Shown here piece after piece: positions 1-64,000 of a stretch of DNA of 64,000 nucleotides. The notes beneath the pieces were generated by a model. The model was not told where the DNA came from, did not search any database, and worked only from the letters and a program-made list of their open reading frames with translations. Both the position numbers and the translations under genes were made by a program. Source of the DNA: an uncultured delta proteobacterium (GTDB lineage: Bacteria; Desulfobacterota; Syntrophobacteria; Syntrophobacterales; Syntrophobacteraceae); NCBI GenBank assembly GCA_963808625.1, contig CAWEHK010000031.1:18169-82168 (forward strand), written 5' to 3'. Position 1 is the first letter of the stretch. Every line of letters begins with the position of its first letter.

Positions 1-1035
1 GGCACCGTGGCATCTTCCAGCACCGTCGTGGGTTTGACCCTGGAGAGGGCCGAAAGGGCCGCGCGCCGCGCTTCCCAAACCTTATCCCGCTCGGCCGCAT
101 CCTGGGCCACGCGAACACTCATGGCCCCCATCTGCCGGCAGAGGGATTCCACCTTCTCGGCATCTTCCTCCACCTGCACCGGATGGCCGTCGACTTCGAT
201 GAGCAGCAGGGCCGCCGCGTCCACGGGAAGTCCCACATGGCTGAAATCCTCGACGGCGCGAATCGTGAAATTGTCCATGAACTCGAGGGTCACCGGCACG
301 ATGCGGTTGGCAATGATCGCCGCAACCGTTTCCGAAGCCTTATTGATATCATTAAATATGGCCATCATGGCCTTTTTTGCGGGCGGCATGGGGATCAGCT
401 TGAGGATGATCTTGTCGAACACCCCCAGAGTGCCTTCGGAACCGACCATAAGGCCGCCCAGGTTGTAGCCGGTAACACACTTTACGGTGCGGGCGCCGGC
501 CTTGACCAACTCCCCGTTGACGTCAAAGAATTCGAGCCCCATCACATAATCCCGGGTCACCCCGTAGCGCAGCCCGCGCAGCCCTCCGGCATTTTCCGCG
601 ACATTGCCGCCGAGGGTCGAAACCGCCTGGCTGCCGGGGTCGGGGGGATAGAAGAGCCCCCTTGCCTCCACCGCCGCGGCGAATTTGGCCGTCACCACGC
701 CCGGTTCAACCACCGCATAGAGGTCTCCTTCATTGATCTCGATGATTCGATTCAAGGCGTTGGTGAGCACCACCACGCCCCCCGCTTTGGGGATGGTCCC
801 GCCGCTGAGATTGGTGCCGGCCCCGCGCACGGTCAGCGGCAAGCGCGTTTTCATTGCAGAGCCGCACCACTTTGCCCAGCGCTTCGCTCAAGGTCGGACG
901 AAGGACCATAGCGAGGCAGGGCGGTTCAAGGACGGCGGCGTCATAGGAATAAGTCATTCGATCCGTTTCGTCGACGAACACGTTTTCCTTGCCCAAAATC
1001 GTCTCGAATTCCTGCAACAGAACCTTGCTGATCAT
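1..1035 (-). CDS. glcD: FAD-linked oxidase, GlcD/D-lactate dehydrogenase family (runs off the window start; frameshifted near 840)
   Basis: Starts MISKVLLQEFETILGKENVF..YSYDAA; after the frameshift gives RGAGTNLSGG and YPPDPGSQAVSTLGGNVAENAGG-type FAD-oxidase motifs; divergent from the lut genes. Confidence 0.8.
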
Positions 1036-1333
1036 AATGCCTCCTCTTTTCACCCTCACCCTTCCGTTATCAGGGTACGGTTTCTTTCAATCCTCGACAG
1101 TAACGTGCGCGATATGAAGCAGCCTGATCTGCTCTATTTTTAGCGACTTGCCGGCAAACTTACAATGCCTGAAATGCACCCCCCCCTCGGTAACAGCAGG
1201 AAGCCCTCAGGCAGGTTAAATCCCCCTCTTCCCCGTAACCGGATGATTGCTCATGGACTTCGGGTCTTTTTCAGTTATATGAATTGTGGGAACGACAATC
1301 CGGCTTTCCCCGTGTAGCTGGAGAACCTTTTTA

Positions 1334-1519
1334 AACGGTGTCAAAACAGCCCGTACAAGTACCTTGGGACTGATTGCCGCCAGCCACCATAGCATAGTGG
1401 AAAACCCGGGAACGTCATTCCCGCAGGCTTGAGGCGGGAATCCAGGGGTCTTTTGATCCCTGGACCCCCGCCAGAAACGTGCGGGGGTGACGACCGTAAG
1501 ATCTTTTTTGGACACGCTC
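1334..1519. mobile_element. MITE (~186 bp) with IS5-like ends and internal REP-like double hairpin
   Basis: Right end TTTTTTGGACACGCTC resembles the IS5 TIR at 15157-15172; TTA on both flanks; internal GTCATTCCCGC..GCGGGAATCCAG..CTGGACCCCCGC..GCGGGGGTGAC; left end degenerate. Confidence 0.6.
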
Positions 1520-1590
1520 TTAGACAAGCTCTTACTCCTGCGGAAGGGACAGAGCCATAATCCAATGGTGTTCACAGGGAGACGAAATTC

Positions 1591-2145
1591 ATGGAAAAAC
1601 ACGAACGGATGAGGTATTTAAGAAAGGGCTACAGCAGTGCAGACCATCGGTCACCGACGTCGAGAGCCTGATCAGGCGTTTCTCTATGCCATCGAGGTGA
1701 CGAAGAACCATGGCGGATCGACGATCGCCGCCCCCGCGCTGGCGCCGGAAGAACGCTCTCAACTGGCGGAGCTGTGCCGGCAAGCGGGATCACGCTCTTA
1801 ACGGAAAATCTCCGGGACCATATCGGGAAGATTCAGACCGGCCTGACCCTGGGCGACTGGGGTGTTGCTGAAACGGCCACCCTGGTGCTGGATTCGACTT
1901 CGGAAGACGTGCGCATTGCCACCATGTTGAGCGAAACCCATGTGGCCGTGCTCCCGAAGTCTCGCATCAAGTCCGACATCATGGAACTGGAACCCGAATT
2001 GAGCGAGAGCATGAAATCCGCTCCCCGTTATCTGTCCTTTATCAGCGGCGCCAGCCGCACGGCCGACATCGAACGGGTGCTGACCATCGGCGTCCACGGC
2101 CCCCAGGAGCTGCACCTTCTCATCCTGGATGAAGAGCCGGCTTGA
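1591..2145 (+). CDS. lutC: Lactate utilization protein C (LUD domain), frameshifted in the 5' part
   Basis: GVAETATLVL and FISGASRTADIERVLTIGVHGPQELHLLI are LutC/YkgG motifs. Confidence 0.85.
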
Positions 2146-2208
2146 TTATGGCGCTTCCTGCGACGACTCGAAACGGAACGCCCGACCTGTGACTTCAGGA
2201 GAAGAACC

Positions 2209-4364
2209 ATGATCACGACCCCCAGTGACCTCAAAACTTACAAGAAAGACCTGAAGCGAGCGCTTCAGAATCAGTTCCTGGGCGCCACTTTGGATAACTT
2301 TGCAACGGCCTTTAAGGCTTCCAGGGCGAAAGCCTTCGAGGGAATCGATCTCGACACGCTCATCGCCGAGATCGCCGCAGGGAAAGATGCGGCCATCCCC
2401 TACCTCGAGGAGCTCTTCGCGGCCTTCAAAGCCCGCGCCGAAGCGGCTGGGATCAAGGTGCACGTTGCCCACACCGCCTTTGAGGCCAACTCCATCATTG
2501 CCGATATTGCCAGGGCCAACGAGCGTGAAGAAAATCGTCAAGGGCAAGTCGATGACCGCAGAAGAAACCTTCCTCAACGACCACCTGGAAAAAGAAGGCT
2601 TTCATCGTCACCGAAACCGACCTCGGCGAGTGGATCATCCAACTTAGGCACGAAGGCCCTTCGCACATGGTCATGCCGGCCATCCATCTCTCCCGTAAGG
2701 AAGTTGCCGAACTCTTTACGAAGGTCACCGGGCAGGCTCAGGACCCCGACGACATCAACGGCATGGTCAAAGTGGCCCGGAGGGAACTCCGCCAGGCGTT
2801 CCTCGAGGCCGACATGGGCGTCACCGGGGCCAATTTTGCCATCGCCGAGACGGGAACGATCGGACTCGTCACCAATGAGGGCAACGGCCGCCTGGTGACC
2901 ACCCTGCCGCGCGTCCATGTGGCGCTGGTCGGGTTTGACAAGCTGGTGCCCGACCTCAAGAGCGCCCTGCGCATTCTCAAGGCGCTTCCGCGCAACGCCA
3001 CCGGCCAGCTCATCTCGACTTATGTGACCTGGATCACCGGCCCCACACCATGCACCTCCGCTCCCGACGGCCGCAAGGAGATGCATATCGTCTTCCTGGA
3101 CAACGGCCGCCTGGCGCTGGCCCGCGACCCGCTGTTTTCCCAGGCGCTGCGGTGCATCCGCTGCGGCGCCTGCGCCAATGTCTGCCCCATCTACAAGCTC
3201 GTCGGCGGGCACAACTATGGTCATGTTTACATTGGGGCCATCGGGCTCATCCTCACCTATTTCTACCACGGCCGCGAAAATGCCCGTGCCATCGTCCGAA
3301 ACTGCCTCAACTGCCAGGCCTGCAAGGCGGTCTGCCCCACCGGCATCGACCTCCCCTATCTGATCAAGGGGGTCTACCGGACCATCCTCGAAGTCGGAAG
3401 GCCAACCGCCCGTCAAGAACCGCCTGCTGAAGCGCGTCTGGGAAATCGCAAGCTGTTCCATTTCCTCCTGCGCCGGGCCTACCTTGCGCAAAAGCCGGTC
3501 GCCAAAGGAGAATACCTGCGCCATCTGCCCTTCTTCTTTTCCTCGGAGCACGGGTTCCGCAGCCTGCCGGCGGTCGCCAAAACGCCGTTGCGGGACATGT
3601 GGGAACGGATCAATCCCCGGTTGAGAAGCCCCGCTACCGGGTGGCGCTCTTCGGGGGGTGCCTGGTGGATTTCGTCTATCCGGAACAGGCCCAGGCCCTG
3701 GTGCGTGCTCTTCAAAGACCACAACGTGCAGCTGGAATACCCCATGGAGCAGACCTGCTGCGGTCTGCCGGCCATGATGATGGGTGAAAATGAAACGGCG
3801 CGAGAAGTGGCCGTCCAGAACCTGAAGGCCATGGACCCGGCGAGTTACGATTATATCCTGACGCTTTGCGCCTCCTGCGGTTCCCACCTGAAAGAGAACT
3901 ATCCCAAACTCTGCGGTGAGGATGAGGGGCTCGGGCGTCAAGGTCGCAGCAGCTCGAGCATAAGCTGATTGATTTCAGTTCCTTCATGGTGAACGTTCTG
4001 CAAGTTAAGCCGGAAATGTTTCGCAGGAGCGGCAAGAAGGTTGCTTATCACGCGCCATGCCATCTTTGCCGCGGTCTGGGGGTGACACGCGAGCCTCGGG
4101 AACTTATCGTAACGGCGGGCATGGAATATTGCCCGGCAAAAGATGAAGACGTATGCTGCGGCTTCGGAGGGTCGTACTCCATCGATTTCCCGGAAATCTC
4201 GGCAGAACTGCTCAAGCGCAAACTGGCGAATGCGGAAGCGACCGGCGCCGAAGTGCTGGTGACCGACTGCCCGGGATGCGTGCTGCAACTGCGCGGCGGC
4301 ATGGACCGAAAAACCGGTCGGAAAGCTTGAAGTGAAGCATATTGCTGAGATCATCGGTGAATAG
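2209..4364 (+). CDS. lutB: L-lactate dehydrogenase large subunit, LutB-LutA fusion (LUD, 2x[4Fe-4S], two CCG domains); several frameshifts
   Basis: ETDLGEWIIQL, HMVMPAIH, CIRCGACANVCP, CLNCQACKAVCP, QTCCGLPA, YHAPCHLCRG, CCGFGGSYS spread over consecutive frames. Confidence 0.85.
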
Positions 4365-4384
4365 CGTTAGAGGAGCGAACACCG

Positions 4385-5895
4385 ATGACCGCCATTCCTT
4401 TCCCAGGCTCACTCCGGAAGAAGCTGTTACTCACATTTTCGATGGCGCCACCGTGGCCTTCAGCGGCTTTGGCAATGTGGGCGCGCCCAAAGTCATTCCT
4501 CGGGCCCTGGCCGCCAGCGCCCGCAAGCAGCATATGAAGGGCGAACCCTTTAAGGTCCGCGTATTGAGCGGGGCTGCCTGTGGCGTAGACGTTGATGAAG
4601 CGCTGGCGCAGGCCCGGGCCATCACCTGGCGCGCCCCCTACCAGAGCGCCGCCACCCTGCGCAAAGCAGATCAACCGGCAGGAAGTCGAATATGTGGACA
4701 TGCACCTTTCCCACGTTCCCCAGACCGTTTCCTCCGGGTTTTTCGGCAAAGTGGACATCGCCGTCATCGAGGCAACTGAGATTACGCCCGACGGCAGGGT
4801 CTATCTGACCACCTCGATCGGCGCTTCTCCAACCTACCTCAAATGCGCCGACCGCGTCTTGATCGAAATCAATCGCTATCATTCCCCGCGCCTTCGGGAA
4901 ATGGCCGATATTTCATGCTGCTGCCGGCCCCCCATCGCAATCCTTTTCCCATCCTCGATCCCATGACCAAGTTTGGCTGGTCGTATGCCGTCGTTGATCC
5001 CAAAAAGGTCATCGGTATTGTCGAAAGCGATGAACCGGATTACATGGACCCACGCACCGACCGCGATACCACGAGCCAGCGAATTGCTGAACACGTGATC
5101 CGCTTCCTCTTCGACGAGATGCACGCCGGCCGCATCCCCGAAGGATTCCTTCCCATACAGGTGGGCATCGGCGCGTTGCCGACGGGGTCCTCGCTGCCCT
5201 TGGCAAGAACCCCTACATCCCGCCATTCCGGGTCTATAACCTGGTGATTCACGATCCCATGATCGACCTCATGGAGCGAAGGCAAGGTGATGGGCGCCAG
5301 CGCCACCAGCCTCTCGGTGTCGTCAGATGTCCTGAAACGAATCTACAATCGCATGGACTTCTTTGTGCCGCGCATCGTTTTGCGGCCGCAGGAGATTTCC
5401 AATCATCCGACGATTATCCGGCGCCTCGGGGTGATTGCCTTGAATGCGGCCCTCGAGGTGGACATCTATGGCAATGCCAACTCTTCCCATCTTTTCGGGA
5501 CCGATATCGTGAACGGCGTCGGAGGCAGCGGTGAATTCACCCGCAACGCCTATCTTCCCATCATCATGTGCCCGTCGACTGCCAGGGGCGGCAAGATCTC
5601 CTGCATTGTGCCCATGACTCCGCACATCGACAGCAATGAGCATTCGGTGCAGATCGTCGTGACCGATCAGGGTCTTGCCGATCTCCGCGGGCTGGGACCG
5701 AAGCAGAGGGCCAAGGCGATCATCAACAACTGCGCCCATCCCGCTTACCGCGACTATCTGTGCCGCTATCTGGAACGGTCGCGGGTCGGCCATATCCGGC
5801 ACAACCTGAGAGAATGCTTCGAGCTGCACCGCAATTTCATCGAACACGGCGCCATGCTGCCGGGTCTCGACCTTACCGAGACGAGCGTGTGCTGA
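4385..5895 (+). CDS. Acetyl-CoA hydrolase/succinate CoA-transferase family protein, copy 1 (frameshifted)
   Basis: VAFSGF, YVDMHLSH, IVLRPQEISNHP, NGVGGSGEFTRNA, IVVTDQGLADLRGL, NCAHPAYR. Confidence 0.85.
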
Positions 5896-5926
5896 AAAAC
5901 GAGATTCGTAACATAGAAGGAGAGAT

Positions 5927-7446
5927 ATGATGTCAACCGTAGGTGTCTTTCCCGATCTTACTCCCGAAGAAGCCGCCGCACGCATTCCCAATGGCGCGAC
6001 CGTAGCCTTCAGCGGATTTACCAATTCGGGTGCGGCCAAGCTCATGCCGCGAGCCATTGCGGCGCGGGCGCGGGAATTGCACGAGAAGGGCGAACCGTAT
6101 CAAGATCCGGGTGCTGACCGGGGCTTCGAGCAGTGAGAGCATCGACGAACCCCTGGCCGAGGCTGAAGCGATCTCGTGGCGGGCGCCCTATCAAAGTGCT
6201 CCCAGGCTTCGCCGGCAGATCAACAGCGAGGAAGTGGAATACGTGGACATGCATCTTTCGGCACTTTCGCAGACGCTGCTCGCCGGCTTTCACGGAAAGC
6301 TGAACTTCGCGGTCGTCGAGGCCACGGAGGTGACGCCGGATGGCAGGGTTTATTTAACGACCTCCATCGGCGCCTCCCCAGCCTATCTCAAATATGCCGA
6401 TTACGTCTTTATCGAAATCAACCACTTCCACTCGAAGCGCCTGCGGGAGATGGCGGATATTTTGATTCTGCCGCCACCGCCCCACCGCTTGCCGGTGCCG
6501 CTTCATGACCCCATGACCAAGCTCGGCATGCCCTACGCGGAGGTCGATCCCCGGAGGATCATGGGAATCATCGAAAACAACGAACCCGACCGCGTCGCCC
6601 CGTTCACCCCGGGAGACGCGCGCAGTCGCAAGATTGCCGAGCACGTCCTGAATTTTCTCCTGGGCGAGCTGTGGGCCAAGCGCATCCCCAAAGAATTCCT
6701 GCCCCTGCAGGCGGGAGTCGGCAATGTGGCCAACGCGGTGATGAGTGTTTTGGGCGAGAGTCCTGAGATTCCGCCATTCAAGATGTACACCGAAGTCTTC
6801 CAGGATGCGCTCGTTGACCTCATGGAAGCGGGAAAGCTCACGGGAGCCAGCACCACCAGCCTTACCCTGACCCCCGAGATCCTTGCAGCGGATCTACGAC
6901 AACATGGACTTCTACGCCCCCCGTATTGTCCTGCGGCCCCAGGAAATCTCCAACCATCCCGGTGTCGTTACTCGCCTCGGGGTGATCGCCATGAACACCG
7001 CGCTCGAGGTCGATATCTACGGGAATGTCAACTCGTCTCACGTCTTCGGCACCGACGTCATGAACGGCGTCGGGGGCAGCGGCGAATTCACCCGGAATGG
7101 CTACCTCTCGATCTACATGTGCCCATCCATTGCCAGAGGGGGTAAAATTTCGTCGATCGTCCCCATGTGCCCCCACATTGACAACAATGAGCATTCGGTG
7201 CAGATCGTGGTAACCGAGCAGGGTCTGGTCGATCTTCGCGGCCTCGGGCCCATGCAGCGCGCCGCAGCGATTATCGAAAACTGCGCCCACCCGGCCTACC
7301 GCGACTACCTCTATCGCTACATCGAAAGGGCCCGGGTCGGCCACATTCGTCATGATCTTGAAACCTGCTACGAACTCCACCTCAACCTGATGGAACACGG
7401 CGCCATGCTGCCGGACCTGGATCTATCGGGGATCGCTGAGGCCTGA
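5927..7446 (+). CDS. Acetyl-CoA hydrolase/succinate CoA-transferase family protein, copy 2 (frameshifted)
   Basis: VAFSGFT, PLQAGVGNVANAV, MYTEVFQD, NGVGGSGEFTRN; paralog of the upstream gene. Confidence 0.88.
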
Positions 7447-7494
7447 TTACGGCGACACGCCCTATGGCGCACTACAGAAGGACAGATTTAACGG

Positions 7495-7710
7495 AGGGCG
7501 GGTTTTCCAACCCGCCATGATCAGCGTTAGGCCCTTGAACCCACCGCAAATGCACAGAGCGCAGGGAGAAACCCTGTTATTTCTCTCTGCGCTCTCTGTG
7601 ACACTAATCCTGAGTTTCTTGTTTTCTTGCCAAGATTTTCTTTGGAACCTATTGGTATCGTTGAAATTCCCACTCAATTTTGGTTGCGGCCTATGGCTGC
7701 GCTGTGTCTC
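7495..7710. repeat. Cluster of REP-like palindromes
   Basis: GGCGGGTTTTCCAACCCGCC hairpin, CACAGAG..CTCTGTG pair and TTTGGTTGCGGC motif; related motifs occur at 46655-46805. Confidence 0.5.
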
Positions 7711-7773
7711 CGGGCTGTATTTCTCTTTGATTGCGGGAAAGGGCTGCATTCTTGCGCATCCAGCTCTTTTCCC

Positions 7774-8199
7774 TCAATGACGTTCAAGCTTTTCGACTCT
7801 GATGCCCAAATCGAGTTTCAGAATCTCCGGGTCTCCCGTCAGGATGATTCCATTCAAGGATTGGGTGAGGGCGACTGCGAAAGCATCAGCGTAGGAAAGA
7901 GGAAACCTCATCTTGTTTTGGGCGGCTCGCAGCACATCCTGTTTTTTGACTTCATATAACTTGACCGGCAGCAGCAGGATCTCTTCCAGAGTCTCAGCGG
8001 CTGCAGCATCACCCTTCTTCTTCCCAATCTGGTAATAGACTTCACCAAGATTGATCCAGGACATATGAAGGGAGACTGCCTTCCGTTCGGCCTCGTTGAT
8101 AGCCTTAAGAACCTTTGATGCCGCAGGCTCCTCACCCTGGATCAGGGCAAGCAAAGCCCATGCGTCAAGGATCAGTCTCTCGCCTGAGATCTTCTGCAT
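7774..8199 (-). CDS. vapC: Type II TA toxin, VapC/PIN domain
   Basis: LILDAWALLA, SWINLGEVYY, LSYADAFAVA, ILTGDPE acidic PIN motifs. Confidence 0.9.
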   Translation of the reverse strand: MQKISGERLILDAWALLALIQGEEPAASKVLKAINEAERKAVSLHMSWINLGEVYYQIGKKKGDAAAAETLEEILLLPVKLYEVKKQDVLRAAQNKMRFPLSYADAFAVALTQSLNGIILTGDPEILKLDLGIRVEKLERH

Positions 8200-8404
8200 G
8201 GTCGATTTCCAGGGCTTCTACCAGCGATTCGGTTCGGTATTTCCCATAAAGCTTTTCTTGGACGGATTTTCTCAAGGGAGTCAGAATAATTCGTTTGCCA
8301 TCTTGCGTGACCTGAAACAAGCTTCCGCGATTGATTTTCAAGTCATCTCGGATACGCTTCGGAAGGACTACCTGACCCTTTGATGACACCTTGGCAGTAA
8401 GCAT
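8165..8404 (-). CDS. AbrB/MazE/SpoVT-family antitoxin
   Basis: AKVSSKGQVVLPKRIRDDLKI motif; overlaps the vapC start. Confidence 0.9.
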   Translation of the reverse strand: MLTAKVSSKGQVVLPKRIRDDLKINRGSLFQVTQDGKRIILTPLRKSVQEKLYGKYRTESLVEALEIDHAEDLRRETDP

Positions 8405-8606
8405 AATCTTACTCCTTCTTTCATCTTACCAATAAAATAGTAAGCAAGTGCTCCACCTATGTCAACCGCAAAAAAACTTCACTCACAACATAGGAAACTA
8501 CACCAAGAATTTTTCAAGGAGCATTGCGCCGAGATGGATATGGGGAGGAGAAGGATCTGTTGGAATGCGGATCATAGTCTTGCCGGTATGCCCGGAGAAA
8601 GGGCGG

Positions 8607-9162
8607 TCACAAGTGGGTGAACGGCAGCCCGATGATGCGGTCGGAATAGATCCGCGGAGCCACATCGTTATTGATGACGATCGCCAACCTGTGCTTGGTG
8701 ATCGGCCACAAAATCGCGCAAGCTTCCAAGCTCACGCGCTCCCACCGTCGATGTGTGTTTGATCTCGAGGGCTACGAGGCCAAAGGCTCCTTCAAGCGCC
8801 AGGTCTATTTCCGCCCCCCCGCCGGTTCGGTAGTGACTGTATTGATAGCCGACCCCCAACGCGCTCAACTGGCGGAGCACCTCCTCCAGCACCATCCCTG
8901 CCCAGGACGCTCCCATCTGAGGATGACTCAAGAGGGCATCCGGTTCGGGAATGCGCAGCAGCGTGTGGAGCAGACCGCTGTCCCGCAGGTAGCCTCGCGG
9001 ATGTTTGACTACCCGTTTCAAGGAATTCCTGGTGAAGGCCGGGACCATTCGCCAGATGAAGGTGCCGTGAGCGATCTCAAAGTAGTCGCGGGTGGTCGGC
9101 TGGGAGACCCCGAGGGCCCGGGCGACTTCCGCAATATTGAGAATACGGCCGGACAATCCGCC
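8607..9162 (-). pseudogene. C-terminal fragment of an AAA+/DUF4143 ATP-binding protein
   Basis: KRVVKHPRGYLRDSGLL, YRTGGGAEIDL, LEIK motifs; the N-terminal ATPase part is absent and replaced by a 30-bp tandem repeat. Confidence 0.75.
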
Positions 9163-9224
9163 CAGCACGCGGGGTCGGACCAAGCCAATACTGTCAGCAC
9201 GCGGGGTCGGACCAAGCCAATACT
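9163..9224 (+). repeat. 30-bp direct repeat (2 copies, period 32)
   Basis: CAGCACGCGGGGTCGGACCAAGCCAATACT at 9163-9192 and 9195-9224. Confidence 0.9.
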
Positions 9225-9450
9225 CTGAAATTATTAATATTCATTGAAATTGGACTGTCTTTCTTGCCCTTAGGACCTTCTTTTTGCCGCGAAGAAGCGC
9301 CTTCTAAGAGGTCCCGATTTTCTTCTTTCCTGGAATACTTGAGGTTCGTCCCGAATCCAAATTCCAGCCGCCTCTCGTTGCCATTCGCTCGGTTTTGTGT
9401 CAATAATAGCTCCGGCTTTGACGATTTCCTCATTTCAGAAGGCTATTCCA

Positions 9451-9867
9451 TTGATTGCCAAGACCTACACCTGCAGCCTCCTCGGGATTGATGCCCTGCT
9501 CGTGGAAGTGGAAGCGGACCTGTCCCCCGGGCTCCCTTACTTCGCCATGGTCGGCCTCCCCGACAACATCGTGCGGGAGAGCAAGGACCGGGTGAAGACG
9601 GCGCTCCAGAACAGCGGCTATCCCTTTCCCATGGAACGGATCACCGCCAATCTCGCACCGACGCATCTCGAGAAGGAAGGGGCGGGGTTCGATCGGCCCA
9701 TCGCGAAGGGTGTCCTGGCGGCCATGGGCTTGCTCGATCGGCAGATGGCCGAAAAGGTGATTCTGGTCGGGGAACTCTCCCTCGACGGCAGGGTCAAACC
9801 GGTCACCGGCAGTCTGCCGATGGCCATCCATACCCGGAAGAGCGGCTACGGCCACCCGAATATTTAA
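9451..9867 (+). pseudogene. comM: ComM/YifB Mg-chelatase-like ATPase, N-terminal ~140 aa only
   Basis: GIDALLVEVEADL..VGLPD..VRESKDRV..ITANLAP..KEGAGFD.PIA..GELSLDG; stops before the AAA domain. Confidence 0.8.
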
Positions 9868-9916
9868 TCTCATTGCGTACCATTTTGCAGCGAAAGACCT
9901 CGGTGTTTTTTGCGGT

Positions 9917-9980
9917 GTGAATGTATTTCACGGTGAATAAATTTCACAATTGACAAGTATTGCAGGGTATCGCATAGATT
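9917..9980 (+). promoter_or_regulatory. Sigma70-like promoter preceded by two palindromic operators
   Basis: GTGAA-N5-TTCAC at 9917-9931 and 9933-9947; TTGACA at 9950-9955; TAGATT at 9975-9980 (19-bp spacing, longer than ideal). Confidence 0.55.
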
Positions 9981-9986
9981 ATTCCA

Positions 9987-10266
9987 CGTTTCCCGTGCTA
10001 AACGAATTTCCTCTCACTTCGGCAGACTGGTTTGTCACGTCACCGGTTCCGCCTGAGTGTTGTCTCAAGGTGCTTCCATGGCGAGAATCCTTTTTCCGTG
10101 TAGTTGGAAGAAAGGAGGTGAGAAGACACCAGTTCCATCAAATGCCTGATGCATTTAGCATGATGAGTTAGCCGAACCAGAACCATTATCTTATCAGCTT
10201 AAGAAAGCCGCTTTGAGAGGTGGCGACCGGCGCTTATTTTTCGAGACGGCAGAAGGAGAGGGGGCC
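9987..10266 (+). promoter_or_regulatory. Structured 5' leader, copy 1
   Basis: Nearly identical to 13794-14073; TCCTTTTTCC (10088-10097) can pair with GGAAGAAAGGA (10106-10116); GC hairpin plus T-rich tract at 10207-10241. Confidence 0.55.
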
Positions 10267-13200
10267 ATGAGCAGGGTGAAGTGGTTGTGTGCAATGCTGA
10301 TCGGACTTCTATGGGTAGGTCCCGCCTGGGGCATGGAGCGCGGGGTGTTCGCCAATGGCAAGGTCCATTTCTGTTATGTGTGTGGGACTGACGCCTGTCA
10401 CAAGTCTTACAATGTTGATAGTAATGGTATGCTTAACCCAAAATTCACCACAGATAAACCGGATAACTCTATCTACCACGGCTACTGTCGCTATGCCAAG
10501 GGCCGTGGGACGGGTATGGCCGTCTTCAATAATCAGCTATTTTTTACCTTTACCGCGCAGACCGCCTGCAATGATACCGCCGACGTATGGCCCTTCGTTG
10601 CCGTCTTTGACCTGACGCTAAACAAATTTACTTCCGTGACAAAACTGGGGAGCACACCGCTTCACAGTGATAACCGGGCGCATGGTAGAACGGCTGGCGC
10701 TGCAGTGGCGGTGCTAAACAATACCCTTTATGTCTTTACGGATACCAGCACCTTTACGAGCACCAATGGAACAGGCTGGATTTCTCATACCCCCGGGCTC
10801 ATCACGGACGCTAAGGGCAACCCGTTGATAGACTATCAAATCGACGACGCCATTACCATTTTCCCCACGGATTCGGACCCAAAGATCCTTCTCCTTCTTG
10901 GGTATACGGATTTCGAGTCGGGCGTTTATACCGGGTTGTCGGCAGTTACCTGGAACGGCAAATTTGGCGCGGATTCCGACTACTCGCCGACGATTGCAAC
11001 AACCAGTCTGGGTCTGGGTGCAAGTGTCGATTATACTGCCGGTCTGCTTACGGGTACCGCCAAGTCACCGGATTCCAGTCATTTCATCGACGGCACTAAA
11101 GCTGCTTCGGTTCAGCTGTTCGTAGCATATGTAAACAACGACGGGGGCGACAGCGTGCGCCGCCTTGAATACACCTATCAGACCACACCAGGCAAATGGA
11201 CCATCGATTCCAAGCACCTCAGTGGCTCTGGTAGCACTATCGACGGTCTTGTTGCTTTCCCCTGGTACAGCGACCAATGTAGCTCCGACAATGCAACACG
11301 CATCCAGAGACAACATCTTTCCATAAATACTCATGAGTGCACAAAATATGGACCTATTATGGGCTGTAAGGAATTTAAATGGAAGGCCAGAGACTTCCTT
11401 TCCGACGCCATGGTCCCGCAGAAGAGCCCATATCAGGACAAGGAAAATTGGATCCCCATTTCTTGCCAAAATTGGGGTGGGACCTACACAGAAACCGACG
11501 CTAAGGGTCAAAGCGATGATGACATGTCTTTGAGAAAATACTGGCAACTTCAGGGCGTCGTGTTGGGTCCGCCCCCCTTCGCCATCAACGAGGTCCCCGC
11601 CACCGAGACGGGAGAACTCTCCAATGTGGAATACGGACTGGAGAATTCCATTGGGGTGAAGCATTCACAGAATTGGGAGAATGTGCTGACACTTTCAGCC
11701 GGCTTTAAGGTCCATGCCGGCTTTTTGGATGAGTTTCTGGGGATAAGCGATCAATTCGATATTGGATATAAGCATGGATGGCTGCAGGAACACGAAAACA
11801 GCAGCTCCTGGAGTGCAAATTTATTGGTCAAAATGGGCACCTCGATGATCTCTTCCGAGGACCTGGAAAACCTGGACCAACACGCGTGGGGTATCTTCAG
11901 TATACCGACCATGCTGGTTCAGGATTTCCGCCTGTACTCCTACGACTACGACATCAATAAGCCTAATACCGGCCGCTATCTTGGACAGGACCTGCACTCT
12001 ACCCAGGTACTGAATGACAATAAGCACAAGGGTAGCGTTCAGCAAATTGAGTTCCGCCTCGCGGATCCGGGAGGCGATAAGGACGAAATCCCCGGACTTT
12101 TTTCCGAGGTCCCCGGCCTCCCTGATATTGGAATGGCAAACCGATTCCCCACTTCAACGGACCTTCATTCCTGGTACGCGGTGCATTGGGATGTTGACAA
12201 CGCCATTTGGGGGGTCAGATACCCCAACGACAAGCTGCCAAACTACCTGCTGAAATATAGCCCCGGTTCGGGCACTGACACTGAATTTACCCTTACCGAC
12301 GATAATCTTACCACTTCCGGTGCGACCAACAGCATAGATATCAAGAATCAGGTCTCTATGGAGATCGGTACAAAGCTCCTGGGCTTTGGGGCGGATTTTA
12401 CGGCCGGCTACGAGGGAAGTTTCGGTGCGAAAGTGACCGGTACAACAAGTCTCAAGGAAGATGTAAAGGCTTCACTTGGGATGAAGGATTGCAGCGCCCC
12501 CTACTGCTACAAGTCGGTGACCATACAGCCTTACTGGCTCGATGCACTGGAAGACACCGCGCCCTGGATCCCCGCCGTCTATAAGGGGCAACGCCCCTGG
12601 TGCCTGACGTGGAGGGTCAAGAGTGCATGCACGCATGATAACCACTGCTTTGGCGACTCCCCTTTACCCCAGCAGATCACGGGCAGCGTTGTTGGAGTAC
12701 CGGAGCAGAGCGCTGCTTCCAGCTCCTTGTATAAGAGCCATTATCACGTCAGAGGTGGAAGCCTGACCTGGCAGGACGAAGAGGGAACGAGAAAACCTAT
12801 CCCGATGACCGCAGGTCAGTTCAAACCATTTCTTGGCGCTACCGTGTCTCTGAATGGCTTCACCTGGTCTTCAACCCAGGCCGAAGGTAAGTGGACACGA
12901 CACGGAAACACATGGGCATTCAACACCAGTAAATCGGCCGAGCGCAATATCGTCAAGCTTAAGCTCGATTTTGAGAACCGGACCTGGGATTTCGACATTG
13001 CCAAAACCGATCTTTCCAGCGCCTTCAAGGCCTCCCAAGGTGGTGCTCAACTCAGGCTCACAGTCAATGACCGCTATGGCTTCGCTGCCGGCATAAACCA
13101 CGATGTCCATATAAGCTGGGATCAGAAGCTGCCCAAGAAGCAGCCCAACGTCATGGAGCTTACCCGCAACATGGGCGTGTATGATTCTGCCGCGGGCACT

Positions 13201-13557
13201 GGCGACGCGTTCCTCAGCGGCACCCTCCCCGCGCCCCTCGATTTCTTCGGCGACATGACCATTGAAGTGAACGGACACAGCCGCATGATACCTCTCATCT
13301 CAATGGTATATTTTGACGACGCGGTAGCGAAGGGTAAGGCCCTCGAATACGACGCGGGTGATCTTCACTTTGCCGTGGATTTCGGGAAGAAGACATGGTG
13401 GGCTCGCTTCAAGGGTGAAGCTTTCAACCGGCTTCATGCTCCGCGAGCGGGGACCTCCCGCATCGTGATCAGGGTGGGCGGAGAACCCTGGTACAAGGGC
13501 GAGGTCCCGATTTCCAATCACACGTCCAATCTGAAGTTTTACGGGACGCGATCCTAG
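10267..13557 (+). CDS. Large secreted hypothetical protein (~1096 aa, signal peptide, beta-rich)
   Basis: Long intact ORF; SD GAAGGAGAG; MSRVKWLCAMLIGLLWVGPAWG signal-like N-terminus; paralog downstream. Confidence 0.85.
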   Translation: MSRVKWLCAMLIGLLWVGPAWGMERGVFANGKVHFCYVCGTDACHKSYNVDSNGMLNPKFTTDKPDNSIYHGYCRYAKGRGTGMAVFNNQLFFTFTAQTACNDTADVWPFVAVFDLTLNKFTSVTKLGSTPLHSDNRAHGRTAGAAVAVLNNTLYVFTDTSTFTSTNGTGWISHTPGLITDAKGNPLIDYQIDDAITIFPTDSDPKILLLLGYTDFESGVYTGLSAVTWNGKFGADSDYSPTIATTSLGLGASVDYTAGLLTGTAKSPDSSHFIDGTKAASVQLFVAYVNNDGGDSVRRLEYTYQTTPGKWTIDSKHLSGSGSTIDGLVAFPWYSDQCSSDNATRIQRQHLSINTHECTKYGPIMGCKEFKWKARDFLSDAMVPQKSPYQDKENWIPISCQNWGGTYTETDAKGQSDDDMSLRKYWQLQGVVLGPPPFAINEVPATETGELSNVEYGLENSIGVKHSQNWENVLTLSAGFKVHAGFLDEFLGISDQFDIGYKHGWLQEHENSSSWSANLLVKMGTSMISSEDLENLDQHAWGIFSIPTMLVQDFRLYSYDYDINKPNTGRYLGQDLHSTQVLNDNKHKGSVQQIEFRLADPGGDKDEIPGLFSEVPGLPDIGMANRFPTSTDLHSWYAVHWDVDNAIWGVRYPNDKLPNYLLKYSPGSGTDTEFTLTDDNLTTSGATNSIDIKNQVSMEIGTKLLGFGADFTAGYEGSFGAKVTGTTSLKEDVKASLGMKDCSAPYCYKSVTIQPYWLDALEDTAPWIPAVYKGQRPWCLTWRVKSACTHDNHCFGDSPLPQQITGSVVGVPEQSAASSSLYKSHYHVRGGSLTWQDEEGTRKPIPMTAGQFKPFLGATVSLNGFTWSSTQAEGKWTRHGNTWAFNTSKSAERNIVKLKLDFENRTWDFDIAKTDLSSAFKASQGGAQLRLTVNDRYGFAAGINHDVHISWDQKLPKKQPNVMELTRNMGVYDSAAGTGDAFLSGTLPAPLDFFGDMTIEVNGHSRMIPLISMVYFDDAVAKGKALEYDAGDLHFAVDFGKKTWWARFKGEAFNRLHAPRAGTSRIVIRVGGEPWYKGEVPISNHTSNLKFYGTRS

Positions 13558-13793
13558 CGTTACAGCCCAGGAATTTCATCGCGGATCGAGGCGGTCGCCG
13601 CCGCTGACACGGTTTGTTGCCTAAATGGCGTCGCGGCTGGCAGGTACAAGAAATAATAGTCAAAACCGCATCCCCCTCTCCCGTATCGGGAGAGGGGACC
13701 TCCAGCGGAACGAGGAATGCGTCCAGTGCCTCCTGAGTCCACTCCGATCTGCTGCTCTTGCGGAGGGCGGGCTGGGTCGGGCCCAATGCCGTT

Positions 13794-14073
13794 CGTTTCC
13801 CGTGCTCAACAAATTTCCTTTCACTTGGGGAGACTGGTTTGTCACGTCACCGGTTCCGCCTGAGTGTTGTCTCAAGGTGCTTCCATGGCGAGAATCCTTT
13901 TTCCGTGTAGTTGGAAGAAAGGAGGTGAGAAGACACCAGTTCCATCAAATGCCTGATGCATTTGGCATGATGAGTTAGCCGAACCAGAACAATTATCTTA
14001 TCAGCTTAAGAAAGCCGCTTTGAGAGGTGGCGACCGGCGCTTATTTTTCGAGGCGGCAGAAGGAGAGGGGGCC
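13794..14073 (+). promoter_or_regulatory. Structured 5' leader, copy 2
   Basis: Repeat of 9987-10266 at offset 3807 with few substitutions. Confidence 0.55.
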
Positions 14074-14262
14074 ATGAGCAGGGTGAAGTGGTTGTGTGCA
14101 ATGCTGATCGGACTTCTATGGGTAGGTCCCGCCTGGGGCATGGGGCGCGGGGTGTTCGTCAATGGCAAGGTCCATTTCTTTTATTTGGACCAGTCGGCTG
14201 AGGTCTGCCACAGTTCTCACAATGTCGACAGCAATGGTATGCTTAACCCAAAATATGACTCA

Positions 14263-15172
14263 GAGCGTGTCTAAAAAGTTTACACTGGACTCGGGGTTAG
14301 ACTTCTGATAAGTCAACATGGGACAACCCTAGCAATGGAGGAGCCCATGTGTGACACAAGCCAACCGCAGCAGCCGTATTCCAGTGACTTGAGTGTGAAT
14401 GAATGGCAGTTTCTCAAACCGCTGGTTCCCATGCCTAAACATGGCGGGAGACCGGCCAAATACGAGCGTTTGGAGATCCTCAATGCGATACTGTATCTGG
14501 TGCGCTCCGGTTGCGCGTGGCGTCTTTTGCCACATGACTTCCCTCCCTGGCGGATCGTCTATCACTACTTCTCGTCATGGCGCCGTGATGGCACATGGAC
14601 ACAGGTCCATGACGCACTACGATCCCAGGTGCGCATTGCCGAGGGACGGGAAGCCGAACCAAGTGCAGCCATCCTCGACAGCCAATCGGTCAAGACGACC
14701 GAAAAAGGGGGCTCCATGGATATGATGCCGGCAAGAAGGTCAATGGCCGCAAACGGCATCTGCTCGTAGACACGCTGGGGTTGGTTATTGCTGTAGTCGT
14801 TCATGCAGCCAACATTCAGGATCGAGACGGCGCCAAAATACTCTTCTCTCTGATACGCGATGCCTATCTGCGTATCCGGCTCGTTTGGGCCGATGGGGGA
14901 TACGCTGGAAAATTGATCGAGTGGGTCGCTTCTTTGCGAAACAGCAACTGCCTCCGGTTGGAGATTGTGAAAAGGTCCGACGCAATCAAAGGCTTTTACG
15001 TTCTTCCGCGCCGCTGGGTTGTGGAGAGAACCTTTGGCTGGTTGGGACGTCATCGGAGACTTTCCAAAGATTATGAGTACCTGACTGAAACCAGTGAAAA
15101 CATGATCCGTGTCGCCATGATCAAATTGATGGTGCGGCGACTCGCATCCGGCTGACCTTTTTAGACACGCTC
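14263..15172 (+). mobile_element. IS5-family insertion sequence (910 bp), IS1031/IS427-like
   Basis: Perfect 16-bp TIR GAGCGTGTCTAAAAAG / CTTTTTAGACACGCTC; 3-bp TSD TCA (14260-62, 15173-75). Confidence 0.95.
14347..15155 (+). CDS. IS5-family DDE transposase, two ORFs joined by a likely -1 frameshift at AAAAAGGGGG (~14702)
   Basis: YSSDLSVNEW, GCAWRLLPHDFPPW, AAILDSQSVKTTEKGG / GYDAGKKVNGRKRHLLVDTLG, WADGGY, RRWVVERTFGWL. Confidence 0.92.
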
Positions 15173-16255
15173 TCAGAAAACTGGAGTAACTGTATCTACC
15201 ACGGCTACAATCGTCATTCCAAGGGCCGGGGCACGGGTGTGGCCGTCTTCGATAATAGGATATTTTTTACCTTTACCGGACAGTCTCCCAACAATGCTAC
15301 CGCCCCCATATATCCCCTTGTCGCCGTCTTTGACCTGACAGAGGATAAATTTATTTCTGTGACAAAGCTGGGCAGCACGCCGCTTCACAGTGATAACCTG
15401 GCACAAGGCAAAGCTGCGGGTGCTGCAATAGCGGTCCTGAACAATATGCTTTACCTTTTTACGGATACAAATACCTGGACCAGCGCCAATGGAAACGACT
15501 GGGCTTCTCATACGCCCGGGCTCATCACGAACGCTAATGACGGGGCGCTGATAGACTATCAAATCGAAGATGCTATTACTATTTTCCCCTCGGATTCGGA
15601 TCCAAAGATCCTCCTCCTCCTCGGGTACACGGGGAGCGAAGGGAGCACCTACGATTACTTAACGTCAGTTACCTGGAACGGCCAATTTGGCGCGAATTCC
15701 GACTACTCGCCGAGCGTTGCAACAACCATTGTATATCAGAACTCGATTACGGATACTGCCGGCCTGCTCACGGGCACCGCCAGGTCTCCGGACCATGATT
15801 ATTTCACCGACGGCGCTAAAGCCGCTTCCGTTCAGCTTTTTGTACAGTTCCTCACGAGCAGTAATTATGATGTGAAACGCCTTGAATACAACTATCAGAC
15901 CACACCGGGCAAATGGACGATCGATCCTCAGCACCTCCACCCATGTTCGAACTGCGGTGTCTATGACCTTGTTGCTTTCCCCTGGTACACCGACGAATGC
16001 AGCAATGACGGTGCAACACGCATCCAGAGACAACATCTTTCCCTAAATACCTATGAATGAACAGATTACAAAACCACTATGGGCTGTAAATCAAAAAAAT
16101 GGGTCGCCAGAGACTTCTATTCCGACGCCATGGTCCCACAGAAAAACCCGTATTCTCCAGACAACTCACATTGGGTGCCTATTTCTTGCCTCACCACCGG
16201 ACACTTTTTCGGGTAGTGCGAAAAGACGGGTTGACCGGCCAATCTGTACCTTTTT

Positions 16256-16627
16256 TCAGGTACTTTCTAAAGCAGCCAGTGCTGCCCGGAGCTTTGCAAG
16301 GCGTCTTGCCAGGGGTTGGATTTTGTTTTTGGTTTGCTGGTTGAGAGTCTGGCGACGGTGCATCTCCAATTGGTGTTTCACGGCATCGAGGACGCGGCAT
16401 ATCGCTGCGATTCCTGTGTTGTCTGCTTGTGCATCGTGGGTGGTTTGAAGTTGAGGCACAGCATGAACATAGGCCATATTTTGGCGGGCGAGGTGATATT
16501 GGCGTTGCAGATCGGTTTGAGTGACCTGGACGTAGCGCATGGTCATTCGAATGTCGCGATGACCGAGGATTTCCTTCAAGGCCGTGAGACTGATGCTGGC
16601 CCTTAGCATCATGGTGGCGTAGGTATG
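16256..16627 (-). pseudogene. C-terminal fragment of a tyrosine recombinase/integrase
   Basis: RHTYATMMLRA..LKEILGHRDIRMTMRY (R, LGH and catalytic Y); N-terminal part missing. Confidence 0.8.
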
Positions 16628-16655
16628 TCTGTTATGCCGAGCTCGGCATAACAGA
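16628..16655. repeat. Perfect 28-bp palindrome
   Basis: TCTGTTATGCCGAG|CTCGGCATAACAGA. Confidence 0.95.
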
Positions 16656-16888
16656 TGCGGACCTTCCCCTTCAGCATCCCAGCCAGAATTCAATGCGCAT
16701 TTACGCAATAAGGAGGTCCGGTATGATGCCCATGGATCTGCATAGAGAATAGGGCTGAGCCCGGAGTGCAAATCTAGCCAGCTCACAATTTCGCATTTTT
16801 CATGCAGAAACCCGGAGGTTTTCCCTACAGGGGTGACAAAGAGTCTCCAGACGAAACTTGTCGCGGCCCAATTCAGCGGTGAGTTGGG

Positions 16889-16906
16889 GATAGGAATTTG
16901 ATTTTT
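16889..16906 (-). mobile_element. Orphan IS91-like oriIS end
   Basis: Reverse complement AAAAATCAAATTCCTATC matches AAAAAGCAATTTCCTATC (41136-41153) at 16/18 positions. Confidence 0.5.
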
Positions 16907-16999
16907 GGGTTTGCGCCATCTTTCGGGGGCAACCATTTCCCCTCGAGTCCTCCCAGAGCGAAGATCTAATTCCCTTTTCGTCTTCTCCGCACCAACGCG

Positions 17000-17773
17000 T
17001 CAGTGGTCTGTTGTCACTATCCCCATCGGAACCACGTGGATTCCGGAGTTCTCAAGGGTCTTGCGAATGGTCTTGACCAGTTGGCTTGCGCCCGGGTTGT
17101 CGCCGTGGACGCAGAGCGTATCCATTTCGAGAGCGATTTCTTGGCCGTCGATGCTGGTCATTTGTCCCGTCTTCACCAGCTTGAGGACGCGTTCTTTCAC
17201 CGTTTCCGGATCATGAATCACGGCGCCCGCCATCGAGCGCGGGGCCAACTGGCCATTGCTCAGGTAGGCCCGGTCCGGGAAAACTTCCCGCGCAACCCGT
17301 AAGCCCGCATGGGTGGCCATTTGCGCACAGAGGGAGCCGGCCAGAGCAACCAGGATCAGCTCGGGATCGAAGGCTTTGACCGCCGCGATGACTTCCCCGG
17401 CCGCCCGCTCGTCCCGGCCGCCAGGTTATACATGGCCCCGTGCGGTTTAACATGCTGGAGCTTGACACCCGCCGCCCGCGCGAAGGCATCGAGGGCTCCG
17501 ATCTGATAGAGAATGTAGTTCCTGATTTCTCCGGGAAAGGTTTCCAGATTGCGTCGCCCGTATCCGAGAAGGTCCGGATAGCCCGGGTGCGCACCCACGC
17601 CAACGCCGTGCTTTCTTGGCCAGCTCCAGGGTTCGCGCCATGATCATCGGGTCGCCCGCATGCCAGCCGCAGGCCACGTTGGCCGAGGTGATAAAGGGCA
17701 TGATCTCTTCGTCCTGGCCGATCCGGTACAAGCCAAAGCTTTCGCCCATGTCACAGTTGATGTCCGTCCTCAT
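17000..17773 (-). CDS. pxpA: 5-oxoprolinase subunit A (LamB/YcsF), frameshifted
   Basis: [58 protein letters not shown]. Confidence 0.92.
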
Positions 17774-17800
17774 GGTTTCCTCAATTGCATCGAGAGTGGC

Positions 17801-17830
17801 CAGTGATCAGTGGTCAGTGGTCAGTGATCA
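17801..17830 (+). repeat. Heptamer tandem repeat (CAGTGRT)x4
   Basis: cagtgat cagtggt cagtggt cagtgat between pxpC and pxpA. Confidence 0.75.
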
Positions 17831-17884
17831 GAAAAAGGCTAAAAACCTCTGACCCATGTGCTGCTGGTGATCTCGCTTCCAAGC

Positions 17885-18931
17885 TCACATGGCGTTTGTC
17901 CACCGTTCATACAGAAACTTTCGGATAATCAATTTCACCAAACTGGTCACCTCTGGCAGGCTGGAAAGCTTGCCCCGTAGATTTATGAGACTATTCTCTG
18001 CAAATCTATAGAAGCTCCTGAGCTGGAACTGATTTTTCAAGTAGATCTCTCTTGCCTGCAGCAAATCGATGTTTGCAAAGCGGACCTTCGCGCCCGCTGG
18101 GAGTTGGGCGAGCAGGGGCAGGTCCGCGGCGATCACCGTGGCGATTTTGACATATCCTCCCACCGTCTGGCAATCCGCTGCCAGGATGGTCGGTTGCTGG
18201 TTGCCGTGCACCTGAACGGCGCCCGCGCACGTTCCATCGGAGATAATGTCCACACCTCGGCGGAGCTCGATGAGCGGTCCCGCGAGGGCGATCCCCATGC
18301 GATCCAGCCGGGTGGTGACTTCATACAGACTGGATAGAAAAGTCTCCATTCCTTTCGCCGTGACATGATCGTCCTGGGGGCCGGGAATGACTCTCAGGGT
18401 CGGCTGCTCCGAGTAGGGGGGAATCAACCGGGCGGGAAAGGCGAAGATGGGTTTGCCATACCTCTCGCCCAGGGGAAGGATGTCGCCTTTCTGCAACGCT
18501 CTGCCTTGATATCCGCCGAATCCGCCTCTGAGGTAGGTCGACCGACTGCCCATGATCTCCGGCACGTCCACCCCGCCCGCCACCGCCAGGTACGAGCGCA
18601 GCCCGATGCGGGCATAATCGAGGCTGAGGACATCGCCTGCTTTCGCACAGTGACAGGTCCAGTTTGAGATGGGACCATGGTTCAGCCTGGGCGCCTGGTC
18701 GGCACCGGTAATAGCAAAGTGGGCATCGCACAAAAATTCCGCCTGGAATCCTCCCAGAGTTATCTCGATGGCAGCAGCGCCAACGGCGTTACCCACCAGC
18801 AGGTTGCCGACCATCAGAGCCTGCTGGTCCATCGCACCGGACACGGGGACGCCCCGGTCCCGAAACCCGAACCGGCCCCGGTCCTGGATCGTTGCCAGTG
18901 GACCTCCCTCAATGATGCTGATGGCTTTCAA
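17885..18931 (-). CDS. pxpC: 5-oxoprolinase subunit C
   Basis: TIQDRGRFG..GVPVSGAMD, RSYLAVAGG, GSRSTY, DRMG, DCQTVGGY. Confidence 0.92.
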   Translation of the reverse strand: MKAISIIEGGPLATIQDRGRFGFRDRGVPVSGAMDQQALMVGNLLVGNAVGAAAIEITLGGFQAEFLCDAHFAITGADQAPRLNHGPISNWTCHCAKAGDVLSLDYARIGLRSYLAVAGGVDVPEIMGSRSTYLRGGFGGYQGRALQKGDILPLGERYGKPIFAFPARLIPPYSEQPTLRVIPGPQDDHVTAKGMETFLSSLYEVTTRLDRMGIALAGPLIELRRGVDIISDGTCAGAVQVHGNQQPTILAADCQTVGGYVKIATVIAADLPLLAQLPAGAKVRFANIDLLQAREIYLKNQFQLRSFYRFAENSLINLRGKLSSLPEVTSLVKLIIRKFLYERWTNAM

Positions 18932-19601
18932 ATGCTTCCCTCGTGATGGGCTTGAACTTCAGGGATTGCCCGGCATGAATGATGAAGGGGTCCGCCTTGT
19001 CGAGGTCGAATATCCTGACTGGAGTCTTCCCAATCAAGTGCCATCCGCCAGGGCTGTCGATGGGGTAGATCCCGGTCTGGCGATCGGCGAGGCCGACGCT
19101 GCCCGCCAGCACCACCTTGCGCGGCTCCTTTCTCCGGGGCGTGTGGAGACGCTCATCGAGTCCTCCCAGGTAGGGGAAGCCGGGAGTGAAGCCGATCATG
19201 TAGACATAGTAAAGAGCGGCGCAATGGAGCCTCACCACTTCGCCGGGGGTCATGCCGTGAAAGGATGCAACAGAGTCCAGATCGGGGCCGTATTCGCCGC
19301 CGTAGCAAACCGGAATCTCGATGACCCGGGTGGAGGCCGCCGTGCCTTCGGGCGCTGCTTTCAGGCATTCGTCAACGACCAGCAACAGGTTCTCGAAAGA
19401 ACATTGCCACGGGTCGTATTGAATGAAGAGGGAACGGTAGGTGGGATTTAACCCCAGAATGCCCGGGTGTTGTCGTTTTATGAGTTGTCCGAACAACTGC
19501 TGGACCCGGCGGTTGATGGCCGGGTCGATGGCGTCTCCAAATTCCACGCTGATTCCGGTGTCACCACACAAAAGGACACGCGTTTCGGAGTATTCGTTCA
19601 T
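18909..19601 (-). CDS. pxpB: 5-oxoprolinase subunit B
   Basis: IEIPVCYGGEYGPDL, YMIGFTPGFPYL, QTGIYPIDSPGGWHLIGKTP. Confidence 0.93.
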   Translation of the reverse strand: MNEYSETRVLLCGDTGISVEFGDAIDPAINRRVQQLFGQLIKRQHPGILGLNPTYRSLFIQYDPWQCSFENLLLVVDECLKAAPEGTAASTRVIEIPVCYGGEYGPDLDSVASFHGMTPGEVVRLHCAALYYVYMIGFTPGFPYLGGLDERLHTPRRKEPRKVVLAGSVGLADRQTGIYPIDSPGGWHLIGKTPVRIFDLDKADPFIIHAGQSLKFKPITREAFESHQHH

Positions 19602-19730
19602 GGCTCAATATCCGTGCCCGCATTCGGGAAACGGAACGGCAGGCAGTCTCGCCGTTTTCTATGGAGTCGTCCACCCACAAAGCATTTTCTTTTACCACGA
19701 AAGACAGAAGCGAAAAGATTCCTTCGTTTC

Positions 19731-19782
19731 TTCGTGCTCTTCGTGCTCTTCGTGCTCTTCGTGCTCTTCGTGCTCTTCGTGG
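19731..19782 (+). repeat. 9-bp tandem repeat (TTCGTGCTC)x5 within a CCACGAA..TTCGTGG palindromic element
   Basis: Five exact units plus TTCGTGG; an unexpanded relative lies at ~50769-50810. Confidence 0.85.
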
Positions 19783-19936
19783 TTAGAAAGGCGGACGAAA
19801 TAAGAGCAAAATAAGGAAGGCGCTCAACCGACCATCATGACCCAAGCCAGGGGCCGGTGGCAAACTTGCTCGCAGAGACGAACCGGCGGAGCGGGCGGGG
19901 AGGCCCCAGGGCTTGAGCCTCCAGGCCTTCAATGAT

Positions 19937-20957
19937 CTAACTCATGCGCGCAGGTACCTGCCCAGTCTGATTGATGGCCGAGAGCTTCCATTGGGACGCA
20001 CCGAGGTCCCGGCAGAAGGTCCAGAATTCCTGGAACTTCACGGGATTCAATTTATCTCCCTCGACAACCTGGCCGGTCTTTTCATCCAGCGTGTAGTCGA
20101 GGAGGTTCGCCGTGAACAGTACCGTGATATATTCCTTCCCGGTTTCCTGCCACATTTCGGAGGGTTCGACTTTCCGAATGGCAATGTTCTCGAGACGATT
20201 GATTATGCCCTTGCTCTTCATCGCCTCGAATTCGGTTCTGAAAAATGCGGCCATCTCGCTCGTAACGATCGCTTCGATCCCTTCCACGCTACGATTCATC
20301 CAGGCCGCCTGCACTTTGAAGAAGAGATCCTGGAAGGTCTCTTTGAGGGCCTCTTCGCTGAAGCCGGGGTCGGCCTGCCGCATCTGCCGAAAGCCCTGTG
20401 CAACTTCCGAAACAGCGGGATAGCTGTCTTGCTGGGAGTCGCGGTATAAGGCAGACGGTCCGGAAGAGCTCCCCTCATCCTGATAACGGGCCTGGCTGTA
20501 GCTTCCGGAGGCAGCGGCCTGCTGGGCCCGCCGCCTTCTTGAAAAACCGGTAGGCAAAGTAGAGCAGCAGCCCGATGAGGGCGAAATCGAGAAGCCCCAT
20601 GCCTCCTCCCGTCATTCCACCGGGCGATGCGTGGCCGGTGCCGCCAAAGAGAAGACTCCCGAGCAGCCCGCCAGCGAGCCCTCCCGCCAGTCCCTGCATT
20701 AAGGGACTGCCGCTGAAGAACCCACCTGACGGCTGGCCGGGAGTCCCGAGGGACGGGTTTCTCCCCGGTGTGCTAAGGCCGGGGGAACCCGTGGACGGAC
20801 TCGACGGCGCGCTCGGAGCCGAAAAACTGCGGCCTCCGCGGCTTCCCGACGAACCTCCGCCACCCGCTCTCGCCCAGGCGCTCGATTCCACAAATGTTGA
20901 AACGGCAAAAAAGAACAGGGCCAGGACTGCCAGCCCGGCAATCAATTTTTTTCTCAT
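19937..20957 (-). CDS. Tim44-domain membrane protein (signal peptide, Gly/Ser-rich linker, TM segments, Tim44 domain); frameshift near 20540
   Basis: AWARAGGGGSSGSRGGRSFS, GLAGGLAGGLLGSLLFG, FFKVQAAW, ITVLFTANLLDY, FQEFWTF, WKLSAINQ. Confidence 0.85.
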
Positions 20958-21017
20958 GTTAAATGCTCCTCCTTATCGAGTGGAACCTCGCCAAACAACC
21001 CCTTCCGCGGTGCTTGA

Positions 21018-21302
21018 CTAGTCGAAGTCGAAAACCTCCTGAAGGAATGATTTTCGTTTGTGCTTCTGATGCCCAGAATGCCTCGGGTCGTATTCCCGGG
21101 GGTGCGCGGGGGGAGCCTGACGGGGATGGGGCTCACGGTATTCGCCTCCGTAACTCTGAGGAGGAGGGGCAGCGGATCTCTCAATCATCTTATCAAGCTC
21201 GCCCCGGTCGAGCCAGACGCCTCTGCACTTGGGGCAATAGTCAATCTCTATTCCCTGTCTGTCTGCGATCATCAGGTCAACACTACATAATGGACATTTC
21301 AT
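21018..21302 (-). CDS. zf-TFIIB zinc-ribbon domain protein
   Basis: MKCPLC..RQGIEIDYCPKCRGVWLDRGELDK..KRKSFLQEVFDFD. Confidence 0.9.
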   Translation of the reverse strand: MKCPLCSVDLMIADRQGIEIDYCPKCRGVWLDRGELDKMIERSAAPPPQSYGGEYREPHPRQAPPAHPREYDPRHSGHQKHKRKSFLQEVFDFD

Positions 21303-21394
21303 TGTTCTTCCTCTCCATGTTGGTTGTTTAACAGGCATCCTCTCACGCCCCGACCGGTGGTTGCCATTGGAACCATGCGTTTTACCGGAGTCAT
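21299..21394 (-). CDS. Candidate 31-aa small protein, first ORF after the riboswitch
   Basis: SD AGGAAAGGAG; MTPVKRMVPMATTGRGVRGCLLNNQHGEEEQ; its TGA overlaps the zf-TFIIB ATG (ATGA). Confidence 0.45.
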   Translation of the reverse strand: MTPVKRMVPMATTGRGVRGCLLNNQHGEEEQ

Positions 21395-21455
21395 GGTCTC
21401 CTTTCCTGGAACCGTTGTGATCCCACGCAACGCCCTTGCCGCCTCGCTCCTCGGC

Positions 21456-21502
21456 AAAAAAAAACGAGACCTTCGGCGTGTTTTACCACCCCAAAAGTCT
21501 CG
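21456..21502 (-). terminator. Intrinsic terminator, expression platform of the riboswitch
   Basis: Minus strand CGAGACTTTTGG..CCGAAGGTCTCG followed by T9; the 5' arm is the aptamer 3' strand. Confidence 0.8.
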
Positions 21503-21588
21503 CTAATTGGCATAACCCAACGGCAAAGCCAGGTGTGTTTGCATGGCACCGTATTGGTGACTTTGCCCTAAGTAGCTACTCCCTCTTG
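21491..21588 (-). ncRNA. yybP-ykoY (Mn2+-sensing) riboswitch aptamer
   Basis: Minus strand CAAGAGGGAGTAGCTA..GGCAAAGTCACCAATACGGTG..CACCTGGCTTTGCC..TAGCGAGACTTTTG has the GGGAGUAGC / AGCGAGAC hallmarks. Confidence 0.85.
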
Positions 21589-21659
21589 TTGGGATGAATT
21601 GTAACCACGTTCCCGCTGATGTCAACCGTGAACGGAAATGCCTCCCGCGCCCGTCCCGA

Positions 21660-21938
21660 TCAAAAGGGTGGACACGCCCAATTCGACGGGAGACGAACCG
21701 GCAGCACGCCCGGGAACCGGCTGATGATTTCGAGCAGGTCTTGGATCTTATTTTGGATGTCGAGGAGGGCGAGCATGCGCAGGGTCGAAGGCAGGGTGCC
21801 ATGCGAAAAAACGTGACGCTGAACTACGTATTCGCCCGCTTCCGGATGGCAGGGATGATAGCAGTAAACCAGTCCTTCGGCGACGAGACTGATCAGCAGA
21901 CAGATCAGCGCACAGGTAAAACCTTCCGGGATCTTCAT
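21660..21938 (-). CDS. Hypothetical protein
   Basis: 92-aa ORF with a hydrophobic N-terminus; no recognisable family. Confidence 0.3.
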   Translation of the reverse strand: MKIPEGFTCALICLLISLVAEGLVYCYHPCHPEAGEYVVQRHVFSHGTLPSTLRMLALLDIQNKIQDLLEIISRFPGVLPVRLPSNWACPPF

Positions 21939-22342
21939 TAATATTCTATATTGGTTAAGGTTAAAGATCTGGAGCGGCAGTTTGCGGCGACCTTGATAAA
22001 ATCGTGCCTAAGAGGCGCTCCTACGGAAAGGTAGTGGCGGCCCTGGCAAAGTGCAGGATTTCTGCCTTGATCGGTATAGAATGAACGCAATGGGGGGGTA
22101 AGCAGGGGGCTACGCCCCGGCAGGCTTAAAAGCCTGCCTCGCGAGATGCATGGAATGGAGGGATATGGGCTGGGGGCTTATCCATATAAAAAAGGCGCCC
22201 CGGAGAGCCGAATCCTCTTTTCTGATGCGCCGGCGCTCGTTAGTATAAAAGACTCAAGGATCATCACAGGATATGTGACGTCGCATTTACATTTTGTTCA
22301 CGTCAAACCCCTTTTTATTACAGTGGAGAAGAGGACCGGCAA

Positions 22343-22687
22343 ATGACAGAAAGCAAAACCCCAACGAAACCCATCGTGCTGAACGAGGTAAACTTTGACA
22401 AGGTCCTGGCGGAAACCGAACTCCCGGTAGTCTTCGAGTTCTGGGCTTCCTGGTGCCATCACTGCACCGCTCTTTCATCCATAATCGATGAGGTTGCCGA
22501 GGAAATGGGAGGTGAAGTCCTCATCGGCCAGATTAATTGCGACTTGAACCGGGATCTGTGCAAGCGGTATGACGTGAAAGCAGTCCCCACGCTCTTCCTG
22601 GCAAAGCAGGGCAAGGTGGTGGGCACAACGGTCAATCCCAAGGAAAAAGAAACGCTGGTCTCCTGGATAAAAGGCATGCTAGCCTAG
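22343..22687 (+). CDS. Thioredoxin family protein (WCHHC active site)
   Basis: [30 protein letters not shown]. Confidence 0.9.
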
Positions 22688-22710
22688 CTGCTTGGTCAGC
22701 TGCTGGTATA

Positions 22711-22878
22711 ATGGTTTCGACGGAAGAAGAAGCGGTCAGGTTTTTGCTCATCTCGGGGAAGCCGATCAATGAACCGGTTGCGTGGTACGGCCCTATTGTG
22801 ATGAATACAAAAGAAGAATTGCGCATCGCTTTTGACGAATACCACAATGGCACGTTTATCAAACATCATAAATCTTAG
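22711..22878 (+). pseudogene. Pirin C-terminal fragment
   Basis: [35 protein letters not shown]. Confidence 0.75.
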
Positions 22879-23009
22879 AGCGTGTCCAAAAAGTTCTCCC
22901 GAGTCACATTGCGTCATTCCGGCGAAAGCCGGAATCCAGGTCTTTTAAGACTTTCTGGACCCCGGCTTTCGCCGGGGTGACGGGATAGAAGGGCTTTTTA
23001 GAAACCTTC
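22878..23009 (+). mobile_element. MITE (132 bp) with IS5-like TIRs and REP-like double hairpin
   Basis: Left GAGCGTGTCCAAAAAG (15/16 to the IS5 TIR), right CTTTTTAGAAACCTTC (13/16); TTA duplicated on both sides. Confidence 0.8.
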
Positions 23010-23046
23010 TTAGAATGAAGAAAGGCCTCACGCGGGTTTGCAAGAA

Positions 23047-23760
23047 ATGGCTTTACGAGGAATCAGCGTATGCATATTCGATGTCAATGGCGTTTTGATT
23101 GATTCAAACCTGGCTAATGCTCAGGCCATGGCGCAGGGTTTTACCGATGATCCCGGAATGCAGGAGAGAATCATTCAATTATACCTCAAGCTCACGGGCA
23201 TCGACCGTGGACAGAAAATCCGGATCATTCAAGATCAGATCGTCGGCCGCCCGTTCAAGGAAGGCGAATTTGAACGGCGTTGGGAGAGGTTCAAGGGCCT
23301 GGGCCGATGGTCCATGCTCAAGGCTCCGTTGACGGAGGGATGCAGTGAGGTGCTGGCGGCGATCGGGAAGCGCAGGATCACCCGAGCCGCCCTTTCCAAC
23401 ACGCCAGCCAGTGAGTTGCAGGAAACGCTCGAGGCCCATCACCTGGGACCCCTTCTGGACCTGGCTCGTGGCGGCGGTGACTGGCCGAAATCGGAATCGC
23501 TCAAGCAGCTCCTGAAGGAGTTCCAGTTTGCCCCGATCCAATGCCTCTTTTTCGGCGACGGAAAGGGTGACCTGGCAGCAGCCAGACAGGCCGGTGTGCC
23601 CTTTGTTGCCATTGATTCGGGAACCGGGCAATTCGACACCGAAGAGGGCTTCGCGGGCCCTTACGGGTCCCTTGCGGAATGGGGCCGGGAGGTGTTGGGC
23701 ATGGATCTCGTTTTGAGAGTCTGTCAGCCCGGGGGACGGTCCAAAACAGCCGGGCAGTGA
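23047..23760 (+). CDS. HAD-superfamily hydrolase
   Basis: IFDVNGVLIDS, LSN, FFGDGKGDLAAA motifs. Confidence 0.85.
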   Translation: MALRGISVCIFDVNGVLIDSNLANAQAMAQGFTDDPGMQERIIQLYLKLTGIDRGQKIRIIQDQIVGRPFKEGEFERRWERFKGLGRWSMLKAPLTEGCSEVLAAIGKRRITRAALSNTPASELQETLEAHHLGPLLDLARGGGDWPKSESLKQLLKEFQFAPIQCLFFGDGKGDLAAARQAGVPFVAIDSGTGQFDTEEGFAGPYGSLAEWGREVLGMDLVLRVCQPGGRSKTAGQ

Positions 23761-23891
23761 CCCACTTTGTGCTGCAGGTTCGAATGCCGTCCCCTCCCGG
23801 TGGTCGTTTTCCGATCATCATCTCGAAATGTTTGTAACTACCGCTTCCTTTCACCTTGATAAAGGCTGTCTTCTCTGCAGGAGGATAACAC

Positions 23892-24317
23892 ATGAAACCA
23901 CAGCTCCTTGCCCTCGTTACCGCCATTGCCTGGGGCGTGGGCGGCTATTTTGAAAAGAAGGGTCTGCACATGGGCCACCTTTCTCCCCAAGTAGGGATCA
24001 CTATCCGAACCGCTGTGGCCCTCCTGATCCTGGCCTGCGTCAGTTTCCCGGAGTGGCGGTCCGTAGCGCAGGCAGGCTCGAAGTCGCTCCTCTACATGGT
24101 TATCGGCGGAGGCGTGGTAGCGGGCTCGGTTGGGATGCTCTGCTTCTACGCTGCGATCAAAGGGGCGCCGCTCAGTCGGGTTATGCCCATTGCCTTTACG
24201 TCACCACTCTTCGGTGCTGCGATGGGTATAATTTATGGCGGAGAACCTTTGACGCTGAAGACCGTCCTGGGTATGGCACTAACGGTCGGCGGCATCGTTC
24301 TTCTTACCATCGGGTAG
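23892..24317 (+). CDS. EamA/DMT-family small transporter
   Basis: Hydrophobic 141 aa; AWGVGGYFEK, VMPIAFTSPL, GEPLTLK. Confidence 0.85.
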   Translation: MKPQLLALVTAIAWGVGGYFEKKGLHMGHLSPQVGITIRTAVALLILACVSFPEWRSVAQAGSKSLLYMVIGGGVVAGSVGMLCFYAAIKGAPLSRVMPIAFTSPLFGAAMGIIYGGEPLTLKTVLGMALTVGGIVLLTIG

Positions 24318-24394
24318 AGAATCCTCCGCTCCCGTCCTCACCGCTTCACCGCGTCCCTCCAGAATTATGGCCGCCCGCATCAACATATTGACAG

Positions 24395-24722
24395 GGTTAC
24401 GCTGGTTGCCGACATGCCCGGCGTGGGCCCCGAAAACGTAGCCATCGACGTCCACGATAATCACTTGACGCTTCGCGGGACGGTCACGACGGAGGGAGAA
24501 AAGGAACGGGTGCTCCTTCAGGAATACGGCGTCGGCGACTATTTCCGCGAATTCACGCTGGGAAGACTGATCGACCAGTCAAAGATCGAAGCGAGTATGA
24601 AGCATGGGGTTCTCACGTTGACATTGCCCAAAGCGGAAGCAATTAAGCCCCGGAAAATCAGCGTTAAGACGAGTAGTGTCCATCCGGAAACCCCATGTAG
24701 GAGGGGCTTCCAGCCGCGATAG
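24395..24722 (+). pseudogene. Hsp20/alpha-crystallin protein, N-terminally truncated
   Basis: LVADMPGV..LTLRG..YFREFTL..IDQSKIEASMKHGVLTLTLPK; no proper N-terminus. Confidence 0.7.
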
Positions 24723-24740
24723 GCTGGAAGCCCCTCCTAC
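24697..24740. repeat. GTAG-type REP doublet
   Basis: GTAGGAGGGGCTTCCAGCC..GGCTGGAAGCCCCTCCTAC inverted repeat. Confidence 0.75.
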
Positions 24741-24949
24741 AGAACAAGGCGCTACTTTCCGGATGAGAACGAGTAACCCGGGCTCGGCCAAGAATCCCTC
24801 AAAAGAGCCGGTTGGGTTCTTCTCCAACCGGCTCTTTTTATTTTTGCCTGTTTCTTCTATGCTTTAGTGTCTTAAACTGTTAGTCGCGTCAGTGGTTTCG
24901 GAAAGAAAAGGTGCAGGATGAAACCGAATACCATGGAGGGCGAGGCGTC

Positions 24950-26377
24950 ATGGCGATAAGAGTGGTTCTCATCGGAGCGGGGCCGGGGGGATATGGTGCG
25001 GCGATTCGTGCTGCCCAACTGGGGGCGGAGGTCACGGTCATCGAGCGGGACAGCGTAGGAGGGACTTGCCTCAACTGGGGTTGCATTCCTTCCAAAGTCA
25101 TGATCACCACGGCCGAGCTGCTGGATAAGTTTCACCGAGCCGAGGAATTCGGCCTGCGGTTGGACGGTAAAATCTTTCCCGATATGCAGCGACTCATGGC
25201 GCGCAAAGAGAAAGTGATCCAGGATCAAGCCAAAGGGATACTTGACTTGCTCCGTCACCATAAGGTCCGCACCCTCCGGGGTCGGGGCACTGTTGAAAAG
25301 CAAGGATTGATTGCCGCGCACCTGGACGACGGCACAACCCTCGAGGTCTACTGGGACAAACTCATTCTGGCCCCCGGGACCCAGCCCTTCAACTTTTCGG
25401 CATTTCCCTTCGACGGCGAATTCATCCTTTCCAGCAACGACGCGCTTTGCCTTCAGGAGGTCCCCGAGTCCGTCATGATCCTCGGGGGCGGCGTCATTGG
25501 ATGCGAATTCGCCTTTCTCCTGGCGGCCCTCGGGTCCCAGGTCACCCTGGTCGAGGCCATGGACCGCCTCCTTCCCCTCCCCTCAGTCGACGAAGCCTGT
25601 TCCAGGGTAATTGAGCGGGAGATGAAAAAGCGGAAAATCAAGTTCATCGTAAAACGAACTGCAGAGCGCTTCCATCGCGATCATGGCAAACTCAGTGTAA
25701 CCCTTGGCCCATCTCCGCTCCTCCGCGACCCCAAAGCAAAAGAACCCCTGGTCATGGAAGTAGCCAAAGTTTTGGTCGCCATAGGGCGGCAGCCCAACAC
25801 CGCAGACATCGGTCTGGAAAAGCTGGGCGTGAACGTTGACCAGGATGGGTGGATCATCGCCGACGACCGAATGGAAACCAATGTTCCCGGGGTTTATGCC
25901 ATCGGCGATGTGCTCGGGCCGGCAAAAATAATGCTCGCCCACGTGGCGACCGCGGAGGGCCGGGTTGCTGCGGAAAATGCCGCCGGCAAAGGTTGCACCA
26001 TGGACTACAGCGTCGTGCCGGGAGCCATCTTCACCATGCCGGAGGTAGCCAACGTCGGGCTGACGGAAACGCAAGCCAGGGAGCGGGGTTTGGGCGTCCG
26101 CGCTGACACGGTCCTCTTCCGGACCCTGGGAAAACCTCAGGTGCTCGGTGAAATCGCGGGCGAAGCCAAGATTGTCTCGGACGCAGAAACGGGCAGAATT
26201 CTGGGGGTCCATATCGTGGGACCGCATGCCACGGACCTCATCGCCGAAGGGACCCTGGCGGTGAAGATGGGAGTCACGGTGAAGGACCTGGCGGAAACCA
26301 TTCATGCGCATCCAACCCTTGCCGAGGTAATGGTGGAGGCATCGTTCAAAGCCCTGGATAACTCTTTGCACGGGTGA
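24950..26377 (+). CDS. lpdA: Dihydrolipoyl dehydrogenase (GCS L protein)
   Basis: GAGPGGY, GGTCLNWGCIPSK, GGGVIGCE, HAHPTLAE. Confidence 0.96.
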   Translation: MAIRVVLIGAGPGGYGAAIRAAQLGAEVTVIERDSVGGTCLNWGCIPSKVMITTAELLDKFHRAEEFGLRLDGKIFPDMQRLMARKEKVIQDQAKGILDLLRHHKVRTLRGRGTVEKQGLIAAHLDDGTTLEVYWDKLILAPGTQPFNFSAFPFDGEFILSSNDALCLQEVPESVMILGGGVIGCEFAFLLAALGSQVTLVEAMDRLLPLPSVDEACSRVIEREMKKRKIKFIVKRTAERFHRDHGKLSVTLGPSPLLRDPKAKEPLVMEVAKVLVAIGRQPNTADIGLEKLGVNVDQDGWIIADDRMETNVPGVYAIGDVLGPAKIMLAHVATAEGRVAAENAAGKGCTMDYSVVPGAIFTMPEVANVGLTETQARERGLGVRADTVLFRTLGKPQVLGEIAGEAKIVSDAETGRILGVHIVGPHATDLIAEGTLAVKMGVTVKDLAETIHAHPTLAEVMVEASFKALDNSLHG

Positions 26378-26483
26378 TCTCCATCTGCGAATCTTTTTCG
26401 ACGGAAGGTTCTCTTGCCCCTTGCCTGGTAACATGTTACCTTATGGCTACTGAGAGCGATTTCAATTGAAAGGGGTGGATTGA

Positions 26484-26702
26484 ATGGGAACGGCACTCAC
26501 ACCGAGCGAGAAGATGAGACGTTATCGTCACAACATGCGCGTTGCCGGTCTGCGTCCCGTGCAAGTCTGGGTGCCGGATGTCAGGGCGCCCGGATTTATG
26601 GAGGAAGCCAGAGCGCAATCGTTGCGCGTCAGTGTCCATGCCAGCGAACGGGATGCACTGGATTTCATTGAATCCGTGGCGGACCTGGATGGATGGCAAT
26701 GA
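26484..26702 (+). CDS. MazE-like antitoxin (DUF3018 type)
   Basis: MRVAGLRPVQVWVPDVRAPGF..ARAQS; overlaps the toxin start. Confidence 0.85.
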   Translation: MGTALTPSEKMRRYRHNMRVAGLRPVQVWVPDVRAPGFMEEARAQSLRVSVHASERDALDFIESVADLDGWQ

Positions 26703-27024
26703 AGCGCGGCGACGTGGTGTTGGTGATTGCGCCGGGTGATTATGGAAAGTCTCGTCCTGCCGTCGTGGTGCAGTCCGACATTTTCAACGAAACCCATGCA
26801 AGCATTGTGGTCTGTCTCTTGAGCACTGATTTACAGGATGCGCCATTGTTTCGCCTCTCGGTTGAACCAACCGATGAAATGGTCTGCAAGTTACCTCCCA
26901 GATCATGGTGGATAAGATTGTTGCTCTGAAGCGAGACAGAATTAGAGCAAAAATCGGTTCACTGGATGAGGACTCGATGCCCCTTCTTAACCGATCGCTC
27001 ATGTTTTTTTTGGGGCTTCCATAA
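26699..27024 (+). CDS. mazF: PemK/MazF toxin (frameshift near 26880)
   Basis: MKRGDVV..GDYGKSRPAVVVQSD; continues SQIMVDKI..IGSL in another frame. Confidence 0.85.
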
Positions 27025-27212
27025 GCACGCAAATTGGCCTTCACAACGCCTCGATGTTACGGATTCACGGGTACACGGGCAACCCCCACCGCTCGTCTGA
27101 CGGCACAACTTGGTACATATCGGCGATAGTTTGGAGTAACCTATGAGAGAGATTTCGCTCATTTTGTGCAGTATCCCAAGTAATGAGAAGGCATAAAGGA
27201 GGAGGAGAAGCC

Positions 27213-27623
27213 ATGAAGGAGATCAGCGAATTGAGCTTGCCCGAGGATGTCCGTTATACCGAGGATCATGAGTGGGCAAAAAAGCTTGGCGGCGAGAAGT
27301 TCCGGGTGGGCATCACCGACTATGCTCAAGACCAGCTTGGTGACATCGTTTTTGTGGAAGTGCCCGAGGTGGGCTCGACTTTCTCCAAAGGAGAACAATT
27401 CGGGACGTTGGAGTCGGTCAAAGCCGTGGCTGAGGCGTACCTCCCGGTGAGCGGCGAAATCGTTGCCGTGAATGAGGCGCTGGAGGAATCCCCGCAACTG
27501 GTCAATCAAGCACCCTACGAGGAAGGATGGATCGTTGAAGTGACCGCCTCCAACCCCTCTGAGTGGGACGGGCTTATGGCCAGGGATGCTTACCTCGAGA
27601 TGCTGAAAGGCTTGGAAAAATGA
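27213..27623 (+). CDS. gcvH: Glycine cleavage system H protein
   Basis: YTEDHEW, GITDYAQDQLGDIVFV, ESVKA lipoyl motif. Confidence 0.96.
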   Translation: MKEISELSLPEDVRYTEDHEWAKKLGGEKFRVGITDYAQDQLGDIVFVEVPEVGSTFSKGEQFGTLESVKAVAEAYLPVSGEIVAVNEALEESPQLVNQAPYEEGWIVEVTASNPSEWDGLMARDAYLEMLKGLEK

Positions 27624-28951
27624 GATACCTACCGCATACCAGTGAAGATATTGCTGAGATGCTCCAGGTGGTGGGGGCATCCAGCCTCGATGATCTCTTT
27701 GCAACCATTCCCGAAGATTGCCGGCGCAAGACCGATCTCGACCTTCCCGAACCGCTGACGGAGTGGGAATTGAACGACCTGATGGCGGCCCTGGCGAGCA
27801 CGATGGCGGTCTCCCCGGAGTACAAGGTGTTTATGGGAGCAGGCTCCTATGAACACCACATCCCGGCAGCGGTCTCCTATCTTCTTGGCCGCTCCGAATT
27901 TGCCACGGCCTATACTCCCTATCAGCCTGAAATCAGCCAGGGAACCTTGCAGGCAATATTCGAGTACCAGAGCTTCATGGTCACTCTCCTGGGCATGGAT
28001 GTGGCCAATGCCTCCATGTACGACGGGGCTTCGGCGCTGGCGGAAGCGCTGCTCATGGCAACGCGGGCCAGCCGCTTGAAGAAAGTCGCGGTTTCAAGCC
28101 TCGTTCATCCGCTCTACCGGCGGGTGATACGCACCTACCTGGAACCTCCCGGCTATGAGATTATCGAACTGCCGTATCTTGAAAACGGCCGAACCAATCT
28201 GCAAGCCCTGGAAAGCACCGACGATCTGGCGGCTGTTGCCGTGCAGTCTCCCAATTTTTTCGGATGCATCGAGGACCTGGCGGCCGTGGGAAAGCTCACC
28301 CGTGACACCAAGACCCTCTTCATCACGTCCTTCACGGAACCCCTTGCCTACGGACTGCTGAAGGACCCGGGCAGCCAGGGCGCCGACATTGCCTGTGGCG
28401 AAGGTCAAAGCTTCGGTATACCCCAATCTTATGGCGGGCCGGGACTGGGAATACTCGCCTGCCGCAAGGAAACCATGCGCACCATGCCGGGCCGTCTGGT
28501 GGGAAAAACCACGGACCGAAACGGGAAGACCGGATTCGTGCTCACCCTTGCCACCCGTGAGCAGCACATCCGGCGAGAAAAGGCGACTTCCAACATCTGC
28601 ACCAACAGCGGGCTCTGTGCCATAACGGCGGCCATGTACCTGGCCTCTCTGGGCGGGACCGGCCTCCGGGAACTGGCACAGTTGAATCATGACAAGAGCG
28701 AATATTTGAAGCGGGAACTGACCCGGGCAGGGTTCCGCATCCCCTTTGCCAGTCCCACCTTTAATGAATTCGTGGTGCATTTTCCGCCGGGCTTCGAGGC
28801 GACCTACCAGCGGCTACTGGAGCAGAAGATCATCGCCGGCCTTCCCCTGGCACCATACTACCCGGAACTGCGCGACCATTATCTCCTGTGCGTGACGGAA
28901 ACCAAAACCAGGAACGATATGGATGCCCTGTTGTGGCAGTTGGGCGGCTGA
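27620..28951 (+). CDS. gcvPA: Glycine dehydrogenase subunit 1
   Basis: TAYTPYQPEISQG, NASMYDG, TREQHIRREKATSNICTN. Confidence 0.96.
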   Translation: MRYLPHTSEDIAEMLQVVGASSLDDLFATIPEDCRRKTDLDLPEPLTEWELNDLMAALASTMAVSPEYKVFMGAGSYEHHIPAAVSYLLGRSEFATAYTPYQPEISQGTLQAIFEYQSFMVTLLGMDVANASMYDGASALAEALLMATRASRLKKVAVSSLVHPLYRRVIRTYLEPPGYEIIELPYLENGRTNLQALESTDDLAAVAVQSPNFFGCIEDLAAVGKLTRDTKTLFITSFTEPLAYGLLKDPGSQGADIACGEGQSFGIPQSYGGPGLGILACRKETMRTMPGRLVGKTTDRNGKTGFVLTLATREQHIRREKATSNICTNSGLCAITAAMYLASLGGTGLRELAQLNHDKSEYLKRELTRAGFRIPFASPTFNEFVVHFPPGFEATYQRLLEQKIIAGLPLAPYYPELRDHYLLCVTETKTRNDMDALLWQLGG

Positions 28952-29045
28952 AGCGTCACCGATGTGGTGAGTGCTGTGAGTGCTGAGTGATGGGTGCTGA
29001 GTGCTGGGTCTGTTGTGGCAGCTGGGCGGTTGAAGCGTTACCGAT
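28928..29045 (+). repeat. 36-bp direct repeat of the gcvPA 3' end flanking GTGCTGA-type heptamers
   Basis: CTGTTGTGGCAGYTGGGCGGYTGAAGCGTYACCGAT at 28928-28963 and 29010-29045. Confidence 0.8.
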
Positions 29046-29079
29046 AGAAGGGATTGCGAAATCATAGAGAGGTTGGATC

Positions 29080-30534
29080 ATGAAAGAGTCCTTAGGCACA
29101 ACCGGTTTGATCCTCAATGAACCACTGCTCCTGGAAAAGGGAAAAAAGGGCCGGCAGGGCTTTTCCCTGCCTCGGCGGGATGTCGAGTCCTATCCTCTGG
29201 ATGAGGCGCTCATCGGCGAGGGCCCGAACTTTCCCGATTTGAGTGAAGTGGAAGTGGTGCGCCACTACACCCGGCTGTCCACGTGGAATTTTGGCGTCGA
29301 CACCGGCATGTACCCGCTCGGATCATGCACCATGAAGTACAACCCGAAAACGAACGAGAAGCAGGCGGCGCGGCCGGGATTTGCCCATGCCCACCCGCTG
29401 CTTCCTGGCGCCTTGTCCCAGGGGGTGCTCAAAGTGATGGTCGAGCTCGAGCGGCTCCTGGCGGAAATCACCGGCATGGATGCCGTGACCCTCCAGCCTG
29501 CCGCCGGGGCTCACGGGGAACTTGCCGGCATGCTCATCTTCCATGCTTACCACAAAAGCAAGGGCTCGCGCCGCTCCAAGATCATCGTACCCGATACCGC
29601 GCACGGCACCAATCCGGCCAGCGCCGCCCTGTGCGGCTACACCGCGGTCAATATCAAGTCCAACGAGCGGGGCGTTCTCGCTCCCGAGACCGTCGCCGCG
29701 GTCATGGATGAAGAAACCGCCGGAATCATGGTCACCAATCCCAATACCCTTGGCCTCTTTGAGGAAAACATTCGAAATGTTATCGACATCGTGCACGCCA
29801 AAGGCGGTCTGGTGTATGCCGATGGGGCCAACATGAACGCCATCATGGGCATCGTGAACGCGGGCGACCTTGGGGTGGATGTGCTGCATCTGAACCTCCA
29901 CAAGACCTTCTCGACACCCCACGGAGGCGGCGGACCCGGCGCCGGTCCCGTTTGTGTCGGAAAGCATCTCGAACCCTTCCTCCCGGTTCCCCGGGTGCTC
30001 CAGGAAAACGGAAGCTACGTTCTTTCCGAGGATTTTCCCCAGTCAATCGGGAAACTGCACGCCTTCCATGGCAACGTGGGCATCTTGATCCGGGCCTACA
30101 GCTACATTCTGAGTCTCGGAGCGGAACTGAAAAAGGCAAGCCAACTGGCGGTGTTGAATGCCAACTATATCAGGGAAAAACTCAAAGACGTCCTGCACCT
30201 CCCTTACGACCGGCCCTGCATGCACGAATGCGTCTTTACCGACAAATATCAGGCCGCACGGAAGGTAACCACCCTCGACATGGTCAAGCGGTTGATGGAC
30301 TATGGCTTCCACCCGCCTACCATCTATTTCCCGTTGGTGGTTCACGGAGCCATCATGATCGAACCGACGGAGACGGAATCGAAAGAGGATATCGATCTTT
30401 TCATTGAAGCGTTCAGAGCGATCGTCAAAGAGGCCGACGAGGATCCCGAGGCGCTTTTTTCCGCGCCCCATCATCCGAAAGTGACGAGGTTGGATGAGGT
30501 GACGGCAGCGCGCCATCCTTGCCTCACATGCTGA
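29080..30534 (+). CDS. gcvPB: Glycine dehydrogenase subunit 2
   Basis: YPLGSCTMKYNP, AHGTNPASA, HLNLHKTFSTPHGGGGPG, IEPTETES. Confidence 0.96.
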   Translation: MKESLGTTGLILNEPLLLEKGKKGRQGFSLPRRDVESYPLDEALIGEGPNFPDLSEVEVVRHYTRLSTWNFGVDTGMYPLGSCTMKYNPKTNEKQAARPGFAHAHPLLPGALSQGVLKVMVELERLLAEITGMDAVTLQPAAGAHGELAGMLIFHAYHKSKGSRRSKIIVPDTAHGTNPASAALCGYTAVNIKSNERGVLAPETVAAVMDEETAGIMVTNPNTLGLFEENIRNVIDIVHAKGGLVYADGANMNAIMGIVNAGDLGVDVLHLNLHKTFSTPHGGGGPGAGPVCVGKHLEPFLPVPRVLQENGSYVLSEDFPQSIGKLHAFHGNVGILIRAYSYILSLGAELKKASQLAVLNANYIREKLKDVLHLPYDRPCMHECVFTDKYQAARKVTTLDMVKRLMDYGFHPPTIYFPLVVHGAIMIEPTETESKEDIDLFIEAFRAIVKEADEDPEALFSAPHHPKVTRLDEVTAARHPCLTC

Positions 30535-30599
30535 AATACGATGATCTAACCGTAATTCTCAATAGCCTCAGGGCGCGAGGAACCGTGGGAGTCTCAGAT

Positions 30600-30679
30600 C
30601 GTCATTCCCGATGCTTTTAGCGGGAATCCAGGGGTCTATCAGGACTCTGGATCCCCGCTAAAAGCATGCGGGGGTGACC
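30600..30679. repeat. REP-like double hairpin without IS5 ends
   Basis: GTCATTCCCG..GCGGGAATCCAG..CTGGATCCCCGC..GCGGGGGTGAC. Confidence 0.7.
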
Positions 30680-30739
30680 TCATGGGATAAGGGGCACTCT
30701 ATTCTGGTTTGCTGACCTGAGGAATTGCGGAGAACCTGA

Positions 30740-31487
30740 GTGAAGGGCGACTGGTCAAATTCAGCGCAGCGCAGTGATGACAGAACCTGGCTCTATGTGG
30801 ATCTGCCGATGCTGGATTACGCGGACGCCTGGCGGCTGCAGCTTGAGCTGGTTGCCGCCCGGCACTCTGCAGTCTTGGACACGGATCTCATCATGCTCTT
30901 GGAACACCCGCCGGTTTTCACTCTGGGCCGCAGAGGCGGACGCGAGAACCTCACCGTCGCCGAGAGCTTTCTGCAGCAATCCGGGATCCCGATCTTCCAT
31001 GTGGAGCGGGGTGGCAACATCACATTCCACGGACCCGGCCAGCTTGTCGGGTACGGCATCATCGATCTCCATGCGGCAAGGCTGACCGTGACCGAATATG
31101 TAACATCCCTGGAAGAAATCATGATCCGCACCGCAGCCGACTGGGGTGTGATCGCCGAACGCAATCCCATGAACCGGGGGGTCTGGGTCAACAACAGCAA
31201 ATTGGGCAGTGTCGGGATCGCTGTTCGCCGCGGCATCACGTTCCACGGTTTTGCCTTCAATGTGAACATCTCCCTGGAACCGTTTTCCTGGATCAACCCG
31301 TGCGGGCTCAAAGGCATCGGGGTGACCTCTCTGGCGCGGGAGCTCGCGCGCTACGTTGTCAACCGGAGAAGTCCGCGAAACCCTGAAAAGCAACATCGAA
31401 TCGGTTTTCCAGGTAAAGCTGGCGGCGACCGAACTGGCAGCGGTGCGGGCAATGCTGCAAAGAACGACTTGTTCCGAGGACCGCTGA
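30740..31487 (+). CDS. lipB: Lipoyl(octanoyl) transferase (frameshift near 31350)
   Basis: LEHPPVFTLGR, RGGNITFHGPGQLVGY, KLGSVG, HGFAFNV, INPCG. Confidence 0.92.
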
Positions 31488-31675
31488 GGAGGTGTCTAAG
31501 GACCCTTAGCATGGTGCCTTTGTGGTGATTGCCGCGAACTGCCATGACTCAGGAAGCAACCCGAGATCGTCATTCCCGCATGCTCGAAGCGGGAATCCAG
31601 GTGCCTTCTGATCCCCCTGGACCCCCGCCAGAAACACGCCGGGGTGACGACTCGAGGATTTTTTTAGAGGCGCTC
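31488..31675. mobile_element. MITE (~188 bp), same family as 1334-1519
   Basis: GGAGGTGTCTAA left end, TTTTTTAGAGGCGCTC right end; shared TGATTGCCGC and double-hairpin core. Confidence 0.6.
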
Positions 31676-31688
31676 TAAAAGTACGCAG

Positions 31689-32597
31689 ATGGAAGCCACC
31701 ATGCCAGAAGACCGGGAAACCAAGCCGTGCCTGCGCAAACCCCACTGGCTCAAACGGCGCCTCCCGACGGGACCCGATTACGAGAAGATAAGGTCCCTAA
31801 TCAAGGAAGGGGGACTTCATACCGTCTGTCAGGAAGCCCGGTGCCCCAACCAGTGGGAGTGCTTTTCATGCCGGACGGCGACCTTTTTGATCATGGGTCC
31901 CCGGTGCACGCGCGCCTGCCGGTTCTGCGCCGTGGAACATGGACCTCTGGCTCCGCCCGATCCCGGGGAACCGGCCAGGGTCGCCGCTGCCGCACAGCGC
32001 ATGGGATTGCGTTATGTGGTGGTCACCTCGGTCACTCGTGACGATCTTCCCGACGGGGGAGCCGGCATCTTCGCCGAGACCGTAAGAGCGATCCGCAGCA
32101 GATTGCCCGGGGCCTTCATCGAGGTCCTCATCCCCGATTTTCAAGGTGATCTGGAAGCGTTGCGGACGGTCGTCACCGCCCGTCCCGACGTCCTGAACCA
32201 CAACCTGGAAACGGTCCCGCGCCTCTATCCTTCGGTCCGACCCGGGGCGAAATATGTCCGTTCTCTCGATCTTCTGAGAAATGCCAGGCTATGCGCTTCC
32301 TCACTCCCCACCAAATCGGGCATGATGCTGGGCCTGGGTGAATCGCCCGAAGAGATTCACCAGACGCTGCAGGACCTCCTCGATACCGGCTGCAGCATGC
32401 TCACTCTGGGGCAATATCTCCAGCCCTCGAAAGCGCACCTTGAGGTGGTGCGTTACGTTCCTCCCGAAGAATTCGACCGCTGGAGGGAAGTCGCCATGGC
32501 CATGGGCTTCGCCCGAGTTGCGAGCGGCCCTTTCGTGCGCAGTTCCTACCACGCCGGGGATCTCTTTCAGACGATGCAGGACGAACGCAGCCAATAA
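31689..32597 (+). CDS. lipA: Lipoyl synthase, copy 1 (intact)
   Basis: [34 protein letters not shown]. Confidence 0.96.
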   Translation: MEATMPEDRETKPCLRKPHWLKRRLPTGPDYEKIRSLIKEGGLHTVCQEARCPNQWECFSCRTATFLIMGPRCTRACRFCAVEHGPLAPPDPGEPARVAAAAQRMGLRYVVVTSVTRDDLPDGGAGIFAETVRAIRSRLPGAFIEVLIPDFQGDLEALRTVVTARPDVLNHNLETVPRLYPSVRPGAKYVRSLDLLRNARLCASSLPTKSGMMLGLGESPEEIHQTLQDLLDTGCSMLTLGQYLQPSKAHLEVVRYVPPEEFDRWREVAMAMGFARVASGPFVRSSYHAGDLFQTMQDERSQ

Positions 32598-32697
32598 GGC
32601 CCACCACTTCGAAGGGCTGCATACGGACACCTTCAAAGAATGGACCGCCTTTTACACGAAAGAAATCCCGTTGGGTAAAGGGACCTTTTTCCGGACC

Positions 32698-32954
32698 TCA
32701 CGGTATCAGCAGGGTGGGCACATCGGAAGTTTCTGCTATGCGTTGTGACAAACTGCCAAGAAAAAAGGCGTGGACCCGGTCTTTTCCGGTGGTGCCCAGA
32801 ACCGTCATGGTGGAGTTCAGCTCACGACCAAGCCGTAAAATTTCAGACGCGGTATGCCCTGCGACAAGATGCGGTTCGGCCTCGATCCCGGCTTTCCGCA
32901 GGATATCACAGTAATGATCCAAACGATCCCTGCCTTCCGCCTCAATGGGTTTCC
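32698..32954 (-). pseudogene. Universal stress protein, C-terminal fragment
   Basis: Matches the 3' end of the usp at 36744-37000; cut at the Y1-transposase element boundary. Confidence 0.8.
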
Positions 32955-32967
32955 CGGGTTCGCGGAT

Positions 32968-33900
32968 CGGGGCGGGCCACTGCAAGTGCTTGACATTTCA
33001 TCACAAGGTGGCGCAAAATGGCCCTATTTTCAGCTTAAAGAGCGATTTTTGAAAAATGAGCGTCTAAGGCAGAGGGAAGATCATGGCAAGGGCTAAGCGT
33101 CACTACTTACCGGGATACGCCTGGCACCTAACTCACCGCTGTCATGAGAGGGAGTTCCTGCTCAGGTTCGGGAGAGACCGCCGGAGATGGGCACAATGGT
33201 TGTTCGAGGCAAAAAAGCGTTATGGTCTGTGCATTCTCAACTACATGATCACTTCCAATCACATCTTCTGGTTTTTGACCGTGGTGAGCGTGAGGTGATC
33301 CCGAAGTCCATGCAACTGGTTGCAGGAAGAACCGGTCAGGAGTACAACCAGAGAAAAAAACGCAAGGGGACCTTTTGGGAGGATCGTTACCATGCAACGG
33401 CGGTGGAGACCAACCAACATCTTGTTCAGTGTCTGGTCTATATGGGTTTGAACATGGTACGGGCCGGTGCGGTAAGCCATCCCTATGACTGGGAGGGGAG
33501 CGGATGCAGGGAGATCCAGGAGCCTCGCCAGAGGTACGCATTGATCGATCATCAGTGCCTCATGGACCTGCTCAACATCCCCTCCATGGAGATGCTCCAA
33601 AGGTCGCACAAGGAATGGGTGGAGGAATCTCTCAGAGTCGAGAGAAGTACTAGAGACGGCAAGTGGTCAGAGAGCATAGCGGTGGGAAACGAAGGGTTTG
33701 TCGCAATGGTGAAGAAACAGCTGGGTATAAGAGCTAAGGGCAGGAAGATCGCTGAAGCGGTCGGCGAGTGCCAACTCCGGGAGGCACAGTCTTCTTACAG
33801 CACCATTTTCGGTGTTCAGAATGGCCTTTTAAGCTCAAATAACCTGCATTTTTGGGAAATTTCTCCCGTCACAACGACTGGATAGCGTGACCCAACCCCG
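32968..33900 (+). mobile_element. Y1/RAYT-type HUH transposase element (CDS 33083-33885, frameshift in the HUH motif)
   Basis: MARAKRH, WHLTHRCH, YMITSNHI(H)LL, GTFWEDRY, YMGLNMVRAG; imperfect IRs CGGGGCGGGCCA / TGACCCAACCCCG. Confidence 0.8.
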
Positions 33901-34096
33901 TTTGACGTTTGAAGGATGAGGCGAGAAAGAATCCAAATGGCATCCTTGGCTGGTACTGGAACTATGTTTCGACAGAGCCGTTTTGGGAATAGAGCGGAGG
34001 CGTATCAGTTTCTAGTCTACGGCTTGGCTTCAGAAGAAATCTCAAAGGTGGGTTTTCAACTTGTTTCTTAAATCATGAGGTTGATGGAATTTTGAG

Positions 34097-34408
34097 GTGG
34101 AAATGATCCATGAGATTCGTCTGAAGATCAGGATGCGCCAGTATGAGTTTTCCAAACATGCTGTCGATCAAAGCATCATTCGAGACATAAGCGTCGCGGA
34201 GATAGAAGATGCGATAGCCAGCCGCAGCGAAATAATTGAGGATTACCCGGAAGACAAGTATGGCCCAAGTTGTCTCATCCTTGGGCGCACGCAAGCGGCC
34301 CGGCCACTCCATATTCATTGCAGCTATCCGAACCGGCCGCTTCTCAAGATCATCACCCTCTACGAGCCTGATCCCAAACTATGGATCGACTTCCGAGTCA
34401 GAAGGTGA
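34097..34408 (+). CDS. DUF4258 domain protein (putative toxin)
   Basis: FSKHA, EIIEDYPEDKYGPSCLILG, RPLHI, ITLYEPDP..W. Confidence 0.85.
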   Translation: MEMIHEIRLKIRMRQYEFSKHAVDQSIIRDISVAEIEDAIASRSEIIEDYPEDKYGPSCLILGRTQAARPLHIHCSYPNRPLLKIITLYEPDPKLWIDFRVRR

Positions 34409-34426
34409 CATGAAGGGAACTATGGC

Positions 34427-34636
34427 ATGAAAGAGACGATGGTAGATACCAGAGTAACTTACACCCTGGAATATGGCGGCAACTTCTTCATTGTTGAAAA
34501 TGTGCCTGCACGAGTTTGCCAAGAGACGGGAGAGCAGTATTTTGCTCCTGAGACCGTCGAACATATCCGAGGCATCATTAAGAGCCGGAAAAGGCCCGCC
34601 AGGGTCATCGAAACCCCTGTGTACAGTTATGCGTGA
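34427..34636 (+). CDS. YgiT-type zinc-finger protein (putative antitoxin)
   Basis: VTYTLE..IVENVPARVCQETGEQYF; follows DUF4258. Confidence 0.85.
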   Translation: MKETMVDTRVTYTLEYGGNFFIVENVPARVCQETGEQYFAPETVEHIRGIIKSRKRPARVIETPVYSYA

Positions 34637-35039
34637 GAGCTGCCGTGATTGGACTCATTTCCTATTGTGCCGGTCGGCAGGGATCACGGGTCACTGATTC
34701 GTGACGTTATTCTTTCATGGGGCCTCATTTGTCAGAATATCCACCCGGCGCTCGGGAATCGTGCGCGCGATCAAGGTCTTTGCGAAGAGCTCCCGGGCTA
34801 GGTTCTGGATTGGTTCGGCGGTTACTGCTTCAATCAGCAGGATATACCTTTCATCGTAATTCCAGCCGCTTTTCATCCGTCATTGCACTCATTGAGGTAC
34901 TGACCCAGCCTATCCGAGAAACCAACCGGGAGCTTGCCGAGAAGTATCGGCCTTCCTTCTGCATTCGTTTAATTTCACCCTTTACGGCATTGACCCCATC
35001 ATCGCCTCGAAAGCCGCCGAACTGCGCACACAATATGAT

Positions 35040-35230
35040 CTCAGAACGCCTGATGCCATTCAATTGGATTGGGATTCTCGTGAAGTTCGGTGATGAGACC
35101 GTCGGACGGGTGTTCGCCGACGGGACCGTCTCAAAGGGCGTGACACCCGAGGACAGGAAGAAATCCGAGCAGGGCGGCGTTCTGGCCAGGGAAATCCTGC
35201 GAAGGGCCGGAGCGGCTGACGAGTCCATTA
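35040..35230 (+). pseudogene. Internal gene fragment, possibly GMC oxidoreductase-like
   Basis: IGILVKFGDETVGRV..VSKGVTPEDRKK..AREILRRAGA; no start, fused to the duplication boundary. Confidence 0.35.
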
Positions 35231-35545
35231 TGGGTCAACAACAGCAAATTGGGCAGTGTCGGGATCGCTGTTCGCCGCGGCATCACCTTCCACGGTTTTG
35301 CCTTCAATGTGAACATCTCACTGGAACCGTTTTCCTGGATCAACCCTTGTGGGCTCAAAGGCATCGGGGTGACCTCCCTGGCGCGGGAGCTCGCGCGCAC
35401 GTTGTCAATCGGAGATGTCCGTGAAACCCTGAAGAGTAACCTCGAATCGGTTTTCCAGGTAAAGCTGGCGGCGACCGAACTGGCAGCGGTGCAGGCAATG
35501 CTGCAAAGATCGACTTGTTCCAAGGACCACCGAGGAGGTGTCTAA
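35231..35545 (+). pseudogene. lipB: lipB 3' fragment
   Basis: KLGSVGIAVRRGITFHGFAFNV..INPCG without the N-terminal half. Confidence 0.85.
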
Positions 35546-35720
35546 AACCCCTTAGCATGGGCCTTTGTGGTGATTGCCGCGAACTGCCATAACTCACGAA
35601 GCAACCCGAGATCGTCATTCCCGCACGCTTTGTGCGGGAACCCAGGTGCGTTTTGATCCCCCTGGACCCCCGTCAGAAACATGCGGGGGTGACGACTCGA
35701 AGACCTTTCCAGAGACGCTC
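35534..35720. mobile_element. MITE (~187 bp), duplicate of 31488-31675
   Basis: GGAGGTGTCTAAAA left end, AGAGACGCTC right end, double-hairpin core. Confidence 0.6.
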
Positions 35721-35733
35721 TAAAAGAACGTAG

Positions 35734-36643
35734 ATGGAAGCCATCATGACAGAAGACCGGGAAACCAGGCCGCGCCAGCGCAAACCCCACTGGCTCAAAC
35801 GGCGCCTCCCGACGGGACCCGATTACGAGAAGGTTAGGTCCCTCATCAAGGAGGGAGCACTTCATACCGTCTGTCAGGAAGCCCGGTGCCCCAACCAGTG
35901 GGAGTGCTTTTCATGCCGGACGGCGACCTTTTTGATCATGGGTTCCCGGTGCACGCGCGCCTGCCGGTTCTGCGCCGTGGAACATGGACCTTTGGCTCCG
36001 CCCGATCCCGGGGAACCGGCCAGAGTCGCCGCTGCCGCACAGCGCATGGGATTGCGCTATGTGGTGGTCACCTCGGTCACTCGTGACGATCTTCCGGACG
36101 GAGGAGCCGGCATCTTCGCCGAGACCGTAAGAGCGATCCGCAGCAGATTGCCCGGGGCCTTCATCGAGGTCCTCATCCCCGATTTTCAAGGTGATATGGA
36201 AGCGTTGCGGACGGTCCTCACCGCCCGCCCCGACGTCCTGAACCACAACCTGGAAACGGTCCCGCGCCTCTATCCTTCGGTCCGACCCGGAGCAAAATAT
36301 GTCCGTTCTCTCGATCTTCTGAGAAATGCCAGGCGTATGCGCTTCCTCACTCCCCACCAAATCGGGCCTGATGCTGGGCCTGGGTGAATCGCCGGAAGAG
36401 ATTCACCAGACGCTGGAGGACCTCCTCGATACCGGCTGCAGCATGCTCACTCTGGGACAATATCTCCAGCCCTCGAAAGCGCACCTTGAGGTGGTGCGGT
36501 ACGTTCCTCCCGAAGAATTCGATCGCTGGAGGGAAGTCGCCATGGCATTGGGCTTCGCCCGAGTTGCGAGCGGCCCTTTCGTGCGCAGTTCCTACCACGC
36601 CAGGGACCTCTTTCAGACGATGCAGGACGAACCCAGCCAATAA
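35734..36643 (+). CDS. lipA: Lipoyl synthase, copy 2 (1-nt frameshift near 36335)
   Basis: Same Cys motifs as copy 1; split between ORFs 35734-36387 and 36326-36643. Confidence 0.88.
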
Positions 36644-36743
36644 GGCCCACCACTTCGAAGGGCTGCATACGGACACCTTCAACGAATGGACCGTCTTTTA
36701 CACGAAAGAAATCCCGTTGGGTAAAGGTACCTTTTTCCGGACC

Positions 36744-37635
36744 TCACGGTATCAGCAGGGTGGGCACATCGGAAGTTTCTGCTATGCGTTGTGATAAACT
36801 GCCAAGAAAAAAGGCGTGGACCCGGTCTTTTCCGGTGGTGCCCAGAACCGTCATGGTGGAGTTCAGCTCGCGACCAAGCCGTAAAATTTCAGACGCGGTA
36901 TGCCCCGCGACAAGATGCGGTTCGGCCTCGATCCCGGCTTTCCGCAGGATATCACAGTAATGATCCAAACGATCCCTGCCTTCCGCCTCAATGGGTTTCC
37001 ATTCTGATGTACCATGCTCCCGGGATGCTTTCAGGGCAATGACATGCGCCACATCCACCTTCTGTACTGCGCTTCGAAGAGCCATCAATAAACTGAAGTG
37101 CACGCTCCGAGGGCGGTGACCAGTCCGTTGCAAACAACGGCCTGTGGAACGGATGCTCATTCAGACGTCTGACGCACTCTCCATTGATATCACAGGATAC
37201 CATGTATTTGCTTACGAGGACCGGAATGCTGGCGCTCCGCCGCAACAACTCGAGCGTGTGTGAGCCCACCCAGATTTGTTCAAGACTGGTTTTCTCCGTT
37301 CTGCCGCTCACGATCAGATCCACTTTCTCTGCTTCCGCAATCTTCATGATCTCCGGCACGGGATCTCCCACCTCGATGAAGACCTTTGCGCCCACCCCCG
37401 CCTTCCCAATATCATCCTGCCAATCTTCAAAGCGAATCCTCGCCTCCTCCCGCAATCGTTCCTCTTCATCCTTGAGGTAGCCCCCAAACGGGACAAACGC
37501 CACCTCATCGCGCGGGATGATATGGGTCAAAATAATTTCTTCCATCCCCGCCTGCTTGAGGTCAAGGAGGGACTTGATCGCATCGAGGGTCAACGCGCTG
37601 AATTTCGTGGCAAATAGAATTTTCTTAAGGTTCAC
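36744..37635 (-). CDS. Two-domain universal stress protein (frameshifted)
   Basis: KKILFATKFS, GDPVPEI, PLFATDWSPPS, VLGTTG..FLGSLSQRI..PTLLIP. Confidence 0.88.
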
Positions 37636-37651
37636 GGAAATTCCCTCCTTG

Positions 37652-39100
37652 CTAGAGGAAGAAGATTAAGGTGACCAGGGCGAATGTCGTGCACAGAATG
37701 GGAATAGAATACTTGATCATATACCCGAAGAAGCTTGGCATCGGTGTTCCCGCTTCCTCAGCAATGGATCTTACCATAAAGTTGGGCGCATTGCCGATGT
37801 AGGTGTTGGCTCCCATGAAGACCGCCCCGCAGGAGATGGCCTTGAGGGTGATGGCGTTTTCGGCAATGAGCTTCGGAACCGCCAGCGACTCGGGCATGCC
37901 CGGATAGAACCTTCCGAGCGCAGCACTGAAGAAGGTCAGATAGGTCGGCGCATTATCCAGAAAGCTTGAAAGGATTCCCGATGCCCAGAAAAAGTGCGCC
38001 GGGTCCTTCACCGCCTCGATGACAAAGTCTGCGGCGCCTTTGGACCCCGCCTTCAGGATGAGGAGACATGGCACCATGCTGATGAATATTCCCGCGAAGA
38101 GGTACGCGACTTCCAGCATCGGTGCCCACGTGAAATCATTGTCCTCCCTGACCTTCCTGGCCGTGGTTACGAGCGAAAGCGTTCCCATGAGGATCAGGAT
38201 GCCGTCTCGAACCAGATCCACCCATGCACGGTGCACCCCGAAAAGATTGATCGAAGCCCGATCATACAGACCACTCATCAACACCGCGCCCACAATTCCC
38301 GCCAAAAATAGAAAATTGAGCGATCCGTCCACTCGCAAAGGTTCCCTGTCTTCTGCCTCGACCGGCGCCGTTACCCCCTCCTTTTTGTACAGATACAGGT
38401 CCATGACAAAGTACATACCCAGCACTATCGCTACCACTGTCAACATCTGCGGGAGGAGGCTGAAGGTCCACGTGAAGGGGACGCCATGAAGGAACCCCAG
38501 AAACAGCGGCGGGTCTCCCAGCGGTGTCAGGGAGCCGCCGATATTTGCCACCAGGAAGATAAAAAAGACCACCATGAAGCTTCGGTTCTTCCGGTAGTCA
38601 TTGGCCCGCAGAAACGGCCGTATCATAAGCATCGCCGCTCCCGTGGTGCCCATCCACGAGGCCATGGCCGTACCGATGAGGAGCATGAGGCTGTTTACCG
38701 CCGGTGTCCCCCTGAGCGTCCCCCGCAGGAGTATCCCCCCCGAGACCGTATAGAGCGCCCAGAGGAGAATGATGAACGGCACGTAGTCCGCGAGCATGAC
38801 GTGATAAAACTCAAAGGACGCCGTCCAACCATAGGCTGTCACCATGGGGATGGCGGTAGCCATAGCCCAGAAGGCGGCGACCTTGGCGAAATGGTGGTGC
38901 CAGAATTTGGGGGCAAGGAGAGGCAAGAGGGCAATAGACAGGAGCATCCCCATAAAAGGTACCCCGCTGTAGACCGGGAGCACCTCACCCAGATTGACTC
39001 CGCCATGCTCCGGCGCGGGCCCCGAAGCGAGCGCAAACGACGGCGCTGCTGTGTAACAGAGCAACCCGAACAGAACTGTTAACCATCTTCCACGCATCAT
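37652..39100 (-). CDS. Putative sodium:proton antiporter (IT superfamily, CitMHS-like)
   Basis: Many TM segments; NIGGSLTPLGDPPLFLGFL, LSSFLDNAPTYL, GANTYIGNAPNFMV. Confidence 0.88.
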   Translation of the reverse strand: MMRGRWLTVLFGLLCYTAAPSFALASGPAPEHGGVNLGEVLPVYSGVPFMGMLLSIALLPLLAPKFWHHHFAKVAAFWAMATAIPMVTAYGWTASFEFYHVMLADYVPFIILLWALYTVSGGILLRGTLRGTPAVNSLMLLIGTAMASWMGTTGAAMLMIRPFLRANDYRKNRSFMVVFFIFLVANIGGSLTPLGDPPLFLGFLHGVPFTWTFSLLPQMLTVVAIVLGMYFVMDLYLYKKEGVTAPVEAEDREPLRVDGSLNFLFLAGIVGAVLMSGLYDRASINLFGVHRAWVDLVRDGILILMGTLSLVTTARKVREDNDFTWAPMLEVAYLFAGIFISMVPCLLILKAGSKGAADFVIEAVKDPAHFFWASGILSSFLDNAPTYLTFFSAALGRFYPGMPESLAVPKLIAENAITLKAISCGAVFMGANTYIGNAPNFMVRSIAEEAGTPMPSFFGYMIKYSIPILCTTFALVTLIFFL

Positions 39101-39286
39101 GCCTTTCCTCCTTTGTCACTCCCTCATACCATCGCACGACATTCTGCGTCATCACAAGTTCTTTCCTGTAACAATTGATTTCCCCAATGGTAACTGCAGT
39201 GATACACATGGCGCGTAAGGTGTATAATCGTGGCCGTGCGCACAAAATCCTGCAAGGCTAACCCTGCAAACAAGGAGAAAAAAGAT
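39089..39286 (+). repeat. 198-bp direct repeat, copy 1 (antiporter start plus divergent promoter region)
   Basis: Matches 43758-43955 with one mismatch seen. Confidence 0.92.
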
Positions 39287-39450
39287 TAACCGCTGAAAGC
39301 ATCTAAGCGGGACCCCCCCAAGATGAGAGTTCCCCTCTGGAGCGATCCAGGCTGAAGGCCCCTTGAAGACCACAAGGTTGATAGGTCGGGTGTGTAAGGG
39401 CAGCAATGTTTTGAGCTAACCGATCCTAATGGGCCGTGCGGCTTGACCAT
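39287..39450 (+). rRNA. rrl: 23S rRNA 3'-terminal fragment only (~165 nt)
   Basis: TAACCGCTGAAAGCATCTAAGC..GTTGATAGG..GTGTAAG..GCTTGACCAT; no upstream 23S or 16S. Confidence 0.85.
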
Positions 39451-39530
39451 TCTAAAAAAGGCAATTGGTCGAGATCAGGACGCGGACTACGCAAACAAAG
39501 AGATCCCTATTCGGTAAGAGCAATCGATTT

Positions 39531-39650
39531 GAGGCGGTGGCGTTAGCGAGGAGGCCACACCCGTTCCCATCCCGAACACGGTCGTTAAGCTCCTCAGCGC
39601 CGATGGTACTGCGCGGGCGACTGCGTGGCAGAGTAGGTCGCCGCCGCCTC
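39531..39650 (+). rRNA. rrf: 5S rRNA
   Basis: CACACCCGTTCCCATCCCGAACACGG..GTTAAGC..CGCCGATGGTACT..GAGTAGGTCG; terminal helix GAGGCGGTGGC/GCCGCCGCCTC. Confidence 0.93.
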
Positions 39651-39661
39651 AATCCTTAATG

Positions 39662-39696
39662 AGCTGGGTGGAAGTTTCCTTCTCCCGGCTTTTTTA
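39662..39696 (+). terminator. Intrinsic terminator after the 5S gene
   Basis: AGCTGGG..CCCGGCT followed by a T-run. Confidence 0.6.
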
Positions 39697-39918
39697 TTCC
39701 CAATCAAAGCACGAACTGTCGCCCTGCGGATTCAACCTGGATCGGCCAAACCAGTGCCGCTCAGAAGCGCCTCTCTGTTAACCTTTTTGCAACCTTAGCT
39801 TTGATATTGAGCGCAGCCACAACCGGGTCCAGCTCCACTTTGGGGGAGCATGGAGGGCCGATCAATCGGCCCAAGCTCGTAGGACAAGCTTCCCGGCAGC
39901 CTCTGCAAAGGGACTTTT

Positions 39919-41155
39919 ATGGCTGCCGTCTCGCCAGTCTATCACCCAAGAGAGCCAACAGACTCCCCCTTGTGGAGGATACTGCACAACCACTATCCTG
40001 ATTTCAAGTCCGGCTATGACGAGCATTGCGAGAAGCAGTACGGGTTCTTCCGGCCGGTTGTGGACGAAGCAGACGGGCTCTTTCGACCCAATGGGACCTT
40101 CTATTGTCTCCCCAAGACGGAGCTTGAAGAACTGGAAGAGATCTTCCGCTCCAAGGTCCTGGCCATGTTGAAAGCTGAGGCCAGAATAAACGACGGGCTT
40201 ATTGAAAAATTCATCGCCTGGCATCACAGCGGTTTCAGCGTGCATGCCGGAAATCAGATAGCCAGAGACGACCGGGACGGTCAGAAGGCCCTGGCGGAAT
40301 ATATTCTGCGAAACGCCTTCTCCGAGCAGAAGATTACCTATCTCGAGGATACCGGCAAGGTCCTTTACCGGTCGGCCATGACCCATGGGAGCAACAAGAA
40401 AAACTTCGAGGTTTTCTCTGCCGAGGAATTCATCGCCGCCATCACTCAGCATATCCCAGACAAGCATTTTCAGATGGTAAGGTACTACGGCTGGTATTCA
40501 AGTAGAAGCAGGGGAGAATGAATCAAGGCCGGGCTCTTCAGGCCGGGGGATGAGCGGGCGTCTTCGGCGGTGAGCCCTGAGGTGACCGTGCTGGATGTGT
40601 CTGACCATCGGCCCCGACGGGTGCCGTCCAAGACATGGCGAGAGCTCATAAGAAAGATCTGGGAAGTGGACCCTCTCAGTTGTCCCCGATGCGGCCATGA
40701 GATGAAGATAATCAGCCGGATTCATGAACCTGGCGTCATAGAACGCTTCCTTCGCCATCTCGGGTTGTGGAAGCAGCACCCCGACCCTCGGGAGGGAAAA
40801 ATCAAAACGCCTGCGGACGGGCCGGTTGTCATGGAGGATTTCGACGACGGCTGGCCCGGATATGAAGAGCCGGTCTTCGTCTACCACTAAACTCCGCCGC
40901 TGGAGAGATCTCCCCCCGGCTACCACAGGAGCAGTCTGTCCTCAAACCGGGGCAAATACCCTCTTTCAAGCCCTTTGCAAACAAGGAAGCCGGTCGGAAG
41001 CTCAATCTGCAGAACTCCCTATCCTGGCGACCATCATGGTGAAGCACCATGGTGGTTCTTGTCTTTATGCCCCATGAAATCGGTACAAAAATGTCCTTGA
41101 CAGAGTCCACGACTTCTGCTGCTCAAAAAACCTCGAAAAAGCAATTTCCTATCAG
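39919..41155 (+). mobile_element. IS91-family (rolling-circle, Y2) element, copy 1, internally deleted
   Basis: N-terminus VYHPREP..PLW..YGFFRPVVDE joined directly to ADGLF; WHHSGFSVH, VRYYGWYS, WEVDPLSCPRC; ends AAAGCAATTTCCTATCAG (oriIS-like); left boundary not determined. Confidence 0.85.
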
Positions 41156-41157
41156 TC

Positions 41158-41350
41158 GACCACGATGCCGGGAAAGGAAAGGGAGAGAAAACCCAGGGAC
41201 TCCAGGATGCCTACCCCTACCGTGCGTACCTTGACGATCATGTAGGCGACGAAAATGGAGAGCATCGCCCCCGAGAGCCCGAGGATGAGACTATTCTTGA
41301 CCGACAGGAGCGAAATCAGGTCGTTCAGCCTCAGGACTCTGGCCAGCACC
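41158..41350 (-). pseudogene. ABC permease (FbpB-like) internal fragment
   Basis: SVKNSLILG..FVAYMIVK..LESLGFLSLSFPGIVV. Confidence 0.6.
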
Positions 41351-41459
41351 GCGGATTCATCGGGTAGAACATTACTCACCAGTGCAAAATAATACCGTCA
41401 CAACAAGCGATTGAGCCATTTCTTCGGGTCTCGTGAGGTATGGAAAATGCCATAAACGG

Positions 41460-41699
41460 TCACATTCGCACCACAGTATACTCGTAAAAGACAGAGTACG
41501 GAAATCGCCTCACTAATGCCCGACGATACTCCTCATGGATTCTAGCGTGGAGCTCAGGCGTACGACAAATTGCCTGAATACAAGCGTCCACACAGCACAG
41601 GAACTCTTCCCCCAAACCGGGGCGACGATCTTCGTACCAAGAATATGCCTCATCAACGTCCTGTTGCGCTTCCGGCGCGATGATTAGTTCAGCGGCCAT
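41460..41699 (-). CDS. RelE/ParE-family toxin (3' end possibly frameshifted)
   Basis: PEAQQDVDEAYSWYEDRRPGLGEEF..RRALVRRFPYSVFY. Confidence 0.85.
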   Translation of the reverse strand: MAAELIIAPEAQQDVDEAYSWYEDRRPGLGEEFLCCVDACIQAICRTPELHARIHEEYRRALVRRFPYSVFYEYTVVRM

Positions 41700-41913
41700 A
41701 GCGACTTCGTACCTTGCGTTTTACCTCGATCCACGAAAGTCCCGAAGCCGGGTTGTTCATCAAGTTCGCCCTGCGACGAGTCAATTCTTCTTTTTGCCAT
41801 TCGTATACCGGAACTTCTGAGGGGGTAGCAGCCAGATCATCCCAAAGATCTTCCACCAGTTGAAGCTTCTCTGGCGGAGTCAGGTCGAATACGGAAACAG
41901 TATTTGAATTCAT
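41689..41913 (-). CDS. Addiction-module antitoxin (TIGR02574-like)
   Basis: LTPPEKLQLVEDLWDDL..WQKEELTRR..SWIEVK. Confidence 0.88.
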   Translation of the reverse strand: MNSNTVSVFDLTPPEKLQLVEDLWDDLAATPSEVPVYEWQKEELTRRRANLMNNPASGLSWIEVKRKVRSRYGR

Positions 41914-42069
41914 TGGCACCCTCTTGATTGAGGACAATCCTAAGAATTGGAATGATTGTTTCGATTAAAAACAGATAAATTATATCCTTCTCCCGCCGAA
42001 TGTAAAGTTCACCTGCGAATGGAACGAGTCTGGTGCACCTTTCAGCCAACGATCTGCATTCTGGTGAGT

Positions 42070-42440
42070 TTAAAGTCCGATCAGAGAGGCCAGCACTACC
42101 AGCGCCGATGAAAAGAAAATCATGATGATGCCCAGGGCGGAGAGCCTGCCCCACAAGCCGTCCTCGGCAAAGCGCAGGACCTGCACCGCCAGGACCTCCG
42201 TCCCGGGACGCGAGAGCACCACCGAAAGGGTGAGCTCGCGCACGAACATGGTTGCCATGAGGATCCACCCCGACACGATGCCGGGGATGAGCAGCGGGAT
42301 GACGATGCGGCGCAGGGTGCGGAAGGGGGTCGCACCGCACACCCGGGAGGATTCCTCGAGCGAGACGTCAAAGGCGCTCATGGCCGGCGCGATGATCAGG
42401 TAGGCGATGGGCAGATCGAGCAGCCCCTCGAACCAGGATC
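42070..42440 (-). pseudogene. ABC permease (FbpB-like) C-terminal fragment
   Basis: SLEESSRVCGATPFRTLRRIVIPLL EAA loop; 5' end abuts IS91 copy 2. Confidence 0.75.
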
Positions 42441-42474
42441 ATTCCAGACAGGGAATAGATATTGAAAAGAGCGC

Positions 42475-43757
42475 TTCATTCCGATCATGCTCCGCATTTA
42501 TTTCAAGTACGACCGAAAACTCCTCACCCAACTATGCCACTGCGCCAAAGAGAGCCTGGAGATGTTCTTTCGAACCTTGCTGGGCCTCGATGACGGCATC
42601 CTCGGGATGATCATGGTCATCCACACCTTCGGGGATTACGCCAGGTTTCATCCTCATCTTCATGCCATCGTCGCCGACGGGCTGTTTCGAGCGAATGGGA
42701 CCTTTTATTGCCTGCCCGAAAGAGACATCAAAGCGCTGGAAGAGATCTTCCGTTCCAAGGTCCTGGCCATGTTGAAGGCTGAGGGCAGGATAGACGACGG
42801 GCTTATTGAAAAACTCATGGCCTGGCATCACAGCGGATTCAGCGTGCATGCCGGAAACCGCATTGCCAGAGACGACCGGGACGGGCAGAACGCCTTGGCG
42901 GAATATATCCTGCGAAACGCCTTCTCCGAGCAGAAGATTACCTATATCGAGGATACCGGCAAGGTCCTTTACCGGTCGGCCATGACCCATGGGAGCAACA
43001 AGAAAAACTTCGAGATTTTCACTGCCGAGGAATTCATCGCCGCCATCACTCAGCATATCCCAGACAAGCATTTTCAGATGGTAAGGTACTACGGCTGGTA
43101 TTCAAGTAGAAGCAGGGGAGAAAGAATCAAGGCCGGGCTCTTCAGGCCGGGGGATGAGCGGGCGTCTTCGGCGGTGAGCCCTGAGGTGACCGTGCTGGAT
43201 GTGTCCGACCATCGGCCGCGGCGGGTGCCGCCCAAGACATGGCGAGAGCTCATAAGAAAGATCTGGGAAGTGGACCCTCTCAGTTGTCCCCGATGCGGCC
43301 ATGAGATGGAGATCATCAACCTGATCATGAACCCGACTTCATAGAACGCATCCTCCGCCATCTCGGGTTGTGGAAGCAGCCCCCCGACCCTCGGGAGGGA
43401 AAAATCAAAACGCCTGCGGACGGGCCGGTTGTCATGGAGATTTTCGACGGCGGCTGGCCCGGATATGAAGAGCCTGTCTTCGTCTACCACTAAACTCCGC
43501 CGCTGGAGAGATCTCCCCCCGGCTACCACAGGAGCAGTCTGTCCTCAAACCGGGGCAAATACCCTCTTTCAAGCCCTCTGCAAACAAGGAAGCCGGTCGG
43601 AAGCTCAATCTGCAGAACTCCCCATCCTGGCGACCATCATGGTGAAGCACCATGGTGGTTCTTGTCTTTATGCCCCATGAAATCGGTACAAAAATGTCCT
43701 TGACAGAGTCCACGACTTCTGCTGCTCAAAAAACCTCGAAAAGCAATTTCCTATCAG
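42475..43757 (+). mobile_element. IS91-family element, copy 2, 5'-truncated
   Basis: IHTFGD..FHPHLHAIV (HUH), WHHSGFSVH, VRYYGWYS; 3' region and oriIS-like end nearly identical to copy 1. Confidence 0.88.
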
Positions 43758-43955
43758 TCCACGCATCATGCCTTTCCTCCTTTGTCACTCCCTCATACCA
43801 TCGCACGACATTCTGCGTCATCACAAGTTCTTTCCTGTAACAATTGATTTCCCCAATGGTAACTGCAGTGATACACATGGCGCGTAAGGTGTATAATCGT
43901 GGCCGTGCGCACAAAATCCTGCGAGGCTAACCCTGCAAACAAGGAGAAAAAAGAT
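43758..43955 (+). repeat. 198-bp direct repeat, copy 2 (ald upstream region)
   Basis: Starts directly after the IS91 end and runs into the ald ATG. Confidence 0.92.
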
Positions 43956-45066
43956 GATCGTAGGAATCTTGAAGGAAATCAAGGATCAGGAATACCGTGT
44001 TTGTATGACTCCCGCGGGAGTGGAGGTGATGAAATTGAACGGCCACGTCCTTCTGGTCGAAAAGGATGCCGGAGCCGGGAGTGGCTTTGAGGATGAAGCT
44101 TACGTGGAGGCGGGCGCCGAGATTGTCGCGACGGCCAGGGAAGTGTATGAGAGGTCAGGGATGATCATGCGCGTGAAAGAGCCGCAACCTGTGGAGTACG
44201 ATTTGATCAAGAAGGAGCAAATCCTCTTCACCTATCTTCACCTGGCGGCGGATAGAGAGCTGACTGATGCACTCATTAAAACCGGCTCGGTTTGCATCGC
44301 CTATGAAACCATTCAGAAGGCGGATGGTTCTTTGCCTTTGCTGATCCCGATGAGCGAAGTGGCGGGGAGGATGGCCATCCAGCAGGGGGCAAAGTATCTG
44401 GAGATGGCGCAGGGAGGCGACGGCGTTCTGCTGGGGGGAGTTCCGGGAGTCGATCCCGGCATGGTGGTCATCCTTGGCGGCGGCATTGTCGGCACCAACG
44501 CGGCGAAGATGGCCTGCGGTCTGGGCGCTAAAGTCTATGTCCTCGATATGAGCCTCGATCGCCTCCGCTATTTGAGTGATGTTATGCCGGCGAACTGTTT
44601 TCTGCTCTTTGCCAGCCCGGCTACCGTCAGGGAGTTGATCGCGAGAGCTGATGTCGTCGTGGGTGCAGTGCTCGTCCCGGGTACCAAGGCCCCCAAACTG
44701 GTCACCCGCGAGATGGTGAAGACCATGAAGAAAGGCTCGGTGCTGGTTGATGTGGCCATCGATCAGGGCGGATGCTTCGAAACCTCGAAGGCGACCACCC
44801 ACACCAACCCCACCTTCGTGGTGGATGGCGTGGTCCACTACTGCGTGGCCAACATGCCGGGTGCGGTTGCCAAGACCTCTACCCATGCTTTGACCAATGC
44901 CACCCTGCCCTACGCGGTCCAGATCGCCAACAAGGGGTGGAAACGGGCCATGAAGGAAAACCCCGAAATCAAACTGGGCGCCAACGTCATCAACGGCAAA
45001 ATTACCTATAAGGGCGTGGCCGATGCTTTTGGCCTGGAATTGACTCCGATCGATGAACTCCTCTAA
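43954..45066 (+). CDS. ald: Alanine dehydrogenase
   Basis: [50 protein letters not shown]. Confidence 0.96.
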
Positions 45067-45368
45067 GGCAAAGCACGGGGATGGAGAGAAGTGCAAACCG
45101 TCCCCTTCTTTCGGTCTGACCCGAGGTCGCTGTCTTAGAGACCTGATCCGTCCTGATTCTTCTGCAAGATCTCTTGGAACGGCGGGGCAGATCAATTATT
45201 CTTGTTCGAAGGCTGTCAGGTCGGTGATGCCCAAAGTGATCACATCAGAACGAGAGCATGCCGGCTGAGGTGTATTCTATTCCTGGCGGCCCTGCCGGGG
45301 TGCGAGGGGAGCGCCTGAAGTCCCTTCTTGAATTCTTTGTCTCAGTTAACTGGTTAGGAGATGAGAAC

Positions 45369-46652
45369 ATGAGAAATGTTGTGATTGTGTCCGGATCGAG
45401 GACTCCAGTGGGAGCTTTTGGTGGGAGCCTGAAGTCGACGCCTGTCGTCCAGTTGGGTGCTTTGGTCATGAAGGAGGCCCTGAGGAAAGTCGGGTTGCGT
45501 CCGGTGACGATGACGGAGTTGCAAGGGTTTGAACCCGACGCTCTGCAGGGTGTCGGACCGACAGACCTGGAAACGAAGGCCAACGACTACAACGCCTCCC
45601 TGCAGCCGGTTCAAGTTGACGAAGTGATCATGGGAAATGTGCTTTCGACTGGACAGGGTCAGAATGTCACCAGGCAGGCCATGATCGGGGCCGGCATTCC
45701 CAAGGAGACGCCCGCTTACACGGTAAACAAGCTTTGCGCGTCCGGGATGAAGGCCGTGGCTTTGGCGGCCCAGGCCATTGGCAGTGGCAGTGCCGAGATT
45801 ATCCTGGCTGGGGGCATGGAAAACATGAGCCTCGTTCCCTATGCCGTCCCCGCGGCAAGGTGGGGCGCCCGCATGAGTGATACCAGTCTCATCGACCTTC
45901 TCATCTTCGACGGCTTGCAGGAAAGCTTTTATGGTTATCATATGGGAGTCACCGCTGAAAACATTGCGGAAAAGTACGGCATCTCGAAACAGGAACAGGA
46001 CGAGTTCGGGGTCTTGAGCCACCAGCGGGCACGCAAGGCAATGGCCGAAAGTCTGTTTAAGGACGAGATTGTGCCGGTCCTGATCCCTCAGCGCAAGGGA
46101 GACCCCATCGTTCTCGAGGTGGATGAAAGACCGATGGATACCAATCTGGAAAAGATGGCCAAGCTGCGACCGGCGTTCAAGAAGAATGGGACGGTTACCG
46201 CCGGCAACGCTTCCGGCATCAACGACGCTGCAGCCGCACTGCTGCTCATGTCTGAAGATAAGGCAAAAGCTCTCGGGCTGAAGCCCCTCGTCAAAATCGC
46301 TGCTTATAGCTCAGCCGGCCTTGACCCAGCCTTTATGGGCCTCGGTCCCATCCCTGCGGTAAGAAAGATCCTCAAAGCAACCGGCCTTTCCATCAAAGAT
46401 TTTGGCGCTATCGAACTGAATGAGGCGTTCGCCGCTCAGGCCATCGGTTGCATGCGCGAGCTGAAGTGTGATCCGGAGAAGACCAACCCTCTCGGGAGTG
46501 GCATCTCCATCGGCCACCCCATTGGCTGCACCGGGGCCCGCATCATGGTGACTCTGATCAACCAGATGCTGCGCAACGACCTTGAATTCGGACTGGCCAG
46601 CCTTTGTATCGGCGGCGGCCAGGGCATGGCGACTGTGCTGCAACGGGTCTAA
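45369..46652 (+). CDS. phaA: Acetyl-CoA C-acetyltransferase (thiolase)
   Basis: NKLCASG, NEAFAAQ, GHPIGCTG, CIGGGQG; upstream of phaEC (symbol assigned from context). Confidence 0.9.
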   Translation: MRNVVIVSGSRTPVGAFGGSLKSTPVVQLGALVMKEALRKVGLRPVTMTELQGFEPDALQGVGPTDLETKANDYNASLQPVQVDEVIMGNVLSTGQGQNVTRQAMIGAGIPKETPAYTVNKLCASGMKAVALAAQAIGSGSAEIILAGGMENMSLVPYAVPAARWGARMSDTSLIDLLIFDGLQESFYGYHMGVTAENIAEKYGISKQEQDEFGVLSHQRARKAMAESLFKDEIVPVLIPQRKGDPIVLEVDERPMDTNLEKMAKLRPAFKKNGTVTAGNASGINDAAAALLLMSEDKAKALGLKPLVKIAAYSSAGLDPAFMGLGPIPAVRKILKATGLSIKDFGAIELNEAFAAQAIGCMRELKCDPEKTNPLGSGISIGHPIGCTGARIMVTLINQMLRNDLEFGLASLCIGGGQGMATVLQRV

Positions 46653-46849
46653 GGCATAGCCACAGCCGCAACCAAAACGATTCACCGCAGAGACGCAGAG
46701 ATCGCAGAGAAAACAATATCTTACAGCAAACTCTTGAGAGCATTTCAAGAACTGCCCCATTGTTCATATTTGCTCTTCTCGGCGCTCTCTGCGCCTCTGC
46801 GGTGAACCCATCATATTCTTTCAATTTATCGAAGAATGGGAGATGGCTT

Positions 46850-47761
46850 ATGGACCAAGATAACAAGGAAAAATCAGGCCCGGATTCCATGTTCGCCGAA
46901 TGGATGAAAGCGGCCTCTGATTTTTGGCTATCAGCAGCCAAGACCGCTCCTTTCGGCGGTTTCGAGGCTCCGGAAAATTTGCAGGCATCCGCTGCCGGCT
47001 TTCCCGGTCGGATGGAGGAAGGGTGGCAGGCACTGCTGAAAATATGGCAGACTTCGGCCTCGGCGCTCAGTTCTCCGCAAACCCTGGAGGCCATCCTTCG
47101 CGGGGTAACCGCCTCACCCGAAGCCGCCATGCGAATAGTCCGCACGTCCTGGGACGGATATTCCCAGCTCTATCAGATGTGGCTGAAACACACGGGCAAG
47201 GTGGGTGAGGCAAGTAGGGGCTACACCTTCGGAGGACTACAAACGAACACCTTCCAAGAATGGACCGCCTTTTACGAGAAAGAAATCCAGCCCTTTCTGA
47301 AAATGCCCCAGGTCGGTTTGACCCGCCTCTATCAGGAGAGAGCGAACGACGCGGTGGACAAATTCGCCCAGTATCAGACGGCGATTGCCGAATTCCTTAG
47401 CGTGCTCAATGCTCCGGTCGAAAAATCCCTGCGCGTCATGGAGGAAAAGCTCGGGGAGCTGGCCAAAGAGGGGAAGCTGCCGGAAAACTTCAAAGATTAT
47501 TACAACATGTGGATCAAAGCCCTGGAGGAGCACACCATGACCCTCTTCCACTCCCCGGAATATGTCGAGTGCCTGGGTAGGACGCTGAATGCGGTGCAGG
47601 ACTACAAGGCAGCCCGCGAGAAGGTGCTTATGGACCTGCTCCAAATCCTGCCCATTCCGACGAACAGGGATATGGATGCACTCTACAAGGAGTTCTATGT
47701 GCTCAAGAAGAAAGTCAATGCCATGGCCAGGAAGCTTGAGCAGCCAGAGTCGTTGACATAA
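46850..47761 (+). CDS. phaE: Class III PHA synthase subunit E
   Basis: PQVGLTRLYQE, YNMWIKALE, LPIPTNRDMDALYKEFYVLKKKV; immediately upstream of phaC. Confidence 0.88.
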   Translation: MDQDNKEKSGPDSMFAEWMKAASDFWLSAAKTAPFGGFEAPENLQASAAGFPGRMEEGWQALLKIWQTSASALSSPQTLEAILRGVTASPEAAMRIVRTSWDGYSQLYQMWLKHTGKVGEASRGYTFGGLQTNTFQEWTAFYEKEIQPFLKMPQVGLTRLYQERANDAVDKFAQYQTAIAEFLSVLNAPVEKSLRVMEEKLGELAKEGKLPENFKDYYNMWIKALEEHTMTLFHSPEYVECLGRTLNAVQDYKAAREKVLMDLLQILPIPTNRDMDALYKEFYVLKKKVNAMARKLEQPESLT

Positions 47762-47773
47762 GGGAGGGCCTTC

Positions 47774-48952
47774 ATGAACCAATCCGGTATTCCAGTAGAC
47801 CGTATCCTGGGCAAACTGGCAGAAGAGGTGGAGAAATCGCAGCAGCGCATCGTCAAGTCGAAGGAAGTCCTGCTCGGTCCCCTCATGACGGACATCGCCA
47901 CCACCCCGTATGAAATCGTGTATGAGGAAGATCGTGTCAAGCTCAAGCATTACCTTCCGCTTGCCGAAAATAAGGTAAGTACCCCGATGCTCGTGGTTTA
48001 CGCTCTGGTCAATCGCGAGACCATGCTCGATCTGCAGCCGGGAAGGAGTGTCGTCCAAAACATCCTGAAAGAAGGGATTGACCTCTACATGATCGATTGG
48101 GGCTATCCTACCGCCAAGGACCGGTACCTGAGCATCGATGACCATGTGAACGGGTACCTCGACAATATCATCGATTTCATTCGCCGGCGGCACGGCATCC
48201 CCCAGGTCAACCTGATGGGAATCTGCATGGGGGGCAGCTTTTGCATCATGTATTCCGCCCTGCACCCGGAAAAGGTGAAGAACCTGATCCTCACGGTGAC
48301 CCCCAGCAACTTTGACACGGACAAGAGCCTGCTCAACATCTGGGTGAAGGCCATCGATCCCGATCGCGTCGCCGAAGCGTATGGCAACATTCCGGGAGAC
48401 GTCCTGAACATTCTTTTTCTGCTGCTCAACCCGCCCCGGTTGATGCTCGACAAATATGTCGGCTATTTAGAAAACGTGGATGACAAGGTGTTTGTGGAGA
48501 ACTTCATCCGCATGGAAAAATGGATTTTTGACAGCCCCGACGTCCCGGGAGAGACCTTCCGGCAGTTCCTCAAGGATTGCTATAGGGACAATCTACTGAT
48601 CCAGAGCAAGATGGAACTGGATGGCAAGCGGGTCGATCTCAAGAACATCACGATGCCGGTGCTGAACATCTATGGCCGCTTCGATCACCTCGTCCCGCCC
48701 CCGGCCTGTGAGCTTCTGACGAGCCGCGTGGGGAGCAAGGACACCGAAGACCTGTGCCTGGAAACGGGCCACATTGGCATCTATGTCAGCGCCAAGTGCC
48801 AAAGGGAACTGGCTCCCAAGATCGCCGGCTGGCTGCATGAACGAGACGGTAGCGAAGGGGAGGCGGCAGCGTCTCCTCCACCGGTCAATGAGGAGCCGAA
48901 GCTGGGGAGCAGGCCAAAAAGTCGCAAGGTTTCAGCGAAAAGGAAAAAATGA
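47774..48952 (+). CDS. phaC: Class III PHA synthase subunit C
   Basis: YALVNR..LDLQ, IDWGYP, GICMGG lipase box, MEKWIFDSPD, DHLVPP, GHIG. Confidence 0.95.
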   Translation: MNQSGIPVDRILGKLAEEVEKSQQRIVKSKEVLLGPLMTDIATTPYEIVYEEDRVKLKHYLPLAENKVSTPMLVVYALVNRETMLDLQPGRSVVQNILKEGIDLYMIDWGYPTAKDRYLSIDDHVNGYLDNIIDFIRRRHGIPQVNLMGICMGGSFCIMYSALHPEKVKNLILTVTPSNFDTDKSLLNIWVKAIDPDRVAEAYGNIPGDVLNILFLLLNPPRLMLDKYVGYLENVDDKVFVENFIRMEKWIFDSPDVPGETFRQFLKDCYRDNLLIQSKMELDGKRVDLKNITMPVLNIYGRFDHLVPPPACELLTSRVGSKDTEDLCLETGHIGIYVSAKCQRELAPKIAGWLHERDGSEGEAAASPPPVNEEPKLGSRPKSRKVSAKRKK

Positions 48953-49036
48953 GAACATGCTTGAACCCACCATCCCTATTTTTAGCCAGCGCCTCGACCT
49001 CCCTGCCAGGGTAGTCAGAAGGCGACAGGAGGGCTT

Positions 49037-49459
49037 TTGATGAGAGGAAAAACCATCAGTGAACTCAAGGTTGGCGATTCGGCGGAGTTCAGCAAGACGA
49101 TCTCCGAAGCGGATGTTTACCTTTATGCCGGGGTGAGTGGTGATCTCAATCCTGCTCACATTAACGAGGCTTATGCCCGGAACACTTTTTTCAAGACCAG
49201 GATTGCCCACGGGATGTTATCCGCCGGCTTCATTTCGGCCGTGCTGGGGATGCAACTCCCCGGGCCGGGAAGCATCTATATGAGGCAGGAATTGAGCTTC
49301 AGGGCACCGGTGCGGATTGGAGACACGGTTACGGCTCGTGCTGAGGTAATTGAAATCAATGTTGAAAAAAACCGGGTCAGGCTGAAGACAACGTGCGTCA
49401 ATCAAGAAGGCACGCTGGTTCTCGATGGTGAGGCGCTGGTCAGCCCTCCCAGGGCCTGA
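49037..49459 (+). CDS. phaJ: MaoC-family (R)-specific enoyl-CoA hydratase
   Basis: YAGVSGDLNPAH, RIAHGML, LPGPGSIY. Confidence 0.88.
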   Translation: MMRGKTISELKVGDSAEFSKTISEADVYLYAGVSGDLNPAHINEAYARNTFFKTRIAHGMLSAGFISAVLGMQLPGPGSIYMRQELSFRAPVRIGDTVTARAEVIEINVEKNRVRLKTTCVNQEGTLVLDGEALVSPPRA

Positions 49460-49482
49460 GTCGAGAAGAGGCTCTTCCCTGA

Positions 49483-49613
49483 GAGGGTGGCTAAAAAGCC
49501 CTTCTTCCCCGTCACCCCGGCGAAAGCCGGGGTCCAGAAGATCTTAAAAAACCTGGATTCCGGCTTTCGCCGGAATGACGCAATGTGATTCGGGAGAACC
49601 TTTGGACACCCTC
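49483..49613 (-). mobile_element. MITE (131 bp), inverted copy of 22878-23009
   Basis: Left GAGGGTGGCTAAAAAG (14/16 to the IS5 TIR), right TTTGGACACCCTC; TGA duplicated on both sides. Confidence 0.8.
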
Positions 49614-49622
49614 TGAGACGTC

Positions 49623-50102
49623 TTATTCCTGGGGAGGAGGCTCTTTTTTTGCCCCCTTTCCCAAATTCGGAAAAAGGTCGAAGAGGGAGTCAAGATTTGC
49701 GAAAGGAGGCAGGGGTGGTGCTGGTGCATGCGAGAAAAGGTCCTTGCCCATATCAAGCCAGTTTCTAAACTGCTGGTCGAGGGTCGCTTTGTAGGCAAGA
49801 TAATTTCTGATAGTAAGTTCTAAATATTTATCGAAAAAATCGTTGAGCACCGTTTCGCCGTACTGGATGATCAGGTGGAGGAGGGTTACGGGTAAGAGGC
49901 TGTTGTTCTTCCTGGCTTCCTCCACGATGATCTGGGTGAGAATGAAGGCCGTCATGTCCTCCTCGGTTTTCGCATCGACAACCTGCACCTGACGGCCTTC
50001 TCTAATCATGTCAGCAACTTGGCTTAGCGTGATGTAGACGCTTTTTTCCGTATCGTACAATCGCCGGTTGGCGTATTTCTTCAGCAATAACCGTTCCAGC
50101 AT
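49623..50102 (-). CDS. phaR: PHA synthesis regulator, PhaR-like
   Basis: KKYANRRLYDTEKSVYITL, VVDAKTEEDMT..LTQII. Confidence 0.9.
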   Translation of the reverse strand: MLERLLLKKYANRRLYDTEKSVYITLSQVADMIREGRQVQVVDAKTEEDMTAFILTQIIVEEARKNNSLLPVTLLHLIIQYGETVLNDFFDKYLELTIRNYLAYKATLDQQFRNWLDMGKDLFSHAPAPPLPPFANLDSLFDLFPNLGKGAKKEPPPQE

Positions 50103-51026
50103 TTCCCTCTCCTGCCTCTGGCGGGACGTTTTGTGTTTGACACGTTGCACCATAAAATAGCACGATCCATGGATATCATCCACATTTTCATTTTTGAACC
50201 ACACATTAAAGTGACAAGATGATGCTATTAGCTAATCTCGGATGATCTTTGGAATTCGAGATTTCCTGCACGCAGTCATCACCGCATGAACCTGGATTTC
50301 GGAACATAGCTAAAAGACCTTCCGCAAGCCATCCCAATCCAGGTCCGCGGCGGGTGTGTGAACTGGGTCCCCACGCTCGCCGTTTCAAGATTGGACGCCA
50401 CTCCCTGCGCCAGCCTAAGTGGTAGGAAAACAAACCACCTGGAGATAATACTTGCCAGCAAGATTATGCACGCATCTTCTGACGTTGCGTCGCTCCCGAC
50501 CATTTCGCCGCAATCTTTCGTTTCCAGTTCCGTGAACGTTCTCTCAGCCCCAAGCCCGAAGCCAGCGTCTGTTTATAGCTTAGGCGCGATACGTTGGAAC
50601 GCCTGAAAATGGTCATGGTCCTGTCTTTGTCATGTCATGGCCAATCTCTCAAGTGTTTTATTCTATTGCCAACCAACGTTTGTCCCCCCTATAAAGTATC
50701 TGGTATACAACGTGCTTTCAGGGTGGACGGTTGAGCAGAGGGCGTCCAAAAATAGAAGGCCTTCTTTTACCACGAAGAACACGAAATGATATCTTCGTGC
50801 TCTTCGTGGTTCGATAAAGGGCTGACATGCTTTTGGCGGGAATCCGGAGAATTTGCCCAGCCTGGATGCCCGCCAGAAAAAGCCGGGAATGACGTCGCGA
50901 ATGAGAACACTTAATTAATGCGGAGCTGTTCTTTGTCTCTGACCCGGAGGGACGCAGCGCTTCTATCGAATTGTGGGAGGGAGAGATTATGAAAAAAGGC
51001 ATGAAACAAAGGCGAGGAGGTAAGTG

Positions 51027-53050
51027 ATGGTTGGTGATGATTCGATACGCCAGTTGGATGCGATCTTGAGACCCAGGAGTGTCGCCGTAATCGGTGCTTC
51101 CAATACCCCCGGCAAGTATGGTCACGAAATCCTCAAGAACATCCGGGAGGGTGGTTACCAGGGAGCCATCTATCCCATCAACCCCAAAGCGGAAACCATC
51201 CTCAATCTCTCCTGCTTCCCGAGCATCCAGGACACTCCGGAGGCGCCGGACCTGGCGGTGGTCATCATTCCGGCACGGCTGGTACCGCAGGCGGTGGAAG
51301 ACTGCGGCAAGAGGGGTGTGCGCTCCGCCGTCATCATTACCGGCGGCTTTTCTGAAGCCGGGGCCGAGGGCGCCATCCTCCAGCAGCAGACTGCGGAGGC
51401 GGCGCGGAAGTTTGGCGTCAGGGTCCTCGGGCCCAACTGCCAGGGAGTCAACAACCCGTATCATTGCCTGTGTGCCTCCTGGCCGCTGCTCACCTACCGG
51501 GGCATTGTCGCCGTGGTTTCCCAGAGCGGTACCGTGGGCGCGGCGATGATGGACTGGTTTTCCGAAGAAAAGCTGGGGGTATCGAGCTTCGTTGCTTTGG
51601 GCAACCGGGTCGATGTGGACGAGTCGGACCTGATTGCCTATTTCAATGAAGACAACAACACCGCGGCGATTGCGGCTTATATCGAGGGGATCAAACGGCC
51701 CGAGAAATTCATGGCTGCGGTCGAGCGGCTCAACAAACCCCTGGTGGTCCTGAAACCCGGGCGTACCCCCAGGGGAAAAGTTGCCGCCGAGTCCCACACC
51801 AAGTCGCTTGCCGGCGCCGATGCCATCTACGATGCCCTCTTTGCCAAATATGATATCTGCCGAGCATACACCATCGAGGAATTCTACGACTTTTCCAAGG
51901 CCTTCGCTTACCTGAAACCACCCAATGGCAACCGCATCCTCTTTGTCACCACCTCCGGAGGGTCCGCGATTTTAGCCACCGACCAGGCGGAACAGGAAGG
52001 ATTGGATGCCGCGCCGCTCCCAACCCATCTCGTTGAGGCTGTCTCCCCTCTCATCCCGCCCCACGCCATCAGATCCAACCCCATCGACCTGACCGGCGAT
52101 GCCACCGCACAGATGTTTGCCGAGGTGATCGAGGCCGCCAGAAATGATTACGACACCATTGGGGTGATCTTTGGCGATCCCGTGCCGAATGTATCCCAGG
52201 CGGTGACACCGGGGGCCAACGAACTCGTCGTCTTTCCTGGGCGGCGCCGAGGTGGAGCGGCGGGAGAGGGAGCTCATGCATCTCAAGGGAGTACCCGTTT
52301 TCCCGACACCCGAACGGGGCATGAAGGCGCTGGCGCGGGTGGTCGGCCGCAAGGCCCTGGCGCCACCCCAGCGACCGACGCTCACCACGGCCGTGACCGG
52401 CCGGCAGCTTGCCGCCCGATAAAGCCATGCAGCTGATGGCCGACGAGGGCCTGCCGACCCCGCCATCGGCCCTTGCCGCCAGTGCCGCTGCTGCCGGTCG
52501 CATCGCCAGAGAGCATGGTTTTCCGGTGGTCCTCAAGATCAGTTCCCCGGACATCGTCCATAAGAGCGACATCGGAGGCGTGCGTCTCAATCTGACCTCC
52601 GCCAGAGCCGTGGAGAAGAACTGCCGGGAGCTCATGCAAGTGGCCCGCGAGCGTTTCCCCAAAGCCCAGGTGGATGGCGTGCTCGTCAGCAAGATGGCGC
52701 GGCCCGGCCAGGAGGTCATTGTGGGAATGAACCGCGATCCCCAGTTCGGGCCGATCATCCTGTTCGGCCTCGGCGGGGTGCTGGTCGAAGTCTTTCGGGA
52801 CGTCAGCCTGCGCCTTTCCCCGTTGAATGCGGATGAGGCCCTCGACATGATCAGGGAGATCAAGGGATATCGTGTCCTAGCCGGCTATCGGGGGCGAGAC
52901 GCCGTGGACGAGCAGGCCCTGGTGGGATGTCTCATGAAGGTCTCGGAAATCGCTCACAAGCATCCAGAGATCGTTGAAATCGACCTCAACCCGGTGCTGG
53001 CCTACCCGGACGGGATCATGGTGGTCGATGCCCGAGTCATTGTGCAGTAA
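51027..53050 (+). CDS. ADP-forming acetate/acyl-CoA ligase, alpha-beta fusion (frameshifted at 52230-52420)
   Basis: PRSVAVIGAS, LGPNCQG, SQSG, SHTKSLAG, NPIDLTGD, HKSDIGGV, DPQFGP, EIDLNPV. Confidence 0.9.
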
Positions 53051-53146
53051 GGGGAGCTATCGGCGGGGAGGTCTACCGTTGCCTTCGATGGGGCCCATTA
53101 ACCCAATAACCTTGTATTTTTGGTATGCATGATGAGGAGGCTATGA

Positions 53147-54368
53147 GTGAAGACCTTGCGTGAGCTATATCGCATCGGAGCCGGCCCATCCAGTTCTCAC
53201 ACCATGGGTCCTTACCGGGCTGCGGCCGAGTTCGGAAACAATAATCCCCAAGCCCGGTCGTTTCGCGTCACACTCTATGGCAGCCTGGCCGCCACCGGAA
53301 AAGGTCATCTGACCGACGTCGCCATCCGGGAAGCGCTCAAGGAACGCAAGGTAGAGTTTGCCTGGAAGGCATCCGAGGTGCTTCCGCATCATCCCAACGG
53401 TATGCTCCTGGAGGCCCTGGGCGAAGCGGAAGAAGTCATCAGCGCTCGGGAGGAGTACAGCGTGGGCGGCGGGGCCTTACTCTCCGATGGGGAAGCGGAA
53501 GAGCTCTACCCGGCCAAGACTCTTGCCGAGATCCTGAACCATTGTGAGAAGAGCGGCGAGAGTTTCTGGGAATATGTCGGCGGGATTGAGGGTGAGGATG
53601 TCTGGAATTTCCTCAATAGAATCTGGAGCGCTATGTGCGATGCCATCGAAAGAGGCCTTGAGTCCGAGGGGACCCTTCCCGGCGAGTTGGGGCTCGCGCG
53701 CAAAGCCCGCGCGCTCTTTCGCAAGAGCACCATCCTGGGCCCCGAGATCCTCAGCGATGCCCTGCTTGCCGCCTATGCCTATGCAGTGGCCGAGGAAAAT
53801 GCCTGCGGCGGCCGGGTGGTGACCGCTCCCACGTGTGGGTCGAGTGGTGTGCTCCCGGCCGTCCTCTACTACCTCAGGGGCAGAGTTGGACTGCAATCGC
53901 ATGGATATCATGCGCGCTCTGGCAACGGCCGGTTTGTTCGGAAACATCGTCAAATCGAACGGTTCGATCTCGGGAGCCGCCGTTGGCTGTCAGGGGGAAG
54001 TGGGCACGGCCTGTGCCATGGCCGCGGCGGCAGCCGCTCAATTGCTGGGGGGAAGTCCGAGACAGATCGAGTATGCCGCGGAGATGGGGCTGGAACATCA
54101 CCTTGGCCTGACTTGCGACCCAGTGCTTGGCCTGGTGCAAATCCCGTGCATTGAACGCAATGCCCATGCCGCGACCCGGGCTGTCAGCTGCTGCCACTTC
54201 GCGCTGCTTTCGGATGGACTCCACCGGATCTCCTTTGACGATGCCGTGACCGTCCTCATGGAAACCGGGCAGGCCTTGCCGGCACTCTACAGGGAAACAT
54301 CCACGGGCGGCCTGGCACGAATCTACGAAAAGCGAATCGCCCTGGAGGATGCCGACGGCAAAAGTTAA
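53147..54368 (+). CDS. sdaA: L-serine ammonia-lyase, Fe-S dependent, single chain (frameshift near 53880)
   Basis: GPSSSHTMGP, LYGSLAATGKGHLTD, VTAPTCG, GCQGEVG, HHLGLTCDP, PCIERNA. Confidence 0.92.
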
Positions 54369-54566
54369 GGGTCCACTGCCTTTTACTGTCTTTGACCAGA
54401 AGCGGTTCAGGGATTTTTTGCCCATATTTCAACTCCCTCCTATATGTCCTTTTGCGTTGAAACCTACAAGCATTTTCGACCTCATCCCCCACAGTGTCCT
54501 ATTGAAAACGCCGAGTCCCTGCGGTAAGGTTTCTGCCGAGCGGGCAGACCACAACGCTGAGGAGGT

Positions 54567-55286
54567 ATGAAGATGATTCGCCCGGCAAAGCGGACCACGC
54601 TGTACAAGGATGTCATCAACCAGATCGTCGAGATGATCAAGAAGGAGGAGTGGCCTCAAGGAGAACGCATTCCCGGCGAGATCGAGCTGGCCCGGTCATT
54701 TCAGGTCAGTCGAAACTGCGTAAGGGAAGCACTCAAAACACTGGCTCATTCCGCGATCCTTGACGCGAGGCCGGGACTGGGAACGTTCCTCGCGGAAGAT
54801 GCCGTTCGCAAAATCCGCACGATGGAACTGGGGCAGCCGGTGCGGGACAAGAACTATTTCACGGAGCTCCTTCAATTCCGCTTGATGATCGAACCGGAAA
54901 TGGTTGCAGTGGCGGCAGAGCAGGCCAGCGACGAGGACATTCAGGAGCTTGAGCGCGCGGTGCTGCGGACCGATGAGGCGCTGGAGCGCGGTACCTATAC
55001 TGTGGAAATCGGTTTCGACTTCCACATGGTGCTGGTGAGGATGATGCAGAACCGGGTCCTCGCCAAAGTCTATGACTCGATAGCCGATGACATGAAGCTG
55101 CAAAGGGGTTTACTGATCCTGCGTCATCTTGGCCAGAAGGATCTCTTCCGGGAAATGAACGAGCACAAAGTGATCTTCCAGAGCATCAAGGACCGGAACG
55201 GGTCAAGGGCTCGGCGCCAGATGCGACAGCACTTGAAAACAGCGATCAAAATCATGACCCAGTCGACACTGGTTGGTGCTTCCTGA
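54567..55286 (+). CDS. GntR/FadR-family transcriptional regulator
   Basis: GERIPGEIELARSFQVSRNCVREAL wHTH; FCD domain with FH and EH motifs. Confidence 0.92.
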   Translation: MKMIRPAKRTTLYKDVINQIVEMIKKEEWPQGERIPGEIELARSFQVSRNCVREALKTLAHSAILDARPGLGTFLAEDAVRKIRTMELGQPVRDKNYFTELLQFRLMIEPEMVAVAAEQASDEDIQELERAVLRTDEALERGTYTVEIGFDFHMVLVRMMQNRVLAKVYDSIADDMKLQRGLLILRHLGQKDLFREMNEHKVIFQSIKDRNGSRARRQMRQHLKTAIKIMTQSTLVGAS

Positions 55287-55502
55287 AATTCCCGCAACTT
55301 TAAACACTCTTCTTAACCCTGGAAATTCCTTCTCACGCTCCGTATTTTTTCATGACTGCTTGATTTTTGCATCAATATGTAGGACAACTCAACAATATGA
55401 GTGGGGTTTCGAATGCGACTGCCGGGAAAACTCACGGTTACCTGGAACGACGGTGTCGCGAAATAGGGCCGCGCAAAGGATGAATTCCACGGAGGCCTTT
55501 CA

Positions 55503-58312
55503 ATGACACCTAAAGCAGGACAGATTATGTGGAGACCATTGAGGCTTTTGGGATGCGCATTCTTGCTTGGGCTTCTGATACTTGGCCGTTATCCCGCCGC
55601 CCAAGCAACGCCGGAAGCAGCCCCCAGCAGTGAAATGCAAAAGCCTCTGGTGATCGCCTGCGACCGCGACAACCCCCCCTACACGATGCTCTACCCGGAA
55701 GGCACTCCCGCGGGTATGTTCATCGATATCTGGAGACTGTGGGCAAAAAAGTCCGGAAAGCGCATTGAATTTCGTTTTACCGACCTGGGCGAGTCCGTCG
55801 CCTCCATCACAACCGGCGCCGCGGATATTCATTCGGGCCTCTTCGCCACCGAGGACCGCACGGCCACCATGGACTTTTCGCAGCCTTTTTTCGAATCCAG
55901 CTCTTCGCTTTTCTTCCCGCTGAAGTCGGTCAAGTTAAGAATATCGAGGATCTTGAAGGGGAAAAAATAGGGGCGATTCATGGTGGCGCCACTGCGGCCT
56001 ATCTTCAGGAGCACGTTCGGAGTTTAGACGGTCGTGACCTACAAGGACCCCAGGGCCATGATCGATGCGGCTCTTATGGGAGAGATTCGCGCCATTGCCA
56101 GCGAAACGCTGGGGTTTTTCATGCTCCTGGGACATCACGGCCGGGCCGGGGATTTCAATCGACTGGACAAGCCTCTCTATAGACAGAAGTTTGTGGCGGC
56201 CGTGGCCAAGGGGCGCCAAGAACTCCTGGCCGAGATCGAAGCGGGGTTCGATGCCATGTCCAATGATGAGCTGATGGAAATCGAAACCCGCTGGATTCCC
56301 GTACGGGAACTGCTGTATTTCAGAGGCCTTTCGGCCCAGGTCAATTTAACGGCTGCCGAAAAGGCCTGGCTCCGCGACCACCGAACGCTTCGCATCGGCA
56401 GTGACCCCGCTTCGCCGCCTTTTGAATTCATCGACTCCGATGAGCAATATCGAGGCATCGCCTCTGATTATATGCGGCTTTTGGCCGAGCGCCTGGGGTT
56501 CGATATCAATATTGTGCCGAGCTCCTCCTGGTCTGAGGTAATCAAGTTGGGCAAATCACGAGCCGTCGACGTCTACCCTTGTGCCGTGGACACTCCCGAA
56601 CGTAGAACCTATATGCGCTTTACCCGTCCCTATCTCAAATTTCCCGTGGTCATCATCACCCAGGTCAAGACCCCTTATGTGGGTGGCTTGAAGGACTTGA
56701 GCTGGCTGCGGGTGGCGGTGGTTCGCGATTTTGCCAGCCATGAATTTTTGCAGCGGGATTACCCGGACATCCAGCTGGTTCCGGTCGACTCTCCACGGGA
56801 AGGCTTGGAGGCGGTCTCTTCCAACACGGTCTATGCTTTTGTCGAAAACCTGGGGTCAGCAACGTATCTGATCAGTAAACACGGTTTTCTGAATCTCAAG
56901 GTCGCGGCTTCAACTCCCTACGATTTCGAAATGGCACTCGGCGTGCGCAACGATTGGCCCGAACTCTTCGGCCTCCTGGAAAAAGGGCTCAATTCCATCA
57001 GCATCGAGGAACGCAATGCCATTTCGAGAAAATGGCTCACCCTCAAATTCGAGCACGCTATCGATCCGGCCCATTATTGGAACCTGGCTAAAGTGGGTGG
57101 GGGCGCGGCCGTCATCCTGGTGCTGATCCTTCTTTGGAATGTGCAGATCAGGAGGCGTGAGGAGCGTTTCAGGGGGTTGACCGAGCATGGGATGGACATC
57201 ACCCAGGCCTTCAGCGAGGCAGGTGCCATCGTTTATCAAAGCCCTTCGCACGCGTCTCTATTGGGCTACGCCGACAATGAACTCATCGGCCACTCTGTTG
57301 ACGAACTGTTCCATGAAGAGGACCTGCCGAAATGGCAGCAGACCCTGGAGACGCTCCGGCGGAGTCAGGAGGTGCAAAGGCTGGTCCACCGCCTTCGCCA
57401 CAAGAATGGAGAGTATCTCTTCTTCGAATCGAATATCGTTGACATGACCAACAACAAGTCTTTGAGGGCGATCGTCATCAGCGCCCGCGATGTCACCGAC
57501 CGGATCACGGCCGAGGAGGATTTGAAAAGGGCTCATGCCCAGCTCGAACAACGGGTTGCGGAACGAACCACGGCCTTGACGGAAATTAACATAGCAGCTG
57601 CAGCGGGAGATCGAAGCGCACGAAGAGGCCAAACAGAAAATTTTGACCTACCAGGACCTGCAGCGCTCACTGACCTCGGAATTGGCTCTGGCCGAAGAGC
57701 GGGAGCGACGTCGCATTGCCGTGGATTTGCACGACCGCGTGTCGCAGGCGTTAGCCCTTTGCCAGATAAAACTGGGTCTGCTCCAGAAGCATGCCCTGGA
57801 CTCCCGAGGCCGACAAATCTCTGGCCGAAGCGCTGGAACTCTGCCGGACAGCCCTGGCGGATACCCGCACCCTGACCTTTGAAATCAGCCCGCCGGAGCT
57901 TTACGAATTGGGTCTCGAGGCGGCGTTGGATGAACTGACGGAAATGACGGGAAAAGATCACGGGCTTGCGACCGAGTTCGTGGACGATGAAGAGCCCAAG
58001 CCTCTTACTTTAGATGTGCAGGTGACCCTTTACCGCGCCGTGAGGGAACTGATCATCAATGTGGTGAAGCATGCCCGGGCCGGCCGCATCAGAGTGGCGG
58101 TCCGGCGGGAGGACCGCACCATAAGGGTGGAGGTTTCCGATGACGGCATTGGTTTTGATCCCGTCAAAGTCTATGCTTATGGAGTTCGAGACAAGTCGTT
58201 CGGCCTGCTCAGCATCCATGAGCGCATCGGGCTTCTCGGCGGTTCCATGGAGATTGACTCACAGGTCGGCGGGGGAACAAGGGTCCATCTGAGGGCCCCG
58301 CTGCGAGATTAA
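55503..58312 (+). CDS. Sensor histidine kinase: periplasmic family-3 SBP domains, TM, PAS, HisKA_3/HATPase (several frameshifts)
   Basis: DNPPY and PPFEF SBP motifs; ERFRGL PAS; ERRRIAVDLHD, ELIINVVKHA, VSDDGIGF. Confidence 0.85.
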
Positions 58313-58330
58313 AGGCTGAAGAAGGAAACC

Positions 58331-58982
58331 ATGAAATCCAGACTCGTTCTAGTCGACGACCACATGCTTTTTCGGGAAGGGCTGAAATCCCTGCTGAGAG
58401 AAGACCCACGGGTGGAAATCGTGGGCGAGGCGGGCAACGGCAGAGATGCCGTAAGGCTGTGCCGAGAACTCTTGCCGGACATTGTGATCACTGATGTCGC
58501 CATGCCCGAACTCAACGGTATCGAAGCGGCCCGCCTGATTTTGGAGCAAAGCCCGCGCACCAGGATCATCGTCGTGTCAATGCATTCCAGCCGGCGCTTC
58601 GTTGTCGGCATGCTGAAGGCCGGGGCCGTCGGTTATCTTCTAAAAGACTGCGCCTTCCAGGAACTGAGCAGTGCCATCACCGCGGTGCTGGAAAATAAGG
58701 TTTATCTCAGCCCGGCTATCGCCGGCATCCTGGTGGATCAGGTCACCAGCCAGGGCTGGGATTGACAGGGCTGAGTTGCCCGGGCTTACGCCCCGAGAAA
58801 TTGAAGTGCTCCAGTTGCTGACGGAAGGGAAGAAGGCCAGTGAAATAGCCGGGCGACTGCATTTGAGCGTGAAGACCGTGCAGACCCACCGACGGAATAT
58901 CATGGAGAAACTGGACCTCCACAATCTTGCCGATTTAACCAAATATGCCATCCAAAAAGGGCTGGTCAGCAGCGATATCTGA
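58331..58982 (+). CDS. NarL/LuxR-family response regulator (frameshift near 58760)
   Basis: LVDDH..DVAMPELNG..GYLLK; LTPREIEVL..LSVKTVQTHRRNIM. Confidence 0.92.
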
Positions 58983-59671
58983 TTTCCCTGCCGCTGAAGC
59001 TTGTCCTTGAACAGCCCTCAGGAAAGGACCCCAGAAAAGGGTTTCTCTTAGCCAATCGCATGGCGCAAATATTGTCCCCGCAGGTTCTGGGCAGGGAGCG
59101 GACATCCAGGCTCTGTTCTGGATTCCGCGAGAGCTTGTCCTCGCAGGCTTTAGGCGGGGAGCATGCGGGAAAGACGCCCGGTTATGATGGTCACTCAATC
59201 CTGGTTCTTGGTTCCCAAGCTCCAGCTTGGGAACCAGCAAGGCAACAGTCAGAGTTTCTTCGCTTCTCTTGCTCACTGACCACTTCTCTTTCCAGACAAG
59301 CCTCTAAGCAAATGCGCCCTTGCCCTCATCCATTGTCTTAGCCGGTGGGGTTAAGACCTTACCCAAATTTCATCCGTCTGGCCCTTCAACTTACCTTTCT
59401 TAGCCGATTTACCCGCCCCAATTTGAGCGATACTCTACCCGCAAAGCGACGGTATCGGGTTTGCGCCCGCGTCGAGGATTGAGGCATGCCGGACAATAGT
59501 TTTGGCACGAACCTGATGAACCTCAAACAAGGGAGGAAAAGGCGGCAAGACAATTAGGGTATTTGAGAAGTCGTTTTCGTATTGGTCCTGTTTTTACGGT
59601 TGGGCAAACAAGCCTGCAGCTGAAGCGGTCATCATGCTTAAGCAGAAGGCGTTTTCAAGGAGGTATTGGTT

Positions 59672-61132
59672 ATGAGTACTGAGGATCTGCTAAATCTTGA
59701 AGCGATCACGGGTAAAGGGGAAGTGGTTGAGGAAGAAGTGAAAGGCATGGGAGAAGTCAATGCCTATGTAATTATCGCTGTTCTTATCATGCTAGCCACT
59801 ATCGCAACCTGGGTGGTTCCTGCTGGTGTATATGACAGGGTACTGGATCCGGCTACCAACAGACAAGTTGTTGTAGCAGGATCATTCCATTCGGTACCAC
59901 AAGCTCCAGTTGGTCCTTGGGAAATGTTTAAGCTACTTCAAAAGGGATTTATTGATGCCAATGTTATTATCCTGTTTATTCTTGTTGTGGGTGGAACCTT
60001 TGGACTCTTGGCACAGACTGGTTCCATTACGGCATTGATTGCCAAAGCGGTTGTCGCATTTAAAGGTAAACCTTATGAAAGATGGTCCTTTATTTTTATT
60101 TTCGCCGTTTTGTACTCGTTTTCCATGACTTTCGGTTTCGCCGAACAAGGGATAATTTTCGTTCCATTCATTGCAATGATGGCAATTTCCATGGGGTATG
60201 ATGCCATTCTCGCTGTTGGATGCGTTTGCTTTGCCACAGCTTTGGGGTATGCCGGTTCTCTTACCGGGCCTTTTAACGTCAGTATCGCTCAACAAGTTGC
60301 CGGGCTTCCTCTGTATTCCGGGCTCTGGTTTAGAGCAATATGTTCAGTTTTTATTTTTACAATATCAGCCTGGTATTTGCTTAGGTATGCAACAAAAGTT
60401 AAAAAGGATCCTTCCAAGAGTTTGGTGGCTGGTTATGATTTCAGTAGTCTGAAAATGGTTGAAGACCCGGAAAAAATGATTATGACAGGTTTACAGAAGC
60501 GAGTGATGCTGCTTTTTGGCGTATCAATCGTATTTATGATTTATGCAATGCTGGAACTCAAATTCGGCATGGCTGAGCTCACTGCTTATTTCATGGCAGT
60601 TGGGGTTTTGACAGGAATTCTTTCACTCATGAAACCTGGTCAAATAGCAGATGGCTTCGTTGATGGTGCAAAATCGTTGCTATATCCAGCTCTATTGGTA
60701 GGTTTTGCACGTGGAATTCAGACTATTATGGATAAGGGATTAATTCTGGATTCCCTGATTAATTTCTTGGTATGGCCATTGTCTCACCTTGCTACATGGC
60801 TTGTACCCGGAATGATGGTTTTTGTACAAAGTATAATTAACTTAATTATTCCAAGTTCCTCTGCCATGGCTGTTGTTACCATGCCTATCATGACACCTTT
60901 ATCCGATTTGCTACATGTACAAAGACAGACCGCAGTTTTGGCTTATCAATTCGGCGACGGCATAACGAATCTGATTTTGCCAAGTTATTCTGTATTGATA
61001 GGAGCTCTTGGCCTTGCGAGTGTACCTTTTGCAAAGTGGTTTAAATTCGCATGGCCGATTTGCGTAATCCTTACTGTTGTTGTTCTTGTACTTTGTACGC
61101 TAGCTGAAGTGATAAAAGTAGGACCTTTCTAA
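59672..61132 (+). CDS. YfcC/DcuC-like ion-transporter superfamily protein
   Basis: TWVVPAGVY, NVSIAQQVAGLPLYSG, RQTAVLAYQFGDGITN. Confidence 0.88.
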   Translation: MSTEDLLNLEAITGKGEVVEEEVKGMGEVNAYVIIAVLIMLATIATWVVPAGVYDRVLDPATNRQVVVAGSFHSVPQAPVGPWEMFKLLQKGFIDANVIILFILVVGGTFGLLAQTGSITALIAKAVVAFKGKPYERWSFIFIFAVLYSFSMTFGFAEQGIIFVPFIAMMAISMGYDAILAVGCVCFATALGYAGSLTGPFNVSIAQQVAGLPLYSGLWFRAICSVFIFTISAWYLLRYATKVKKDPSKSLVAGYDFSSLKMVEDPEKMIMTGLQKRVMLLFGVSIVFMIYAMLELKFGMAELTAYFMAVGVLTGILSLMKPGQIADGFVDGAKSLLYPALLVGFARGIQTIMDKGLILDSLINFLVWPLSHLATWLVPGMMVFVQSIINLIIPSSSAMAVVTMPIMTPLSDLLHVQRQTAVLAYQFGDGITNLILPSYSVLIGALGLASVPFAKWFKFAWPICVILTVVVLVLCTLAEVIKVGPF

Positions 61133-61161
61133 ATTGAGTTATTTCACCTGAGGAGAGGGCT

Positions 61162-61932
61162 ATGATCGATCTTGGTTGGCTCGGCCACATCGAATTTTCT
61201 TTGAGATTCTTGCTGGCGGTGGGAAGCATCGTTCTCATCGACCTGGTGCTGGCCGGCGACAACGCCGTGGTGATCGCCATGGCGGTCAAAAACCTGCACG
61301 GCAAACAACGGACACTCGGCATCATGCTCGGATCCGGCGGGGCGGTTGTGGTTCGGGTGGCCTGCACCTTCCTGGTGGCCCAGCTGCTCATCATGCAGTA
61401 CGTCAAGCTGATCGGCGGGGCGGTCATCATCTGGATCGCCGTCAAGCTGCTCACCGAAACCGCCGAAGAGGAATGCCATGGCAAGGAGGCTCAAAGCATC
61501 TGGCAGGCGCTCTGGATCATCATCGTGGCCGACATGAGCATGGGCATCGACAACATGCTCGCCGTGGGTGCGGCCAGCCACGGCAACCTGTTTCTGCTCC
61601 TCTTCGGTCTGATCCTGTCCATTCCGTTTGTGGTGTTGATGAGCACCATGCTTGCCAAGCTGATGGACCGCTACCCGATCATCCTGTGGATCGGGGCGGC
61701 GCTGCTCGGCAAGGTCGGCGGCGAAATGATGGCCACCGACCCGTTTATCGTCGAACTCTTCAAGCTGCCCCATTGGGTGGAGTATGCATCGATGGCCTTC
61801 TTCGTCGCCTTCGTCTGTGGGCTGAGCAAGTTGATCCTTAACCGGAAGAAGGCGAAGTGCGCAACGGAACCCGCCCATGGCGGTGATATGGCCGTGGCGG
61901 TGGAACCCGCTCGCTCCGACGGCGGCAAGTGA
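61162..61932 (+). CDS. TerC/YjbE-family membrane protein
   Basis: IDLVLAGDNAVVIAMA, IIVADMSMGIDNMLAV. Confidence 0.9.
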   Translation: MIDLGWLGHIEFSLRFLLAVGSIVLIDLVLAGDNAVVIAMAVKNLHGKQRTLGIMLGSGGAVVVRVACTFLVAQLLIMQYVKLIGGAVIIWIAVKLLTETAEEECHGKEAQSIWQALWIIIVADMSMGIDNMLAVGAASHGNLFLLLFGLILSIPFVVLMSTMLAKLMDRYPIILWIGAALLGKVGGEMMATDPFIVELFKLPHWVEYASMAFFVAFVCGLSKLILNRKKAKCATEPAHGGDMAVAVEPARSDGGK

Positions 61933-61964
61933 TTCAGTGCGGAAACCATTAAGGAGGATCTTTC

Positions 61965-63041
61965 ATGAAGAAACTACAATTTGCTATCATCGGTGCCGGC
62001 AACGGAGGGCAGAGCTTTACCGGGCACCTTGGCCTGCTCGGATTTCCCGTCCGGCTCTGGGACGTGGACCCGCAGAGGGTCGTAGATCTCAAAAAAACCA
62101 ACCGGATGGTCGTCTCCGGGGCGGTGACCGGCGAGTGTGACATCCCGCTCGTGACCGGAAACATCGGGGAGGCCGTCGAGGGGGCCGACATCATCATGAT
62201 GGTCATCCCCACCGTCTTCCAGCGGTCCACAATCAAGGCGATGGCGCCCTATCTCAAGGACGGCCAGGCCCTGGTGCTGAATCCCGGGGCGACCGGCGGC
62301 GCTCTCGAAGCGCGGGCCACCCTCCAGGAAGAAGGCTGCCTTGCGAAGGTTCTGGTCGCCGAAACGGACACCCTCCTCTACGCGTGTCGCAGCCCAAAGC
62401 CCGGCGAGGCGATCATTGGCGGCATTAAGGACGGCCTCTCCATCGCCGCCCTGCCGGCGACAGACACCGCGCGCGTCGCCGAGCTTCTCAACCAGGCTTT
62501 CCCCCAGTTCAAAGCGGTCTCCAGCGTGCTCATCACCAGTCTCAACAACGCCAACGCCATGATGCATCCGTCCCCGACCATTTTGAACGCGGGGCGGATC
62601 GAGTGCGCCGCATCCTTCGATTACTACTTTGAAGGCGTGACTCCGGCTCTCGCCCGTGTGGTGGAAACCGTGGACGCGGAACGATTGGCCATCGGCAAGG
62701 CCATGGGGGTCGAGGTGCCGTCCATCCACGATTTCTACCGGACCTCCTACGCCGCCTTCGGGAACAATCTCCATGAACAGCTCCAAAACGTCAAAGCCTA
62801 TGTCGGCATCAAAGGGCCGACGAGCCTTAACACGCGCTACATCTTCGAGGACCTTCCCACGGGGCTCGTTCCGCTGTCAGCTCTCGGGGCGGCTGTGGGA
62901 GTACCCACGCCGACCATGAACTCGATCGTACAGCTTGGAAACATCCTGCTCGAACGCGATTTCTGGGTCGAAGGCCGCTCGCTGGAGAAGCTGGGCCTCG
63001 CGGGCCTGACCCCGGATGAGGTGAGGGCTAAAGTGCTTTAG
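61965..63041 (+). CDS. NAD/NADP octopine/nopaline (opine) dehydrogenase family
   Basis: IIGAGNGG, LNPGATGGA, NAMMHP, VDAERLAI, TRYIFEDLPTGLVP. Confidence 0.88.
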   Translation: MKKLQFAIIGAGNGGQSFTGHLGLLGFPVRLWDVDPQRVVDLKKTNRMVVSGAVTGECDIPLVTGNIGEAVEGADIIMMVIPTVFQRSTIKAMAPYLKDGQALVLNPGATGGALEARATLQEEGCLAKVLVAETDTLLYACRSPKPGEAIIGGIKDGLSIAALPATDTARVAELLNQAFPQFKAVSSVLITSLNNANAMMHPSPTILNAGRIECAASFDYYFEGVTPALARVVETVDAERLAIGKAMGVEVPSIHDFYRTSYAAFGNNLHEQLQNVKAYVGIKGPTSLNTRYIFEDLPTGLVPLSALGAAVGVPTPTMNSIVQLGNILLERDFWVEGRSLEKLGLAGLTPDEVRAKVL

Positions 63042-63432
63042 TGAAACCGATGGAAGCGGGACCGGCGTCAAGCCGGCCCGCTCCCTCCAGGGCCGTCCCG
63101 CACTTTGGTCCGTCCTGGCCGCACCCAGCAGTCCCCTCCGCCACCGGCGCGCAGTTGTCCTCGCGCCCTGCTGACTGCAGCGTGTAACGGGGTTGTGTGA
63201 CACCCGGCATCTTCTTCAAAATCCATCTCATTCAGCCGGTTGCTTAGTCATTTGAAATAATCTATAAAAACAGTTGAGTCAGCATTTTGGATAATCCATG
63301 AGATTCGGCGTTCTGATTAAAAGCGGGAGTCTTCCCAACGGGAGCGACGGAGCGGTTCCACGGGAAACCCCGGGAGGCTTGATCCTGATGGCAAACCCGC
63401 CACCCCACAACAGTGTGGCCAGGGAAAGGGGA

Positions 63433-63869
63433 ATGCGACCACAGTCGATGCAGGCCGTCAAGGACCTCGATTGGGATGGTTTGAGGGAGGTTTTCCAGGG
63501 CTATCCTGAGGTTCACGCGGTTTATCTCTTCGGGTCGATGTCACGGGGCGGCTTCATCTCGAGAGCGATGTGGACTTGCGCTTGTCCTGCAAATGCCGGT
63601 GCTCGCCGCCGCAAGCTCGCCATCCTGACCGATCTCGCCCGAAGCGGGTACTGTGAGGTGAGCCTGGTGTTCCTGGACACGGCGGACATCGTGCTCAAAT
63701 ACGAAGCCGTCCGCCACAACCGGCTCATCTATCCACCAAGGATTTCGACCGCGGAGCCATGTATTCCAGGGTGGTCCGCGAATATCTGGATTTCGAGCCT
63801 TACCTCAGGGTGCAGCGTGAGGCCTACAAAAGGAGGATTCTCCATGGTGCGCCAGGAAGTTCTTCGTAA
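63433..63869 (+). CDS. MntA-like nucleotidyltransferase antitoxin (frameshifted)
   Basis: VHAVYLFGS..SDVDL across frames; overlaps the downstream HEPN gene. Confidence 0.75.
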
Positions 63870-64000
63870 GCGACTGAACAGACTCGATGAGTACCTGGAC
63901 ATCCTCAGGGGGCTGAAACGCTATTCGCTGCCTGAATTCATAGAAAACCCGGAGCGCTACGGTTCCGCCGAACGGTTTCTCCAGTTGTCCATCGAAGCGG
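63844..64000 (+). CDS. DUF86/HepT HEPN toxin, partial (runs off the window end)
   Basis: MVRQEVLRKRLNRLDEYL..YGSAERFLQLSIEA. Confidence 0.75.
   Translation, partial: MVRQEVLRKRLNRLDEYLDILRGLKRYSLPEFIENPERYGSAERFLQLSIEA

Follow-up and report, generated by a model that had tools for sequence, protein, structure and literature searches.

A P2-less leader RNA, very probably a yybP-ykoY-type riboswitch, ahead of zinc-ribbon and Tim44-like genes in an operon that appears to have lost its transporter

The locus described here lies on the minus strand of a 64,000-nt stretch of DNA from an uncultured member of the Syntrophobacteraceae (the window, belonging to genome G000), and comprises a promoter, a structured leader RNA and a short run of genes. 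The sigma-70-type promoter (21598..21625) has TTGACA at 21625-21620, a 16-nt spacer and TACAAT at 21603-21598, and with 11 of 12 matches it is close to consensus, this being one of two promoter-like sites in 3 kb where shuffled sequence contains 1.3 on average. Its two nearest relatives, loci L004 and L005, keep the promoter region, with matches that span the query from position 2-3. Downstream follows an aptamer of 101 nt (21490..21590) of a P2-less, three-way-junction yybP-ykoY type, scoring 91.9 bits (E 2.4e-25) with R1, a model with 28 base pairs built from 31 relatives that are all copies of this same element. Its hallmarks are GGGAGUAGC on the 5' side (21583-21575) and AGCGAGAC on the 3' side (21504-21497). 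The closing helix P1.1 (6 bp) pairs 21588-21583 with 21497-21492; L1 places GGAGUA (21582-21577) opposite GAGA (21501-21498), and P1.2 pairs 21576-21573 with 21505-21502. A junction of 5 nt (21572-21568) leads into P3.1 (21567-21558 with 21531-21522), which is separated from P3.2 (21550-21547 with 21535-21532) by L3, a 7-nt bulge reading CCAAUAC (21557-21551) with an invariant A at 21555, and P4 pairs 21521-21517 with 21510-21506. The junction is three-way because the aptamer is without helix P2: all 31 copies have only 4-5 nt from P1.2 to P3.1, and there is no four-way junction with P2. Folded alone, the aptamer has exactly the proposed structure as its minimum-energy fold (-29.3 kcal/mol). 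An intrinsic terminator (21456..21501) completes the leader, with a stem running from 21501 to 21466 (GAGACUUUUGGGGUGG to CACGCCGAAGGUCUC) and then G and nine U (21465-21456).

The earlier note on this DNA had described what follows as a non-transporter operon of a small ORF, a zinc-ribbon protein and a Tim44-domain protein. The small ORF (21299..21394, minus strand, 31 aa) has no match to a Pfam or NCBIfam family and is not a gene in its own right: it is the remnant of a Na_Ca_ex-family gene, retaining the ribosome-binding site, the start codon and the first nine codons before running into junction sequence. Two blastn segments against the homologous locus L083 of the close relative G026 (window 21632..21368 and 21319..19887) flank this 48-nt junction (21320..21367, minus strand), which replaces about 1.35 kb of G026 (L083 520-1871, the body of Na_Ca_ex). 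The first segment aligns to L083 256..519, the riboswitch and Na_Ca_ex 5' end of G026, and in this relative the layout riboswitch-exchanger-zinc ribbon-Tim44 is intact. Judged by this comparison, the operon of the window arose by deletion from one with the layout riboswitch-transporter-zinc ribbon-Tim44, and the riboswitch stands directly before the zinc-ribbon and Tim44-like genes because the transporter gene was deleted, which gives a riboswitch without a transporter a simple historical explanation. The non-transporter operon is thus correctly described as to its downstream genes, but since the 31-aa ORF is an exchanger-gene remnant it represents a secondary state. Among public runs the best share of sampled words was 0.17, and the contigs of four metagenome runs, at 90% likeness, include none spanning 21320-21367.

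The TGA of the remnant overlaps the ATG of the zinc-ribbon gene (as ATGA), so that translation of the two is probably coupled. This gene (21018..21302, minus strand) encodes a protein of 94 aa and is what it had been taken for, with a match to PF13453 (Zn_ribbon_TFIIB; E 5e-18; 64.7 bits where 22 are required, covering all of the profile, positions 1-41 of 41) and two CxxC pairs. It is laid out as an N-terminal CPxC...CPxC, a linker rich in His, Arg and Pro, and a conserved C-terminal tail, KRKSFLQEVFDFD; in an alignment of six riboswitch-linked copies both CPxC motifs (6/6) and the FDFD tail are invariant. The Tim44-like membrane protein gene (19937..20957, minus strand) is recognised by PF04280 on its second ORF (E 6.8e-41; 140.2 bits where 29.6 are required, covering positions 2-147 of the 147 in the profile), but here the earlier description holds for the domain and not for a single ORF: as assembled, the gene is read as two overlapping ORFs (20957-20475, 160 aa, and 20557-19937, 206 aa), the frame being shifted by a single additional base near 20538 when compared with the G026 homologue in L083. 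Intact Tim44-like homologues are 332-377 aa long and align across the two ORFs. The N-terminal part holds a signal-like or transmembrane segment, a Ser/Gly/Pro-rich region and a Gly-rich hydrophobic segment, and the later part a transmembrane segment, then KRRR and the C-terminal Tim44 domain; the N-terminal half matches no Pfam family, and the NCBIfam Tim44/TimA models stay below their cut-offs (NF033779 63.8 against 80 bits, NF033778 19.7 against 200). The frameshift is probably an assembly error, given that the neighbouring pxpA is split over three frames (LamB_YcsF profile positions 2-62, 57-117 and 151-239) and that contig C10 carries a second Tim44-like paralogue broken into four pieces. 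The contigs of the four metagenome runs (90% likeness) leave 20449-20753 uncovered.

The leader RNA, with its promoter, its aptamer and a terminator that shares an arm with the closing helix, is real. Its fold has a z-score of -4.4, with 0 of 200 shuffles as stable, and homologous leaders are found in 24 of 96 genomes of the order, with conservation beginning at the transcript start. Over the 31 copies, which come from genomes that are nearly all metagenome bins and of which related ones are not independent, the three-way-junction structure is 93.5% paired, and changes on both sides of a pair occur at 17 of the 28 pairs, a figure that none of 500 shuffles reaches; when the structure is slid by 1-3 columns, pairing falls to 27-57%. 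P1.1 is 97.8% paired, with both-side changes in three pairs, and such changes are seen in five of seven pairs of P3.1, four of five of P3.2 and three of six of P4. RNAalifold recovers P1.1, P1.2, P3.1 and P3.2 unaided, and P4 is absent from its prediction. The invariant columns of L1 (31/31 copies) read GGGAGUAGC / GCGAGAC, the hallmark of the class being GGGAGUAG on the 5' side and GAGA(C) on the 3' side, and the L1 letters align identically in the mntP and alx leaders of E. coli. In L3 the CA is likewise invariant in all 31 copies, the nucleotide before it being C in 27, U in three and A in one. According to published work, the counterpart of the L3 adenine is the Mn2+-coordinating A41 (PMC6649816), also described as the 'absolutely conserved adenosine' (PMC12153347).

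Membership in the yybP-ykoY class, as claimed by the earlier note, was to be checked by a search with the Rfam model RF00080, and at the Rfam cut-off this check came out negative. At the gathering score of 45 bits RF00080 has no match in the window, and at E <= 10 there is none in the 601 nt around the element; a piece of 161 nt searched alone gives 13.4 bits (E 0.047), below the 45 required, and over the whole genome there are two insignificant matches of 11.6 and 11 bits, neither of which is the element. At E <= 1 the model rejects 19 of 20 relatives, the twentieth scoring 36 bits. The failed test is weak, however, because in a control on E. coli the same model puts mntP at 41.6 bits, under its own cut-off, and omits alx, which is unlisted at E <= 0.01. 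Run over 40 kb of E. coli K-12 with filters off, R1 has as its top match the mntP leader (27.2 bits, E 2.7e-6), in which 14 nt are inserted at the place of P2, and as its second the alx leader (23.3 bits, E 5e-5), without an insert; the next match has an E-value of 0.74. In the wider phylum 12 genomes had R1 matches, and when 11 of these loci were scanned with RF00080 two passed (54.3 and 48.8 bits) and four further ones scored 25.6-37.6 bits. The four-way junction is not strictly required by the class, as alx and mgtA are validated members that do without P2 and P4 respectively. The features of the class that are present here are a P1.1 switch helix whose 3' strand is common to the expression platform, L1, L3, and covarying P3.1, P3.2 and P4. 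Since the curated Rfam model misses most P2-less copies, annotation pipelines can be expected to under-call the class.

The expression platform is built on the same letters as the aptamer, in that the 5' arm of the terminator consists of the aptamer GAGA (the 3' side of L1) and CUUUUG, the 3' strand of P1.1. For the full leader, folding into the terminator comes to -54.0 kcal/mol, as against -38.2 kcal/mol with P1.1 enforced, so that the terminator state is the more stable by about 16 kcal/mol. The overlap of terminator and P1.1 recurs in 38 of 41 copies, and the antitermination (ON) design that had been read from the window alone is upheld. In the proposed mechanism, the 3' strand of P1.1 and the GAGA of L1 would pair downstream when metal is lacking, forming the intrinsic terminator and stopping transcription at the nine U, and Mn2+ (possibly Ca2+ too) bound between L1 and L3 would keep P1.1 closed, preventing the terminator and allowing read-through into the operon, whose genes would then be co-transcribed. 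We are fairly confident in describing the element as a yybP-ykoY-class (Mn2+) riboswitch that works as an ON switch at the level of transcription, has a three-way junction lacking P2 and, after the deletion, now controls the zinc-ribbon and Tim44-like genes.

The distribution of the RNA places this operon in a larger family. Genome scans with R1 under strict filters (122 + 151 genomes) found 41 copies in 27 Syntrophobacteraceae genomes, namely 26 of the 80 others searched and G000 itself; of 150 further genomes from the phylum, 12 had matches. Compact P2-less riboswitches of the Mn2+ type thus appear to occur outside Enterobacterales, in Syntrophobacteraceae and other Thermodesulfobacteriota. 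The commonest cargo is Na_Ca_ex, the first gene in 13 of the 41 copies, and the cargo also comprises TerC (8), Tim44-like proteins (8), zinc ribbons (6), GDT1 (3), P-type ATPases (3) and the Mrp antiporter (2). Cargo devoted to divalent-cation export is accordingly a feature of the 41-copy family and not of the window copy, where the transporter is deleted. The suggestion that a metal-sensing RNA is tied to both families of unassigned function gains from this recurrence elsewhere; its alkaline-stress component draws no support from the data. On the evidence of gene order zinc-ribbon and Tim44-like proteins are regular members of the riboswitch regulon in Syntrophobacteraceae.

The same census bears on the nature of the ligand. 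With fold and mechanism unchanged, the physiological ligand might be Ca2+, or Ca2+ together with Mn2+, and the regulon one of calcium efflux. Ca2+ is a candidate because the commonest cargo belongs to the Na/Ca-exchanger family and because type-II (Cation_ATPase_N) P-type ATPases also lie behind the RNA, at L095, L083 and four phylum-level loci; the L3 loop moreover departs from the family consensus, and the mgtA aptamer of S. pneumoniae binds Ca2+ some 50-fold more tightly than Mn2+ according to PMC6649816. The same paper nevertheless reports that in cells it is Mn2+ and not Ca2+ that drives mgtA read-through and induction, TerC (8/41) and GDT1 (3/41), treated as Mn2+ export families in papers that include PMC12153347, are cargo of the RNA as well, and the metal-contacting positions of L1 and L3 are conserved. 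We consider a calcium-sensing role unlikely, though it is the strongest of the competing accounts, and retain Mn2+ as the presumed ligand of the switch.

Less probable still is that the locus is a decaying relic, in which the transporter is lost, Tim44 is a true pseudogene and the riboswitch controls nothing useful. The missing 1.35 kb with Na_Ca_ex would fit such a view, all the more as no homologue of this gene was found elsewhere in G000 (84.6% complete) with this query, and so would the Tim44 frameshift as assembled and the presence of the RNA in only two of the eight genomes of the genus. However, aptamer, terminator and promoter are intact, and the score of 91.9 bits lies inside the 45-107 bits that the other copies span with R1; the zinc-ribbon ORF is intact too, with the stop of the stub overlapping its start, and the broken frames of pxpA and of the C10 paralogue point to an assembly error at Tim44. 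That the leader senses no ligand, and is a conserved constitutive or protein-dependent attenuator resembling yybP-ykoY, could be argued from the unmet Rfam cut-off but is extremely improbable, as R1 recovers two validated Mn2+ riboswitches of E. coli, its matches overlap RF00080 matches above the cut-off, the metal-site nucleotides are invariant and the cargo is typical of the class.

For the Tim44-like proteins the link to the riboswitch holds only for one paralogue group. All eight riboswitch-linked copies fall into one group of ten rows in a tree of 78, on which the riboswitch label requires two changes, as compared with 7.8 in shuffles; this group is found under the riboswitch in three operon layouts. 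An R1 match is present at only five of the 78 Tim44-like loci and at none of the other 73, and in five of five checkable genomes there is a second Tim44-like paralogue without a riboswitch. Zinc ribbon and Tim44 are not a general gene pair: a zinc ribbon lies within 4 kb at only one of 78 Tim44-like loci. Nor is a general tie of Tim44-like genes to metal transport supported, the nearest neighbours at 75 loci being of mixed kinds (sigma-54 activators, TPR proteins, D-Ala-D-Ala carboxypeptidases and others, with one P-type ATPase and one CDF), as judged with a neighbour caller that picks spurious antisense ORFs in GC-rich DNA and missed an upstream TerC in L110. A literature search found nothing joining yybP-ykoY with Tim44, the papers on Tim44 plus riboswitches included none that was bacterial, and a search on bacterial Tim44-like/TimA proteins returned nothing usable.

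The zinc-ribbon family is widespread, with zinc-ribbon/FDFD relatives encoded in at least 562 of the 598 matched metagenome stretches listed. Among 80 metagenome zinc-ribbon loci, 18 have a same-strand neighbour no more than 400 nt away that encodes TerC, a P-type ATPase, CDF or Na_Ca_ex, a count for which the neighbouring ORF was tested in 76 of the 80. In another family of the phylum (locus L192) riboswitch, TerC and zinc ribbon form an operon. There is no credible R1 match at any of the 80 metagenome loci, none with filters off in the 18 transporter-adjacent ones, and none with RF00080 at E <= 0.1 in the 13 of these that were scanned.

The likeliest role of the zinc-ribbon and Tim44-like proteins is an accessory one at the membrane, in the export or handling of divalent cations, where they would work together with TerC, P-type ATPases and transporters of the exchanger family. 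A more specific proposal, which is speculative and, in our estimate, rather doubtful, is that both are unrecognised accessory subunits of the machinery for Mn2+/Ca2+ export and metal delivery, co-induced by a metal-sensing RNA. In that scheme the Tim44-like protein would be tethered to the membrane and serve as an adaptor on its cytoplasmic side, in analogy to mitochondrial Tim44 at the translocon, and the zinc ribbon would use its conserved C-terminal tail to dock on either the transporter or the adaptor. A complex prediction for the zinc-ribbon protein and the Tim44 domain (score 0.00, mark 0.32) counts neither for nor against binding. If the scheme were true, the window would amount to a natural experiment in which the loss of the transporter left the accessory genes under metal control. 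The gene contexts in themselves give two families of unassigned function a concrete and testable physiological setting, and a conserved small partner protein is a useful lead on the mechanism and partners of TerC.

The zinc-ribbon family is also carried by a different class of RNA. At metagenome locus L246 the terC RNA motif (RF03067) lies upstream of a zinc ribbon-TerC pair, scoring 59.4 bits against 39.9, and a second, unrelated cis-RNA therefore also carries the family together with TerC. RF03067 differs in fold from the yybP-ykoY-type element and does not occur in the window.

The canonical four-way yybP-ykoY riboswitches, represented by E. coli mntP and by the crystal structures from L. 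lactis (yoaB) and X. oryzae, as described in PMC6649816, PMC6754395 and PMC12153347, resemble the element in the sequences of L1 and L3, in having two legs and in ON regulation through P1.1, as well as in terminator platforms (in the transcriptional members) and TerC, GDT1/UPF0016 and P-type ATPase cargo. Unlike them, the element has no P2, stays below the Rfam gathering score and has Tim44-like and zinc-ribbon cargo, and its L3 differs at five of seven positions from the family consensus ACAUACU given in these sources, in which the first position is A.

Closer in architecture is the alx riboswitch of E. coli, which according to PMC12153347 is without P2 and uses P1.1 as its switch helix. Both RNAs join P1.2 to P3.1 by a few unpaired bases, and they have in common an L1 of GGGGAGUA / GAGAC and a 7-nt L3 with CA at positions 2-3, of the kind xCAxUAC (UCAUUAC in alx, CCAAUAC here). 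The same source describes alx as translational and pH-tuned, with a long P4, whereas the element is transcriptional and terminator-based with a P4 of 5-6 bp; the first position of L3 is U in alx but C in 27 of the 31 copies. According to that paper alx-like members are confined to Enterobacterales; this restriction, together with the translational platform and the U that opens L3, sets the alx-type subclass apart from the RNA described here, in which P2 was probably lost independently of alx. The third comparison is with the mgtA riboswitch of S. pneumoniae, which according to PMC6649816 likewise forms a three-way junction, has a terminator platform and precedes the gene of a Ca2+/Mn2+ P-type ATPase, mgtA. 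The two differ in the helix that is missing: the mgtA aptamer keeps P2 and has its P4 replaced by UNAAA, whereas the element of the Syntrophobacteraceae keeps P4 and has lost P2.

The structured leader stands on the minus strand behind a near-consensus promoter (TTGACA-16-TACAAT, 21625-21598) and carries at its 3' side a strong intrinsic terminator (GAGACUUUUGGGGUGG...CACGCCGAAGGUCUC followed by G and U9; 21501-21456). It is followed on the same strand by a 31-codon ORF (21394-21299), a gene for a 94-aa Zn_ribbon_TFIIB protein (21302-21018; PF13453, E 5e-18) and, 3' of the latter, a Tim44-domain gene (PF04280, E 6.8e-41), so that every part of the operon described in the earlier note is present. 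The leader folds much better than its shuffles (z = -4.4; 0/200 equally good). A promoter scan of the region found no second promoter-like site between the operon genes, and terminator-like matches there were no more numerous than in shuffles. We infer co-transcription of the operon genes, and likewise the functions of the zinc-ribbon and Tim44-like proteins.

The proposal that this leader (aptamer 21590-21490, minus strand) belongs to the yybP-ykoY class is not borne out by the Rfam model RF00080, which gave no window match at its gathering score (45), none at E <= 10 within 601 nt, and 13.4 bits when 161 nt were searched alone. The element was also examined independently of that model. A DNA search recovered homologous leaders in 24/96 genomes of the order, up to four per genome, conserved from the predicted transcript start through the U run. 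In 31 aligned copies a three-way-junction structure (P1.1, P1.2, P3.1, P3.2, P4) is 93.5% paired, with changes in both partners of 17 of the 28 pairs, values reached by 0/500 in a shuffle control, while structures slid by 1-3 columns are just 27-57% paired. RNAalifold, unaided, recovers P1.1, P1.2, P3.1 and P3.2 and does not predict P4; the window aptamer folded alone adopts exactly the three-way-junction shape.

A covariance model built from those 31 copies and no others (R1) was run with filters off against 40 kb of E. coli K-12 DNA, and its top two matches were the leaders of mntP (27.2 bits, E 2.7e-6, a 14-nt insert falling exactly at the place of P2) and alx (23.3 bits, E 5e-5, without an insert), both experimentally studied Mn2+ riboswitches; the third-best match had E 0.74. 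RF00080, on the same DNA, scores mntP at 41.6 bits, short of the cut-off, and alx is absent from its matches at E <= 0.01, so that failure at this cut-off is weak counter-evidence on membership. Among 150 sampled genomes from elsewhere in the phylum, 12 have R1 matches of 91-103 nt; of 11 such loci scanned with RF00080 two lie above the cut-off (54.3 and 48.8 bits) and four more reach 25.6-37.6 bits, and the R1 family thus grades into accepted members. The window element is, on this comparative evidence, very probably a P2-less metal riboswitch of the yybP-ykoY class, missed by the curated model, and its ligand is presumably Mn2+, possibly Ca2+. Just outside the window start, at 17703-17842 of contig C31 of the same genome, RF00080 matches over its full length, though insignificantly (11 bits, E 1.6).

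The predicted design also agrees with the antitermination (ON) logic suggested earlier. The 5' arm of the terminator consists of the 3' side of L1 (GAGA), the 3' strand of P1.1 (CUUUUG) and seven further bases, and the full leader is computed to reach -54.0 kcal/mol in the terminator fold against -38.2 kcal/mol with P1.1 enforced. The default state would be OFF, and read-through would need bound metal to keep P1.1 closed while transcription runs. The same overlap of terminator and P1.1, followed by at least six U, recurs in 38 of the 41 copies found by R1 in the class, and in two of the remaining three a hairpin and U run are visible by eye. By design the window element is predicted to be a transcriptional ON switch, the logic described for the yybP-ykoY class in two accounts (PMC12153347, PMC6649816).

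The absence of a transporter behind the window riboswitch, which the earlier note had put forward, stands, but it arose by deletion. The closest relative's leader (locus L083 in genome G026) is 86% identical and heads an operon of Na_Ca_ex (388 aa), zinc ribbon, Tim44-like protein and type-II P-type ATPase. Window 21632-21368 aligns with L083 256-519, a segment that runs from the promoter through riboswitch and terminator to the first exchanger codons, and window 21319-19887 aligns with L083 1872-3326, from 17 nt ahead of the zinc-ribbon start to beyond the Tim44 stop; 48 unrelated window bases stand for ~1.35 kb of L083. The 31-aa ORF is thus not a gene of its own but a remnant of the exchanger gene, with its ribosome-binding site, start and first nine codons continued into junction sequence, its end overlapping the zinc-ribbon start as ATGA. 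The odd cargo of the window is, judging from this alignment, most probably the result of a transporter gene deletion. The L083 exchanger as query found no homologue elsewhere in the genome that holds the window, which is 84.6% complete. This genome has three TerC genes, none of them with a riboswitch, since R1 found no second copy anywhere in it.

The genes are as had been stated except that the Tim44 gene reads as two overlapping ORFs, split by one extra base near 20538 relative to L083. As pxpA (LamB_YcsF; 17000-17773, minus strand) is likewise spread over three frames (profile positions 2-62, 57-117 and 151-239), next to intact pxpB and pxpC, and a second Tim44-like paralogue without a riboswitch lies in four pieces in different frames (contig C10, 14127-15158), the split suggests an assembly prone to indels more than genuine gene decay, and the assembly seems to carry frequent single-base indels. 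The public reads searched gave no coverage of the extra base. Between the Tim44 stop and pxpB a 9-nt unit, CACGAAGAG, recurs about five times head to tail (~19735-19785, minus strand). Elsewhere in the window, at 39214-39649 (plus strand), a 5S rRNA gene (100.7 bits) has 5' of it only a weak match to the last ~260 positions of 23S rRNA (72 bits), and no full 23S gene is reported in the window.

Across the class, R1 found 41 copies in 27/122 genomes, all within one family, Syntrophobacteraceae (26/80 of its other genomes), and none in 41 genomes of five other families. Pfam scans of the same-strand ORFs behind each copy show that the cargo is the usual set for the riboswitch class plus two extra families. 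Na_Ca_ex is the first gene behind 13/41 copies; TerC follows 8/41 (as first gene in four, after a small PGPGW/DUF454-like or unassigned ORF in three, after a zinc ribbon in one), GDT1 and P-type ATPases 3/41 each, an M48 peptidase 1/41 and a histidine kinase 1/41, the last behind the weakest match; in 5/41 the first ORF has no Pfam family. The Tim44-like paralogue and the zinc-ribbon protein genuinely recur behind this RNA: Tim44-like genes lie behind 8/41 copies (first gene in five, after TerC in one, after Na_Ca_ex and zinc ribbon in one, and in the window) and zinc-ribbon genes behind 6/41 (before TerC in one, before an Mrp antiporter in two, after Na_Ca_ex in two, and in the window). We found no account of this recurrence in the literature searched. 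Two loci (L088 in G049, contig C80; L084 in G057, contig C247) each contain two riboswitch copies 1.4-1.9 kb apart on one strand, the first leading to PGPGW-TerC and the next to the M48 peptidase in G049, and to a DUF454-like ORF with TerC and then an unassigned 122-aa protein in G057. In two genomes (L078:401-733, L084:1800-2168) the first riboswitch-linked gene encodes a 110-122-aa protein without Pfam family that starts MD(R/K)LTDR...KKAASNE(K/Q)LAQLI. At L074 (G023) and L076 (G022) the riboswitch precedes a zinc-ribbon gene, a small membrane protein and an Mrp-type multisubunit cation/proton antiporter (MrpA, MnhB, MrpC), which was not found as yybP-ykoY-class cargo in the literature examined.

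Among relatives of the Tim44-like gene in public genomes only 5/78 loci have the riboswitch <=4 kb upstream, and their neighbours are otherwise heterogeneous. In a tree of 78 rows (75 loci, the window C-terminal ORF, L070 and L081; the partial or weak L145, L173 and L174 were left out) all eight riboswitch-linked genes fall in one 10-row group (SH-aLRT 82, not starred, 'quick' method); the other two rows have no TerC, exchanger or zinc-ribbon gene in the 0.8-1.1 kb upstream available. On this tree two changes suffice for the riboswitch label where shuffles need 7.8, and 0/500 shuffles are as low, a contrast overstated by kin that share labels. Since the riboswitch-linked genes group together and a second paralogue without riboswitch coexists in 5/5 checkable genomes, the tree points to a dedicated, putatively metal-switched Tim44-like paralogue. 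As a regular gene pair zinc ribbon-Tim44 was rejected, being rare (1/78 Tim44-like loci).

In the six riboswitch-linked zinc-ribbon copies both the ribbon and the C-terminal FDFD tail are invariant. A relative is encoded in 562/598 metagenome stretches among the matches listed; 80 metagenome loci with full-length relatives contained no credible R1 match. In 18/80 a divalent-cation exporter is the closest gene on the same strand within 400 nt (TerC 9, P-type ATPase 6, CDF exporter 2, Na_Ca_ex 1), a count that rests on 76 loci with a tested neighbour and includes a few near-duplicates. Given these neighbours, and a riboswitch-TerC-zinc ribbon operon in another family of the phylum (L192), the zinc ribbon is a widespread companion of divalent-cation exporters. 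One of the 18 loci, L246, has a terC RNA motif (RF03067, 59.4 bits; 3120-3180) upstream of its zinc ribbon-TerC pair.

As described in PMC12153347, yybP-ykoY riboswitches consist of two coaxial legs with a four-way junction between them, a metal site formed by L1 and L3, and P1.1 as the switch helix; E. coli alx forms a three-way junction without P2, and according to that source alx-like members are confined to Enterobacterales. The S. pneumoniae mgtA element has a different three-way form in which P4 is lost, and an L3 adenine contacts Mn2+, with Ca2+ binding also reported (PMC6649816). The stretch from P1.2 to P3.1 is only 4-5 nt in 31/31 copies, which leaves no P2; the L1 letters are invariant in the same alignment, and L3 reads CCAAUAC, its CA invariant in 31/31 and its first base C in 27, U in three and A in one, where the family consensus is ACAUACU and that of alx UCAUUAC (PMC12153347). 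Lacking P2 and keeping the L1 letters and the L3 CA, the element is a P2-less variant of the known class, which resembles alx in its P2-less architecture but differs from it in the first L3 base and in the expression platform.
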